Source of the DNA: Eledone cirrhosa
Lineage: Eukaryota
NCBI GenBank assembly: GCA_964016885.1
Contig: OZ024741.1
Span: 212,102,001 to 212,166,000 of the forward strand
Reading direction: 5' to 3'
Length of the DNA: 64,000 bases
Positions 1 to 64,000 of the stretch are shown piece after piece; the first letter of the stretch is position 1; every line of letters begins with the position of its first letter. The notes beneath the pieces were generated by a model that ran no database searches, was not told the DNA's origin, and saw nothing but the letters and a program-made list of their open reading frames with translations. A program made the position numbers and the translations under genes.

Positions 1-581
1 CTCCACCATTATTTTGGTACTGTTGTTGTTGTAGTGGTCAGCTTATATCTTGCTGCTGCTAACAATTTAGAAGTATTAAGTTTGTGTTTTCTCTTCATCC
101 CACCCGCCACCATCGTAGTGGTGGTGGCGGGGGGGGGGGGGGGTTATTTCATGTATATGAAGAAATATAAGGCAATAAATGAAGAAAACAGAAGATAAAT
201 AAATAATATAATAAAATAAAATAATTAATATAATTTGTGTAATTTGAAAATAAATAAATAAATAGAGAATAAAGAATAAAGAGTAAATGAGAGATTGGTG
301 AAAAAGTAATGATAATGTATATGGAGAAGTGAGAAATAATGTAGGATAAAGTGTGTGTGTGTGTGTGCTATAACCAATCTCAAGGTCAGAATATGTTGGA
401 TAGATTGGTATGATACAAGATGTTAAGATGAGATATTCAATGTGTTTGTGTTATAATCTATCTCAACTTAAAATAAATATAAGGTTATACAGTGAAGAGG
501 GCAGAAAACAAATAACAAATTAATATAGAGAAATCAAGATTTAAGATTGGAACTTTAAAATCTAAAGAACTAAAGAAAAGC

Positions 582-1349
582 TTGGCCCGATTGTTCTTTG
601 GAGCACTTGACAAATGCTTCCCGAGGGACCACAGATACCACAGGATCTTCAACAGACACACTGTGAAGCTTTCGTATTCCACCACGAGAAATTTGGCCCA
701 ACACATAGCTAGCATCAACAGAAGTAGGCTTAAAAACCACACACAACCAGAAGATGGCAATACAAACACTCAGCAGAACCATGTGAAAGGAGGGAAGGGG
801 GGACCCAGAGCCCACCCAAGAAACACAAACAGACCCAAGGACCCCCCACCGAGCATGGGGGAAGACCAACATGTAACACATAATGAGAACCCTAATCTAA
901 GCACGCAGAGGCCGCCCACCCTCTGCAACTGTAGAAACCCCGAATCATACCCCCTTGGTAATGAATGTCTCAAGAAGAACATAGTGTACGGTTGTAGGGT
1001 TAAAACCCCCAACTCCGAACACCTCTACATAGGAGCCACATCAACGAGCTTTAAGGACCGCTGGTACAACCATCGCCATTAATTCAAGAAGGAGGCCAAA
1101 AGGAAAAGCACAGCTCTCTCCGACCTGATCTGGAAGCTTAAGCTGGACAGGACCCCATACTCTTTGGCCTGGTACATAATCAGGAAAGTACCACCCGATA
1201 AAGGGGGATCTTGCATATGCAAACTATGCCTGAACGAGACCCTCGAGATACTAAGAGGTGGAAGCGGCCTCATAAACCTCAGAACCGAGTTCTTCGGGAC
1301 ATGCAGACACCTTAGAGCCGGGACCTTTCTCAAAATATATGGACAGTAG
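582..1349 (+). pseudogene. PLE linker plus GIY-YIG endonuclease fragment with one in-frame TAA at 1080-1082
   Basis: Motifs IFNRHTVKLSYS, CNCR..PL..ECL, NIVYGC, YIGATSTSFKDRWYNH, then same frame after the stop: ...LSDLIWKLK...CKLCLNE...LINLRTE...CRH. Homologous to 36149-37903. Confidence 0.9.
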
Positions 1350-2534
1350 CAACACAAGAAGATGTGAACTCCCCTCAAGCTATAGGGACTTCTACAGAAC
1401 ATGAAAACACCTCTCGGCCAGACCTCCCTCAAGCTATATGGACAATTACAACACTCTAGGTTGTGAACTCCCCTCAAGCCATAGGGAACAACCCAGGCGG
1501 AGCAGACACCATGATAGCCTAGAGACAGAATCGGACACAGCCATAATAATCTGGCCAACATCTATAACACAAACACTTTTAATTTACCAGATTTCTGACT
1601 TCAAAGTTCCAATCTTAAATCTTGATTTCTCTATATTAATTTGTTATTTGTTTTCTGCCCTCTTCACTGTATAACCTTATATTTATTTTAAGTTGAGATA
1701 GATTATAACACAAACACATTGAATATCTCATCTTAACATCTTGTATCATACCAATCTATCCAACATATTCTGACCTTGAGATTGGTTATAGCACACACAC
1801 ACACACACTTTATCCTACATTATTTCTCACTTCTCCATATACATTATCATTACTTTTTCACCAATCTCTCATTTACTCTTTATTCTTTATTCTCTATTTA
1901 TTTATTTATTTTCAAATTACACAAATTATATTAATTATTTTATTTTATTATATTATTTATTTATCTTCTGTTTTCTTCATTTATTGCCTTATATTTCTTC
2001 ATATACATGAAATAACCCCCCCCCCCGCCACCACCACTACGATGGTGGCGGGTGGGATGAAGAGAAAACACAAACTTAATACTTCTAAATTGTTAGCAGC
2101 AGCAAGATATAAGCTGACCACTACAACAACAACAGTACCAAAATAATGGTGGAGGTCAAATGTACTGAACAATAGCAGGCATAAACACTACTGGGAGCCT
2201 CACCCCAGAAAGAATTCTATAGACTTCTGACTGAGGAATGCTCTCAGAACTGAACAATGGGAAGTTTGACACATTTTTTGATATTTTGTTCCTTCAACAC
2301 CTTGTCCCTTCTACCATTTTATCAATTTTTAAGCTAACTCCAACAATGACAACACTAATAACTGACCAATGAGAGGAGAAGGGGACCTGTGACACGAAAA
2401 TTCGTTTGTTTGAATTCATATGACTCCAGTTCTCCAGTGAATTAACAACCCAGCAAGGAACTGGGCATATCAGAGTATTGACAATATCATACACCTAAAC
2501 AACATATGTACTTGTCTATACCATACTAATTCAA

Positions 2535-2589
2535 ACTGCCTGAAGAGGTCACAGCCAAAGATGGCTGTCACTGAAATATATATAGCAGT
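2535..2589 (+). ncRNA. Type I hammerhead ribozyme motif
   Basis: actgc CTGAAGA ggtcacagcc-aaagat-ggctgtcact GAAA tatata TA gcagt; palindromic stem III; AATAAA immediately after. Confidence 0.8.
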
Positions 2590-2638
2590 AATAAACGAAG
2601 CTAAATTTTAATCATTTGACTTTTATTTAACTTTATTT

Positions 2639-2641
<3 letters not shown>

Positions 2642-2688
<47 letters not shown>

Positions 2689-2689
2689 C

Positions 2690-2747
<58 letters not shown>

Positions 2748-2757
2748 TATACACATA

Positions 2758-2818
<61 letters not shown>
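2642..2818. repeat. (TA)n microsatellite separating two tail-to-tail PLEs
   Basis: Direct reading. Confidence 0.95.
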
Positions 2819-2821
<3 letters not shown>

Positions 2822-2932
2822 TAAAAGGAATTCCAACTTTGTCTGATTTACTTGTTTTATTTACAATCCTTTAAAATTATAATGATACTATAATGAAATA
2901 GTATGGTAGAATATTGTATGTTAAGTGCCAAT

Positions 2933-2971
2933 TGAACAAGTACTTTCATGCTTTCGCAATCTTCAGGTTCA
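2933..2971 (-). ncRNA. Minimal type I hammerhead-like motif
   Basis: Minus strand: tgaac CTGAAGA ttgc-gaaa-gcat GAAA gtac TT gttca; stem II base is mismatched. Confidence 0.6.
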
Positions 2972-3381
2972 CATTCAGTGGTGACAGTAAAGTTTGCAAT
3001 TTTCAACTGTAATGAGATCGGTAAATTCTGTGCCTTATATACAGTAAAAAGGGGCTACAGAATGCTAAGTTTTGCAAACTGTATATCGACCAATTGGTGT
3101 GCAGTTTCACTAGATTACTAAAGCTGATTGGTTTAGGCGTTACGGTTGGTTGAGCATGTCTAACGACTTCTATTTGACAATATCCAAAGCATCAATTGTT
3201 TTGCTATTTTTAGAAATGATGAAAATAGCATTTTCTAGGGTTTTTATAAAAAATCTTCAGTAATCATCACCATCACTTTTATTATTATTATTATTATTAT
3301 TATTGTTGTTGTTGTTGTTAGTGGTGGTAGTCAACATGGTCGTAGGCGTAGTCATAGTAGAAACAATACCCCTAAGCATTA

Positions 3382-5600
3382 TTATTGTTCATTTAGCTTG
3401 GGTTGGAATTTATCAATAAAATTCTTTTCTTTAATTTTTCTCTTGATTTCACTTGTGCTGTGTAATTTGTAGAATGGAAATATTATAAATATTTTTTGAC
3501 CACATGTTGCTAGATGGTTACTCAGGGGTATTTGACGGACATTTGGGTCTCTGATTTGCTGTCGGTGCACCCGTGCACGTTCCGATACTGCATTTCCAGT
3601 TTGACCGACATATAATTCTTCACAATTCGGGCATTTAATGCAGTAAATTAGATTTCTGCTTTTGTAGTTCATATTTACATTTGGGAATATTTTTCCAGTT
3701 TTTGTGTTCATATAATGACCAGTGTGTATGGATTGACATGTGCCACATCGACTATCATTTATTTAGATACAGTGAATGATTGATCTTTGTTGTTAAGGTC
3801 AAACTTTGCCTTTGTTAGTAATTGCTTCAAATGTTTCGGCTGTCTTTTACTAAGAGTCAAAGATCGGTCTGTGATTAAACCTTTTAATTCATTACTTTGA
3901 GCAATGATCGGTAGGTTTGCTTTGGCAGTGTTGAAGATATTCTGGTGACATAGGTTGTGAGTCATTATAAATTTTATGACCAGTTCTTGGTTTCTTCTTC
4001 CTTGGGTTGTCCTAAGTTTTTGTATAGGTATTTTTATAGCTCGCTGTATGCCATTTTCTATAAGTAGAGATAGGTATTTTTGTTTGAGCAAAAATTCTCT
4101 CAGTTATTTCAGGCGTTTGTACCTGGTATTCGTATCTTCTACAATGGTACAAATTCTTCTGGCTAGGCAGTATGGGATCTTGCGTTTTGTATGAGGTGGA
4201 TGGCACGTCTTAAAATTCAGATATCGATGGGTGTTTGTGTGTTTATAGTATATATCCTTGGTAATGGTTGTGTCGTATTTGATTACCATTATATCTAGGA
4301 ATGGTAATTTGGTACTACTCATCTCTTTTGTGAATTGGAGAGATGGGTGTGCGTTATTCAGGAGGGTATTGAACTCATCCAGAGTATCTAGAGATTCTGT
4401 CCAGATGATGAAACAGTCGTCAAGGTATCTCTTCCAAGACTTTTCAATGTACTTTCTAAATTCAGTGCTATATTTTTCCTCTATTTCTTGGTAGAGTTGT
4501 TGTTCTAAGTATCCACTTACAGAGTTCGCGTAAACGGGAGCAATCTTCGTTCCCATCGCTGTGCCTCTAATTTGGATGTATTTCTTTCCATTGAAGAAGA
4601 AAGTGTTGTTTTCCAGAATAATTTTGACTGCGTCTAATATAAATGGCGCTGTGAATCTGGTGGGATTCACTTCTCTATGTTTTTCCACCCAGTATTTAAC
4701 CGCCTTTATTCCTAAATCATGTGTAATGTTGGTGTAAAGTCTTTCCACATCAAAACTAAGTAGAAGTGAATTCGTTTCCGTGGTTTTGGGAAGATGGGAC
4801 AGGAAGTCGATATCATCCCGGATGAAACAGGGTATGTGAATACACAGTGGTTTCAAAATAATGTCAACAAAATTGCTTAGACGGTGGGTAGGGCATGTTG
4901 AACCAGCTATAATAGGTCTAAGTTTTAAGTCTTTTGGGTGTAGTAATTTAATGTACTCACTTTGTTGTTCTTTTACTGCCAGTTGGATTTCTTTTGACTT
5001 ATGAACTTTCGGTGGGTCATACAGGTTGCTGGGTTTGGGCTAAAAATTGGTGATATAATCTCTTTCCTTATCAGTAAGTGAGTTATAGTATTTTGAAGCC
5101 AGGTTATTGAACTTCTTCATGATGTTGTGGTCTATATTTGACGGTATTTCATGATAGAATGCTGTGTCTTTCAATTGTTTCTCAACCAAATCTTTGTAGT
5201 ATTCAGCATCCATTATAACAATTGCATCCCCTTTATCTGCTTGTTTAATTATTATTGTTTTATCGTTTTGTATACGTTTAAGTGCAGACATTTTTGATTT
5301 GTTAATGTTTGGCTCGACATTAGTATTACGTCTAAGAGGAAATTTTGACATCAATGTATTGGCCAAGATAGATATTTCTTCCTTTTGGCGGAGCGAAATT
5401 TGATGATTTATTCTTTACTAGTGATTCATCACTCTCATTACTTTTATCAGCGAAGAATTCTACAAGACGTAATTTTCGACAGAATTCTTGGGTATCCTCC
5501 TTCAGTTCTTGGTGGTTGACAGTTGGAGTCGGTGTGAATTTCAGTCCTTTTGACAGAATTTGCATTTCATCATTGTCAAGATCTCTTTTGGATAAATTAA
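3382..5600 (-). pseudogene. PLE RT plus GIY-YIG endonuclease with several stops and frameshifts
   Basis: LSKGLKFTPT, IKQADKG, LRPIIAG, SFDVERLYTNI, GTAMGTKIAP, RYLDD, LPFLD, CHPPHTK, NLIYCIKC..C...YVGQTG across ORFs 5332-5565, 5040-5366, 4104-4856, 3759-4091, 3382-3711. Confidence 0.92.
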
Positions 5601-7082
5601 TTATTTTAGGATCTACGTGTTCAGTTGTTTTGAGTATGTTTCCTCCTGGAGTTTTTCTTTTTCCGGTTTTTGTTGTCCTGACGTTAAAAAATGTATTTTT
5701 CTCTGTTCAGGATTTATATTCCTGTTGGTGTTTGCTTGATGAACTTTTGGTCGTGATATTATACTTAGTTTCGTCCTATTTTTGGTATTACGTATATTAT
5801 GGTATTACGTATTTTTGGTATTACGTATATTTTGGTATTACGTATATTATTTTTCCATTTTTCGTTAGCATTATTTTTAACAATCTAGGAAAATGACCTA
5901 GGTTTGCTTTCAGGTTTAGATCGTTTTTTCGTCCAGTTTCTTGTGGGTAATCTCTGTTGAGATCTTGAGAGTGATCTGGTTATTCTACAGTTTTTTTCCC
6001 CGTTCCTTGTGGGTAGTCTCTGTTGAGATCTTATATGTATGTATGTATATTTATATGTATGTATGTATGCGTGTTTAAATTTATGTATTTGTATTTATGT
6101 CCCGTTAGCTACGGTTCGACAACATATACAACGATGACATAAAAACTTGCGTCGATATTATCGACTGAAAAAAGACGCTGTTCCAGCCTGGCCTCAGTCT
6201 AATGATTGAATCTATTAAAAATAGAAAATTCTGAAATTCTGGCTCAAACTTACACGTAACGGAGCGCAGCCAAATCGTTTTCCGAACCGGGGTCGTGTAT
6301 GGCCCAGTGATTAGGGTGCTGGTTTCGAGATGATACGGTAGTAGATTCGACATCTTGATTGGGTAGGTTATTACATCGAATGTTAGGCTTACGAAGATAA
6401 GATCGAAGTTTTAGATTTCTAGATGGGGTGGTGCGTTGAGCTCTTGACTATGACGATTTATTTTAGGTCGCCCCACCACCACAACAACCACCAAAAACCA
6501 CAACAACACTACCACCAAAAACGACACAAACACCACCTCCAAAGACCACAAAACTACCACCACCAAAAACAACGAAACCACCTCCATTGCTACCACCGCC
6601 GCCATATATACATGCACTCATTGAGTATGTAAGTATGTTTATTATACTACCACTACTACCACTACCTCCACCATTAACACTACCACCGCCTCCGCTAGCA
6701 GCCTTACTATTAACGGCTCTACTACTAGCACCGCCACCAAGAATCTCCCTCTACCACCACCACCACCACCAATACCCCACCACCGCCACCAAGACCCCAC
6801 CACCATCATCAATACAACACAATGCAGTAGACATACATCAATACAATTATTGATATTAAAGTGTTATATTTTATGACGAAATATGATGAAATATTCCATT
6901 TAAACACGAAGGTCTGTTTTAATATCGTCTTCTGCGACAATTCAATCGGGAAAATGTCCAATGTTGCACAAATAACAATTACTTTAACATGCCTCTCCCT
7001 CTCTCTCGTTGTGGCTCTCTTTCACTCCCTTTCTCTCTCTCTCTCTTTATATATATATCTGTTTATATCTCTCTGTATTACA

Positions 7083-7201
<119 letters not shown>

Positions 7202-7287
7202 AGAGAGAGAGCGAGAGAGAGAGATTTATCTCTCTCTCTCTCTCTCACACATATATACTTGCATATATATACTTGCATATATATACA

Positions 7288-7348
<61 letters not shown>

Positions 7349-7363
7349 ATGCATGCATATATA

Positions 7364-7398
<35 letters not shown>

Positions 7399-7513
7399 CT
7401 CTCTCTGTATCATTCTTTCTCCTTATCTCTGTCTCTCTCTCGCTTTCTTTGTGTCAGGAACGTGATGTTGTAGACAATAATTTATTGTACAACAGGATTA
7501 GGTCAATATGGGC

Positions 7514-7548
<35 letters not shown>

Positions 7549-7804
7549 TGTGTGTGTGTAAAAATAAAATGCTAAAAGCACCCGAAATTATGAAGTATAA
7601 TGAAGATATATATATTAGTTTCATGCTTGATGTAGTAGGAAAAGTGTTAACGTTTCAGACGCTAATCGTTCCAACAGAAAACAGAAAGAGAAATTAAATA
7701 CCGTATGTGCATGTATATGTATGTATATAAATGTATGCGTTTATTTGTGTGAGATTACAGCTTAACATGCGTCCAAGGAGAGAATATATATATATATATA
7801 TATA

Positions 7805-8060
7805 GGACCGGAAATCGCTCTGTATAATCAGCTCCTGTTTATTACTGGAATTCTATAAGAATCCAGCTTCAATAATGTTCGGAGAAAGCAGGGAGTGCGT
7901 GGCTCTGATGAACGCCAACCAGCGTGAAACGGACTGTCATCTTCCCTCCCTTCTTTCGCCGAAAAGAAGTAAGTGACAAAGGTCACTACTTTAAAACTGA
8001 TAGCGTAGGGTCTTCTAAATTTTTTAAATTAAACATACGGTATATTACCAAATATATTGT
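7805..8060 (+). mobile_element. Non-coding HHR-carrying element, family R1 (diverged copy)
   Basis: Colinear similarity to the unit at 56055-56741; begins at a (TA)n tract. Confidence 0.7.
7901..7942 (+). ncRNA. Type I hammerhead motif, canonical C3-G8 core
   Basis: ggct CTGATGA acgc-caacca-gcgt GAAA cggact GTC atct. Confidence 0.7.
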
Positions 8061-8277
8061 ACATACATTCATATATATATGTTTACTATGCGTAAAGTTC
8101 TATAAATGTGATCGTACACGAAGTTTTTAAACATTATCACTAATTAGTAATAACACGTCGGGCTTGTGCTAGCTGGAAATAAACTTTCAATAAAAATCTA
8201 TTGTTTACAAAACATAATTTATTAGGTTGAAACATTTTGTGAAGTGTAGAATAGAGTGTACTATTAGAAGGTTATAG

Positions 8278-8456
8278 GGTGGTGGATTGGCAGTATCGGT
8301 AGAGCGTCAGATGCCATGCATTGCAGCATGGAGTTATGGCCCTTTATGTTCTGAGATTAAATCCCGCCGAGGTTAACTTTGCCTTCCATCCTTACGGGGT
8401 GATATAAAATAAAGTACCAGTGGAATAATTGCTGGCCTTGTGTCAAAATTAGAAAT
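8278..8456 (+). mobile_element. tRNA-derived SINE, family S1
   Basis: tggcagtatcggtaga (A-box-like), B-box-like segment, shared body ctttgcc.ttcatccttacggggt found in more than 12 copies in the window. Confidence 0.8.
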
Positions 8457-9105
8457 AAAATAAAATAAAATTGATATAAAATAAAGTACCAGTGGAATAA
8501 TTGCTGGCCTTGTGTCAAAATTAGAAATAAAATAAAATAAAATTGATATAAAATAAAGTACCACTGGAATAATTGCTGGCCTTGTGTCAAAATTAGAAAT
8601 AAAATAAAATAAAATTGATATAAAATAAAGTACCACTGGAATAATTGCTGGCCTTGTGTCAAAATTAGAAATAAAATAAAATAAAATTGATATAAAATAA
8701 AGTACCAGTGGAATAATTGCTGGCCTTGTGTCAAAATTAGAAATAAAATAAAATAAAATTGATATAAAATAAAGTACCACTGGAATAATTGCTGGCCTTG
8801 TGTCAAAATTAGAAATAAAATAAAATAAAATTGATATAAAATAAAGTACCAGTGGAATAATTGCTGGCCTTGTGTCAAAATTAGAAATAAAATAAAATAA
8901 AATTGATATAAAATAAAGTACCACTGGAATAATTGCTGGCCTTGTGTCAAAATTAGAAATAAAATAAAATAAAATTGATATAAAATAAAGTACCACTGGA
9001 ATAATTGCTGGCCTTGTGTCAAAATTAGAAATAAAATAAAATAAAATTGATATAAAATAAAGTACCACTGGAATAATTGCTGGCCTTGTGTCAAAATTAG
9101 AAATA
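8401..9105. repeat. 72-bp tandem repeat, about 9.8 copies, derived from the SINE 3' end
   Basis: Units start at 8401, 8473, 8545 ... 9049; identical except acca[G/C]tgg. Confidence 0.95.
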
Positions 9106-9616
9106 ATAATTAGAAGACGACAGTTATTAAATGCTAAAAATATGATAAGAAAGTTGTTGGAATTGTATATTGGAGATATTTAAAGGTCTTTATATTTCGG
9201 GGAAAATTCCCCTCATCATAAGAATAATAGAATAAACCAATTTGGAATATATTATGTTGTGCTGAACATAAACTGCCATTTTTCAATTTAAAAAATGCTT
9301 TTATTTCCAACGGTATGTGGTGAATGGATTACATGGTGTGTGTTCTAAGCTATGTTCTGGCCTACACTATGGTTATATTTAGTTTTGAAGAAGAATGAAG
9401 CGTAGTATTAAATAGATTGGCAGCACGATCAGAACACTAGACCTCCGTATCATAAAACACCTCAACACACACGAACCTCCTTTCAGAAACACAAATAACG
9501 GTCCGTACACAAATACAAATATTTTTCTTTCTATACCCACACACCCACACACATATATACGTTTGTGTATGTGTTACTGTGTGCATCTCTCTCTCTCTCC
9601 CCTCTCTCTCTCTCTG

Positions 9617-9660
<44 letters not shown>

Positions 9661-9663
<3 letters not shown>

Positions 9664-9856
9664 CGAAGGAAGTGTGGTAAGTAACCAGGTGGACCATAAC
9701 GCACCAAAGTACTCGATACTAGGTAGCAGAGTGGGTAATAGGAAAAGAGTCAGGACCCCGACGGCTCAGCTCTTACCGTACCGATAGCTAGGTTTGAACG
9801 TTCAGACCTAGCTGTCGAAACGGACGGAGCTCAACCGGCGGGGTCCTGACTCTTTT

Positions 9857-9860
<4 letters not shown>
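9661..9860. mobile_element. Fold-back mini-element made of two inverted PLE termini
   Basis: taggaaaagagtcaggacccc ... ggggtcctgactcttttccta arms; (TA)n on both sides; related to 15716-15905, 47647-48856 and 53521-53662. Confidence 0.7.
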
Positions 9861-9906
<46 letters not shown>

Positions 9907-10289
9907 CAATATGGTGGCTGCAAACTCGTTTTCGAGTACGGTCACTACTTTATATCCATGTAGGAGAAACCCTACCGAAGCGCTGAACAAGTGTGACCTT
10001 TTAGTCCAGCCGGCGACTTGAAAACTCTGGTACAAACACTACACTTGTGACAATTATTGACACATAGTGCTGGGCCCATGGTACCATGTGATGACAAGTG
10101 CAGAGAGATCTCCAGATCACGCCTTTGCCGTGAAGCTCTTATAGTGAGCAAAGGCACTGCACAAAGCCAGTCCCACTGTCTTAACCAATATGATATTTAC
10201 CAAAAAGAAGAGCAAGTCAACATCATTGGATACCATCACGTTTGCAGGTGTTATATCAGAGTTTTCCTTCTCCTAGAATGTCGTATAAC

Positions 10290-10503
10290 CGGAAGTGTTG
10301 ACATTTGAAAATTTTAAAGAAGTGAATATTTAAATAAACGATAAAATATCTTTAATCTTTTAACGAATTTTAGAAGACAAAAATACCCTCACTTTTTTAC
10401 TTGGAAAAAGTTACAACTATGGTGCAAATTTGGTGCTTTTTGGTCCAGCCGTTTGTCGAAAATTTTGTTACATACATACGGCCATCAGCTTTATAATATA
10501 GAT
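10290..10503 (-). mobile_element. Probable non-autonomous Helitron 5' end
   Basis: Minus strand starts a|TCTATATTATAAAG...gtatgtatgt...aaacggctggacc, similar in style to the element at 46143; 3' end not found. Confidence 0.4.
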
Positions 10504-11029
10504 ATGACTAGACCGATCCATTGAATTACACATATAACGCGCCTTTGCCAACCTAATAAACTGGAAAAATGTGAAATAAAATGTCTTGCTCAAGGACACA
10601 ATGAACCGCCGGGAATTAAACTTACTAGCTTCCAATCGTCAGCTAAACACACTAACCATTTAGGCACACGACTTCATATTGCTGAATACATTCACGTTGT
10701 AAAGTAAAGCTACCCCGTATTAAGTATGCAGTGACTATGTATACAGAATGATTATACACGCGCGGTGAAGCTGCCCTGATTGACACGGAACAGTTAAAAT
10801 ATATATAAAGTCAGATTAGTGATGTCAGAACGAAATATATCTCTGCAAATATTTACCAATTATGTCTTCGCTAGAAATATGATGGAACGTATCACTAAAT
10901 AAATATTACATCGATTAGGAAGGCTTTTCTTGATTATATAGGATCGATGTAACTTTGCTCTAGATTTTTACATGGCGACACGTTCCAGAGCTGATTTCAA
11001 TATTTTCACAGTTGGTAAGGTGACGAAAT

Positions 11030-11170
11030 AACCAGTGAATTGGTAGAGTCGTTAGAACGTCGGATAAAATGCTTTATGCTCTCTGAGTTCAAATCCTGCC
11101 GAGGTAAAACTTTGCCTTTCATAATTTTGAGCTCGATAAAAAAAGTACCAGTCTATTACTAGGGTCGATT
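11030..11170 (+). mobile_element. SINE S1, diverged
   Basis: gagttcaaatcctgccgagg...ctttgcctttca...gtaccagt. Confidence 0.7.
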
Positions 11171-11797
11171 CTCCCTTCATATCTCTTTCTCATTTCCTCT
11201 CTCTCACTTTCTATCTTTCTCTGGAAGAAATCTGCTGTACTCAGGCCTGGAGAGGGATGGGCTCCACCAGGCTTTAAAAAAAAGCCCAACAAACGACGTA
11301 TGTCAATACGGCGCCCCTACCACACTATCGGGAGTTACGGGCCCATACCAAGGCGACGAAGTGATACGGTGATTAGAAAGTCAGATAGAATAATTCGGCG
11401 TATTCGTTTAGGATCACTGAGTTCAAATCACGCCTATGTATAGAGTCCAGTACTTGGGTCGATCCTTCCTCTTTGTCGGGTTCTCAATTCCTTTCTTTCA
11501 GGAAGAAATTGGCTGTGTCTCACCTGGGGATGGATGGGCCCCGCTAACTTTATATTCCCAAAATATAGTAAATATCACTTCAGTGCGTTAAGATTTCATA
11601 AGGAGTTTTTGACCCATGATTTAGTAAATAAATATTATATCGATTACGAGAAATTTTATTTATTATGTATGATGGATTTTTACTTTGAATTTTTTAACGA
11701 TGCTGGCTTGCTTTCAATGTCATACTTCACAGTAGGTTAGAGAATGGTTTCTCATAACGGCATACAACAAGAGAAGGCAGTAGATAAGAACGATACA

Positions 11798-12010
11798 TGT
11801 CCGAATGGTTAAGAGGATCTCATCGAAATCATAAGGTCACGCGCCGAATCGCCCTGGGTGGAATTTTTAACAAGTGTCATTTACCTTAGACTCGTTTAGT
11901 GGATGAATTTAAGCAGACAGAAACTGTTTGGAAGCCTGTCGGATGGGCTGCAATTGTAATTCGAAGGACTATCCTTATCACATACTGTGTCATGCTGGAT
12001 ACGGGTAAAT
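11798..12010 (+). mobile_element. Second tRNA-derived SINE family (S2), diverged
   Basis: ccgaatggttaagagg head; body similar to 50460-50700 (aaactgtttggaagc, actgtgt.a.g.tg.atctccctga). Confidence 0.5.
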
Positions 12011-12587
12011 TTGTTTATAGAATGCCCAGATACGTAAAATATAATACAAGATGAACTTTAACTCTTATTCAAAAGTCTAGCGTTGTGTGACACTGTGTTA
12101 TGTTGAATCTCCCTGAGGATTAAGTTAAAGGCTACATGTGCGTGTGTAACTCCCAGCCACTCACACTTCAATACAAGACGGACTGTACATATAATACAAA
12201 TTGTACATCAATTTTATAAGCAGGTAGATCCGTTGATCGAACCATTGGAAGGCTCGTCGTCTAAACCGACGAGGACCCATTCTAAATAGAAGTCGAACGA
12301 TAAAATAAGATGATTACAAAATCAAATAAAATGGAAGTAAATAAACAAAGAGTAATATAAATTGTGAAAATCTATTAATTCCCGACCTCTCTCCCTCTCC
12401 CTCACACACACACACACACATTGTATATTTCTCCCCATCTCTCTCTCTCACTGAATATCTCTCCCCAACTCACTATTTCTCTCTCTCTCTCACTCTATAT
12501 CTCTCCCCATCTTACACTTTCTCTCTTTCTCTCTCTTTGTCGCTCTTTCTCACTCTATATTTCTCCCCATCTCACTGTTTCTCTCTC

Positions 12588-12689
<102 letters not shown>

Positions 12690-13074
12690 TGTCCTTTCGT
12701 ATCTCACTTTCCTTCTATGTCTCTTCTAGTGTATAAATGATAACCAAAGTATTAGATTTAGAGCTACAGTTATCGTTTTACGTCCGGAGTGACACATTCA
12801 CCATTATTCCAGCCTAACCATGAATCAACACCAACAAGATAGATATGTTATAGAAATACAATTCATTAGCAATTTAACAACATCCTTTGTAAAACATTTC
12901 TCAACTACCAGACACAACTATAACGTTAGTCTGGGGCTCTATCGTCTGCTCCTATCGTCTGCTCACAGTCCTTTAATAGTTACATATTCTTCCTTCATTA
13001 ATATATCCATGAGTGTCTTAATGTTACTGAAGAAACACAAAATAACGACATCACAATCAAGAAATCTAGCATTC

Positions 13075-13455
13075 TGGGTGGATTGGCAGAATCAGTAGAG
13101 CGTCGGACAACATGCTTCGCAGCGTAGAGTTACGGCCTTGCGTCCTAGGGTCAAATCTCACCGAGGTTAGCTTTGGCTTTCATCCTTACGGGGACGATAA
13201 ATAAAGCAGATGTAATGCACAGAGATCGATTGAATTGATTTCCCTTCCCCAAAAATTGCCGGCCTTGTGCTTAAATCAGAAAACATTATTACTAACTCTT
13301 AGTAATAATGTTTTCATAGTTACGTCCCTTTACGATCTGAGTTCAAATCCCGCCGAGGTTGACTTTGCCTTTCATACTTACGGGGTCGATAAAATAAAGT
13401 ACCAGTAATGCACTGGTTAATTGCTGGCCTTGTGCCTAAAGTAAAAACAATTATT
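13075..13455 (+). mobile_element. Two adjacent SINE S1 copies (second one 5'-truncated)
   Basis: S1 consensus motifs at 13075-13290 and 13315-13455. Confidence 0.8.
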
Positions 13456-13671
13456 ACTAACTCTTAAGCTTGTTACATCTACCATAAATTATATGTGACT
13501 GACTCAATACCAATGGTGAGTTGCGAATCAACATAAACTTTTGGTCATTACTAACTCTTATGTTTGTTACTGATTAACATATTTCGAAATAGAAAAGAAA
13601 AAGTTAAGCTTATAAGGCCAGAGAACGGCGTACGTTGGTGCATCTTGTCAGCATTATATGTAGATATGTAG

Positions 13672-13865
13672 AGGGCGGTGGATTGGCAGTATTGGTAGAG
13701 GGACGGACGCCATGCTTTGAAGCATAGAGTTACCTCCCTTTATGATCTGAGTTCAAATCCCACCGAGGTTAACTTTGCCTTTCATCCTTACAGGGTCGAT
13801 AAAATAAAGTACCAGTAATACACTAGGATAATTGCTGGCCTTGTGCCAAAAGTAGAAACAATTAT
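13672..13865 (+). mobile_element. SINE S1, full length
   Basis: agggcggtggattggcagtattggtaga...gagttcaaatcc...aagtagaaacaattat. Confidence 0.85.
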
Positions 13866-14695
13866 ATGTAGATATGTATGTATGTACTTCACTACTGTAC
13901 CTACGATAAATATCTACCATAAATTAAATGTGACGTATTACCTCTCACGAGGTACGAACTAACGAAGCCACAATAAAAAATCTTATATTCCTTTCATGTC
14001 ATCATTATTAACATTTAAGCACATCTCTGACAAAGAAAATATTTGATACAAAATAAAAGAAAAGTATATATTTATTGGGATAGTGAACGAGGTAAGTTGG
14101 TGTGTCATGTCATCGCTAAATATAAACTTTTATAGGTGAACTTCATTCATATATGTAACGTACACATCATCAACTATGGGAAGGGGAGATAAATGCGAGC
14201 GGATACTTTGAAAATATTTCCTTTTTTTTTTCTTTTCTTCTTCCCTTAAACCAAGCTAATCTACACTGCATAAACCAGCTTTGTAAGAAATAAAAACAGA
14301 TAACCTTTCCTTCGTTTTAATCAGATTAGCCGAAAGGTATGTACGGATCGATATGCAGTTTTTCCTTTGATCTTTCGGTATGGATAGGTAGTTGCATGCA
14401 TTCAAACGGTGTTGGTATTCAGTTACACACAGTTACTCAGGAAGAAGATGGATGACCATAATAGTTTCATCGATTTCACGGTAATTAATAGCAGATAGCG
14501 AGGAGACGCTGATCGATCTATTGATCAATATATATCAGTGGGGATGGAGAGGGTGCACGTAAACTATCGATCGAACTACGCACAACTATCACACAGACAT
14601 ACGAACCATACATACACAGAGGCACACATGCATACACGTAGATGTGCACATATATGAGTATACATACGTATACACATACACACACACAGACTCAC

Positions 14696-14759
<64 letters not shown>

Positions 14760-15455
14760 GGGGGGAGAGAGAGAGAGGGGGAGAGAGAGAGGGAGAGAGA
14801 GAGATAACGAGAGAGAAAGAAAGAAAGAGAGAGAAAGAGAGATACATATACACATATGTAGATATCTATCTATATATACATAGAGACCTACATATATATA
14901 AATATATACATACATATATATACATATGTATATATATATATATCCATACACACACACACGTGTGCACACACACACAAACATATATACACGCACATATATA
15001 TATATACATGCGTACACATACACATATAGATAAATCAGTGAAACTGTTGTGCCGTATTATTTATGAGATAGGTGTTTATTGTATTTGGATAACTCAGGGA
15101 CGAAACCTTGGGTGGTTTTTAAAGTTGATGCCAACATCATTTGTGCAATGTTGATGGAATATTTCCTGCCTCATGATGTACCACATAGGGAGCCAATGAA
15201 GAGAGGGTTTGAGATGTGTTGGTCGACTCCAGTTGTCATGATCTGTCGCGCCGTCTACCATTTTGACATCTGGTGTGTTTCGATTTTCATAATAGTTTGT
15301 TTCGAGTAAGAAAACGACAGTGGACAACAGTATTCAAAGTGAGGCCGGACAAAGGTAGAGAAGAGAAGGATAATAGTGTGGATACCTCTCGACCGGAAAG
15401 TTCTATGAATTCACGACCACATTCTACATATATATATTCCGTCATTAACATAACA

Positions 15456-15544
15456 GATGTCTGAGGAGCTTTTGATTCCAGTGTTGGGCTTGATCGATGG
15501 AGATCGAACCTTGAGCTGATCAATTGCGAAACGCGCGTCACGCC
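15456..15544 (+). ncRNA. Type I hammerhead motif with long stem II insertion
   Basis: tgt CTGAGGA gc...(ttgatt/gatcaa)...gc GAAA cgcgc GTC acg; palindromic cgcgcg stem III; AATAAA follows. Confidence 0.65.
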
Positions 15545-15681
15545 TGAATAAACTTAATGAAATTTGACACCTCCTCCATACTCATTATTATTATTGCACT
15601 CTGCTTAGTATAACCCCAAAGTACATACTGGAGATTGTGTCTCGAGGGATCACTAACAGTAACTTGACGTTACAATTCCTA

Positions 15682-15715
<34 letters not shown>

Positions 15716-15718
<3 letters not shown>

Positions 15719-15905
15719 CGAAGAAGGTGTGGTAAGGAACCAGATGGACCATAACGCACCAGAGTACTCAATACTTAGGATAGTAGAGTGGGTAATAGCA
15801 AAATGTTTAACCCCGACGGCAGAGGTCAAGCCGTTCCGACGGCTATTTCTGGAAATAGTCTTCGAAACGGCTTGAGCTCTGCCGTCGGGGTTAAACATTA
15901 TCCTA
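15716..15905. mobile_element. Fold-back mini-element, same family as 9661-9860
   Basis: aatgtttaaccccgacggcagag...ctctgccgtcggggttaaacatt arms; same ~75 nt leader as 9661; (TA)n flanks. Confidence 0.75.
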
Positions 15906-15908
15906 TAT

Positions 15909-15984
<76 letters not shown>

Positions 15985-15994
15985 ATAATATTAA

Positions 15995-16140
15995 TGAAAA
16001 CTAAAATCCAAAGAGGGCTCGATAAGCATAAATATATATAAAAAATATAAGAACCTAGTGCAAATATTTATTAAACAGATTAAAGTTTAAGCAAAAGAAA
16101 CCACCGATTCTTTGCTTAAACTTTAATCTCTTATTTTAAT
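15995..16140. repeat. Dispersed repeat family P, palindromic copy
   Basis: ctaaaatccaaagagg...agattaaagtttaagcaaa..tttgcttaaactttaatct; also at 38955-39165, 49060-49225 and 52598-52805. Confidence 0.75.
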
Positions 16141-16289
16141 ATATATATATCCGTATGTGGTTGACGGCTGAGAGAAAGGAGTACTCAATACCGAAGTAGA
16201 GTGTTAATATTAATTCATATTAAGGCTAAAAAGTGTGTTTTCTTACACTGGTGTCTCGTCTGTTAATCACAGAGTCATCAGAGACGAGT

Positions 16290-16339
16290 TCCTGTCTGAT
16301 GACCTCATGATAAACAGGTAAAACTCCAAAGTTACGGGA
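16290..16339 (+). ncRNA. Degenerate hammerhead-like motif
   Basis: tcctgt CTGATGA cct...agg t aAAA ctccaaag TT acggga; G12 is mutated. Confidence 0.45.
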
Positions 16340-16364
16340 CTCACATTTAGTCTTAATATAAATG

Positions 16365-16825
<461 letters not shown>

Positions 16826-16826
16826 T

Positions 16827-16899
<73 letters not shown>

Positions 16900-17287
16900 A
16901 ACATTTACCTAACATATTTACATAGATGCCCATTCGTGAAAAGGGTGTAGAAGCAACCAAAGACGACGTATACACTCATGTTCAGTTCAACTATACATCT
17001 ACACCTGAATTTTCATCACGTTACATCCATACATCAAACCTTAGATTCATATATACATACTGGGAACTGTATCAACCATAAACTATTGTTGCATTTATTT
17101 ACACATCACGTGCACGAATACATACTCCGCAACAGCATACACACTACACATACGTGTGTTTATATAAATATACTCAAGCACATAGAAAAATACCTACATA
17201 CAAATATGTCGATCTATATACATAATGTGTGTGTATGTATGTGTAGCTTTCTCCCTTTCCAGCTCTCTCTCTCTTTATCTCTCTCTC

Positions 17288-17322
<35 letters not shown>

Positions 17323-17440
17323 TATAATATATATATGAGAGAGAGATAAAGAGAGATGTGAAGAGGGGAAGCTATGTATATATATATATATATATATGAA
17401 AGAGAGAGATGGAAAGAGAGAAAGATATATATATATATAG

Positions 17441-17523
<83 letters not shown>

Positions 17524-17548
17524 TGAGAGAGAGAGATTTCTCTCTTTC

Positions 17549-17584
<36 letters not shown>

Positions 17585-17685
17585 GAATGTAATGGACCAC
17601 CTGGTTGTGATTCGTGCATTCAAATTTGCCTCCAAGCTCTTAATACAGATCTTACATTGTACCCCATGCCTTTATCCCTCGAACG

Positions 17686-17791
<106 letters not shown>

Positions 17792-17792
17792 G

Positions 17793-17867
<75 letters not shown>

Positions 17868-18244
17868 ATGTGCGTATGTGTGTGTGCGTGTGTGTGTGTA
17901 TCTTTGTGTTCATGTATGTACAAATGCATGCATATGCGTATATCTATGTATATATATGTATATTTATGTATGTATACAAGCAGCCTTGCATATATGTTGC
18001 ATATATATTTGTATTTAAGTATTTATCTGCGTTTGCATATGAAATAGTTTTATATATGTAAATTTTGTACCATGTACACTCGTAAATACGTCAGCCTTTT
18101 ACTTAAGAAACTGATATAAAATTACACCTGTGTGTTATCTGCCGTAATTTGCTTGAAATTTAGTATCACACACATCTCCTGTATAACACACACTCACTGC
18201 CAGATGACTGATTTTGTCAAGTGAGTTTGGTTACATTATTGGCA

Positions 18245-18820
18245 TGGATTGGCAGTATCGGTAGAGGGTCGGACGCCATGCTTTCCAGCATAGTTACGTC
18301 CCTTTACGATCTGAGTTCACATCCTGCCGAAGTTGACTTTGCCTTTCATCCTTCCGGGGTCGATAAAATAAAGTACCAGTAATGCAATGGGTAATTGCTG
18401 GCCTTGTGCCTAAAGTAGAAACAATTATTGGCATTATCAGTAGAGGGCGGTGGATTGGCAGTATCGGTAGAGGGTCGGACGCCATGCTTTGCAGCATAGA
18501 GTTACGGCCCTTTGCGGTCTTATTTCAAATTCCGCCGAGGTTAACTTTGCCTTTCCTCCTTACGGGGTCGATAAAATAAACTACCAGTAATGTACTGGAT
18601 AATTGCTGGCATTGTGCCAATAGTAGAAACAATTATTGGCAGTATCATTAAAGGGTCGGCCCCATGCTTTGCAGCATAGAATTACGTCCCTTTACGTTCT
18701 GAGTTCAAATCCTGTCGGGGTTAACTTTGCCTTTCATCCTTACGGGATCGATAAAATAAAGTACCAGTAATGTACTGGGTTATTGCTGGCCTTGTGCCAA
18801 CAGTAGAAACAATTATTATT
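18245..18820 (+). mobile_element. Three tandem SINE S1 copies
   Basis: S1 head and body recur at about 18245, 18443 and 18637. Confidence 0.85.
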
Positions 18821-18954
18821 TGTATGGTATGTATGGACTCAAAACCCTTGATTGAGTGCTACTGGTACCCATCGTTACATAGAGCGTTTCGTGAGAATTT
18901 GAAACATGGCGGGTCTCATCCCATCTCACGGTTTGAATACAGTGGATTTCTTCC

Positions 18955-19460
18955 AGAGGAGAGAGAAAGTGAGAAAGTGAGGAAGTGAGAAAGAGAGAAA
19001 AGGAGGAGCGAGAAAGGAAAAGAGTGGGACAGATAGGAGAGAGGGGAAGTGTGTGGGGGAAGTGAGGAGGTGAGAAAGAGAGCGAGTGAGAAAGAAAGGG
19101 AGTGAGAAAGAAAGGAGAGAGAAAGAGAGGAGAGAGAAAGGGGGAGTGAGACAGAGACGAGAGAGAGAGGGGAGAGAGAAAGAGAGGAAGTGAGAAAGAG
19201 AAGGAGTGAGAAAGAGAGGTAGTGAGAAAGATAGAAGAGAGAAAGAGAGAAACAGTGAGAAAGTGAGGTGGTGGGAAAGAGAGGGAGTGAGAAAGTGAGG
19301 AGAGAGAAAGGGGGGTGAGAAAGTGAGGAAGTGAGAAAGAGAGGGGGTGAGAAAGAGAAGGAGTCAGAAAGAGAGGGAGTGAGAAAGAGAGAAAGTGAGA
19401 AATAGAGAGAGTGAGAAAGAGAGGGAGTGAAAAAGAGAGGAAGTGAGAAAGAGATATAGA
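18955..19460. repeat. Purine-rich degenerate ~20-bp minisatellite (gtgagaaagagaggga-like)
   Basis: Direct reading. Confidence 0.8.
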
Positions 19461-20074
19461 GGAACAGGCCACTTCAGTACTTGACTGGTATTTATTTTTA
19501 TCGAACTCGAACGGATGAAGGCAAATCTGACGTGGGTGGGTTTTGAACTGAGAATGCAGAAGGTTGGAAAGATTTCCGGAAAACGTTCTGTCCGAAGTTC
19601 TAATGGGTGTCATTCGTCGACTCTATTTATATGTTTCAGATGTATATTTCTAATTTAGATGCAAGGCCAGAAAATGTTGGGGAAAGGTACCAAACCTAGT
19701 TATTGATTGGTACTCATCGAGCTATGGTTGATAAATTGGCTTCGCAATCATTATATATATATATCTGTATACACACATACACACCCTTGTATTAACATAC
19801 TTTTGCTCATAACTTCGTACTTACATGCACACACACTCTTTTACTCACATATATACACACACTTTTCTTCTTAGCTTCGTACGGACGTATAATAACACAT
19901 ACACAAACACACACAGACACACGCACACAGTCAAACACATGCTGACGCACCTGCACAAGTATAGCTCCTTTTACTAAACGTTTTTTTTTCCATTTCAGGT
20001 AGACGCGCTCCATCATCCACTGTTCTAAAAAATAAATCATACACAAAACGCCAACACCAATAGTTTTCCAAGAG

Positions 20075-20295
20075 ATGTCAACATGAATGGACCTGTTATT
20101 TTTATCTAAAGACATGTTTTCCAATTCCATCCCGCCCGTCCAATCTATCTTATTTCTCATTCTTTCTTTAGATGAAGGACAAGCGTCCGAAACTTTAAGA
20201 CCCTCTTCCTGCTATATCAAGCGTTAACCTAACCTAATGTATACCTTCCATATACTGTACCGATTGTGTTGTTATTTCTGTTTACCTTTTACATA
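20075..20295 (+). mobile_element. HHR-carrying repeat, copy of 16505-16727
   Basis: Degenerate HHR at 20165-20200: tctt taGATGA a ggac-aagc-gtcc GAAA ct TT aaga. Confidence 0.65.
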
Positions 20296-20301
20296 TATAT
20301 G

Positions 20302-21018
20302 TACTATACGAACATGCCAGACAACAACACGACGGTAACATAGACACCATAGAAATTAGAATAATATCTAAACAGAGAAATGACCCAGCAGATAGGCAAA
20401 TCAGAGAGGCCAGTGAAATCGAACTTAGAAGGCCAAGGCTAAACAGAAAAAAATAAATGGATTGACAACTCCCAAACAAACAGCACTGACCTAAGATAAG
20501 TATAAATAAATAAATAGATAAATAAATAAATACATACACAAGCACAATAACAACAAACACATACAAACACACACTAGTAAAGATATAATACATTAACCAA
20601 TATACAGTTACCCAAACACGAACACACATCAAACAAAACACTATACACACACGCAAACGCATGCGCAAAGAAGACAAAAAAATAAAATAAACGAATAAAT
20701 AAATATATAAACAGACTAAAAAAAGATGGCGTAGACATACATACAATGCAACGGGAGGAAACAATAGCACCACTGACGATGTTGCAGATGTGCAACGAAA
20801 GAACTTTGATTGACTATATATATGTGTTTGTGTCTATATTGATTCTGTATTTTTGACCGTTGGTCAGTCAATGGCAACATTGAGGACCGAATAAATTAAA
20901 ATTAAATTAACCGATATAAAAGACACAGAATCGAAAACCAACCAAACAGTGAGTGTGTTCTGTTATTAATTCTGGCAATATTACACAAATATGACCGTTC
21001 CCAAGTATAACAATATAT
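20302..21018 (+). mobile_element. 3' fragment of lineage A PLE (endonuclease C-terminus plus 3' UTR, HHR-like motif at 20771-20808)
   Basis: Encodes YEHARQQHDGNIDTIEIRIISKQRNDPADRQIREASEIEL; UTR colinear with 62287-63021; TA at both ends. Confidence 0.9.
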
Positions 21019-21204
21019 ATATATATAAATAGTAGAAAGGAAAAAGATTTTTTCAGTAGAAGATATTGAAGAGATTTTTTTCAGTGAAAGATCAACACAT
21101 TAAGTTATTTACAATGCCGGTTTCAGCATTAAATGCATTGTTAATTGCGGATATGCAGAATACTGTTAAGTTGCATATTTGTACAAATGGTGAAAATAAT
21201 ATTA

Positions 21205-21340
21205 ATAATTGTTTCTACATTTGGCACAAGGCCAGCAAATATCCAGTACATTACTGGTACTTTATTTTATCGACCCATAAGGATGAAAGGCAAAGTTATC
21301 CTCGACGGGGTTTGAACTCAGACCGTAAAGGGACGTAACT
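21205..21340 (-). mobile_element. SINE S1, 5'-truncated
   Basis: Reverse complement of the S1 body. Confidence 0.8.
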
Positions 21341-21450
21341 ATGATAATAATAATAAAAACAGTGAGGAGGAAGAAAAATTAATTTTCACATACATGTTCA
21401 TTCAGAGAAGAAAGTCAATTTCTCTGTCCATCCTTCTCTGCTAATGGCTT

Positions 21451-21522
<72 letters not shown>

Positions 21523-21535
21523 TATATATATATAC

Positions 21536-21679
21536 AAAGCCATTAGGATTTTGCTAAACTTGAGAGCCACTTCCGCTTGCCTTAACTCAAAGACTGAGAT
21601 CTTCAGATGCTGTCCTCATCTGAAATCGCATCTGATCTGTAACTGGATTGACACTCCTACGATAAATCAACCGCCTTGA
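21536..21679 (+). pseudogene. Last ~47 codons of a lineage C-like GIY-YIG domain, not in the ORF track
   Basis: Hand translation ...CLNSKTEIFRCCPHLKSHL...PP*, matching LINLRTEFFGTCRH and LNLRNNLFSCCRH elsewhere in the window. Confidence 0.6.
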
Positions 21680-21922
21680 ACTCCTTCTCTGCTCTTTACT
21701 TTTGCTACGGTTTTACTTTGCTGATTCTACCTTCTGTACTCTTGTATATTTAAAATTTTTTTTTTCTCCCTTACCTCCCCTTATATTTTTACCTCCTCTT
21801 AGCCCCCCCCCATATATTCTTTTTGTTTTGCCCTTCACATACCTATGTGTATGTGTATGTATTTTTGTGTGTATATATATATATGTGTATATATGTATAT
21901 ATGTACGTGTATGTTTGTGTAT

Positions 21923-22010
<88 letters not shown>

Positions 22011-22019
22011 ATGTATATG

Positions 22020-22051
<32 letters not shown>

Positions 22052-22126
22052 CGTGTCTGTATGTGTGTATATAATTGTATATTTGTGTGTGTATATGTAT
22101 GTATATGTGGATAAACCAGGCTTTTT

Positions 22127-22184
22127 TTCACTCTGAAGATTGAAGGAAACTTTTTTTGCTTTTAAGAAACCTCTGGTGAATGGA
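22127..22184 (+). ncRNA. Degenerate hammerhead motif (GUG at the cleavage triplet)
   Basis: ttcact CTGAAGA ttgaagg...cttttaa GAAA cctctg GTG aatgga; copy of 23501-23558. Confidence 0.5.
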
Positions 22185-22644
22185 TTAATTGCCTTGTATG
22201 GCTTTATTACTTTACTACTATATATACGTTTATGTAAGGTTCATTTGTCTTATCTAATACTGAGCTTTACACATACACACATGTATATGTGTGTGTGTAT
22301 GTGTATGCATGTGTGTATGTGTACGTGTATGTGTGTATATATATATATATATATGTATGTATATATATATATATATATGTATGTATATGTATATATGTAT
22401 ATATGTATATGTATATATGTGTATATGTATGTGTATGTATGTATATGTGTGCGTGTGTATTTATTTATTTTTATGTATGTGTGGGTTTGTGTGTGGGTGT
22501 GTGTGTGTATGTGTGTGTGTTTGTATTTGGTTGTGCGTTCTTTTGATATATACGTATTTGCATGTGTATAATTGTTTAGCTATGTATGTATATGTGTGTT
22601 TACGTATTTATATGTGTGTGTGCGTTTATATTTTTATATTTTTG

Positions 22645-22703
<59 letters not shown>

Positions 22704-23085
22704 ATATAATTACATATACATGTGTGTGTTTATATTATATACGTGTACGTGTTTGTGTATGTATGTGTATGTACGTGTTTATGTATTTGTATATGTATAT
22801 TTATGTGTGAGAGTGTGTGTATGTGTTTACTATTTCGTACGTATGTATATGTGCTTTTGTGTGTATTACTTACCACGCGTGTCTGTCCTGTTAGCTGGGG
22901 CATGTATCGCTGTCAAAAATTTGTTAATATATATTTATATATTTTTTTCTTATATTTATTTGCGTGTGTGAATATGTGGTGGAGTGCATTCATGTATGTG
23001 TATGTATGTACGTTGTATGTTTGTGTGAATGTATGTATGTGTGTATATATATGTGTGTGTGTATGTGTATGCTTGTACACACACA

Positions 23086-23169
<84 letters not shown>

Positions 23170-23192
23170 TGTATATATATGTGTGTGTGTGT

Positions 23193-23223
<31 letters not shown>

Positions 23224-23500
23224 AATGTATGTATGTGTATATATGTGTATGTGTGTGTAGGTGTACGCTCTTTATATATATATATATATATATATATGTG
23301 TATATGTATATGTGTATGCGTACATTTATATATATGTATATATGTATGTGTGTGTAAGTATGCTTTTGTGTTTTTTTTGTGTGTGTTTGCACGTGTAGTT
23401 TTATTTTATTTTTCCTTTCCTTCTCCCTTTTCCAGCCTCACTTTCATATAGATTGCATTTTTGTTTTTAGAATCCATATTCAATAAACAAACCAGGATTT

Positions 23501-23558
23501 TTCATTCTGAGGATTGAAAGCAAAACCTTTTGCTTTTAAGAAACCACTGGTAAATGGA
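23501..23558 (+). ncRNA. Type I hammerhead ribozyme motif
   Basis: ttcatt CTGAGGA ttgaaagcaaaa-cc-ttttgcttttaa GAAA ccactg GTA aatgga. Confidence 0.8.
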
Positions 23559-23662
23559 ATAATTGCCTTATGTTGTTTATTACATAATAATAATAATTAA
23601 GCTCTGTTGCATACATAGAGCACTCTTTTTTCCTGGACTTTTCCGATGGAATTACTTCACAT

Positions 23663-24487
23663 ATATATATATGAATTAGAACCCTGTAACCATTAAGCTC
23701 TAAGTATAAAGTACAAATAAATACTGAGCCGATTAACAATATATAGTAAGAAACACAGTAAACCGTGTGTCTAAAATTACAAGGGTTGAAAAACCACATA
23801 TGCTTGAAATATTTAACCAAGAAACAGACAGGATGACAAAATGAAAATAGAAATATATTATCATAATACAAACCGCCTCAATAACCATTATATCTCTCGG
23901 ACAGATAATCCCTAATCTGTTTCGCCCCGAGTGTGTTTGTAACAGATAATCCTGGGCTTCATCAGCGAGAGATTACAATTAAATGTCACAAACACTATTT
24001 GCCAACGTTCACACAGAAAGATGAATTTATCACCTCGTGCGCCGCCAGTCAAACGTGGTAAGCGCGTATTGAACAGAAATAACAGTCCAACACGCACAAC
24101 TTAATAGCTCATCCTGTAAGAGAGCCGAAATATATATATGAATTAGAACTCTGTAACCATTAAGCTCTAAGTATAAAGTACAAATAAATACTGAGCCGAT
24201 TAACAATATATAGTAAGAAACACAGTAAACCGTGTGTCTAAAATTACAAGGGTTGAAAAACCACATATGCTTGAAATATTTAACCAAGAAACAGACAGGA
24301 TGACAAAATGAAAATAAAAATATATTATCATAATACAAACCGCCTGGCGGTTTGTATTATGATAATATATTTCTATTTTCATTTTGTCATCCTGTCTGTT
24401 TCTTGGTTAAATATTTCAAGCATATGTGGTTTTTCAACCCTTGTAATTTTAGACACACGGTTTACTGTGTTTCTTACTATATATTGT
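23663..24487 (-). mobile_element. Non-coding 467-bp terminally redundant unit with fold-back end, family R3
   Basis: Direct repeats 23671-23878 and 24138-24345; palindrome centred at 24345 extending to 24487; HHR-like motif at 23906-23975 on minus (CTGATGA a gccc...gggc GAAA). Confidence 0.75.
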
Positions 24488-24510
24488 ATATATATATATA
24501 TATGAAAAAG

Positions 24511-24640
24511 TAAGTCCTTCATCAGTGGCCTTCCAACCGTCCGAGGCATTTCATCACTTTAAAGGCCATATACTTCAGGTTGGTGCGAACAACGGCTAAA
24601 AAAAGTCGTTGGGACACGTAAATAAAGGGGACGCTGGGGT
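24511..24640 (-). repeat. Dispersed repeat with a truncated HHR core; related copy at 51685-51800
   Basis: gtccttcatcagtg..ttccaacc..atttcatc.ctttaaa..gttggtgcga shared by both copies; both cut just after CTGATGA-agga. Confidence 0.6.
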
Positions 24641-25554
24641 GAACAAACAAAATGGTTTAAGCAACAGAAAGTGAGAAGAAAGAGACAAGTCCCAGATTTC
24701 TATGAATATAAACTCGGTGAAATCGTGAACGAGAGACTAAAGACCATCAAACCTGGTTGACATGTGAGCAAGGAAGGAATTTCGCACAGGTCTAACGGGA
24801 GGAAGAAGGGGTCTGGTCTGCGAATTCGGTAAACATAAGTTCTGTGAAGTCGCAGACGAGAGAGAGAGAATAAAAATTCATACCGGCTTGGCCAAGAGCG
24901 CGCGAGAAAAGAATTCGGACAGGTCAAACGGGAAGAAAGAGGAGGAGGAGAAGAGGTGGTGACAGAGAATGAGTGAGTGAAAGTTGAGGAAGAGGCTAAC
25001 ATATAGACAGAGACTGCTAGAAAGGGTAAAGATACAAAGAACGAAACAGACAGGTGGCAGCAGAGGAAAAGATATATGTGTAAAACGGCACCCCACGAGC
25101 AGCAGAGCAGAATCGACGATAAGCTGTACACACCGATTTAAAATATCCTTCTCCAGTTGGAATAAGAATGGGGTGCAAAAAAACCATAAACCGGATCGCC
25201 ATGCACCAAACTTTAACACCCCGACGGGTAGGCGCTGCAAAAGACATCCGGAAACTAACCATGCATCCCAGACCCGGCACAAATTGTCCCAGGCGGGCAG
25301 ACGCAGCAAGCAAAAATCTGGTAAATAACGTTGCATACCTGATACTGTGCGTATCGACAATGGTAAAGCTGCAACTACAAAGAAATGACGGATAAAAAGT
25401 CACATGGAGAATTGCTGCTCTAACACCGGTTAGAGTTATCTCCCTTGACCTACTGCAAAATCAATACATGTTTTGTTACGAAGAATGAACTTCTGACGTG
25501 AACTTATTTCTAAAAACCCATTCCGGGTCATGTAAGGAACGCTTATTAATTTTT

Positions 25555-25591
25555 ATGCCCTTGAGAAGCCTTTCGGGCGAAACGTAAGTAT
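25555..25591 (+). ncRNA. Candidate minimal hammerhead with U3-A8 core
   Basis: atgccc TTGAGAA gcc-tttcg-ggc GAAA c GTA agtat; stem I is imperfect. Confidence 0.4.
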
Positions 25592-25646
25592 GTACTATTT
25601 TAAATAAACATATTTTAACGGTTTGTTCTCCTTTATATATATTTCT

Positions 25647-25717
<71 letters not shown>

Positions 25718-25722
25718 ACATA

Positions 25723-25916
25723 CACGAGGGGGTGGTGAAAAATTCCTGGATTTAAGGGAATTTAAGAGGCCTGTTTCAAGGTATTTTTACAGGGCTTAGA
25801 AAAACTGAAGTGGCGCTACAATAAGTATGCGAATCTAAGAGAAGAATATGTTAAATAAAGCCATAATTAACTATATTTTCTTTTACCCAAGGCCAGGAAA
25901 TTTTCGGCACCTCGTC

Positions 25917-25919
<3 letters not shown>
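25723..25919 (+). mobile_element. Mariner-derived MITE
   Basis: Imperfect TIRs cacgaggggg.tg.tgaaaaattcctgg / ccaggaaattttcggcacctcgtcgtg; TA flanks; internal LEKLKWRYNKYANLREEYVK* resembles a mariner transposase C-terminus. Confidence 0.7.
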
Positions 25920-25961
<42 letters not shown>

Positions 25962-26251
25962 ATTAGAAATTGAACAACACAATAGATATCTTCTCCATTA
26001 ACAAAGGTTTCAGGATCTTTCTCTTCCTCCACATTCACATATATATCCTAATAATTATTTAAATCTACCTAGTGTCTAAAAATAACGGGTTTTTTTCAGC
26101 CCTATACCTCAACCTCATTTGCATATTCATCTTAATAATTTGAAATATTTGATTTTCCTCTCTTTCACCTCTTTCCTTTTACTATCCAGGAGAAACTTGA
26201 ACCGTTACGATCTCCTTCTTGGATATCTCAATATTTATAAAACAAACTTTG

Positions 26252-26312
26252 TATTTTATCTGATGAGGGCGTACCAAAGTTTTTGTACCCTTGAAATATA
26301 TATAATGGAATA
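26252..26312 (+). ncRNA. Hammerhead motif of a lineage C 3' end (solo UTR fragment, about 25960-26360)
   Basis: tattttat CTGATGA gggcgtac...gtaccctt GAAA tatata TA atggaata. Confidence 0.7.
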
Positions 26313-26743
26313 AAAATGGTTTTATAAATATAGTTTCCATTTCTTAATATCATTAATATATATATATATATATATATAGTGTGTGTGTGTGTCCACATAT
26401 ACATATATGTATGTATATATATATATATATATATACATGTGTGTGTTTATAATCATGCATGTACAGTAAATATAGGTGGCGCTTTATTAACGAAATCTTT
26501 CCTTCGTTGGAGAATATTTAGGCAACATTTATATATCAGAGAATAGAACATCGTATAATCCTGAAAGAACTGCTTTTATTCCTAAAGAAAATATGCAGCA
26601 CTTTAAGATTAACATTAATATAGAAGCAAAACGTTTTTATTTCTTCATTCCTTAAATCATTCTCACTACATATATACTCGTGTGTGCGTATATATATATA
26701 CCTAAATACGCATACACACCCAAACAGAAGCACACACGTACAT

Positions 26744-26775
<32 letters not shown>

Positions 26776-27584
26776 TGTACATACATATACATATGTATAT
26801 ATATATATAATATATATATAAATTTACATCTAGTTTAATGTAAAAATTACATTCATATATAACATCATCAATTTCCGATATTTTATAATATTTTTAATCC
26901 ATCTCTTGCTCAGCTTTTCTTTTCTTTTCTTCTAAATTTTTATTAAAACATATAAATATATTCATAAATTTTATTTGTAAAAAATTTCTTTCAATCTTCA
27001 TAGAAAACAGTTGGAGCATTTATCATAAATCTTATTTTAAACTTTCTCAACAGAAACCTGGTCTTATATCAACGCATGCTTTAACCTGTGTCAAAGTTAA
27101 ATGTCGTCTATTTCTTTGTTTTAATTCTCTCTTTGAAAAGCCCCTCACCCAAAACAAAAGCATTATATCAAGTAATTTCAATTCTCTCGGCTTTTATATC
27201 CATATTATTTATGACTTGTCTAACAAACCCTCGTCCACCCTCTGCTCCAACATTTCCTATCCTCAGTCATTATTTATCCGTTCTATAGCATTTAAAATGT
27301 GTTTCTTTCGAAAATATTTCTTTTTCTCAATTTTTAAAGATATTTCCTACATTCAGCTAATGATATTTTATTTACGAACCGTTTTCTTTGTGCAAAATAT
27401 AATTATTATTAATAGTAAGAGTATTATCGGTATTGTTGTCATCATTTTCAATATTATTAGCATTATTATTTCTTCGACACTTTCATGCGAATTTCTACTG
27501 CATTACCTGTGGCACATCCGTGTTGCTCGTGTTCCTACAGCATTGTGTTCACATTTTCATGGATCTGAGGGTTTATTATTATGG

Positions 27585-27825
27585 CCGTGGATTGGCAGTA
27601 TCGGTAGAGGGTCGGACGCCATGTTTGATGCAAAGAGTTACGGTCCTTTCCATTCTGAGTTCAAATGCAGCCAAAGTTAACTTTGCCTTTCATCCTTACG
27701 GCCCTTTATGGTCTGAGTTCAAATCCCGCCGAGGTTAACTTTGCCTTCCATCCTTACGATAAAATAGATCACCAGAAATACACTGGGATAATTGCTGGCA
27801 GTGTGTCAAAAGTAGAAACAATTAT
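27585..27825 (+). mobile_element. SINE S1 with internal duplication
   Basis: B-box and body segment occur twice. Confidence 0.8.
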
Positions 27826-28029
27826 TTAATTTTACTAACTATTCATATACAATCTTCTTCCATTCGGGAATAATATTCTTTCTAAGAACCCAGTTTTTCT
27901 TCTGTTAGTGCTGGTCACATGTCCCACTATATGATTCAAGCATCAAACATAGCATTGTATAGTAATCTGTTTGTCAAGCAGTATGCAAGAACATTGAGAT
28001 CTCTGTGGGACCCCATCTGCTTTTATTAG

Positions 28030-28252
28030 TGAGGGCGGTGAATTGACAGTATCGATAGAGACTGAAACACTATGCTGCTTTGCATCATAGTGTCACAGTC
28101 CATTACGGTCTGAGTTCAAATCCCGCCAGGGTTAACTTTGCTTTTCATCCTTACGGGGTCGATAAAATAAAGCACGAGTAACGTACTGGGGTCGATTTAA
28201 TCGACTCCCCCCCAAAAAAAAATTACTGGCCTTGTGCTTATACTAGAAATCA
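28030..28252 (+). mobile_element. SINE S1
   Basis: S1 consensus motifs. Confidence 0.8.
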
Positions 28253-28824
28253 TTAGCGAGAGATGTGGAGGGTGAGAGAGACGGAGGCGATGACAGTGAG
28301 AGTTCGGTTCCTTTGTGTTCGGACCTGGTGTACATGTGTATGTATTTTTACATTATCGACCCTTTCATATCAATCCGTATTCCCTCTCTTTCACTCACTG
28401 CCTCTGCCTGTCCTGCTCTCTGCATCCCTCACTATTATATGCAAATGGAAACCCACGATCTAGCCGCCCCGCAGTCCCGGCAGACAGAATAGAGACTTAT
28501 TCATAGAATTTTGAAATTAAATTACTCACAGAAATTTCTGATAAATCAAATTTTACTAATCGACATATTTCACAGGAACCCGCTATTTTGTTGAAGGTTT
28601 CATTCGTATTATATTCAAGGTTTCATTCGTATTATCAGCGCTTTCATTTTAACATAGAATGCTTTCGAATTCAAAGGATTTACGGAGTCAATTAAGGGGA
28701 TTTGTACTGTTGACATCATGCTTTGCGAATCAGCAAATTTTGCCGACGTAATGACTTGTAATTAAGCAGCTTTTGATGACATCACGGCTTGTAGGTCAGT
28801 AGTTCACGTTGAAGTCGTTTTATA

Positions 28825-28975
28825 ACTGTTTCTACTTTTGGCACAAGGCCAGCAATTATGCCAGTGTATTACTGGTGCTTTATTTTATCGACTTAGGATG
28901 AAAGGCAAAATTAACCTCGGCGGGATTTCAACTCAGATCATAAAGGGTCGTAACTCTTTGCTGCAAAGCATGGTC
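28825..28975 (-). mobile_element. SINE S1, truncated
   Basis: Reverse complement of the S1 body. Confidence 0.8.
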
Positions 28976-29334
28976 AGAAATCGTTTTATAATGAAGTTAC
29001 ATTTGAAAGCGTCGGTAGAACATACGGCTAGGAAACCATTTAGTGTTGCAAATATTAGTAAATCTGTTGATATAAATATGTATATATATTCATACATACG
29101 TGTATACACACGTATATGTGTGTATGTATGCATGTGTCTATATGTGTGAATAATATTTCGATTATACGTTGAACAAATACAATGCTTTGTTCCATGAAAA
29201 ATGTCGAGATTCTTGCTGCCAAATAATGGTAAAAGGAATTACCAAACATACGAACATTTCATTGTAACTCTTATAATTTGTATTTTGATTAAACATTCGA
29301 ATAATCATATATAATCAGAAAAATAAGTGTTTTG

Positions 29335-29388
<54 letters not shown>

Positions 29389-30260
29389 TCACACGCACAT
29401 ATAGATGTATAGCCCAATTAAACATATATATAACTTTAATGTATATTGAGAATTATATATGATTGTATATAATTGCCAATTTCATATATAATGCTGATAT
29501 AAATAACACTCTTGAAATATGTGTAAAGAATTAAAAATGATTTTAAAACTAATTTTTCCATCTATATATTTGATTATCGACACACACACACGCACACACG
29601 CGCACACACACACACGTATATTCACATATATACACATAGACACACACACACATATATACATATATACATATATACATATTATCATATATATATATATAAA
29701 TACATACGTATATATACACACACACACATATATATATATATAGACACATATATACACACACACTTATATATATATATATATACATACATACGTATACATA
29801 CACACGCACACATGTATATATTCACACACACATATATATATATACACACACATATATACATGTGTATGTATAAATGATTACATGGAAACATGAGATTAAA
29901 AGGCAAAATACTTAGAATAACAAATTGTAGTCTGTTACAATGATGGTCACCGATCAGTGTTTCAGGTATTTGATAAACAGAACACCCTGCTAGCGAAACT
30001 AACGAGCAAATGGATAACTATTGCATAGACCTGTGTACCATTAACGTATTCCTGAGGAAGATCCAACATGATAAAATGAGCGACCATGTTGCCCCTTTCA
30101 ATTTCAGATACACATCATTTTACTTAAGTTGCTTGAGTATTCAACTGACGTAGCTCTCTGGGAAATTTGGATTAACAAATTGTATGAATGAGTAGAAGCG
30201 TCGAATAAAGAGTCTTGCCCTACGTCACATACACCACAGATACGTTAGAGAAAGAAAATC

Positions 30261-30426
30261 ATGACCTTAATATACTCATTGGTTAAAGCAGTCCAGATAT
30301 TTGGCAGTGACATCGATATTGAATTGTTTGTACTCAGCAGAAAAAAAGGGAATAAAGTAGCCTGTAATGGATTATTACTGCCATTAGGAGAAACTACGGG
30401 AGAACCTAAATATAGTGGCTATAAAT
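30261..30426 (+). pseudogene. Probable non-LTR retrotransposon RT remnant
   Basis: LVKAVQIFGSDIDIE...KKGNKVACNGLLLPLGE...GYK resembles the post-YxDD region of R4/Dong-like RTs; recognised from memory only. Confidence 0.4.
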
Positions 30427-30981
30427 GTGACGCCCGAATTAGTGTCCTTCACTATCAACTAACTTACCCTCCACCTCTGGGCCCCGTCAGACAGGATGGA
30501 GAATGCATTGCCTCGAAAGACGGCGAAGGAGACGAACTGGAACAGCCACTCCACTTCGCGGGGCTCGCACCTGCGGACGGTCAACTCCGCTCTAATAGTA
30601 GTGAGCAGGCATATATTGCGGGGGCCAAGAACTCCGGAGGTCTCCGCTGCTACAGGCTCTACCAAAAACCGCTCCAAGAGCTGCCAATCCTGAACAGTTT
30701 ACGGAAACCCTAACAACTAACACACGCGTCTTCACCAAACAGATACTGTTCTTGTATTTAAACATGATTTTGAAAGCAATGAAATATTCTATTTATAAGT
30801 AATGAATTGTATTAACAAAGAAAGAAAACAATAGGTTACGCCGATACATATTGTGTTACCTATTGTTGTTTCTTGTATAGAATCCACTTAAATATTATAT
30901 TTGAAACTTTGCACGCAACCCAACGCCCACTAACCTCTATATAACAGGATGATCTCCAGTTAACTATGATAGCATAAATTT

Positions 30982-31572
30982 CCGTACTTAAATGTAAGTA
31001 TGTATGTATGTATACGTACATACATATATGTATATAGACGTACAGTAGTATGTATATATGTACGTATGTACGTATACATACATACATACATTTAAGTAAG
31101 TGAGAAATGAAATTTCGTTTCATTCTATTACATTTATCGTTTTTGGTGTGCCCGGCCGACTAACCCACTCGATATGCAAATTAGGCTGCTAAGCCGTTGA
31201 TATGTATAAGGAAAGTATATACTTTCAGACGTTCAACCATCTGACAGGAAGGTATACGATGCTGACGATAGCTAATAAGCTTGAAACTAGTACATCTTTC
31301 CTGTGTCAGTGTTGATCAAAAAGGTGACGTGGTTGCCGAAACACTGTACGTCGTAATTCGGGCTGTTTGTTTGTTTACAAACAAACAAACCGAGCATTAT
31401 AATAAATGTTCGGTAAACCGATACGTGCATATATATGTGTGCATGTATGTATATATATACATACTACTGTACGTCTGTATACATATATGTATGTACGTAT
31501 ACATACATACATACTTACATTTAAGTAAGTGCCGTACTAAGAGTGAGAAATGAAATTTCGTTTCATTCTATT
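30982..31572 (+). mobile_element. Non-coding ~443-bp terminally redundant HHR unit with inverted leader, family R2
   Basis: gtgagaaatgaaatttcgtttcattctatt at about 31100 and 31544; 30985-31060 is the inverse of about 31455-31527; second copy at 56760-57165. Confidence 0.75.
31241..31309 (+). ncRNA. Type I hammerhead ribozyme with extended bulged stem I
   Basis: ctgac aggaag gtatac gatg CTGACGA tagct-aata-agctt GAAA cta GTA catc tttcct gt gtcag. Confidence 0.8.
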
Positions 31573-31823
31573 CCATATATAAATATATATATATAAATAT
31601 GTAATGGTTTGTGATTTAGGCAGAGGGCCAACGACTTTGTGGTAGGGAAATATCGAATGAATCGACCCCAGTGCGTCACATGTGATTTTTTATGGACCTA
31701 ATAGGCAAAACAAACTTCCACAGGTTTTGAACGTAAAGGGAGGTACCTCTATACAGCCAAGCGCGTTTGATGGTCTAAAGATATTGCCAAATTACGGCGA
31801 TTAATATATATGAATATATATAA

Positions 31824-31899
<76 letters not shown>

Positions 31900-32344
31900 A
31901 TACTTCGGGAGGTTCATGTTGCCAATAAGAAACACGCACCAGATGCTTTCACTCAAATTTATTACAAATAAAAAAAAAATTTTTTTAAATTATTTCAAAA
32001 AAATTTATAAATTTCCGGTTGGTTGGTTGGTTGGTTGGTTTCACAACCGGACGGTTGTTCATATATTGTCAAAGTTCTTTCGTCTACACATTCTGTGACC
32101 TCTTCATTGACTGGGGATTCTTTTCTTTGTTTTGTGCCTCTCATTTGTTCTGTCCTACGCCATCTTGTTTTTGTGTGTGTTTGTGCTTAGTTTGCGCATG
32201 TGTTATATCCGGGTGTCTGTGTGTTTTTATTTGTTTATTTATTTGTTTATTTACATGTTACTGGTTGGTTGTTTGTTCTATGTGTGTGTGTTTTCATGTT
32301 GTCCTTAATTGTAAGTTGTGATGTTGCTATTCCATTCATGTTTT

Positions 32345-33475
32345 CTATTTAATTCTGGTTTGGAGTTCATTTATGTTTATTGCCTCTGTGATTTGTCTAA
32401 ACATTGCGTCTTTTCTGTGGATGAAGTGTTCTATGTGTCTCTCTAGTTCTTTGGGGTTGCACATGTTGGACACGTTTCTCATCACCCGTACTAAATCCGC
32501 AATCAGTATGTTGGTTTTGGTGTAATCCGAAACAGCTGAGTTTCGGTGGATCAGATATTTGGAAGTCATGGGTTTGGCATAATGGGAATGAAGGATTTGT
32601 TTTTTTGTTATTAATGGTTTCTAACCAGAGCTCTATGTCTAGTACAGGTAATCGATGGTTGGGCTGTTTGCTTGGTTAGTCTATAGTAACTCTAATACTC
32701 TGGTTGATGGAGTTAACTATTTGCTGGATGCTTTCCATGATGTTTTTCTCTAATTACTGACTGTTCTCTAATGGGGGAGGGATTACTACGATGTTTATAT
32801 CATCAACGTAGCGAGAGTACATTATCAGGGTTAAGAGATTGCTGTCTTCTAATTGTTCTTTAAGTTTTTTGTCCCACCATACCACGAATAGGTTAGCTAT
32901 GTCACCTGCAATGCTAACGCCAATGGCTGCTCCCTCCTCTTGGGCATATGTTTTTCCATTAAATTTGAACATATGTTCCTTAAGGGTTAGTTTTATACTG
33001 GACCCCACCGCATCATTTTATTTAGTTCATCGTGGATTTCGGAGGTCCGTATGGCTCTGGTCCACCCGTTCCATCTTTCTGTGTGGGTTTTCTTGGCCAT
33101 TGAGGTAATGGTAGGTGGTCTGCCTCTTGCTGGTCTTGTGGGGCAGAGGTTGCTAAGGTCATACGTATCTAGATAATCATTACCATAAGTAAGTTTAAGT
33201 AGGAGTCCCAGCTCACTGGTATCAATCCCACGGAATTCAACATTGCTCTCACTGATCATTTCTACGCATTTCTCCACAGCAAAATCCACGTCAATGGATA
33301 GATATAGGGGCACAACATCCATACTACCTATTATACAGTCTGTTAGGTCCCTAAATCGGTTATTTTCGTCGATTCTGCTGAGGAGGTCCTCCGTGCTGTC
33401 ACATATATCCGGGGACATTTCAATGATGGGGCGTATGATCAGGGAGAGGAAGTAGGAAAGTCTGTAGTTACTAGA
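32345..33475 (-). pseudogene. PLE RT fragment with frameshifts and an internal deletion
   Basis: GSMDVVPLY, EGAAIGVSIAGDIANL, YSRYVDDI; clearly homologous to the 42078-45128 ORF. Confidence 0.9.
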
Positions 33476-34072
33476 CACATAGCTATGGTTAGAAACCATT
33501 AATAACAAAAAACAAATCCTCCATTCCCATTATGCCAAACCCATGACTTCCAAATATCTGATCCACCGAAACTCAGCTGTTTCGGATCACACCAAAATCA
33601 ACATACTGATTTCGGATTTAGTACGGGTGATGAGAAACGTGTCCCGCATGTGCAACCCCAAAAACCTAGAGATACACATACAACACTTCAATACTCCACC
33701 AACATGCTAAAGTAGAACATGAGGGCAAATTAGAGAACATAGAAATAAAAATAAAATCTACACACAGAAAAGATGAAATGTTTATACAAATCACAGAGGC
33801 AATAAACATAAATGAACTCCAACCAAAATTAAATAGAAAACATGAATGGAATAGCAACATCACAACTTACAATTAAGGACAACATGAAAACACACACACA
33901 TAGAACAAACAACCAACCAGTAACATGTAAATAAACAAATAAATAAACAAATAAAAACACACACAGGAACCCGGATGTAACACATACGCAAACTAAGCAC
34001 AGAACACATACAAAAACAAGATGGCGTAGGACAGAACAAAGGAGAGGCACAAAACAAAGAAAAGAAACACCA

Positions 34073-34115
34073 GTCACTGAAGAGGTCACAACATGTGTGA
34101 CGAAAGAACTTTGAC
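34073..34115 (+). ncRNA. Minimal type I hammerhead motif; mutated inverted copy at 32068-32111
   Basis: gtca CTGAAGA g gtcaca-acatg-tgtgac GAAA gaac TT tgac. Confidence 0.75.
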
Positions 34116-34345
34116 AATATATGAACAACGTCGGGTTGTGAAACCAACCAACCAACCAACAGGAAATTTATAAATTTTTTTGAAAAAATGAAAACAATTT
34201 TTTTTTTTAAATTTATAATAGATTGGGGTGAAAGCGCTGGTGCGTGTGTTTCTTATTGGCAACATGACCCTCCCAAAGTATAACAATATCGGTTTCAACA
34301 CACGTTTTCAGATAAAAAATCTTGCTAAACAAATTCTGAAACGAA

Positions 34346-34376
<31 letters not shown>

Positions 34377-36148
34377 AAAGTTCTATTTAAAGTTGTTGTG
34401 ATACAACAAGTAAATATTTTTATAACTGATATAAAGCACTCGACAAGATTTTGGTGTAGATATACGATATTAATAAATGGAAACTATATTTATAAAACCA
34501 TATTTATTTCATTATACATATTTCAGGGATACCACATTAAATTATGGTATGCCTTCATCCGACAAAATACAATATATAACAGTTTTACAAATAGCTTTGA
34601 CGTACCCTTTTACAATACAACCATTACTTTTGGAGGCTGTCTGGATAGTGGTTTGTTTACATTGTTTTAATAAGTCATAGTGTTAAGCACAATTAGAAAA
34701 AGACGGAGAGAAAGAAAAAGAAAAAGATGGAGATAGAGAAAAGAACAAAGACGGAGATAGAGAAAGAAAGGGAAAGAAAACCTGGAGAAATATCGGAGAG
34801 AGAAATGTATGGAGAAACGAAAGAGATAAATACAGATAGGAGGAAATAAAAAATAAAAAAGAAAAAAGAAAGAAAAGGAAGAAATAAGAAAAACAGGAAA
34901 GCAACAGAGAGATATCAAGTCATCATACAGAGAGAAAAACTCAAGAGAGAGAAATACTATATATAGAGAGGGGAGGACAATGAAAACTTTACGTCTTGTC
35001 ATTTTAAGTTGAGTTAACAATCTATATGAAATGAATAATAAAACTATAAGTATCAATATTCATGAATGGGACATATATATATAATATGAGAGATTAAACA
35101 TTGTTCAATAATGACTATATGTTTAGTTTAGAAATTTGAGATCAATATACCAAAATCTGAGTTCAAAATATAGAGATCAGTATTTTATGCAAAGACATAC
35201 AAATATATATGTATATATATATATACATAGATACGCACGTCCTGAAAATAGGAATTATGTTTACTCAAGCCAACAATATAGCCATACAAAACGTAAATGA
35301 TTTCTCTTAATCACTGCTATACATTCCTTGTGTTATAAAAATTTCACAGTATATATATACAAATATATACGATTAACATTCAAGTCCTCATATATACGAT
35401 TACCATTCATGTGCTTAATATTATGCATATCTCCAACATACCTCTCAACTACATAGATACATACACATACGTATATACACATACATATATATAAATAAAT
35501 ATTTGCGTGCGTCGTCACGCAACACTCATGTATATATACAGACATATATAGATACAAAAAAACCTATAACACTTTTTATGCATGTTAATATACACATATG
35601 CATCTGTATAGAGATAATCAAATATCAATATATTACTAAAGGATTATAACTTGTAAATATAACCATAATAATATAAATTTAAAATACCAAAGGAATATAT
35701 TTTGGAAATGTAACTATATCAGTATAGACAAAAGAAATCTAGAAATATCAAAGCATTAAATATCTTTAAAACACTATAGAGTATCTTAAGTTAAAATAAT
35801 ATGTTTTATATATTTAGTATAGAAATTTATCCTTCGTATATCTCAATCAAGATATTGAAAGGGTAGACTTATGAAAGTTATGAGAAGCTATCATAATCAA
35901 AACAAATAAATAAAAACATAATTTAAAAGATTTAAAAAACGCAATGATTCTATAGATAACATTATATTTATTATAGAAATTTACCTTACGTATATTTTAT
36001 TTAATACATTGGAAGTATAGACATTTTAGAGTAGTTTATTATATCCTTGTTTATATTTAGGAAGAAAGTTTAAAAAGAAAAAGGTGAAGGAATCTAATGA
36101 TTTATCGACAGGTTCCATATATTAACTAAAATTACTTAATTAATTATA

Positions 36149-37903
36149 CTACATTTTAAATTTATATTTATATTTAAACGTTGAGTTCAATCTATGTCTG
36201 CAGCAACTGAATAAATTGTTCCTTAGATTAAGGGAATTTTTGGACTTTAATATAAAGAATATTTCTTCAATACAAAGACCAGAATTCCCTGAAGAGGAAT
36301 TAAAAGGAGTTGCTTTTGAAATAATATTCCAATTCATCGAATATTTAATATTATCTCGTTTTAGGTCCCATAGTAGGCTAGATAGCGAAGTTGAAGGTTT
36401 TTTTGTTTGGATCTGTGAAAGAATTCTTATGATTATTGAAGCGAAATTTAAATTCTGTAGAGGTGGAACCAACATAGTTAAATGAATTTAAATTAGTTTT
36501 AACATTACAATTGTACACTACATTTTTAGCTAAGCAGTTGTTATTTAACGGACAGTTAGATTTATTTCTACAGTTACAGTTATTTAATTGAATATTGTTT
36601 GGGTTATTATTGGTATTTTGGTTAGGTTTTAAATTCCTATAATTAATTCTATTAATATTTTGTGCAAAATTTTTCGTGGACGAGTAAGTTAATTTTATAG
36701 TGTGTCTATTAAAAATTGAGTAATATTTATGTGTTCTAGGGAAGCGTGTGTCAACAGCTTTAAAGAATAGTTTAGCAATAGGGGTTTTAATATTTAGAGA
36801 GAAAGGGGGAGCAAACCATAATATATTTCTAGTTCTATTTCTTTTTCGGCTTTTGGAATTATTGTAATGTTTTCTATTATAGTTGTTAAAGTTGTTACCG
36901 TAATTGAAATTGTTATTATTTTGGTTAGTTTGCTTATTATTATTATCGATGTATTTAATTTTATTTCTATATCCAGCTCTACCTAACGCTTCGTTGTAAT
37001 ACTGCGCTTTTTCATCAAATATATTTTTATTAGATGAAATTCTTGAAATTCGTTCTTGAACAGAGTTCACTATAGTATTTTTAACAGATATGGGGTGATT
37101 AGAGTTAAAATTAACATAATTCAAGTTCTCATTTAGTTTGTGAAATGGATAGTGAAGACATGTGTTGAGATTTAGTGTTACATCAAGAGAATTGACTATT
37201 CTATGGTTATTCTCTATTTCTATTTTTAGATTAAGGTAATTAAAAAATTGTATAATTTGTTTTCTTTTTCTATTTAGTTCACAGCTATTATTTTCTATAA
37301 GTAAAATCATGTCACCCCGATATAATCCTCCGGTTACACCTGGTATTTTTCTATGTAGCGAATTAATTATAAATAGGCCCACAAGGTCCGTTACCTGAGC
37401 TGAGTCTGATGATCCCATAGTTATGTCGAAATTATTATTTCTATCTGCCCTAGTCCAGAGTTGATTATTAAATTCTATCAATGTTTTCCTTGCCGATAAT
37501 ATAATGTGCATTTCATTACTAGTTAGGTCAGTATGTTTAAATGCGTAATTTAGTGCCTTATTCAGTAGATTAGGAGTGATAGATGAATAGTAGTTAGCAA
37601 TATCCAGCTGAATAAACTTATTATTACAGTTATATTTAATTTCTTTAAACCAATCAATAACCCCACTAGTCCCTTTCCATAATTTTAAGTAAGATAAGTT
37701 AGGTAAGTTTACAATTTGTTGTATTACCCTGTCTAGAATATTTTTGCTAAGTTTTCCCAGGTCAGATTTGGATGGTGCAATTAATCTGACTGGTAAATCA
37801 TTTTCAAAGTTTCTTTTGTGATCCTTCATATTGATCTTTGGTTTCCTAGGCATGAAGGGTTGTGTTTTATTCTCAATGTTTAATTCATGCATTATACAAG
37901 ATG
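36149..37903 (-). pseudogene. PLE RT plus GIY-YIG; catalytic YRDD reads YRGD; frameshift near 36395
   Basis: KDHK, VRLIAPSKS, QLDIANYYSSI, FDITMGS, GLYRGD (37311-37322), SNHP, CNCRNKSNCPL, VVYNC..YVGST, LCIEE, CCRH. Confidence 0.92.
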
Positions 37904-37936
37904 CGTCAAAGCTATTTGTAAAACTGTTATATATTG

Positions 37937-38001
37937 TATTTTGTCTGATGAAGGCATACCATAATTTAATGTGGTATCCCTGAAATATGTATAATGAAAT
38001 A
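37937..38001 (+). ncRNA. Type I hammerhead motif; partner at 34505-34569 on minus has a CGGATGA core
   Basis: tattttgt CTGATGA aggcatacca...tggtatccct GAAA tatgta TA atgaaata. Confidence 0.75.
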
Positions 38002-38040
38002 AATATGGTTTTATAAATATAGTTTCCATTTATTAATATC

Positions 38041-38070
<30 letters not shown>

Positions 38071-38077
<7 letters not shown>

Positions 38078-38324
38078 TCACAAGAATCAAAGCTATGTTC
38101 AAAGCATTTATTCACTTACAATTGTTTCATCCAAGCCTAGGCTTGGTGTCTTCGGAGCATTTTTCAATGTTTGTACACATAATTGACCTCCTTTCCAACG
38201 CAAGAGACATACATATACATATGTATATATTGATGTACAGTGGAGTGACATATATTATATTTATATTATTTCTGTATAGCCTTTCAAATTCAATGAACAT
38301 AGCTTTGATTCTTGTGAATTCTAT
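38071..38324 (-). mobile_element. ~250-bp element with ~30-bp inverted ends and an internal HHR-like motif
   Basis: tagaattcacaagaatcaaagctatgttca / tgaacatagctttgattcttgtgaattcta; minus 38114-38158: gct CcGAAGA caccaagc-ctag-gcttggat GAAA caatt GTA agt. Confidence 0.65.
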
Positions 38325-39164
38325 AGAACAACTGATGTTAATACATTGAGCTATTTATCTTACTGGTAATAAGGTAGTAATAAATTACTGACCTTCACTG
38401 TTTAGGGTTTAAAATATATATAACTATAAAAAGTTTTAGTATATACATAACCATAAATAGAATCCTTAATATTATATATATATCCAGAGAGTGTAACGTA
38501 GAGTTACTGTAGGTTCACGCGGGTGAGAACTCGATGTTTAGGTTCACGTAGAGCTAGACAGAGTGTAGTATAATAAAATAAAACAAAGACGAGTGGTTAC
38601 TCTTTCATTACATTTATTGGTTGGTGACGCGCCCTTCACCTCCGATCAGCTCATGGTATCGATCTAGCCCGACTCTGTAATCCACAGCTCGTTAGACCCC
38701 TTTTAGCAGTAATGAAAAAAATGATGACTAAAAGGGGTAAAGAGTACTTACATAACCTCAGTACTGTGAGGCGGATCGAAAGAGATCATAGGTTAAGGGT
38801 AGGGTGGGTGGGATGGAGAGGGAGGGAATATTTTGTCGAGTGAGGTGTTTTTTGAAACTATCATTCTAGGAGCAGAACTGGTTTGTAGGGTTTATACATT
38901 GCATAATGTTTGTGCATGCAGTTCGGAGAGTTCGTTCAGTGTCCTAGAATGTTGCAACGTTTTTTGAAATATTCAGTTCTGCGTTCTCAGATTGACTTTG
39001 TTAGTTTCAGAAGATCCCGTTAAGGGTGAAATCAGCGATTCTTTGCTTAAACTTTAATCTGTTATTTTAATAAATATTTGCTCTACGGCTCTTATATATA
39101 TTTGATACATATTTATCCTTATCGAGACCCTCTTCGGATTTTAGCCTTCAAATTTTATTACTAT

Positions 39165-39229
<65 letters not shown>

Positions 39230-39484
39230 GTTGTTGAAATCACATTGTACTCTTTATGTCGAAATATGTTTATTCCCATACTAGCCTACTCTATTCCATA
39301 TTGTATATTTAATATAATAGAATATATAGAATATGAATTATTCCTTTTATTTTCCTCAAGGGCTCTAAAGATGTTATGGATAAAAATTACATGGACGAAA
39401 AACAATGCAACAACATCGTGTAAAAGGGATTGGGACATTAACAATGGGTAAACAGAAGGGAAAACAATAACAACCATTGTAATA

Positions 39485-39496
39485 AACAATAATAAC

Positions 39497-39542
<46 letters not shown>

Positions 39543-39592
39543 GTAATAATAATAGTAATAATAACAGTAATAATTATAACAACAATAACAAC

Positions 39593-39638
<46 letters not shown>

Positions 39639-39642
39639 TAAC
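39485..39642. repeat. (AAT)n/(AAC)n microsatellite
   Basis: Direct reading. Confidence 0.95.
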
Positions 39643-39937
39643 TATGGTGGTAAATTCAGTAGCGAGATATCAACAAGAGGAGCCTATTTGATCGAACTTT
39701 GTAATAGAAAAGTGTTCCAATAAATTTCACATGCATGTTTGGGCCTCAGGCTAACAAACACAAAAATCTATCTCCTCTAAATAATGGTTGGTGAAATTCT
39801 TTCAGATAATGTAAATAAATATAAACAGAGACATACATCTTCGATCTGTTGTTTCTGAAATCGAAATCTAATAAAGAAACAATTAAATTGTCTCTATGAT
39901 AATTTTATATTTACCTATATTATATTGTCTGTAATAT

Positions 39938-40015
<78 letters not shown>

Positions 40016-40020
40016 TTTCC

Positions 40021-40058
<38 letters not shown>

Positions 40059-40267
40059 CCTTTCCATTTTTCATCTTAATTAAAATGTTTATATACACAT
40101 TTGTATATATATATATATATTACATATATATCTCTCTCTCTATATATATATATACCTTTTTCCATGTATATATATATATATATATATACACCCTTTCCAT
40201 TTTTCATCTTAATTAAAATGTTTATATACATGTTTGTATGTATATATATATATATATACTATATAGA

Positions 40268-40363
<96 letters not shown>

Positions 40364-40462
40364 ACATATATAACGACACATATATGTTTATATATAATTA
40401 CAGGCATATTCACATGCACTCAGACAGACACACACAAACACACACACCTATATATGTAGAGA

Positions 40463-40500
<38 letters not shown>

Positions 40501-41034
40501 GAGAAGGGAGAGGGAGAGAGAGAGAGAAAGAGATTGTTTACCTTCTGTATGTAGCGTTAAACTAATATAATTTTTTCATTTTACTGTGTTGTTTTCATTT
40601 AAGTTTTAAATATGGTATAAATACATACATACATATACAATACTACTACACCAAACGACCAGCCCTGTCCATTGTTCAATTGGTCAAATATAGATTAAAA
40701 TAGGCACTCCCAAAAATTCTTATTTAGATAAAATAAGCCATATACTCATTGTATTCTCATTAAAAACCTTCTATATACTTGTTTACCAGCAAATTGAACT
40801 GCCATCTGTCATATACTATCCCTTCTCTTCTTCCTTTCTTACAACTAATATAAATACTTTTTTCTGATTTCTTCCAATTTATCCCAAATCTGACTATACA
40901 TTTGCTATCGAATACTTGCTAACATTATATGATTACGCAAGCAGCGATACATAGGTATTCCGTCTGTTACAGAAACATATGTCAATGCCTAATACATTCC
41001 TTTATAAAAGCACTTTCATTTTATATTCATCTTT

Positions 41035-41078
<44 letters not shown>

Positions 41079-41082
<4 letters not shown>

Positions 41083-41258
41083 GGAGCTTCCAACAGTAAT
41101 GGTTTCATTATTTAAGGGTATGTCAATATTTATTTATAAAACTGCTCTATATTATATTTTATCTGATGAAAGCACACCATAATTTAACTTGGTGTCCTTG
41201 AAATATGTATAATGAAATAAATATGATTTTATAAATATAGTTTCCATTTGTTAATATC

Positions 41259-41262
<4 letters not shown>
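41079..41262 (+). mobile_element. Solo lineage C 3' terminus with HHR at 41155-41219
   Basis: tattttat CTGATGA aagcacacca...tggtgtcctt GAAA tatgta TA atgaaata; between two TA tracts. Confidence 0.75.
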
Positions 41263-41302
<40 letters not shown>

Positions 41303-41573
41303 CGGCGATGAATTAGTTTTGCGAGGTTTTTTATATGAAATCGTGTGTCGAAACAGATATTGTTATACTTGGGGAGGGTCATATTTGCGTAATATTGCCA
41401 GAATTAATAACAGAACACACTCACTGTTTGGTTGGTTTTCGCTTCTCGCTGTCTTTTATTATATCTGCGATCTAACTTACTCGGTCCTCAATGTTGCCAT
41501 TGACTGACCGGCGGTCAAAAATAATACAGATACAATATAGACACAAACACATATATATAGTTTACATAATTTA

Positions 41574-41611
41574 CATAAATCTTTCGTTGCACATCTGCAA
41601 CATCGTCAGTG
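41574..41611 (-). ncRNA. Hammerhead-like motif of lineage A; copies at 45178-45215 +, 60344-60381 -, 62771-62808 +, 20771-20808 +
   Basis: ca CTGACGA t gttgca-gatg-tgcaac GAAA gatt TA tg; stems I and III are weak. Confidence 0.55.
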
Positions 41612-42077
41612 GTGTTATATTCATTGTTCCTCCTGTTGTGTTGTATGCCTACGCCATTTTTTATTCAGTCTGTCTATATATTTATTTATTTATTTGCTTG
41701 TTTGTTTATTTTATTTTATTTTGTCTTCTTTGCGCATGCGTTAGCGTGTGTGTATAGTGTTATGTGTGATGTGTGACTAGTGTGTATAGTGTTGTGTCTG
41801 CTGGGTGACTAGTGTGTGTTTATGTGCTTGTTGTTATTGTGCTTGTGTATGTATTTATTTATCTTATTTTATTTAATTTTATTTACTTATTTATACTTCT
41901 CTTAGGTCAGTGTTGTTTGTTTGGGTGTTGTTGTTGTTCCACTCATTCTTTCTGTTTAGCTTTGGTCTTCTAATTTCTATTTCACTGGCCTCTCTGATTT
42001 GCCTATCTGCTGGGTCATTCCTATGTTTAGATATTATTCTAATTTTTATGTTGTCTATGTTACCGTCATGTTGTTGT

Positions 42078-45000
42078 CTAGCATGTTCGTATAGTACTGA
42101 CCCGTTTTTTCGTCCTTTTAGTTCCCCCCCAGTGTTGGTCTATCCTTTCACCTATGCTACGAGCTGTCTCACCTATGTATGTTGTTGTCATGTTTCTGCA
42201 AGTACCCTCTGTACATCTTATGCTATAGACTACGTTTCTAGTTTTACAGTTTATCCGGGGGTTCACCTTACATATGATACACTTCCTATTGATACAGTGG
42301 GTTTTCTTAAAAGGGTAGGTTTTGCTGATCAGGGATTTTATGGTGGTTCCTGGCTTTTCTACCACCTTTATTTTTAAGTGGGTCTTTCTCAGGGCCTTTC
42401 TACACTGGTTAGCTAATTTCCCTCCAGGGGTGGCGTCCACAAACATGACACTCTGATATCTCTGGTTGTCGTACCATGATGTGGCCTTCCCTATCTTATG
42501 TCTAGCCCTATCTAAGCTATTCCATGATTTGCTCCTGTATAGTGGGCAGATTCCTTTCATGTCCAGTTCTATGAGGGTCTTATACTTTTCCATGGCTCCT
42601 TCGTATACTCTGACTCTGTCTCTTTGGTTGTAGCCAGAGAACTGCATGCGGTTGATGAAGTGTTGGATGTGTCCTTCCATTTCTGTTGGGTCGCACATGC
42701 TGGACACATTCTTCATCACTCGTACCAAATCTGCGATCAGAATATTAAACTTAGCACTACTGGACATTGCTGAGTTTTTGAGTATCAGGTATTTGGAGGC
42801 CATGGGTTTAGCATAGTGTGAGTGGAGAATTTGGGCTCTCTCGTCTATAGTGTTAATCCAGAGTTCTGTGTCTAATACAGGTAGTCTATTGTTAGGGTGT
42901 TTGGAAGGGAAGTCTATAGTTACAGTTATACTCTGGTGTATGGAATTAGCTATCTGCTGGATGCTTTCCATCGTGCTACGTTCTAAATCGAACTTGTTAG
43001 TGCTCTCTAGTGGGGGTGTTCTTATAACTATATTGATATCATCTACATAACGAGAGTACATGATGAGGTATATGGAGCTTTCATTAAGGAGATCTTTAAG
43101 TCTCCTTTCCCACCATACCATAAAAAGGTTGGCAACATCACCAGCTATGCTGACGCCGATGGCTGCTCCCTCATTTTGGGTGTAGATTTTCTCATTGAAC
43201 TTAAATATGTGGCCCTTTAGGGTAGTTTTGATACTAGCCCCTATTACATGTGCGACCATTTTTCTTACCTGATCAGTGTTTTGGGGGGTCCGTATGGCTT
43301 TGGTCCACCCAATCCACCTTCCTATGGGAGTCTTTTTAGCCATTGAGGTTATGGTGGGGGGTCTACCTCTTATAGGTCTACTAGGGCAGAAACATCTAAG
43401 GTCATGGCTGTCTAGGTAGTCAGTGTCGTAGGTAAGTCTAAGTAGGAGGCCCAGCTCGTCTGTGTCGACGTCGCAGAACTCCACCTCACTCTCAATGATC
43501 ATCTCCACACATCTTTTCACAGCAAAATCAATGTTAATGGATGGGTACAGTGACACTACATCCATGCTGCCTATTATGCAGTTGGATAGGCTCCTGTTTT
43601 TGTTGCACTCACTGATTCGGCTGAGGAGGTCCTCTGTACTTTCACATACATCTGGGGACATCTTGATTATTGGGCGTATAACCATTGAGAGGAAGTAGGA
43701 GATCCTGTAGTTGCTAGCTATATTAGCTCCGCATACGGGTCTTGTTGGTGGTCCTGTTGTCGGGTCGTCGACTGTCTTGTGGTCTTTGCGGAGCCCATAC
43801 AAGGGTGGTATGCCATTGTTAGACGCCTGGAAGTTGTTGGCAGTGCGTCTGCTTGGCTTTAGGATCTCAGTCCACATCATCATGTGAGCGTTGAGGATTT
43901 TTTCTCTCCCATCGTGTGTTATTTGTGCAACTTCGCTCGTGTTGGTGATGTGGGGTTGCATTGCCTCGATGTAGTTCGGCATGCTATCTATTGACATCCT
44001 ACCAGACTTATCTGTGGGTAGACACACTATCTCACCATCCCTTGTGCGCTGCTTGAGGCTAACCAAGCCTTCTACAGGTTTTCTCCCAAGTTGTTGGGCC
44101 TCTGGTCTGCTCTGTCTCATAGTGTACCTGTCTACTACCTGTCTAATCTTATTTCTAGCTATGGTGAACTGTGCCTCCGTCTCGTCATCTATTTGCTGTG
44201 GTATGCAAACTCTTTTATTAAAGGGTAACCTCGTAGGATAGATATTACCCATCTTATATGTTTTGTCAGCTGGGTTGAAAAATAGTTTCTCTAAGGGGTT
44301 GTCGTTATTTCTATCTTCATAGTTGTGTGTGTTGCTATTATTGTTATCATGGTGGTTGTTGTTGTTTCTATCATTAGCATTATTATTATTATTGTTATGA
44401 TTGCTAGATGTATTGTTGTTTACTTCACCGTTATTGTTGTTGTTGTTACTGCTATTTCTACCATTGTGGTTGTTACTATTATTATGTTTCTTGTTTTTGT
44501 TGATGTTGCTACATGTACTATTTTCATTATTACCACTGTGGTTATTGTTGTTGTTGTTCGTATTGTTACCGTTATTACTACTGTGGTCACTGTTGCTGTG
44601 TCTGTGGTTAACGTTTCTATTATTATTATTATTGTGGTTGTTGTTGTTCCGTCTATCGCTAGTATTGTTGCCATTATCACTATTTCTCACTTTCCTGCCA
44701 TTGTTATGGTTATAGCTGTTATTTCTATACCCAGAGTTATTGTTTATATTATTACTACCGTTATTATTGTTGTTGTTGTTTACCTTTGCATTCCAACGTA
44801 TTTTTGTGAAACACTTTTCCAGCTCCGTTTTGCATTCCATAGGGTTAATCTTTTTGTAGATGGCAAATTTTGGTGGTAACCTTAGGATTTGTTGTTCTTG
44901 TTTGCTGATTAAAGTGTTCCCATAGATATTTACTGTGTGGTCATTGGTAAATTCTTCCGGTAGTTTTACATCACTCATACGGATATTGTCGATGTTATCT

Positions 45001-45128
45001 GGGTATTTTTGAGAATATTCGATTTTCCTTTCTTGTAGTTTTTTCTTATTCATCCATTCTAATTTCTTCTTGAAATGCCTACAGCATTCGTTTTGAGCAT
45101 ATTTCGTTTCGCGTCGGATGACGCTCAT
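42078..45128 (-). CDS. PLE reverse transcriptase plus GIY-YIG endonuclease, 1016 aa; 5'-truncated; +1 frameshift near 42127, homologous stop at 41891
   Basis: PTDKSGR, YGLRKDHK, RPVCGA, GSMDVVSLYPSI, GAAIG, RYVDD, LPVLD, C-x4-C-x2-C, NVVYSIRC, YIGETAR. Frame stays open upstream to the inversion junction near 45173. Confidence 0.93.
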   Translation of the reverse strand: MSVIRRETKYAQNECCRHFKKKLEWMNKKKLQERKIEYSQKYPDNIDNIRMSDVKLPEEFTNDHTVNIYGNTLISKQEQQILRLPPKFAIYKKINPMECKTELEKCFTKIRWNAKVNNNNNNNGSNNINNNSGYRNNSYNHNNGRKVRNSDNGNNTSDRRNNNNHNNNNNRNVNHRHSNSDHSSNNGNNTNNNNNNHSGNNENSTCSNINKNKKHNNSNNHNGRNSSNNNNNNGEVNNNTSSNHNNNNNNANDRNNNNHHDNNNSNTHNYEDRNNDNPLEKLFFNPADKTYKMGNIYPTRLPFNKRVCIPQQIDDETEAQFTIARNKIRQVVDRYTMRQSRPEAQQLGRKPVEGLVSLKQRTRDGEIVCLPTDKSGRMSIDSMPNYIEAMQPHITNTSEVAQITHDGREKILNAHMMMWTEILKPSRRTANNFQASNNGIPPLYGLRKDHKTVDDPTTGPPTRPVCGANIASNYRISYFLSMVIRPIIKMSPDVCESTEDLLSRISECNKNRSLSNCIIGSMDVVSLYPSINIDFAVKRCVEMIIESEVEFCDVDTDELGLLLRLTYDTDYLDSHDLRCFCPSRPIRGRPPTITSMAKKTPIGRWIGWTKAIRTPQNTDQVRKMVAHVIGASIKTTLKGHIFKFNEKIYTQNEGAAIGVSIAGDVANLFMVWWERRLKDLLNESSIYLIMYSRYVDDINIVIRTPPLESTNKFDLERSTMESIQQIANSIHQSITVTIDFPSKHPNNRLPVLDTELWINTIDERAQILHSHYAKPMASKYLILKNSAMSSSAKFNILIADLVRVMKNVSSMCDPTEMEGHIQHFINRMQFSGYNQRDRVRVYEGAMEKYKTLIELDMKGICPLYRSKSWNSLDRARHKIGKATSWYDNQRYQSVMFVDATPGGKLANQCRKALRKTHLKIKVVEKPGTTIKSLISKTYPFKKTHCINRKCIICKVNPRINCKTRNVVYSIRCTEGTCRNMTTTYIGETARSIGERIDQHWGGTKRTKKRVSTIRTC

Positions 45129-45426
45129 GAAGTCGTCTCTCTCGTTTGCTGTGATGAGATTTCGGATTTCCTTACACCACTGACGATGTTGCAGATGTGC
45201 AACGAAAGATTTATGTAAATTATGTAAACTATATATATATATATGTGTTTGTGTCTATATTGTATCTGTATTATTTTTGACCGCCGGTCAGTCAATGGCA
45301 ACATTGAGGACCGAGTAAGTTAGATCGCAGATATAATAAAAGACAGTGAGAAGCGAAAACCAACCAAACAGTGAGTGTGTTCTGTTATTAATTCTGGCAA
45401 TATTACGCAAATATGACCCTCCCCAA

Positions 45427-45503
<77 letters not shown>

Positions 45504-45990
45504 TAGATATATAGATATTTATTTATTTATATATATATATTTATATATATATATAAATACAGCAAATTAAGACATCGGCGATGCTAGGCACTTTATCAAT
45601 TATGATTTCTAAACCTTCATATTGGTGCATGGCAATAATAGAGTTTTATGAACCTATAGAATCATGGAACTCTTAACACACTCCCACCCACACACACAGA
45701 CACCTAGATACATATGTATATATATGTATATATATATGATATTCCCCTTGTATATATAATTGATTATAGAGAGACTTTTTTCACAACCGTTTTCTTTTCC
45801 TATCTCTTCACGGTTCTATCTTTCTATTTCATCTTCTATTTCTCGTTCTATCTTTTCATGAAAGTCTAGTGTGTTAAACGTATGAAACCTTTCCCTCTTA
45901 TATCAAGCATTTATATCAATATAAATTTTTTATAGTATGGTAGTAAGGTGTATTATTTGTTGTTTCCGTTTGCCTTTTGCATAGAAGTGT

Positions 45991-46049
<59 letters not shown>

Positions 46050-46142
46050 TTTGGTGAATCACCACTGGGTAGAATTGGTCGTTTTGTAATGTTAACCACA
46101 ATGTAATTGTCCTGCCTCCTGTCATTTTACTCTACAATATAA

Positions 46143-46711
46143 TCTATATAAAACTGAGGATGTATGTGTGTGTGTGTCTGTGTGTTTGAATCCCTAAAAC
46201 TCGAGAAGTACCCGACTTTTTGATCCCGTAGGGACGGCATTAGGTGAAAAACTGCGTTTTTTTCAACTTTTTAGGGGTCCTTTGAGGCGTTAGGTCAGAC
46301 TGATTTCCTTAAAATTATAACTATGTATTAATCAGTCTCTTCTTCATACCATGAGCAAAGAAAATCCGACTTTTTGTTATGGCCTAGGGCCCGCATTAGG
46401 TGAAAAACTTCATTTTTTCAGCTTTTTAGGGCTTTTATTAGGCGTTACGTCTAGCCGATGTTCCCGAAATTTCAAGGCATATTATACACATAAAAAAGAT
46501 TCATTTTCTTGATCCCCTAGGACCCGCATTAGGTGAAAACCTGCATTTTTCCTGCTTCATCGAGGAAAACCTCAAAGATTATGCAGCCATCAGCGTATTC
46601 AGTTTATTTTCTTTACATATTGTCCAGGCTGCAGTTTTGCCAAGATTAGGTCTGTTGGCGGCACGCGTTCCAAAATACCTTATCCCGTGCAACGCCGGGT
46701 ACCACTGCTAA
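46143..46711 (+). mobile_element. Non-autonomous Helitron-like element
   Basis: 5' a|TCTATATAAAA followed by a (TG) run; 3' hairpin cccg-tgcaacgc-cggg then CTAA; three internal gcattaggtgaaaa repeats. Confidence 0.65.
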
Positions 46712-46736
46712 CATTATATGTATACATATAATATAT

Positions 46737-47362
46737 ATATATAAAGTTGTAGTTCCTGCCTGTTTGTTGGTTTGTTCACGAACACCTCCTATGGTTCACG
46801 AACACCTCCTATGTTTTTGGAGATAGACCCCATAGCGATATATATTCTGAAACAACATTGATCAGGGTACTTGGATAAGTATATTTCATTTTAATCCAAG
46901 GGTTCTCCGGGGGCACCCCCGCGACACAAACCCAGCTGAAAATTTTCTCCCTTCGATTTATATGAAATTTAACCATAGGTAAATGACAAGATATCATGCC
47001 TATTCACACAATTTCAGCAAATTTCAATAATATTAAGGCACCCTAATGGGGGTTAAACTCCCTATAGTGAAATTTTTCTGAAGCCCATAACTTGAGTATT
47101 GGAATCTCTATTATAACGGGGTTTTTCTATTAATTAAACGTAAATCAACAAAAATAGGTGCTCTCTTTGAATTTGTCTAATTTAGACATTTTATCTATGG
47201 CAAAACATCACTAGAATTACAACAAAAGTTATTAGTTAATTACTTTTTTAACATTTTCCTTTTATTTTTTCTCCATAAATTATATCCCTGATTTAAAATC
47301 AATCATCATTTTCTTACAAAACAAATGTGTGAAACGCAGCAAGGCGTGGGTAATTCAGCTAG
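46737..47362 (+). mobile_element. Possible second non-autonomous Helitron
   Basis: 3' end acgcagcaaggcgtgggtaattcagCTAG|t; 5' end is degenerate. Confidence 0.45.
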
Positions 47363-47381
47363 TATTATACATATATATATA

Positions 47382-47441
<60 letters not shown>

Positions 47442-47646
47442 AGATCACGTCAGGCTATTGGTACCATGTAATACATTACAATCTGCTTCATGGTCGACTA
47501 AATTGGCTTCCCAACTGGTGAGGAGGATAAGTGGTCTGGTGTGGAGGGTAAGTGGAGGCTCAGCAGCACAAAAACAAGAACTAATAAAAGGGAAGAACTC
47601 CTGAGGGTACCCCCCCACCCCCCAAAAAACTCTCTCTTTATATATA

Positions 47647-48856
47647 TAACGAAGGAAGTGTGGTAAGGAACCAGGTGGACCATAACGCACCACAGTACCA
47701 AACAAAGCCTATATAGGATTAACCACCTGTGACTTTAAGACCCGATTCTACCAACACCAACATACGATCAGAAACCCAGCCCGGCGACATGCCACTACAT
47801 TTTCGGGCCATATTTGGGACCTCCAAGATAAAAAGATAACATATCATCTTAGTTGGAGCTTACTTTCCAAGGCTAACTCCTACTCGGGGGGGGGGGGGGG
47901 GATGCCGTCCGTGTAACTTATGCTCGGAGGAAACTATACAAATGCTGTTTAGGAAGGACCAACTCCTAAACAAAAAAGACGAACTTGTAATCGCATGTAA
48001 ACACCGATTACGTAAGACTTACCTCGCCTTCAAACCCCCTCGTGACCCGGGTGGGTAGACAATGGCTGTAACATCTTTCTTTTCCCCACTTGCCGATCAA
48101 GATAGGGGAAACCCCAGCACACATAGGTAGATGTAATAATTTTCTTCTTTTCCTTTTATCTCTTCTTCTCACTTCCTTCCACTCCCTCTCCTCTTCCTAT
48201 TCCTTTTTCCTCTTTTGCTTACCCTGGGGCAGCCCATCGGTTTTTGTAGCCTCAGTACCCCCACCCCGCGAAATCTATGTAGCATTGGCTGAAAACACAA
48301 AACCAGCTAAAAATATAGCAGTTGTTTCTTTTTTTTGGGGGGGGGGGGGGGTGCATCGTTATTGATATTTTACAGCTATGAGATGAAGCCCCGGGCGTAC
48401 TGAATTAGATGTATTTTATTAATCCCGGTTTTCTTGTTTTAGACTCTAGTTCTTTAATTTTATAATTTCGCATCTTTCAGATTCCTGTATAATTCTATTT
48501 TCGCTTGCCTTTTAGCTAGCCTACTTTATCCACACTCTTTAGAAATAGCAGCATCGAATTTACTTTTAACTCTTGACCGGCTTCACCCATTTCTTCTTTG
48601 TTCTACAGGCAAGTTCAGCCACCCCCACCTCCTACCCGCCGCCATGAATGATTTAACTGTTTTTACAAAGAACTTCGACCACGCCATTCGATAACTACAA
48701 CCTTCAGAAATGCCTGACTATCGCATGCCCATATATGGAATTATACCTTGAAGAGTTCGGTTATATCAACACCACGCTACAAATTTGATTTAGTCCAGAA
48801 ATAGCCGTCGAAACGGCTTGAGCTCTGTCGTCCAGGTCCTGACTCTTTTCTTATTT
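47647..48856 (+). mobile_element. 5'-truncated PLE (lineage C-like), probable parent family of the fold-back mini-elements
   Basis: Inverted terminal ~50 nt at 47647-47697, then an endonuclease fragment and a UTR ending ccagaaatagccgtcgaaacggcttgagctctg...ctcttttctta. Confidence 0.75.
47701..48058 (+). pseudogene. GIY-YIG C-terminal half, not in the ORF track; frameshift in the G run near 47890
   Basis: Hand translation NKAYIGLTTCDFKTRFYQH...HIWDLQ...W...; CNLCSEE...LLNKKDELVIACKH. Confidence 0.85.
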
Positions 48857-48877
48857 CTTTATATATATATATATAGT

Positions 48878-49055
48878 AATAATAATTGTTTCTACTTTTG
48901 GCACAAGGCCAGCAATTAGCCAGTACATTACTGGTACTTTATTTTATCGACCCCGTAAGGATGAAAGGCAAAGTTAACCGTGGCGGGATTTGAACTCAGA
49001 ATGGCAAGGGTCGTAACTCTATGAGTCAAAGCATGGCGTTCGACCCGCTACCGAT
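48878..49055 (-). mobile_element. SINE S1
   Basis: Reverse complement of S1. Confidence 0.85.
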
Positions 49056-49231
49056 AAATGTGAAGACTAAAATCCAAAGAGGCCTCGATGAGGAAAAATA
49101 TATATCAAATATATAAGAACCCTAGAGCAAATATTTATTAAAATAACAGATTAAAGTTTAAGCAAAGAATCGTTAAGGGTGAAAGCAGCGATTCTTCACT
49201 TAAACTTTAATCTGTTATTTTAATATATATA

Positions 49232-49294
<63 letters not shown>

Positions 49295-50459
49295 AAAGAG
49301 AGAGAGAGAGAGAGAGGGAGAGTGAAAGAGAGAGAGAGATAAATTGACAGATATTTCGATACAGAGATTGAGTGAGCTCACTCTCTGTATCGATGTATCT
49401 GTCGCTCACTCTCTGTATCGATGTATCTGTCAACTTCTCTCTCTCTCTCCCCCCTCTCTCTCTCTCTCTCTTTCTCTCTCTCTATATATATATATATAAG
49501 GGAGAGAGAGTAGGAAGGAGAGATTGGAGAGATAGAATATACAAGGAACGTAATTGTCCAACGAATACAGACCGTCCAGGTAACAGAGAAACATAAAATG
49601 GAGACAAACCTTGAAGTTAAATCTAACGAATTATAACGTTGAAGAAACATTTAAGTTATTTTTAGGAACGAAAATTGAGATGAGATTCTGCATTTCCAAT
49701 TTATATATTGTGGAATGTAAGCAGTTGAAACCCCCTCCCCATTTCTTTTGTTCCATCAAATACTTTCCTATGAAAGTGACTTCCTGCTCTTTATTAAAAA
49801 TTATGTCTCGGTTATCGAAGCCAAAAAGACTTCATTTTTTTCTATTTCTACCCCCCCCCCCCCATGCCGTGTATTTTATGACTGTTTCTATGAATATCCG
49901 TCGGTAGCCACGTTCACAACAATCGGTGCAGTATTTTAGAAATAACCACCTTTGCTGGTCTTTTGATGATAAATATTTCTTTTAAGGTAATCCTTCCTCA
50001 CGTAACTAATAACGACTGACAGACAAATTCTTGGAATTGTTCCAAAGCCTTCAATACATTGGATTTTGAAAGTTCATCTTGGTAAAACGCCAGCTTTCTA
50101 CATGCTGCCAAAATTGTCCTCAGTGTTCTTGTCAATATCTGAAAGGAAATCTGCTAGCATGCAATTGACGACCGATGTTGGCATGATTTTTCAGTTGCTC
50201 TCTGACAGAAATCATTGTTCGGACTCCATTTTGAAACGTTTTAGATTCCTTATTAGTTACACTACAACTGACAAAACAAACAAACAAACTAAAAAACATG
50301 GTTGTATTTATTATTATCTACATTTTCATCTAGAGTTTTTCCAGTGTGTAATTTGAAACGACTTGTTCTTTCACAACTTGCAGTAATTTAACATCGATGA
50401 AAATGTGTAATTTAATAATGAGGTGTGAATATGTTTATTTATGCTGCGAAGGATGTCAA

Positions 50460-50700
50460 CCCAGCATAGCTAAGAGGTTAAGAGGCTTGCTTCGCAATAA
50501 GCAGGCCCCGGGTTCAATCCGACTGCGTGGCATTATCGACAAGTGCTATTTGTGAAGGAAATTGGGTAGAAGGGGAAACAGTTTGGAAGTTCGTCAAATG
50601 GACGATACCTATAATGAAAAGGACCACTCTTGTCACACACTGTGTTACGTTGAATCTCCCTGAAAGTTACGTTAAAGGTAAACATATCTCTGGAATACGC
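50460..50700 (+). mobile_element. tRNA-derived SINE S2
   Basis: tagctaagaggttaagagg (A-box-like) and ggttcaatcc (B-box), followed by a non-tRNA body. Confidence 0.65.
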
Positions 50701-51126
50701 GTGTTACTTTCATGAAGCAGTTCCCTTCATCGAAAAACTAAGATGCTATGTAAGAAGAGAAATGGTATCCGGAATGGGTAGAAGAAACGATTGACAATAT
50801 AAAGGAAAATACTTAATTATGTATTCCTATTTTACCCCGTGGAAATTCCACGATTTAATTAGAAACATCCCCGAATATTATAGGTCAATATGATATTTTA
50901 AATGATAATTTTATAAGACACACACACAGACCCTCGGAACTCTTTTCCTTCCCACTTTTCTCCTGGTGAAAGGCTTATACCCGAAACGTCGTCCCCCACC
51001 CCTCACTCTCAAGCGTGAACCTAATACTAACACTTTGTACTGCACTCTTTGTTTTGTTTTTGTTTTTTGTTTTAACATATATATATATGACAAGTAAGTA
51101 CGTTTTGAAACAGTGAGCGAGTTTGA

Positions 51127-51306
51127 AATTAGAAATAGAAGCTTTCACCGTATTTTTTTACTAAAGAAATTTTACCCTGATAATGAGTATTAACGTACGT
51201 GTACGTCAATACTCATCTTTTTCCATTTCTCTGAGGGTTATAAACCCCACTATCAGGCTAAAGTTTCTTTAGTCAAAAGATTCGGTGAAAGCTTCCATTT
51301 CTAATT
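51127..51306. repeat. 180-bp fold-back element with internal hairpins
   Basis: aattagaaatagaagctttcaccg / cggtgaaagcttccatttctaatt arms; ends at a TA tract. Confidence 0.75.
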
Positions 51307-52305
51307 ATATATATATATATAATTAGAAATAGACGTATATAAATAAATAAATACGTATATATATATATAAATATAAATTAGCGAGAATCGTTTTCAGCTC
51401 AGGAATTAACGAAAATCAACGTCCGATATGTGTGGCAAGCGCTCGATGAATCATATGAATCAGAGCTACAACATACGTTAAGGGCCAAACACACTGAGAT
51501 GATGGTTAAACATATCATCCGCACAGCCAAAACAAAACGACCAAGTAATTCGGGTCAAACAATAAAAATATATGTGTTGATACTTTCCCGGACCCTGGAC
51601 AGATGGTAAAATCCAGTATTGGTATATATAAACATGAGAAGATTGAATACTGTGTAGTTGCACATGGGTTACATATGATAAAAATAGTCCTTCATCAGTG
51701 ATTTTCCAACCCTCATTGGTATTTCATCGCTTTAAAAATAATATACCTGCAGTTGGTGCGAGCAATAGCTAAATAAAGCTATTGGGACAAGTAAATCGCG
51801 TAAAGCGAGCGAGACAAGTAAACAAACATAGAAGGATAGCAACACAAAGATAGGAAAAAACAAGAACATGGGAGTCCGATCACCTTAAGCTGTGTGGATT
51901 TCATGGGCGAGAGACAGCAGACCGTCCGACACGAGTAAGGTGTGAGCAAGAAAGGACCCCATTTCAGGCCAAATATATATATATATACGTATTTATTTAT
52001 ATATGGTTATACACGCAAACACACACACTCATATATATATATATTTTTATGTGTATTTGGTGTATACAGTTGTATGCGTGCGGGTACAGGCGGTGAGTGG
52101 GTTCTGTATGTGCGTGCGGCTTTTTATTTATTTTTTTTTTTTTAGTGCACGTGCGTGTATTTGTATACCTATGGCGAGTGTTTTCGCATATGCTTGTGAT
52201 TGTACGTATATGGATGCGTGTATGTATTTATTTAATTTCATTTACCTCTGTATTTTATTTACTTTATTCTTAACTCTGAAGCCGTGAATCATTCGGTTTC
52301 CTAGT

Positions 52306-52582
52306 TAGAATTTTAGTCTACGACTTCAGTTATACCATTTACGTGGTTTTGTCTTTGCGTGCAATTGTTCTCCACGCTCCACATATGACGATTTATCTTC
52401 GTTTTTTACGTTCATTGCCAGAGAATGTCTCAATGAACCACCTAATAGAATATTAGTCTACGACTTCAGTTATACAATAAACGTGGTTTTGTCTTTGCGT
52501 GTAATTGTTTTTCACCGCTCCAAATAATGACGTATTATATTCCTTTTTTCCCGTTCTTTGCCAGGGAACGTGTCCACGAACC
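52306..52582. repeat. Diverged ~140-bp tandem duplication
   Basis: ttagtctacgacttcagttatac...acgtggttttgtctttgcgtg occurs twice. Confidence 0.8.
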
Positions 52583-52808
52583 AAAGTATCGTCTTTCTTG
52601 CAACGTTTTTTGAAATATCCAGTTTTGCGTTCACAGATTAACTTTGTTAGTTTCAGAAGATCCCCTTAAGGGTGAAAGCAGCGATTCTTTGCTTAAACTT
52701 TAATCTGTTATTTTAATAAATATTTGCTCTACGGTTCTTATATATTTGATATATATTTATCCTTATCGAGCCCTCTTTGGATTTTAGTCTTGAAATTTAT
52801 TATTATAA

Positions 52809-52876
<68 letters not shown>

Positions 52877-53471
52877 ATATAGAAAGATAACTATCTCCTG
52901 CTTCCATTCTCAATCGAGTATGTCATGGTAGTTTTTACCATGCTTCCGCTAAAGTTTTTAGGTTCACATACAGTAGAGATACAAGCAGAGACAACCTCTC
53001 GGGACTAACGTTTCCTTGATCCAGCGAATCATCCGGGATATAACTACTGAATGTAGAGAAGCCTGCACCAACAATAGGTTAATACATTTGTAAAGACTCC
53101 GAAAGGAGAAAAAGCACAATAGACATCGATAGGATATGAATTCACTAGATAGACAGCCGGAATATATATAGAACGCTGTAATGACTCCACCTTATCGATC
53201 ATCTTAGAACAGATAGTTGAGTTGTAACATTATTGGCCTTGTATAGATGTAAAAAAACAGGCGAAACATGTGTAGAGTCCTTACAACGAGAGATAGAATG
53301 GTATAAGTTATAGGGTCGGGTTCTCTGTAATGTAAGTTAAAATATCACCAAGGTTAATTTTGCCTTTCATCATTTTGGGGTCGATAACAAATAATGCCAT
53401 TCGAGTACTGGGTTCTTTTCATCCTTACTATCACCTTCTCACAATCCCACTCTCTGTCTTCAACCAGTAGG

Positions 53472-53520
<49 letters not shown>

Positions 53521-53526
<6 letters not shown>

Positions 53527-53659
53527 AGATCGGAACTATCTGTCGAAACGGCCGGATCTCAGCTGTCAGAGTCCTGACGTTTTTATATTACCCACTCTAC
53601 TACCCTAAGTATCGAGTACTCTGGTGCGTTTTGGTCCACCTTGTATCTTACCACACCTT

Positions 53660-53662
<3 letters not shown>
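53521..53662 (+). mobile_element. Solo PLE terminus of the 47647/9661 family
   Basis: tgtcgaaacggccgg...gtcctgac...attacccactctac...ggtccacc...accacaccttc between two TA tracts. Confidence 0.7.
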
Positions 53663-53746
<84 letters not shown>

Positions 53747-54822
53747 GTGTGTGTGTGTATGCGTGCATGTATATATATATATAACTGTACAAGGTAAACT
53801 GTCTCCCCCAAAATGTGATTTGGGCTTAAATTTAATACATATATCAGAATGGAACTGGTAAGCTCTATTAGACTATTCCTCACGAGTGGTACTCTATACT
53901 TGGGGTAGTAGAGTGTGTGTGTATGCATGTTACCAGCTGAACTTAACAGAAAATCGTCTTTATTACAAGTAATTAATATCGATATCAGTAGCAGGGCCCT
54001 TAATCAAATCTTCATCTAGCCAGAAAGTTTAGCAACCTAATTTCAAATTAATAATTATCATAATGGAAAAAGAAAGAAAAAAATCTCTTGGCTGATAATA
54101 AAGGAAGTAGAAGTCACCTTTCCTCCCCACCATAAACAACAAAACAAAACAAAACGAAAAAAATATATAAAAATATATAAAAATATACCAAGAATTTCAT
54201 AAAGAAACAAAGATGAATAAATATGGTTTCAATAAAAAATTGAAATATAGGAAAGGTAATAGATCTGAAGAGTAAGGAAAGACAAGGCAGATGAACAATG
54301 GAAGTATCTAGAAAGATATGTAATTAATAATGCACCTGGGTTAATTTTAATGTGAACAACATATAATTAAATGGGAAGTAACGGAGATATTTCTAGTGAG
54401 AGGTAAAAATAAAGGGGGTAAAATGCTGTTGTTGTTGGAGTTAGATTTCACTTTGTTGTTGTTGCAGAAAGTTAGCTATGGCTTTTATGATATTGTATTA
54501 TATGAGGAATTACATACCAACCATAGTTACCTTGTATATAATCATAAATATGTGTATGATATGCATACATGCAAGCAGTATATGTGTGTCTTTATATATA
54601 TATATATGCTTATATATGTGTGTGTATATATATACAAACGTATATATATATATATGTGTGTGTGTATGTATGTGTGTGTGTATATGTAGGTGTGTGTGTA
54701 CGCATACATAAAAATATATATTTCCTTATGTCTATCTCATTATCTGTATTCATCTTTCTTGCTCTCTCTCTCTCAATATATATATATGTGTGTGTGTGTG
54801 TGGAGAGAGAGAGAGAGTGAGT

Positions 54823-54864
<42 letters not shown>

Positions 54865-55057
54865 AAGAAAGAAAGAAAGAAAGAAAGGGAGTGAAAGAAA
54901 GAAATAAAGAAAGAAAGATGGAGAGAGAGAGAGACGTAATATATGTTAAACTAAAAAGATAGGGAAGATAAAGAGGGAGCGAAGGCGGTGAATTAGTGTA
55001 AGGTAATCCACCAACGTACACAATTTTTTCCTTTAAGCTTATATATATATATATATT

Positions 55058-55107
<50 letters not shown>

Positions 55108-55192
55108 AATATATGTATAATACTTATCTTACTAGATAATATACAACAGGGCTAATTCGTTGCTTTGCATTTTCACTTGCCACGTTAACTTA

Positions 55193-55234
<42 letters not shown>

Positions 55235-56040
55235 TATATATAATATATATATATATATTATATATATTATATATATATGATATATATATAATATATATAT
55301 TTATAATATATATATAATATGTATGTATAATATATATACATATATAGTATGTATAATATATATACATATATAGTATTTATATAATATATATATATATTAT
55401 ATATATATAATATATATGATATATATATATAATATATACAATATATGTAATATATACATAATATATACATATTTGCACACACATATATATACATATTTTT
55501 CACACACATATATATACATATTTGCACACAGATATATATATATATATACATATATACATATTTACATATCTCTATATATATACATACATATATATAAAAG
55601 AATGAAAGGATGAATGGAATGCGGAGTATGTAGAATGCTATGGGGTGTGTCTATGACGATCAGTTCAGAAGTAGTTGATAAATACATTGTATTGAGCAAT
55701 ATTGGCAACGAAAAGATATATCTTCGTTATTGTTCATTGATTTTGTCAGTTAGAAATATTTTTGGTTTCTTCTTTTTTTCTCTGTCTGTTCCTGTATTAG
55801 TGAGTGTTAAATGAAAGCAGCTTCGAAAAGAATCCGCCATATTTATTTGATTATTCAAAATGATAAACTTAAACCTATCATCAGCTAACGACTGTTTCGC
55901 ATTGTATTAGTGCGTAATTTTTCTTTTATAGTTTAGCATTCCCATCTTGGGTTCCCTTTTTGGTATCGGTCTTTGTCTCTCTGTTTGAAGATATGTATAT
56001 GTAGACATGCATATATTTATGAATTATATATATATATATA

Positions 56041-56741
56041 TATGAATGTGTATATAGTGTATTTTGCAATACACTGTATGCTTAATTAAAAGCATTTCGA
56101 AGACCTTACGCTATTGTTTTAGAGTAGTGACAGTCTCACTTACTTTAATTTTCCGCAAACAGGGAGATAAAGCTGACAGCGCTCTGTTACGCACTTTTTG
56201 GTGCTTATCAAAGCTAAGTACTCCACATGTTTGCTGAAAATCATTTATGTTTGATTCTTATAGAATTCTAGTAATAATCAGGAACTGATTATACAGAGCG
56301 GTTGCCGGTCAAGCAGAAATTGAAAATTAGAATTGGTGCTCTGAAATAGCGATATATATATATGAATGTATATATAGTGTATTTTGCAATACACTGCATG
56401 CTTAATTAAAAGCATTTAGAAGACCTTACGCTAGTGTTTTAGAGTAGTGACAGTCTCACTTACTTTAAATTTTCAGCAAACAGTTCCTGATTATTACTAG
56501 AATTCTAAAAGTATCAAACATTCATGATTTTCAGCAGACAGGTAGAGTACTTGGCTTTGATAAGTACCAATCAGTACGAAACAGAGCTCTTTCAGCTTTA
56601 TCTCCCCTTTTGGCAGAAAATTAAAGTAAGTGAGACTGTCACTACTTTAAAACAATAGCGTATGGTCGTGGAAATGCTTTTAATTAAGCATACAGTGTAT
56701 TGAACAATACACTATCGCTATTTCAGAGCACCAATTCTAAT
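56041..56741. mobile_element. Family R1: about 1.4 tandem ~300-320 bp units on minus plus an inverted unit on plus
   Basis: Direct repeat with 320-bp spacing (56041/56361); 56481-56716 is the inverse of 56054-56288; one HHR in each orientation. Confidence 0.8.
56553..56597 (+). ncRNA. Type I hammerhead motif with U3-A8 core; partner at 56171-56215 on minus
   Basis: ggct TTGATAA gtac-caatca-gtac GAAA cag-agct-ctt TC agct; partner agct TTGATAA gcac-caaaaa-gtgc GtAA cag-agcg-ctg TC agct. Confidence 0.7.
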
Positions 56742-56759
56742 ATATATATATATATAAAC

Positions 56760-57165
56760 GGAAAAAATGAAACGATATTTCATTTCCCACTCTTAGTACG
56801 GCTGTTACTTAAATATAAGTATGTACACGTACATACATATATGTATACCGACGTACAGTAGTATGTATATATATATATACATACATGCACACATATATAT
56901 ATGCACGTATGGATTCACCGAACACTTATTATAATGCTCGGTGTGTTTGTAAACAAACATCCCGTATTAAGCCGTAGTGTCTAGCAAGCACCGTTGCTCG
57001 TTTGTTCAACACTGACAAAGGAACGCTGTACTAGTTTCAAGCTTGTTAGCTATCGTCAGCAACGTATACCCTCCTGCCAGATTGTTGAACGTATATACTT
57101 ACCTTATGCATATTAACGGCTGAGTAGCCCAATTTGCATATCGAGTGGGTTAATCGGCCGGGTGC
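56760..57165 (-). mobile_element. Family R2 second copy with HHR at 57025-57063
   Basis: Minus: gttg CTGACGA tagct-aaca-agctt GAAA cta GTA cagc; colinear with 31145-31572. Confidence 0.8.
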
Positions 57166-57203
57166 ATATAAATATATGAACATGTGTGTGTATGTGCATA
57201 TAA

Positions 57204-57235
<32 letters not shown>

Positions 57236-57381
57236 TTATGTGTGTGTTTAATATCTACAATTTATGTACTTGTAGAACTATACTATATATGTGCTATGCT
57301 ATATATGTGAAATAGTTTCCTCGCATGTCGATATACGCCGAGAGAGTCCATCGATAATACGTATATATAAACATATATATA

Positions 57382-57456
<75 letters not shown>

Positions 57457-57459
<3 letters not shown>

Positions 57460-58600
57460 ATATTAATAAATGGAAACTATATTTATAAAATCATATTTAT
57501 TTTATTATACATATTTCAAGGGCAACCAAGGTAAATTATGGTGCGCTTTCACCAGATAAAATACAGATTTGGTTTATAAATAAATATTGACATACCCGGA
57601 AAAAAACACAACCTTAACGGTTGGAGCTTCCTGGATAGTGGAGATAGTACATTTATTGAGGGTAATATAAGTTATGAGTGAGTATGCAAAGGTTGAAAAG
57701 ATAACGGTTTATTTAATTTAAACTGTTGGAAGAACATGATATGTAAGGGAGAGAGAAAAAAAGCAAAAAAGAAATAGTAAAAGGAAGGAGAAAGATATAA
57801 GTGGAAAAAAAAATCTTTAATAAACATACTATTAAACTCTCATATTCCACCACTATGAATTTAGCGCAGAATATTAATAGAATTAATAATAGAAACTTAA
57901 AACCTAACCAGAATAGCATTAATAACCCTAGCAATATCCAATATAATGTTACGGCTCCCAATAATATAAACTCAGATAAATATAATTGTAGAAATAAATC
58001 TAACTGTCCTCTAAATAATAATTGTTTAGTTAAAAATATAGTATACAATTGTAATGTCAAAACAAATGAAAACTCCTTTAACTATGTCGGCTCTACTTCC
58101 ACAGACTTCAAATCTCGTTTTAATAACCATAAATGTTCCTTTACGAATATTGGTAAAAAATCTTCAACTTTTCTATCTAACTTATTATGGGACTAAAATC
58201 CGAGAATATTAACTATTCTTTACTTTGGAAAATTATTTCCCAATCTCCTCCATACACTGCTTTATCCAAAAATTGCTCACTCTGCGTTGAAGAAATATTC
58301 TTTATACTAAAAATAATGAACTCTATTAATTTGCGGAATAATTGATTTAGTTCATGTAAACGTCGTTTAAACTCAACTTTTAAATATATATATAAAATGT
58401 AATATATGATTTATCTCCTTTACATAATGTTTTCTATATCTGTATATGATTCATATATATTTAATTTACTTTCTATTATCTCTACGTTTATATGACTGCT
58501 TGAAACTCCTTTAAGAACAATTTTATTTGAAAAACTTACAGAAGGTTTTAGGAAAAATCTATTGAAAATTCCTTTGAAAGATATAGAAAAACCATTATTT
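57457..58600 (+). mobile_element. Lineage C PLE fragment: inverted 3' terminus (degenerate HHR 57498-57563 on minus) then endonuclease fragment
   Basis: 57457-57640 is the inverse of the lineage C terminus (compare 41079-41262); coding fragment starts near 57810. Confidence 0.8.
57810..58401 (+). pseudogene. GIY-YIG endonuclease fragment, frameshifted
   Basis: IFNKHTIKLSYS, NCRNKSNCPLNNNCL, IVYNC, YVGST, then CSLCVEEIFFILK; close to the 36149-36720 region. Confidence 0.9.
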
Positions 58601-58609
58601 TCATACCTA

Positions 58610-58800
58610 AGGGCGGTGGATTGGCAGTATTGGTAGAGGGTCGGACGCCATGCTTTCCAGCATAGTTACGTCCCTTTACGATCTGAGTTCAAATCCCGCC
58701 GAGGTTGACTTTGCCTTTCATCCTTACGGGGTCGATAAAATAAAGTACCACTAATGCACTGGGTAATTGCTGGCCTTGTGCCTCAAGTAGAAACAATTAT
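58610..58800 (+). mobile_element. SINE S1, full length
   Basis: Near-consensus copy. Confidence 0.85.
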
Positions 58801-59343
58801 TTTCATTCCTTCCAATATTTTTATATTTTCAAATATTTTTATATTTTTATATTTTTATATCTTCAAACGTTTTTAATATATATATCCAAGTGTTTATGTG
58901 GAAAACCATGTTTTTTATATATAGTTTTTTTTTATATATATATGTGGAATAACCTATGATTTATGCTTTAAATATATTCAAAAGAGAAAATTTAAAAAAA
59001 TTGTTTAACTTATAGCAAGTAAATTTATGACTTAGTATAAAATAACATATGGTTCATGTTTTAATTATATTCTTAAGATAAACAATTTTAACTTTTTAAC
59101 CTTATAACATTTAATCCTTGGCGTCATCTGACATCTTAAAAAATCACTTCTAACTTCCTTTACACTTCCTTACGGTTTTTATAATATCATTAATTTTCTG
59201 TGCTTGTTGCACAAGTCGCTAAGATGGTCACATCACAAACATTTTTCCAATCGACCCACGTTGAGCAATAAAAAATTGATATCAAAATTATCGGTAGCAA
59301 TATTGATGTAAGGGAGATAACCAACTTTATTGACAATCCTTAT

Positions 59344-59547
59344 TTTTCCCTTCGTGTTGCCTTTGCGATGTCTATAAACAAGTCGCAAGGTCAAACTATG
59401 TCCGTCACTGGAATTCACTTGGATGAACCTTGCTTTTCGCACGGGCAATTCTACGTTGCCTGCTTACGAGTTGGCAGTCGAGATAATCTATTTGCGTTTG
59501 TTCCGAAAAGAAAAACAAAGAATATCGTCTATCCTGAAGTGCTTTAG
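59344..59547 (+). pseudogene. Helitron RepHel PIF1-type helicase C-terminus, not in the ORF track
   Basis: Hand translation LRVAFAMSINKSQGQT...PCFSHGQFYVACLRVG...TKNIVYPEVL* (PIF1 helicase motifs V and VI). Confidence 0.9.
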
Positions 59548-60024
59548 TGTTAACAAAAAAAACTTATTACAGCTCTGCCTTAACTTCACCTTACTCATTA
59601 CAAAACATACCAATGAATATGTCTTGCAGGATATTTTGGATATAAGTTCAAAATGTAACCATACACAGCAAAGGATGCTCTCAAAGAATTGATTTTCTCT
59701 TATTCTACTCTCATTGTATTTTTGTTTGTATACAACTCTGCTTTCATTACAACTTTTTGTACTTTAGCAAAACTGCCTGTTTTTTTACAGATTTGCAACG
59801 TGTATTGTCTTTAATCATTTGTATAACTACATCCTGTTCAGTGTTTTCCTTCATTATCAACATAGTTTTATGTGTACAAAGATTGCACTAAATATTCGTT
59901 TGCATTAATTATTGAAGACTTCTGTTTATTTTGACAAGTTGGGGACAAATAATATTCTTATACTTCCTAGCTGTATATTCTTAGCATAATTGCAAACCCC
60001 GAGCAACGCCGGGTAAATCTGGTA

Positions 60025-60025
<1 letters not shown>
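59344..60025 (+). mobile_element. Helitron 3' portion
   Basis: Helicase end plus terminal hairpin cccg-agcaacgc-cggg and gTAG|t, the same terminus type as 46684-46711. Confidence 0.8.
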
Positions 60026-60075
<50 letters not shown>

Positions 60076-60076
<1 letters not shown>

Positions 60077-63017
60077 CGGCGATGAATTAGTTTTGCGAGG
60101 TTTTTTATATGAAATCGTGTGTCGAAACAGATATTGTTATATTTGGGGAGGGTCATATTTGCGTAATATTGCCAGAATTAATAACAGAACACACTCACTG
60201 TTTGGTTGGTTTTCGCTTCTCGCTGTCTTTTATATATATATATCTGCGATCTAACTTACTCGGTCCTCAATGTTGCCATTGACTGACCGGCGGTTAAAAA
60301 TAATACAGATACAATATAGACAAACACATATATATATAGTTTACATAAATCTTTCGTTGCACATCTGCAACATCGTCAGTGGTGTTATATTCATTGTTCC
60401 TCCTGTTGTGTTGTATGTCTACGCCATTTTTTTTTTTTTGTTCAGTCTGTCTATATATTTATTTATTTATTTATTTGCTTGTTTGTTTATCTTATTTTAT
60501 TTTGTCTTCTTTGCGCATGCGTTTGCGTGTGTGTATAGTGTTATGTGTGATGTGTGACTAGTGTGTATAGTGTTGTGTCTGCTGGGTGACTAGTGTGTGT
60601 TTATGTGCTTGTGTATGTATTTATTTATCTTATTTTATTTAATTTAATTTACTTATTTATTTATACTTCTCTTAGGTCAGTGTTGTTTGTTTGGGTGTTG
60701 TTGTTGTTCCACTCATTCTTTCTGTTTAGCTTTGGTCTTCTAATTTCTATTTCACTGGCCTCTCTGATTTGCCTATCTGCTGGGTCATTCCTATGTTTAG
60801 ATATTATTCTAATTTCTATGTTGTCTATGTTACCGTCATGATGTTGTCTAGCATGTTCGTATAGTACTGACCCGTTTTTTCGTCCTTTTAGTTCCCCCCA
60901 GTGTTGGTCTATCCTTTCACCTATGCTACGAGCTGTCTCACCTATGTATGTTGTTGTCGTGTTTCTGCAAGTACCCTCTGTACATCTTATGCTATAGACT
61001 ACGTTTCTAGTTTTACAGTTTATCCGGGGGTTCACCTTACATATGATACATTTCCTATTGGTACAGTGGGTTTTCTTAAAAGGGTAGGTTTTGCTGATCA
61101 GGGATTTTATGGTGGTTCCTGGCTTTTCTACCACCTTTATTTTTAAGTGGGTCTTTCTCAGGGCCTTTCTACACTGGTTAGCTAATTTCCCTCCAGGGGT
61201 GGCGTCCACAAACATGACACTCTGATATCTCTGGTTGTCGTACCATGATGTGGCCTTCCCTATCTTATGTCTAGCCCTATCTAAGCTATTCCATGATTTG
61301 CTCCTGTATAGTGGGCAAATTCCTTTCATGTCCAGTTCTATGAGGGTCTTATACTTTTCCATGGCTCCTTCGTATACTCTGACTCTGTCTCTTTGGTTGT
61401 AGCCAGAGAACTGCATGCGGTTGATGAAGTGTTGGATGTGTCCTTCCATTTCTGTTGGGTCGCACATGCTGGACACATTCTTCATCACTCGTACCAAATC
61501 TGCGATCAGAATATTAAACTTAGCACTACTGGACATTGCTGAGTTTTTGAGTATCAGGTATTTGGAGGCCATGGGTTTAGCATAGTGTGAGTGGAGAATT
61601 TGGGCTCTCTCGTCTATAGTGTTAATCCAGAGTTCTGTGTCTAATACAGGTAGTCTATTGTTAGGGTGTTTGGAAGGGAAGTCTATAGTTACAGTTATAC
61701 TCTGGTGTATGGAATTAGCTATCTGCTGGATGCTTTCCATCGTGCTACGTTCTAAATCAAACTTGTTAGTGCTCTCTAGTGGGGGTGTTCTTATAACTAT
61801 ATTGATATCGTCTACATAACGAGAGTACATGATGAGGTCTATGGAGCTTTCATTAAGGAGATCTTTAAGTCTCCTTTCCCACCATACCATGAAAAGGTTG
61901 GCAACATCGCCAGCTATGCTGACGCCGATGGCTGCTCCCTCATTTTGGGTGTAGATTTTCTCATTGAACTTAAATATGTGGCCCTTTAGGGTAGTTTTGA
62001 TACTAGCCCCTATTGCATGTGCAACCATTTTTCTTACCTGATCAGTGTTTTGGGGGGTCCGTATAGCTTTGGTCCACCCAATCCACCTTCCTATGGGAGT
62101 CTTTTTAGCCATTGAGGTTATGGTGGGGGGTCTACCTCTTATAGGTCTACTAGGGCAGAAACATCTAAGGTCATGGCTGTCTATGCAGAAACACGACAAC
62201 AACATACATAGGTGAGACAGCTCGTAGCATAGGTGAAAGGATAGACCAACACTGGGGGGAACTAAAAGGACGAAAAAACGGGTCAGTACTATACGAACAT
62301 GCTAGACAACATCATGACGGTAACATAGACAACATAGAAATTAGAATAATATCTAAACATAGGAATGACCCAGCAGATAGGCAAATCAGAGAGGCCAGTG
62401 AAATAGAAATTAGAAGACCAAAGCTAAACAGAAAGAATGAGTGGAACAACAACAACACCCAAACAAACAACACTGACCTAAGAGAAGTATAAATAAATAA
62501 GTAAATTAAATTAAATAAAATAAGATAAATAAATACATACACAAGCACATAAACACACACTAGTCACCCAGCAGACACAACACTATACACACTAGTCACA
62601 CATCACACATAACACTATACACACACGCAAACGCATGCGCAAAGAAGACAAAATAAAATAAGATAAACAAACAAGCAAATAAATAAATAAATAAATATAT
62701 AGACAGACTGAACAAAAAAAAAAAATGGCGTAGACATACAACACAACAGGAGGAACAATGAATATAACACCACTGACGATGTTGCAGATGTGCAACGAAA
62801 GATTTATGTAAACTATATATATATGTGTTTGTCTATATTGTATCTGTATTATTTTTAACCGCCGGTCAGTCAATGGCAACATTGAGGACCGAGTAAGTTA
62901 GATCGCAGATATATATATATAAAAGACAGCGAGAAGCGAAAACCAACCAAACAGTGAGTGTGTTCTGTTATTAATTCTGGCAATATTACGCAAATATGAC
63001 CCTCCCCAAATATAACA

Positions 63018-63021
<4 letters not shown>
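60076..63021 (-). mobile_element. Young fold-back lineage A PLE: minus arm 60076-62183, inverted arm 62184-63021
   Basis: 60131-60969 is a near-perfect reverse complement of 62184-63021; (TA)n on both sides. Confidence 0.95.
60661..62183 (-). pseudogene. 5'-truncated but uninterrupted RT C-half plus complete GIY-YIG domain
   Basis: Almost identical to the 42078-45128 protein from DSHDLRCF onward; the first ~8 residues of the listed ORF come from the inverted arm. Confidence 0.92.
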
Positions 63022-63100
<79 letters not shown>

Positions 63101-63108
63101 TGTGTGTG

Positions 63109-63295
<187 letters not shown>

Positions 63296-63429
63296 ATATA
63301 TATATAGTGGTAGAACACTGGAAGATAATATCCGTAATGGTAGACCACTCAGTCCATGGGACGTGTTAGGTAGAACTGGTTACACAGCAGTTAGTTCACC
63401 ATACCGAGAACAATGGTTTCACTTTAGCT

Positions 63430-63720
63430 GACCCGTAAATAATGTCATGAATCTTGGGTAATGTGCGAAAGAATACGATAGTGAATATAAGCGACTCAAA
63501 TGGGGTTCCCCCGAACGGTGTCTGGAGTAACGTTTCTCAATAGAGTGTGTAGATCGGAAATCAAAGAGTCACTCCCGGTAGAGCTGCTACTTCTTCGAAT
63601 TGAGAGGTCACAGCTCCGATACTATGGGCATATGGTTAGAATGTCTCTGGAGAGAACCACTGGACAGATTTTATGAGCAAAATCAATGGACAGGAGACCC
63701 GGGCGTAGACCCTGAATAAA
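63430..63720 (+). pseudogene. RTE-type LINE C-terminal remnant
   Basis: Hand translation HESWVM...SGVT...SEIKESLPVELLLLRIERSQLRYYGHMVRM...RRPGRRP with stops. Confidence 0.75.
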
Positions 63721-64000
63721 GAAGAATTTAGCTTCCAACAGAGCCTTATAAAAATATGTATTTGAATTTCATATTTCTAAAGAAATACGGTACGTTTATA
63801 AATACAGTATTTCTTTAGAAATACGAATTCCTGTATACAGCTCTGTTCGAGGCTAAATTCTAATTCTATTATATTATAATTTGAGCCAACTTATACAGCT
63901 CCATATGCAAACGAGATTAATCAGATCATTTACACGGACGAAAAAACTATATATTTTCGCCTGTTTTCAAAGTCGGGCAGTTACACGCGCAGGAGAGATC

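Follow-up and report, generated by a model that had tools for sequence, protein, structure and literature searches.

Two questions stand open for animal retrozymes: which enzyme moves them, and whether the hammerhead matters for transposition of the Penelope-like (PLE) type. Both could be tested with a short repeat, R1, at positions 56041-56741 of the window, i.e., the whole 64,000-nt stretch of Eledone cirrhosa contig OZ024741.1 analysed here. R1 is a real and well-supported new family, within a known class (the metazoan non-LTR retrozymes). The preferred reading, which is likely, is that of a non-LTR retrozyme whose transcripts, predicted to cleave themselves and to circularise, serve a Penelope-like reverse transcriptase (RT)/endonuclease, probably that of a resident Neptune-like family, as templates for insertion into (TA)n microsatellites. 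The initial annotation had seen here its best candidate for an undescribed system, which does not hold: non-LTR retrozymes (PMC7229834), their proposed origin from PLEs (bioRxiv 10.64898/2026.07.22.740005) and the U3-A8 core (PMC4209133) have all been published.

R1 copies in the window

The R1 features of the window, and the PLE copy discussed further below, are the following.

56041-56360, minus strand: full monomer of R1 (GCAC subfamily, U3-A8) that forms the left arm of an insertion with two arms
56361-56483, minus strand: upstream partial monomer, 5'-truncated, 3' part of about 123 nt, at a 320-nt offset; 95% identity to the full unit
56481-56483, no strand: CAG microhomology of 3 nt at the inversion junction, read from the sequence
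56481-56716, plus strand: right, inverted arm, U3-A8, GTAC/CAATCA subfamily; 89% identity to the left arm
56717-56740, plus strand: PLE-type tail of 24 nt, equal to the start of the next monomer; (TA)n follows
56163-56226, minus strand: hammerhead of type I with U3 at 56211; the cut is predicted 3' of 56175, and the lesion is A13U
56542-56605, plus strand: hammerhead of type I with U3 at 56557; the cut is predicted 3' of 56593, and stem III has the lesion G16.2U
7805-8073, plus strand: one-armed R1 copy, 5'-truncated, C3-G8 lineage, between (TA)n runs
7888-7950, plus strand: hammerhead of type I with C3 at 7905; the cut is predicted 3' of 7938, and stem I is mismatched at 1.2
2814-5706, minus strand: broken Neptune-like PLE copy, candidate helper family, unlinked to R1 here

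The three hammerhead motifs seen initially are present, with cores at 7905 (+; CUGAUGA, stem II ACGC/GCGT), 56557 (+; UUGAUAA, stem II GTAC/GTAC) and 56211 (-; UUGAUAA, stem II GCAC/GTGC). The coordinates first given (7901, 56553 and 56171) do locate the motifs, but they are stem-I starts or span ends rather than core starts. The three units are homologous, as was stated (the 56041-56350 copy shares 75% and 89% identity with the other two), and the tandem spacing of 320 nt and the inverted arm joined at the shared CAG, 56481-56483, also stand. Three features had been missed: the arms at 56 kb belong to different subfamilies, 56717-56740 is a tail of the PLE type, and every copy in the window differs from intact ones by a lesion, so that none is predicted to be fully active. 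The left arm ends in a (TA)n run, at the site called "base" below, and the right arm has a deletion of about 20 nt ahead of its tail.

Across the (TA)n, R1 adjoins another repeat (56757-57150, plus strand), which is also present at the R1 loci L027 and L069 (L plus a number being a locus label in the analysis set) and has 24 matches among the R1 loci. Elsewhere in the window there are dispersed copies of a tRNA-like SINE (8272-9131, 13258-13824, 18232-18776, 28031 and 58604), one of which contains some ten repeats of a 72-nt unit from its 3' part, and a long near-perfect hairpin (24253-24438, the source of a spurious MIR868 hit), which by the ORF listing occurs twice, about 490 nt apart, and is possibly MITE-like or an inverted PLE end.

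Unit structure and copy number

The R1 monomer has 316-322 nt and a GC content of 34-38%, repeats head-to-tail, has no ORF and bears a type I hammerhead motif. Helix III has 3-4 bp in all subfamily groups, and helix I is bulged and extended; contacts of loop 1 with loop 2 are presumed, by analogy with Schistosoma motifs. The unit is non-coding, as described, and circularly permuted: its own 3' end sits upstream of unit position 1, which makes it a closed permutation, and the longest stop-to-stop frame inside the repeat of a natural trimer (L268) has 67 aa and is not kept from unit to unit. Arrays range from dimers to about 35 and at least 42 units. No LTR-like layout was seen in the inspected copies, nor does R1 have the RT plus GIY-YIG ORF between pseudo-LTRs (pLTRs) of an autonomous PLE.

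Rfam HH9 matches two of four R1 loci, below the gathering threshold (E values of 0.0025 and 0.012). In the Rfam scan of the whole window, the 150 matches listed of 244 are all microsatellite-driven, with no hammerhead among them, and the repeat search of the window was likewise swamped by microsatellites.

A pattern search of the 3.0 Gb assembly gives 2,879 matches to the R1 core, against one for the reversed control, so the motifs are not a product of chance. They divide into 1,556 U3-A8, 1,253 C3-G8 (a count obtained by subtraction), 37 C3-A8 and 33 U3-G8 cores. Positions 3 and 8 are thus Watson-Crick in 2,809 of 2,879 cores, and the mismatched cores number 70 where independence of the two positions would predict 1,424; the covariation suspected from three copies holds genome-wide. 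Most of the listed mismatched cores have the stem II of either lineage, which fits decay after insertion. The family had also been called invisible to CUGANGA searches, which is true of part of it but not of the C3-G8 cores (1,253/2,879); a census of hammerheads should ask for a 3-8 pair instead of the fixed motif CUGANGA. DNA searches gave 1,095 first-look candidates with a U copy as the query and 2,923 with a C copy, and the best 40 of each were scored.

Two switches of the 3/8 pair

Because the copies are not independent, a tree was built to count the switches. It includes 86 of 193 near-full units, one per locus, drawn from BLAST-ranked sets that were reduced to about ten members each; L117 and 13 duplicate loci were dropped, and the core and stem II columns were left out. 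The main U3-A8 clade (40 rows, support 100/100) is joined to C3-G8 via intermediates, while a small U3-A8 clade (6 rows, support 100/98) is nested in the C3-G8 lineage. Monophyly of U3-A8 is rejected with a p-AU of 0.0013, for a group set after the first tree and with the bootstrap unsettled. As read from these sequences, the pair has switched twice between C3-G8 and U3-A8, and the thousands of concordant copies amount to two events. The tree is unrooted, so it does not give the direction of the switches. Of the diagnostic columns, 46 in the small clade resemble the C lineage and four the U lineage, positions 3 and 8 being among the latter; by hand count it makes up about 63 among the 100 matches listed of 119, where double decay predicts fewer than one.

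Selection on the ribozyme fold, which the initial annotation had deduced from the window copies, is borne out by the conservation of the core across subfamilies and by compensated pairs. Among the majorities of nine subfamily groups, one of ten invariant-core positions varies (position 17), compared to 88 of 226 non-ribozyme columns, a figure inflated by 5'-truncated members of small groups. Thirteen of 48 named pairs changed on both sides, with 95.6% of cells paired in 27 copies; among these are all four stem II pairs, five in the extended stem I, and two 3' hairpins. The shuffle control for pair changes is lenient, since the sequences are related. Circular folds of natural units have z scores of -4.1 to -6.9 in six of six copies. 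It is from conservation that self-cleavage of R1 is inferred.

Folding also predicts a helix that would compete with the active fold, in which the core pairs with the 5' strand of stem III. In 42 main-lineage copies the predicted penalty of the active fold is 2.9 kcal/mol with U3-A8 vs. 5.6 with C3-G8, taking only secondary structure into account; in the small clade there is no improvement (6.1 vs. 6.1, n = 2). The small clade has A-A at the base of stem II, and one C3-G8 subfamily has U-U there and a majority U at position 17; all of these features are predicted to lower activity. As for the U3-A8 core itself, "U3-A8 instead of C3-G8" has been reported in about 1,300 Schistosoma PLE hammerheads (PMC4209133): the headline feature is a known variant, but here it arose as a pair twice.

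Anatomy of the insertions

The insertions, 152 in number, come from 168 loci, after 15 duplicate loci and edge-cut groups were dropped. There are two sites at which R1 units end on the 3' side, the base (unit positions 310-320) and the tail (33-38), the latter accounting for 73 of 236 ends. Ends that run into TA are 154/236 overall and 72/80 among tail ends. In a strict set of 59 insertions, drawn from the pattern list by their order in the genome, 29 have two arms whose 3' ends both point outward, and the 22 of these that can be classified all have one base arm and one tail arm (54/60 over all loci). One insertion (L267 plus L269) keeps this two-arm anatomy around about 35 units. The two arms usually come from one subfamily; arm pairs share the 3/8 state in 28 of 30 cases, and two or three pairs, that of the window included, differ by a compensated change in stem II. 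The arms that differ in this way within one insertion are those of L001 and L002 (and L150), which suggests two different RNA templates in one event.

R1 thus combines a tail of about 35 nt, (TA)n targets, 5' truncation, inverted second arms and partial tandems. Craig et al. (PMC8557442) list the same insertion features as hallmarks of PLEs, and Frangieh et al. (PMC11167929) describe the PLE tail as the distance between two internal start sites of the RT, both target strands being cut. Mobilisation by PLE machinery, as proposed initially, is supported by an insertion anatomy of the PLE type, and these scars are more direct evidence of PLE mobilisation of an animal retrozyme than was found in print.

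The same scars bear on the idea that R1 is a satellite spread by unequal crossing-over or conversion, the 3/8 pattern merely hitch-hiking in subfamilies amplified by chance. The long arrays, with their local duplications, shared variants and unprotected core, speak in its favour. Fixed 3' ends, random 5' truncation, the asymmetry of a single tail and (TA)n targeting are, however, scars of reverse transcription, and two compensated core switches plus 13 compensated pairs are unexpected without selection at the RNA level. For the dispersed copies the satellite reading is largely refuted, and for the family as a whole it is very improbable, although it may account for the changes of long arrays after their insertion.

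A candidate helper

The family labels Neptune, Poseidon and Nematis are assumed here from motifs, not from a tree. The Neptune-like copy of the window has RT and GIY-YIG pieces at 3382-5706 and a pLTR at 2814-3138 on the minus strand. Neptune-like elements target (TA)n, have a tail of 33-43 nt and include many frames of 775 aa with RT and GIY-YIG domains; by hand count, 11 of 11 of their two-armed insertions have one tail. Tails are about 56-63 nt in the PLE family found at 42078-45254 and about 120 nt in the Poseidon-like family.

Two loci, L024 and L064, contain a fusion of Neptune-like PLE and R1. In L024 the tail arm of the Neptune-like element reaches its usual 5' end and enters R1 via a 4-nt microhomology, opposite an R1 base arm; in L064 both arms have tails. 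Such fusions represent two of four Neptune hits near R1, vs. 4/74 for another PLE family (p 0.03, the hits not being independent), and the four fusions with that other family speak against the preferred reading. When the R1-Neptune fusion was used as a query, it returned Neptune pLTRs and no further fusion among 30 loci. A later insertion with deletion of the target explains any single fusion, so the chance that the Neptune-like family is the R1 helper is put at about even or slightly better.

Could R1 rather be the orphaned pLTR or UTR of some coding PLE family outside the sample? In Xenopus, 24/57 retrozyme families match PLE termini (bioRxiv 10.64898/2026.07.22.740005), and the present sampling covers five or six of the genome's PLE families and the best 40 candidates of each DNA search. 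No R1 copy that forms the UTR of a coding PLE, the finding that was to overturn the initial annotation, occurs among those sampled, and the R1 profile has no homology to the window PLEs, to 30 Neptune-like 3' ends, to seven long Neptune-like copies or to six Poseidon-like pLTRs. At 6/168 loci (5/168 without the cases selected from the window) R1 has PLE coding sequence no farther than 250 nt away, with no common junction. A closed 320-nt permutation, arrays of up to 35-42 units without ORF, and a canonical hammerhead where the pLTRs of resident PLEs have minimal ones also argue against an orphan, which is improbable.

The Neptune-like pLTR (2814-3138, minus strand; L229-L258) has CCAAT- and TATA-like boxes and 3,698 motif matches. 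Many Neptune-like insertions begin at one nucleotide and are often two-armed and hairpin-like, and this start site implies a short transcript of about 235 nt that retrotransposes alone. A Poseidon-like PLE has, at 25561-25590 (plus strand), a second U3-A8 minimal hammerhead, unrelated to R1, with 1,553 motif matches genome-wide; PLE coding sequence lies upstream in 3/6 loci of this type, and a 3' extension of about 120 nt is optional. Two related PLE families whose linker has a zinc-finger-like motif (42078-45254 and 60661-62301, minus strand, and 32993-34100) have minimal hammerheads, (TA)n targets and tails of 56-63 nt; the 1,058-aa frame has no Pfam match.

Nature of the template

The position of 5' ends informs on the template, since an RT that copies cut linear monomers would be expected to halt at the cut. 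None of 25 unselected R1 arms stops within 4 nt of the ribozyme cut (49 arms were examined, of which 24 are too short), and there is no other internal pile-up of R1 5' ends, 2/204 ends lying no more than 3 nt from it. Neptune-like arms behave otherwise: 22 of 38 (hand count) stop at one fixed 5' position downstream of the TATA-like box. The comparison, for a Neptune set selected on its 5' motif, gives a Fisher p of 4.5e-7. The pile-up in Neptune-like arms indicates that this RT marks fixed RNA ends, so the R1 template should be either ligated or uncut.

The second possibility amounts to a PLE-mobilised R1 whose template is an uncleaved linear multimer transcript, no circle being copied, while the hammerhead works elsewhere (release from read-through transcripts, or a protein-assisted step late in the cycle). 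[quoted passage not shown] Read-through of the cut fits uncleaved RNA equally, and arrays of 14-42 units are present. Some lesions are common to both arms of an insertion (C3-A8 in L033, A10.1 in L154), which means that crippled ribozymes may be copied, or that arms convert each other.

However, the units of long arrays have a load of 6-7% and only 16/102 have an intact ribozyme, whereas 25/34 dispersed copies (a BLAST-ranked set) are intact, at 1.7% from the nearest neighbour. The sampled long arrays are therefore unlikely templates. Neither does a pile-up of 5' ends mark a fixed transcript start, and the core has been under selection through at least nine subfamily groups. Poor array templates together with a core kept under selection favour cut-and-ligated circles, and the linear template is unlikely. 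Rare variants shared by tandem units (10% for U and 6% for C, vs. 2% between loci) fit a common template, circle and multimer alike.

The long arrays (L092, L093, L266+L270 and L267+L269; 14-42 units of young subfamilies) have units 10-13% apart, flat with distance, with shared variants in mosaic and a transversion-rich spectrum (transition share of 0.41-0.46 vs. 0.63). Age does not explain this divergence; raised mutation, error-prone copying or assembly error may. Two further ideas were discarded. The arrays are not specifically enriched in ribozyme-killing changes, as the core load (0.03-0.06) is not above that outside (0.08-0.09), with 0.08-0.16 in the stems. Nor are arrays at different loci copies of one array, as cross-array distances exceed those within arrays.

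Proposed mechanism

Under the preferred reading, a transcript spanning two hammerheads would release a monomer, whose ends would be held by extended stem I, which spans the cut, and joined by a host ligase, as for other retrozymes. A PLE protein, the putative enzyme behind the observed anatomy, would nick both strands of a (TA)n run, and cDNA synthesis would be primed for each strand at its own internal RNA site, the two sites lying about 35 nt from each other. The resulting base arm and tail arm, pointing outward, would be joined at their truncated 5' ends by microhomology. By crossing the cut site and the monomer junction, a read-through that is observed, the RT would generate partial tandems from the presumed circle. 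Lastly, subfamilies may have been founded only by templates with a paired 3-8 core, a cause suggested by the observed pattern, so that each of the two switches between C3-G8 and U3-A8 would have changed both positions together; for the main lineage, the predicted effect of U3 is a weaker competing inactive helix.

A bolder version is offered tentatively and is doubtful. A viroid-sized R1 circle would parasitise, without homology to it, a Neptune-clade RT, with two priming sites 35 nt from each other that serve the two strands of a single (TA)n; arrays of 11 kb would be possible in a single event, and the 3-8 pair would have been rewired twice under RNA-level selection, once escaping a misfold. 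If this is true, no animal retrozyme before R1 has had its helper named and its priming sites mapped. With R1 come a candidate helper whose frames are intact, two priming sites known to within a few nucleotides, and natural alleles of the C3-G8, U3-A8 and mismatched kinds, which makes both of the opening questions testable in one in vitro system.

Comparison with known systems

In the literature covered, which included few subscription papers, no cephalopod retrozyme, no tails or inverted arms in retrozymes and no repeated 3/8 switches within one family were found. Ribozymes are unmentioned in the main text of PMC13282606, and a 2020 review (PMC7761336) states that no motif gave a pointer to the retrozyme helper. 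The added value of R1 is the evidence for a helper from insertion scars, and a repeated natural compensatory switch.

Metazoan non-LTR retrozymes were defined by Cervera and de la Pena (2020, PMC7229834), who proposed PLEs as helpers, and R1 agrees with them in every sequence criterion tested. Like R1, those of coral, mussel and axolotl, and the newt satellite 2, have a canonical type I hammerhead and form non-coding tandems, from monomers to long multimers, of 150-450 bp units with a GC content below 45% and thousands of copies; the predicted circle is highly self-paired in both. The axolotl HHR_Amex2 has U-U at the base of stem II, as one C3-G8 subfamily of R1 does. A U3-A8 canonical hammerhead, PLE tails, inverted arms and (TA)n targeting are not described in the available text of that paper; for R1, unlike those retrozymes, cleavage and circular RNA are predictions from sequence. 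Plant LTR retrozymes are more distant, with a type III hammerhead in LTRs, whereas R1 has type I topology and no LTR pair.

Among PLEs, the minimal hammerheads of Schistosoma Cercyon pLTRs (PMC4209133) have the same 3/8 covariation as R1. PLE pLTR hammerheads lack helix III and lie beside an ORF, in contrast to the 3-4 bp helix III and the bulged, extended helix I of R1. EN+ PLE insertions (PMC8557442; PMC11167929 for the mechanism of PAc) resemble those of R1 in their 5' truncation, partial tandems, inverted 5' copy and microsatellite bias, and in an optional tail of 30-40 bp at one end. Non-autonomous Chlamys elements such as MRC1 are also multicopy and head-to-tail; they resemble their partner at the 3' end and belong to a clade without canonical hammerheads, while R1 has no ORF.

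Li et al. (bioRxiv 10.64898/2026.07.22.740005) have argued that the Xenopus retrozymes derive from PLEs as non-autonomous elements. The link to PLEs rests there on co-occurrence and pLTR homology; for R1, where no such homology was found, it comes from insertion anatomy and fusions. The elements are otherwise alike, being non-autonomous, hammerhead-bearing and PLE-associated, with an amphibian average length of about 316 bp.
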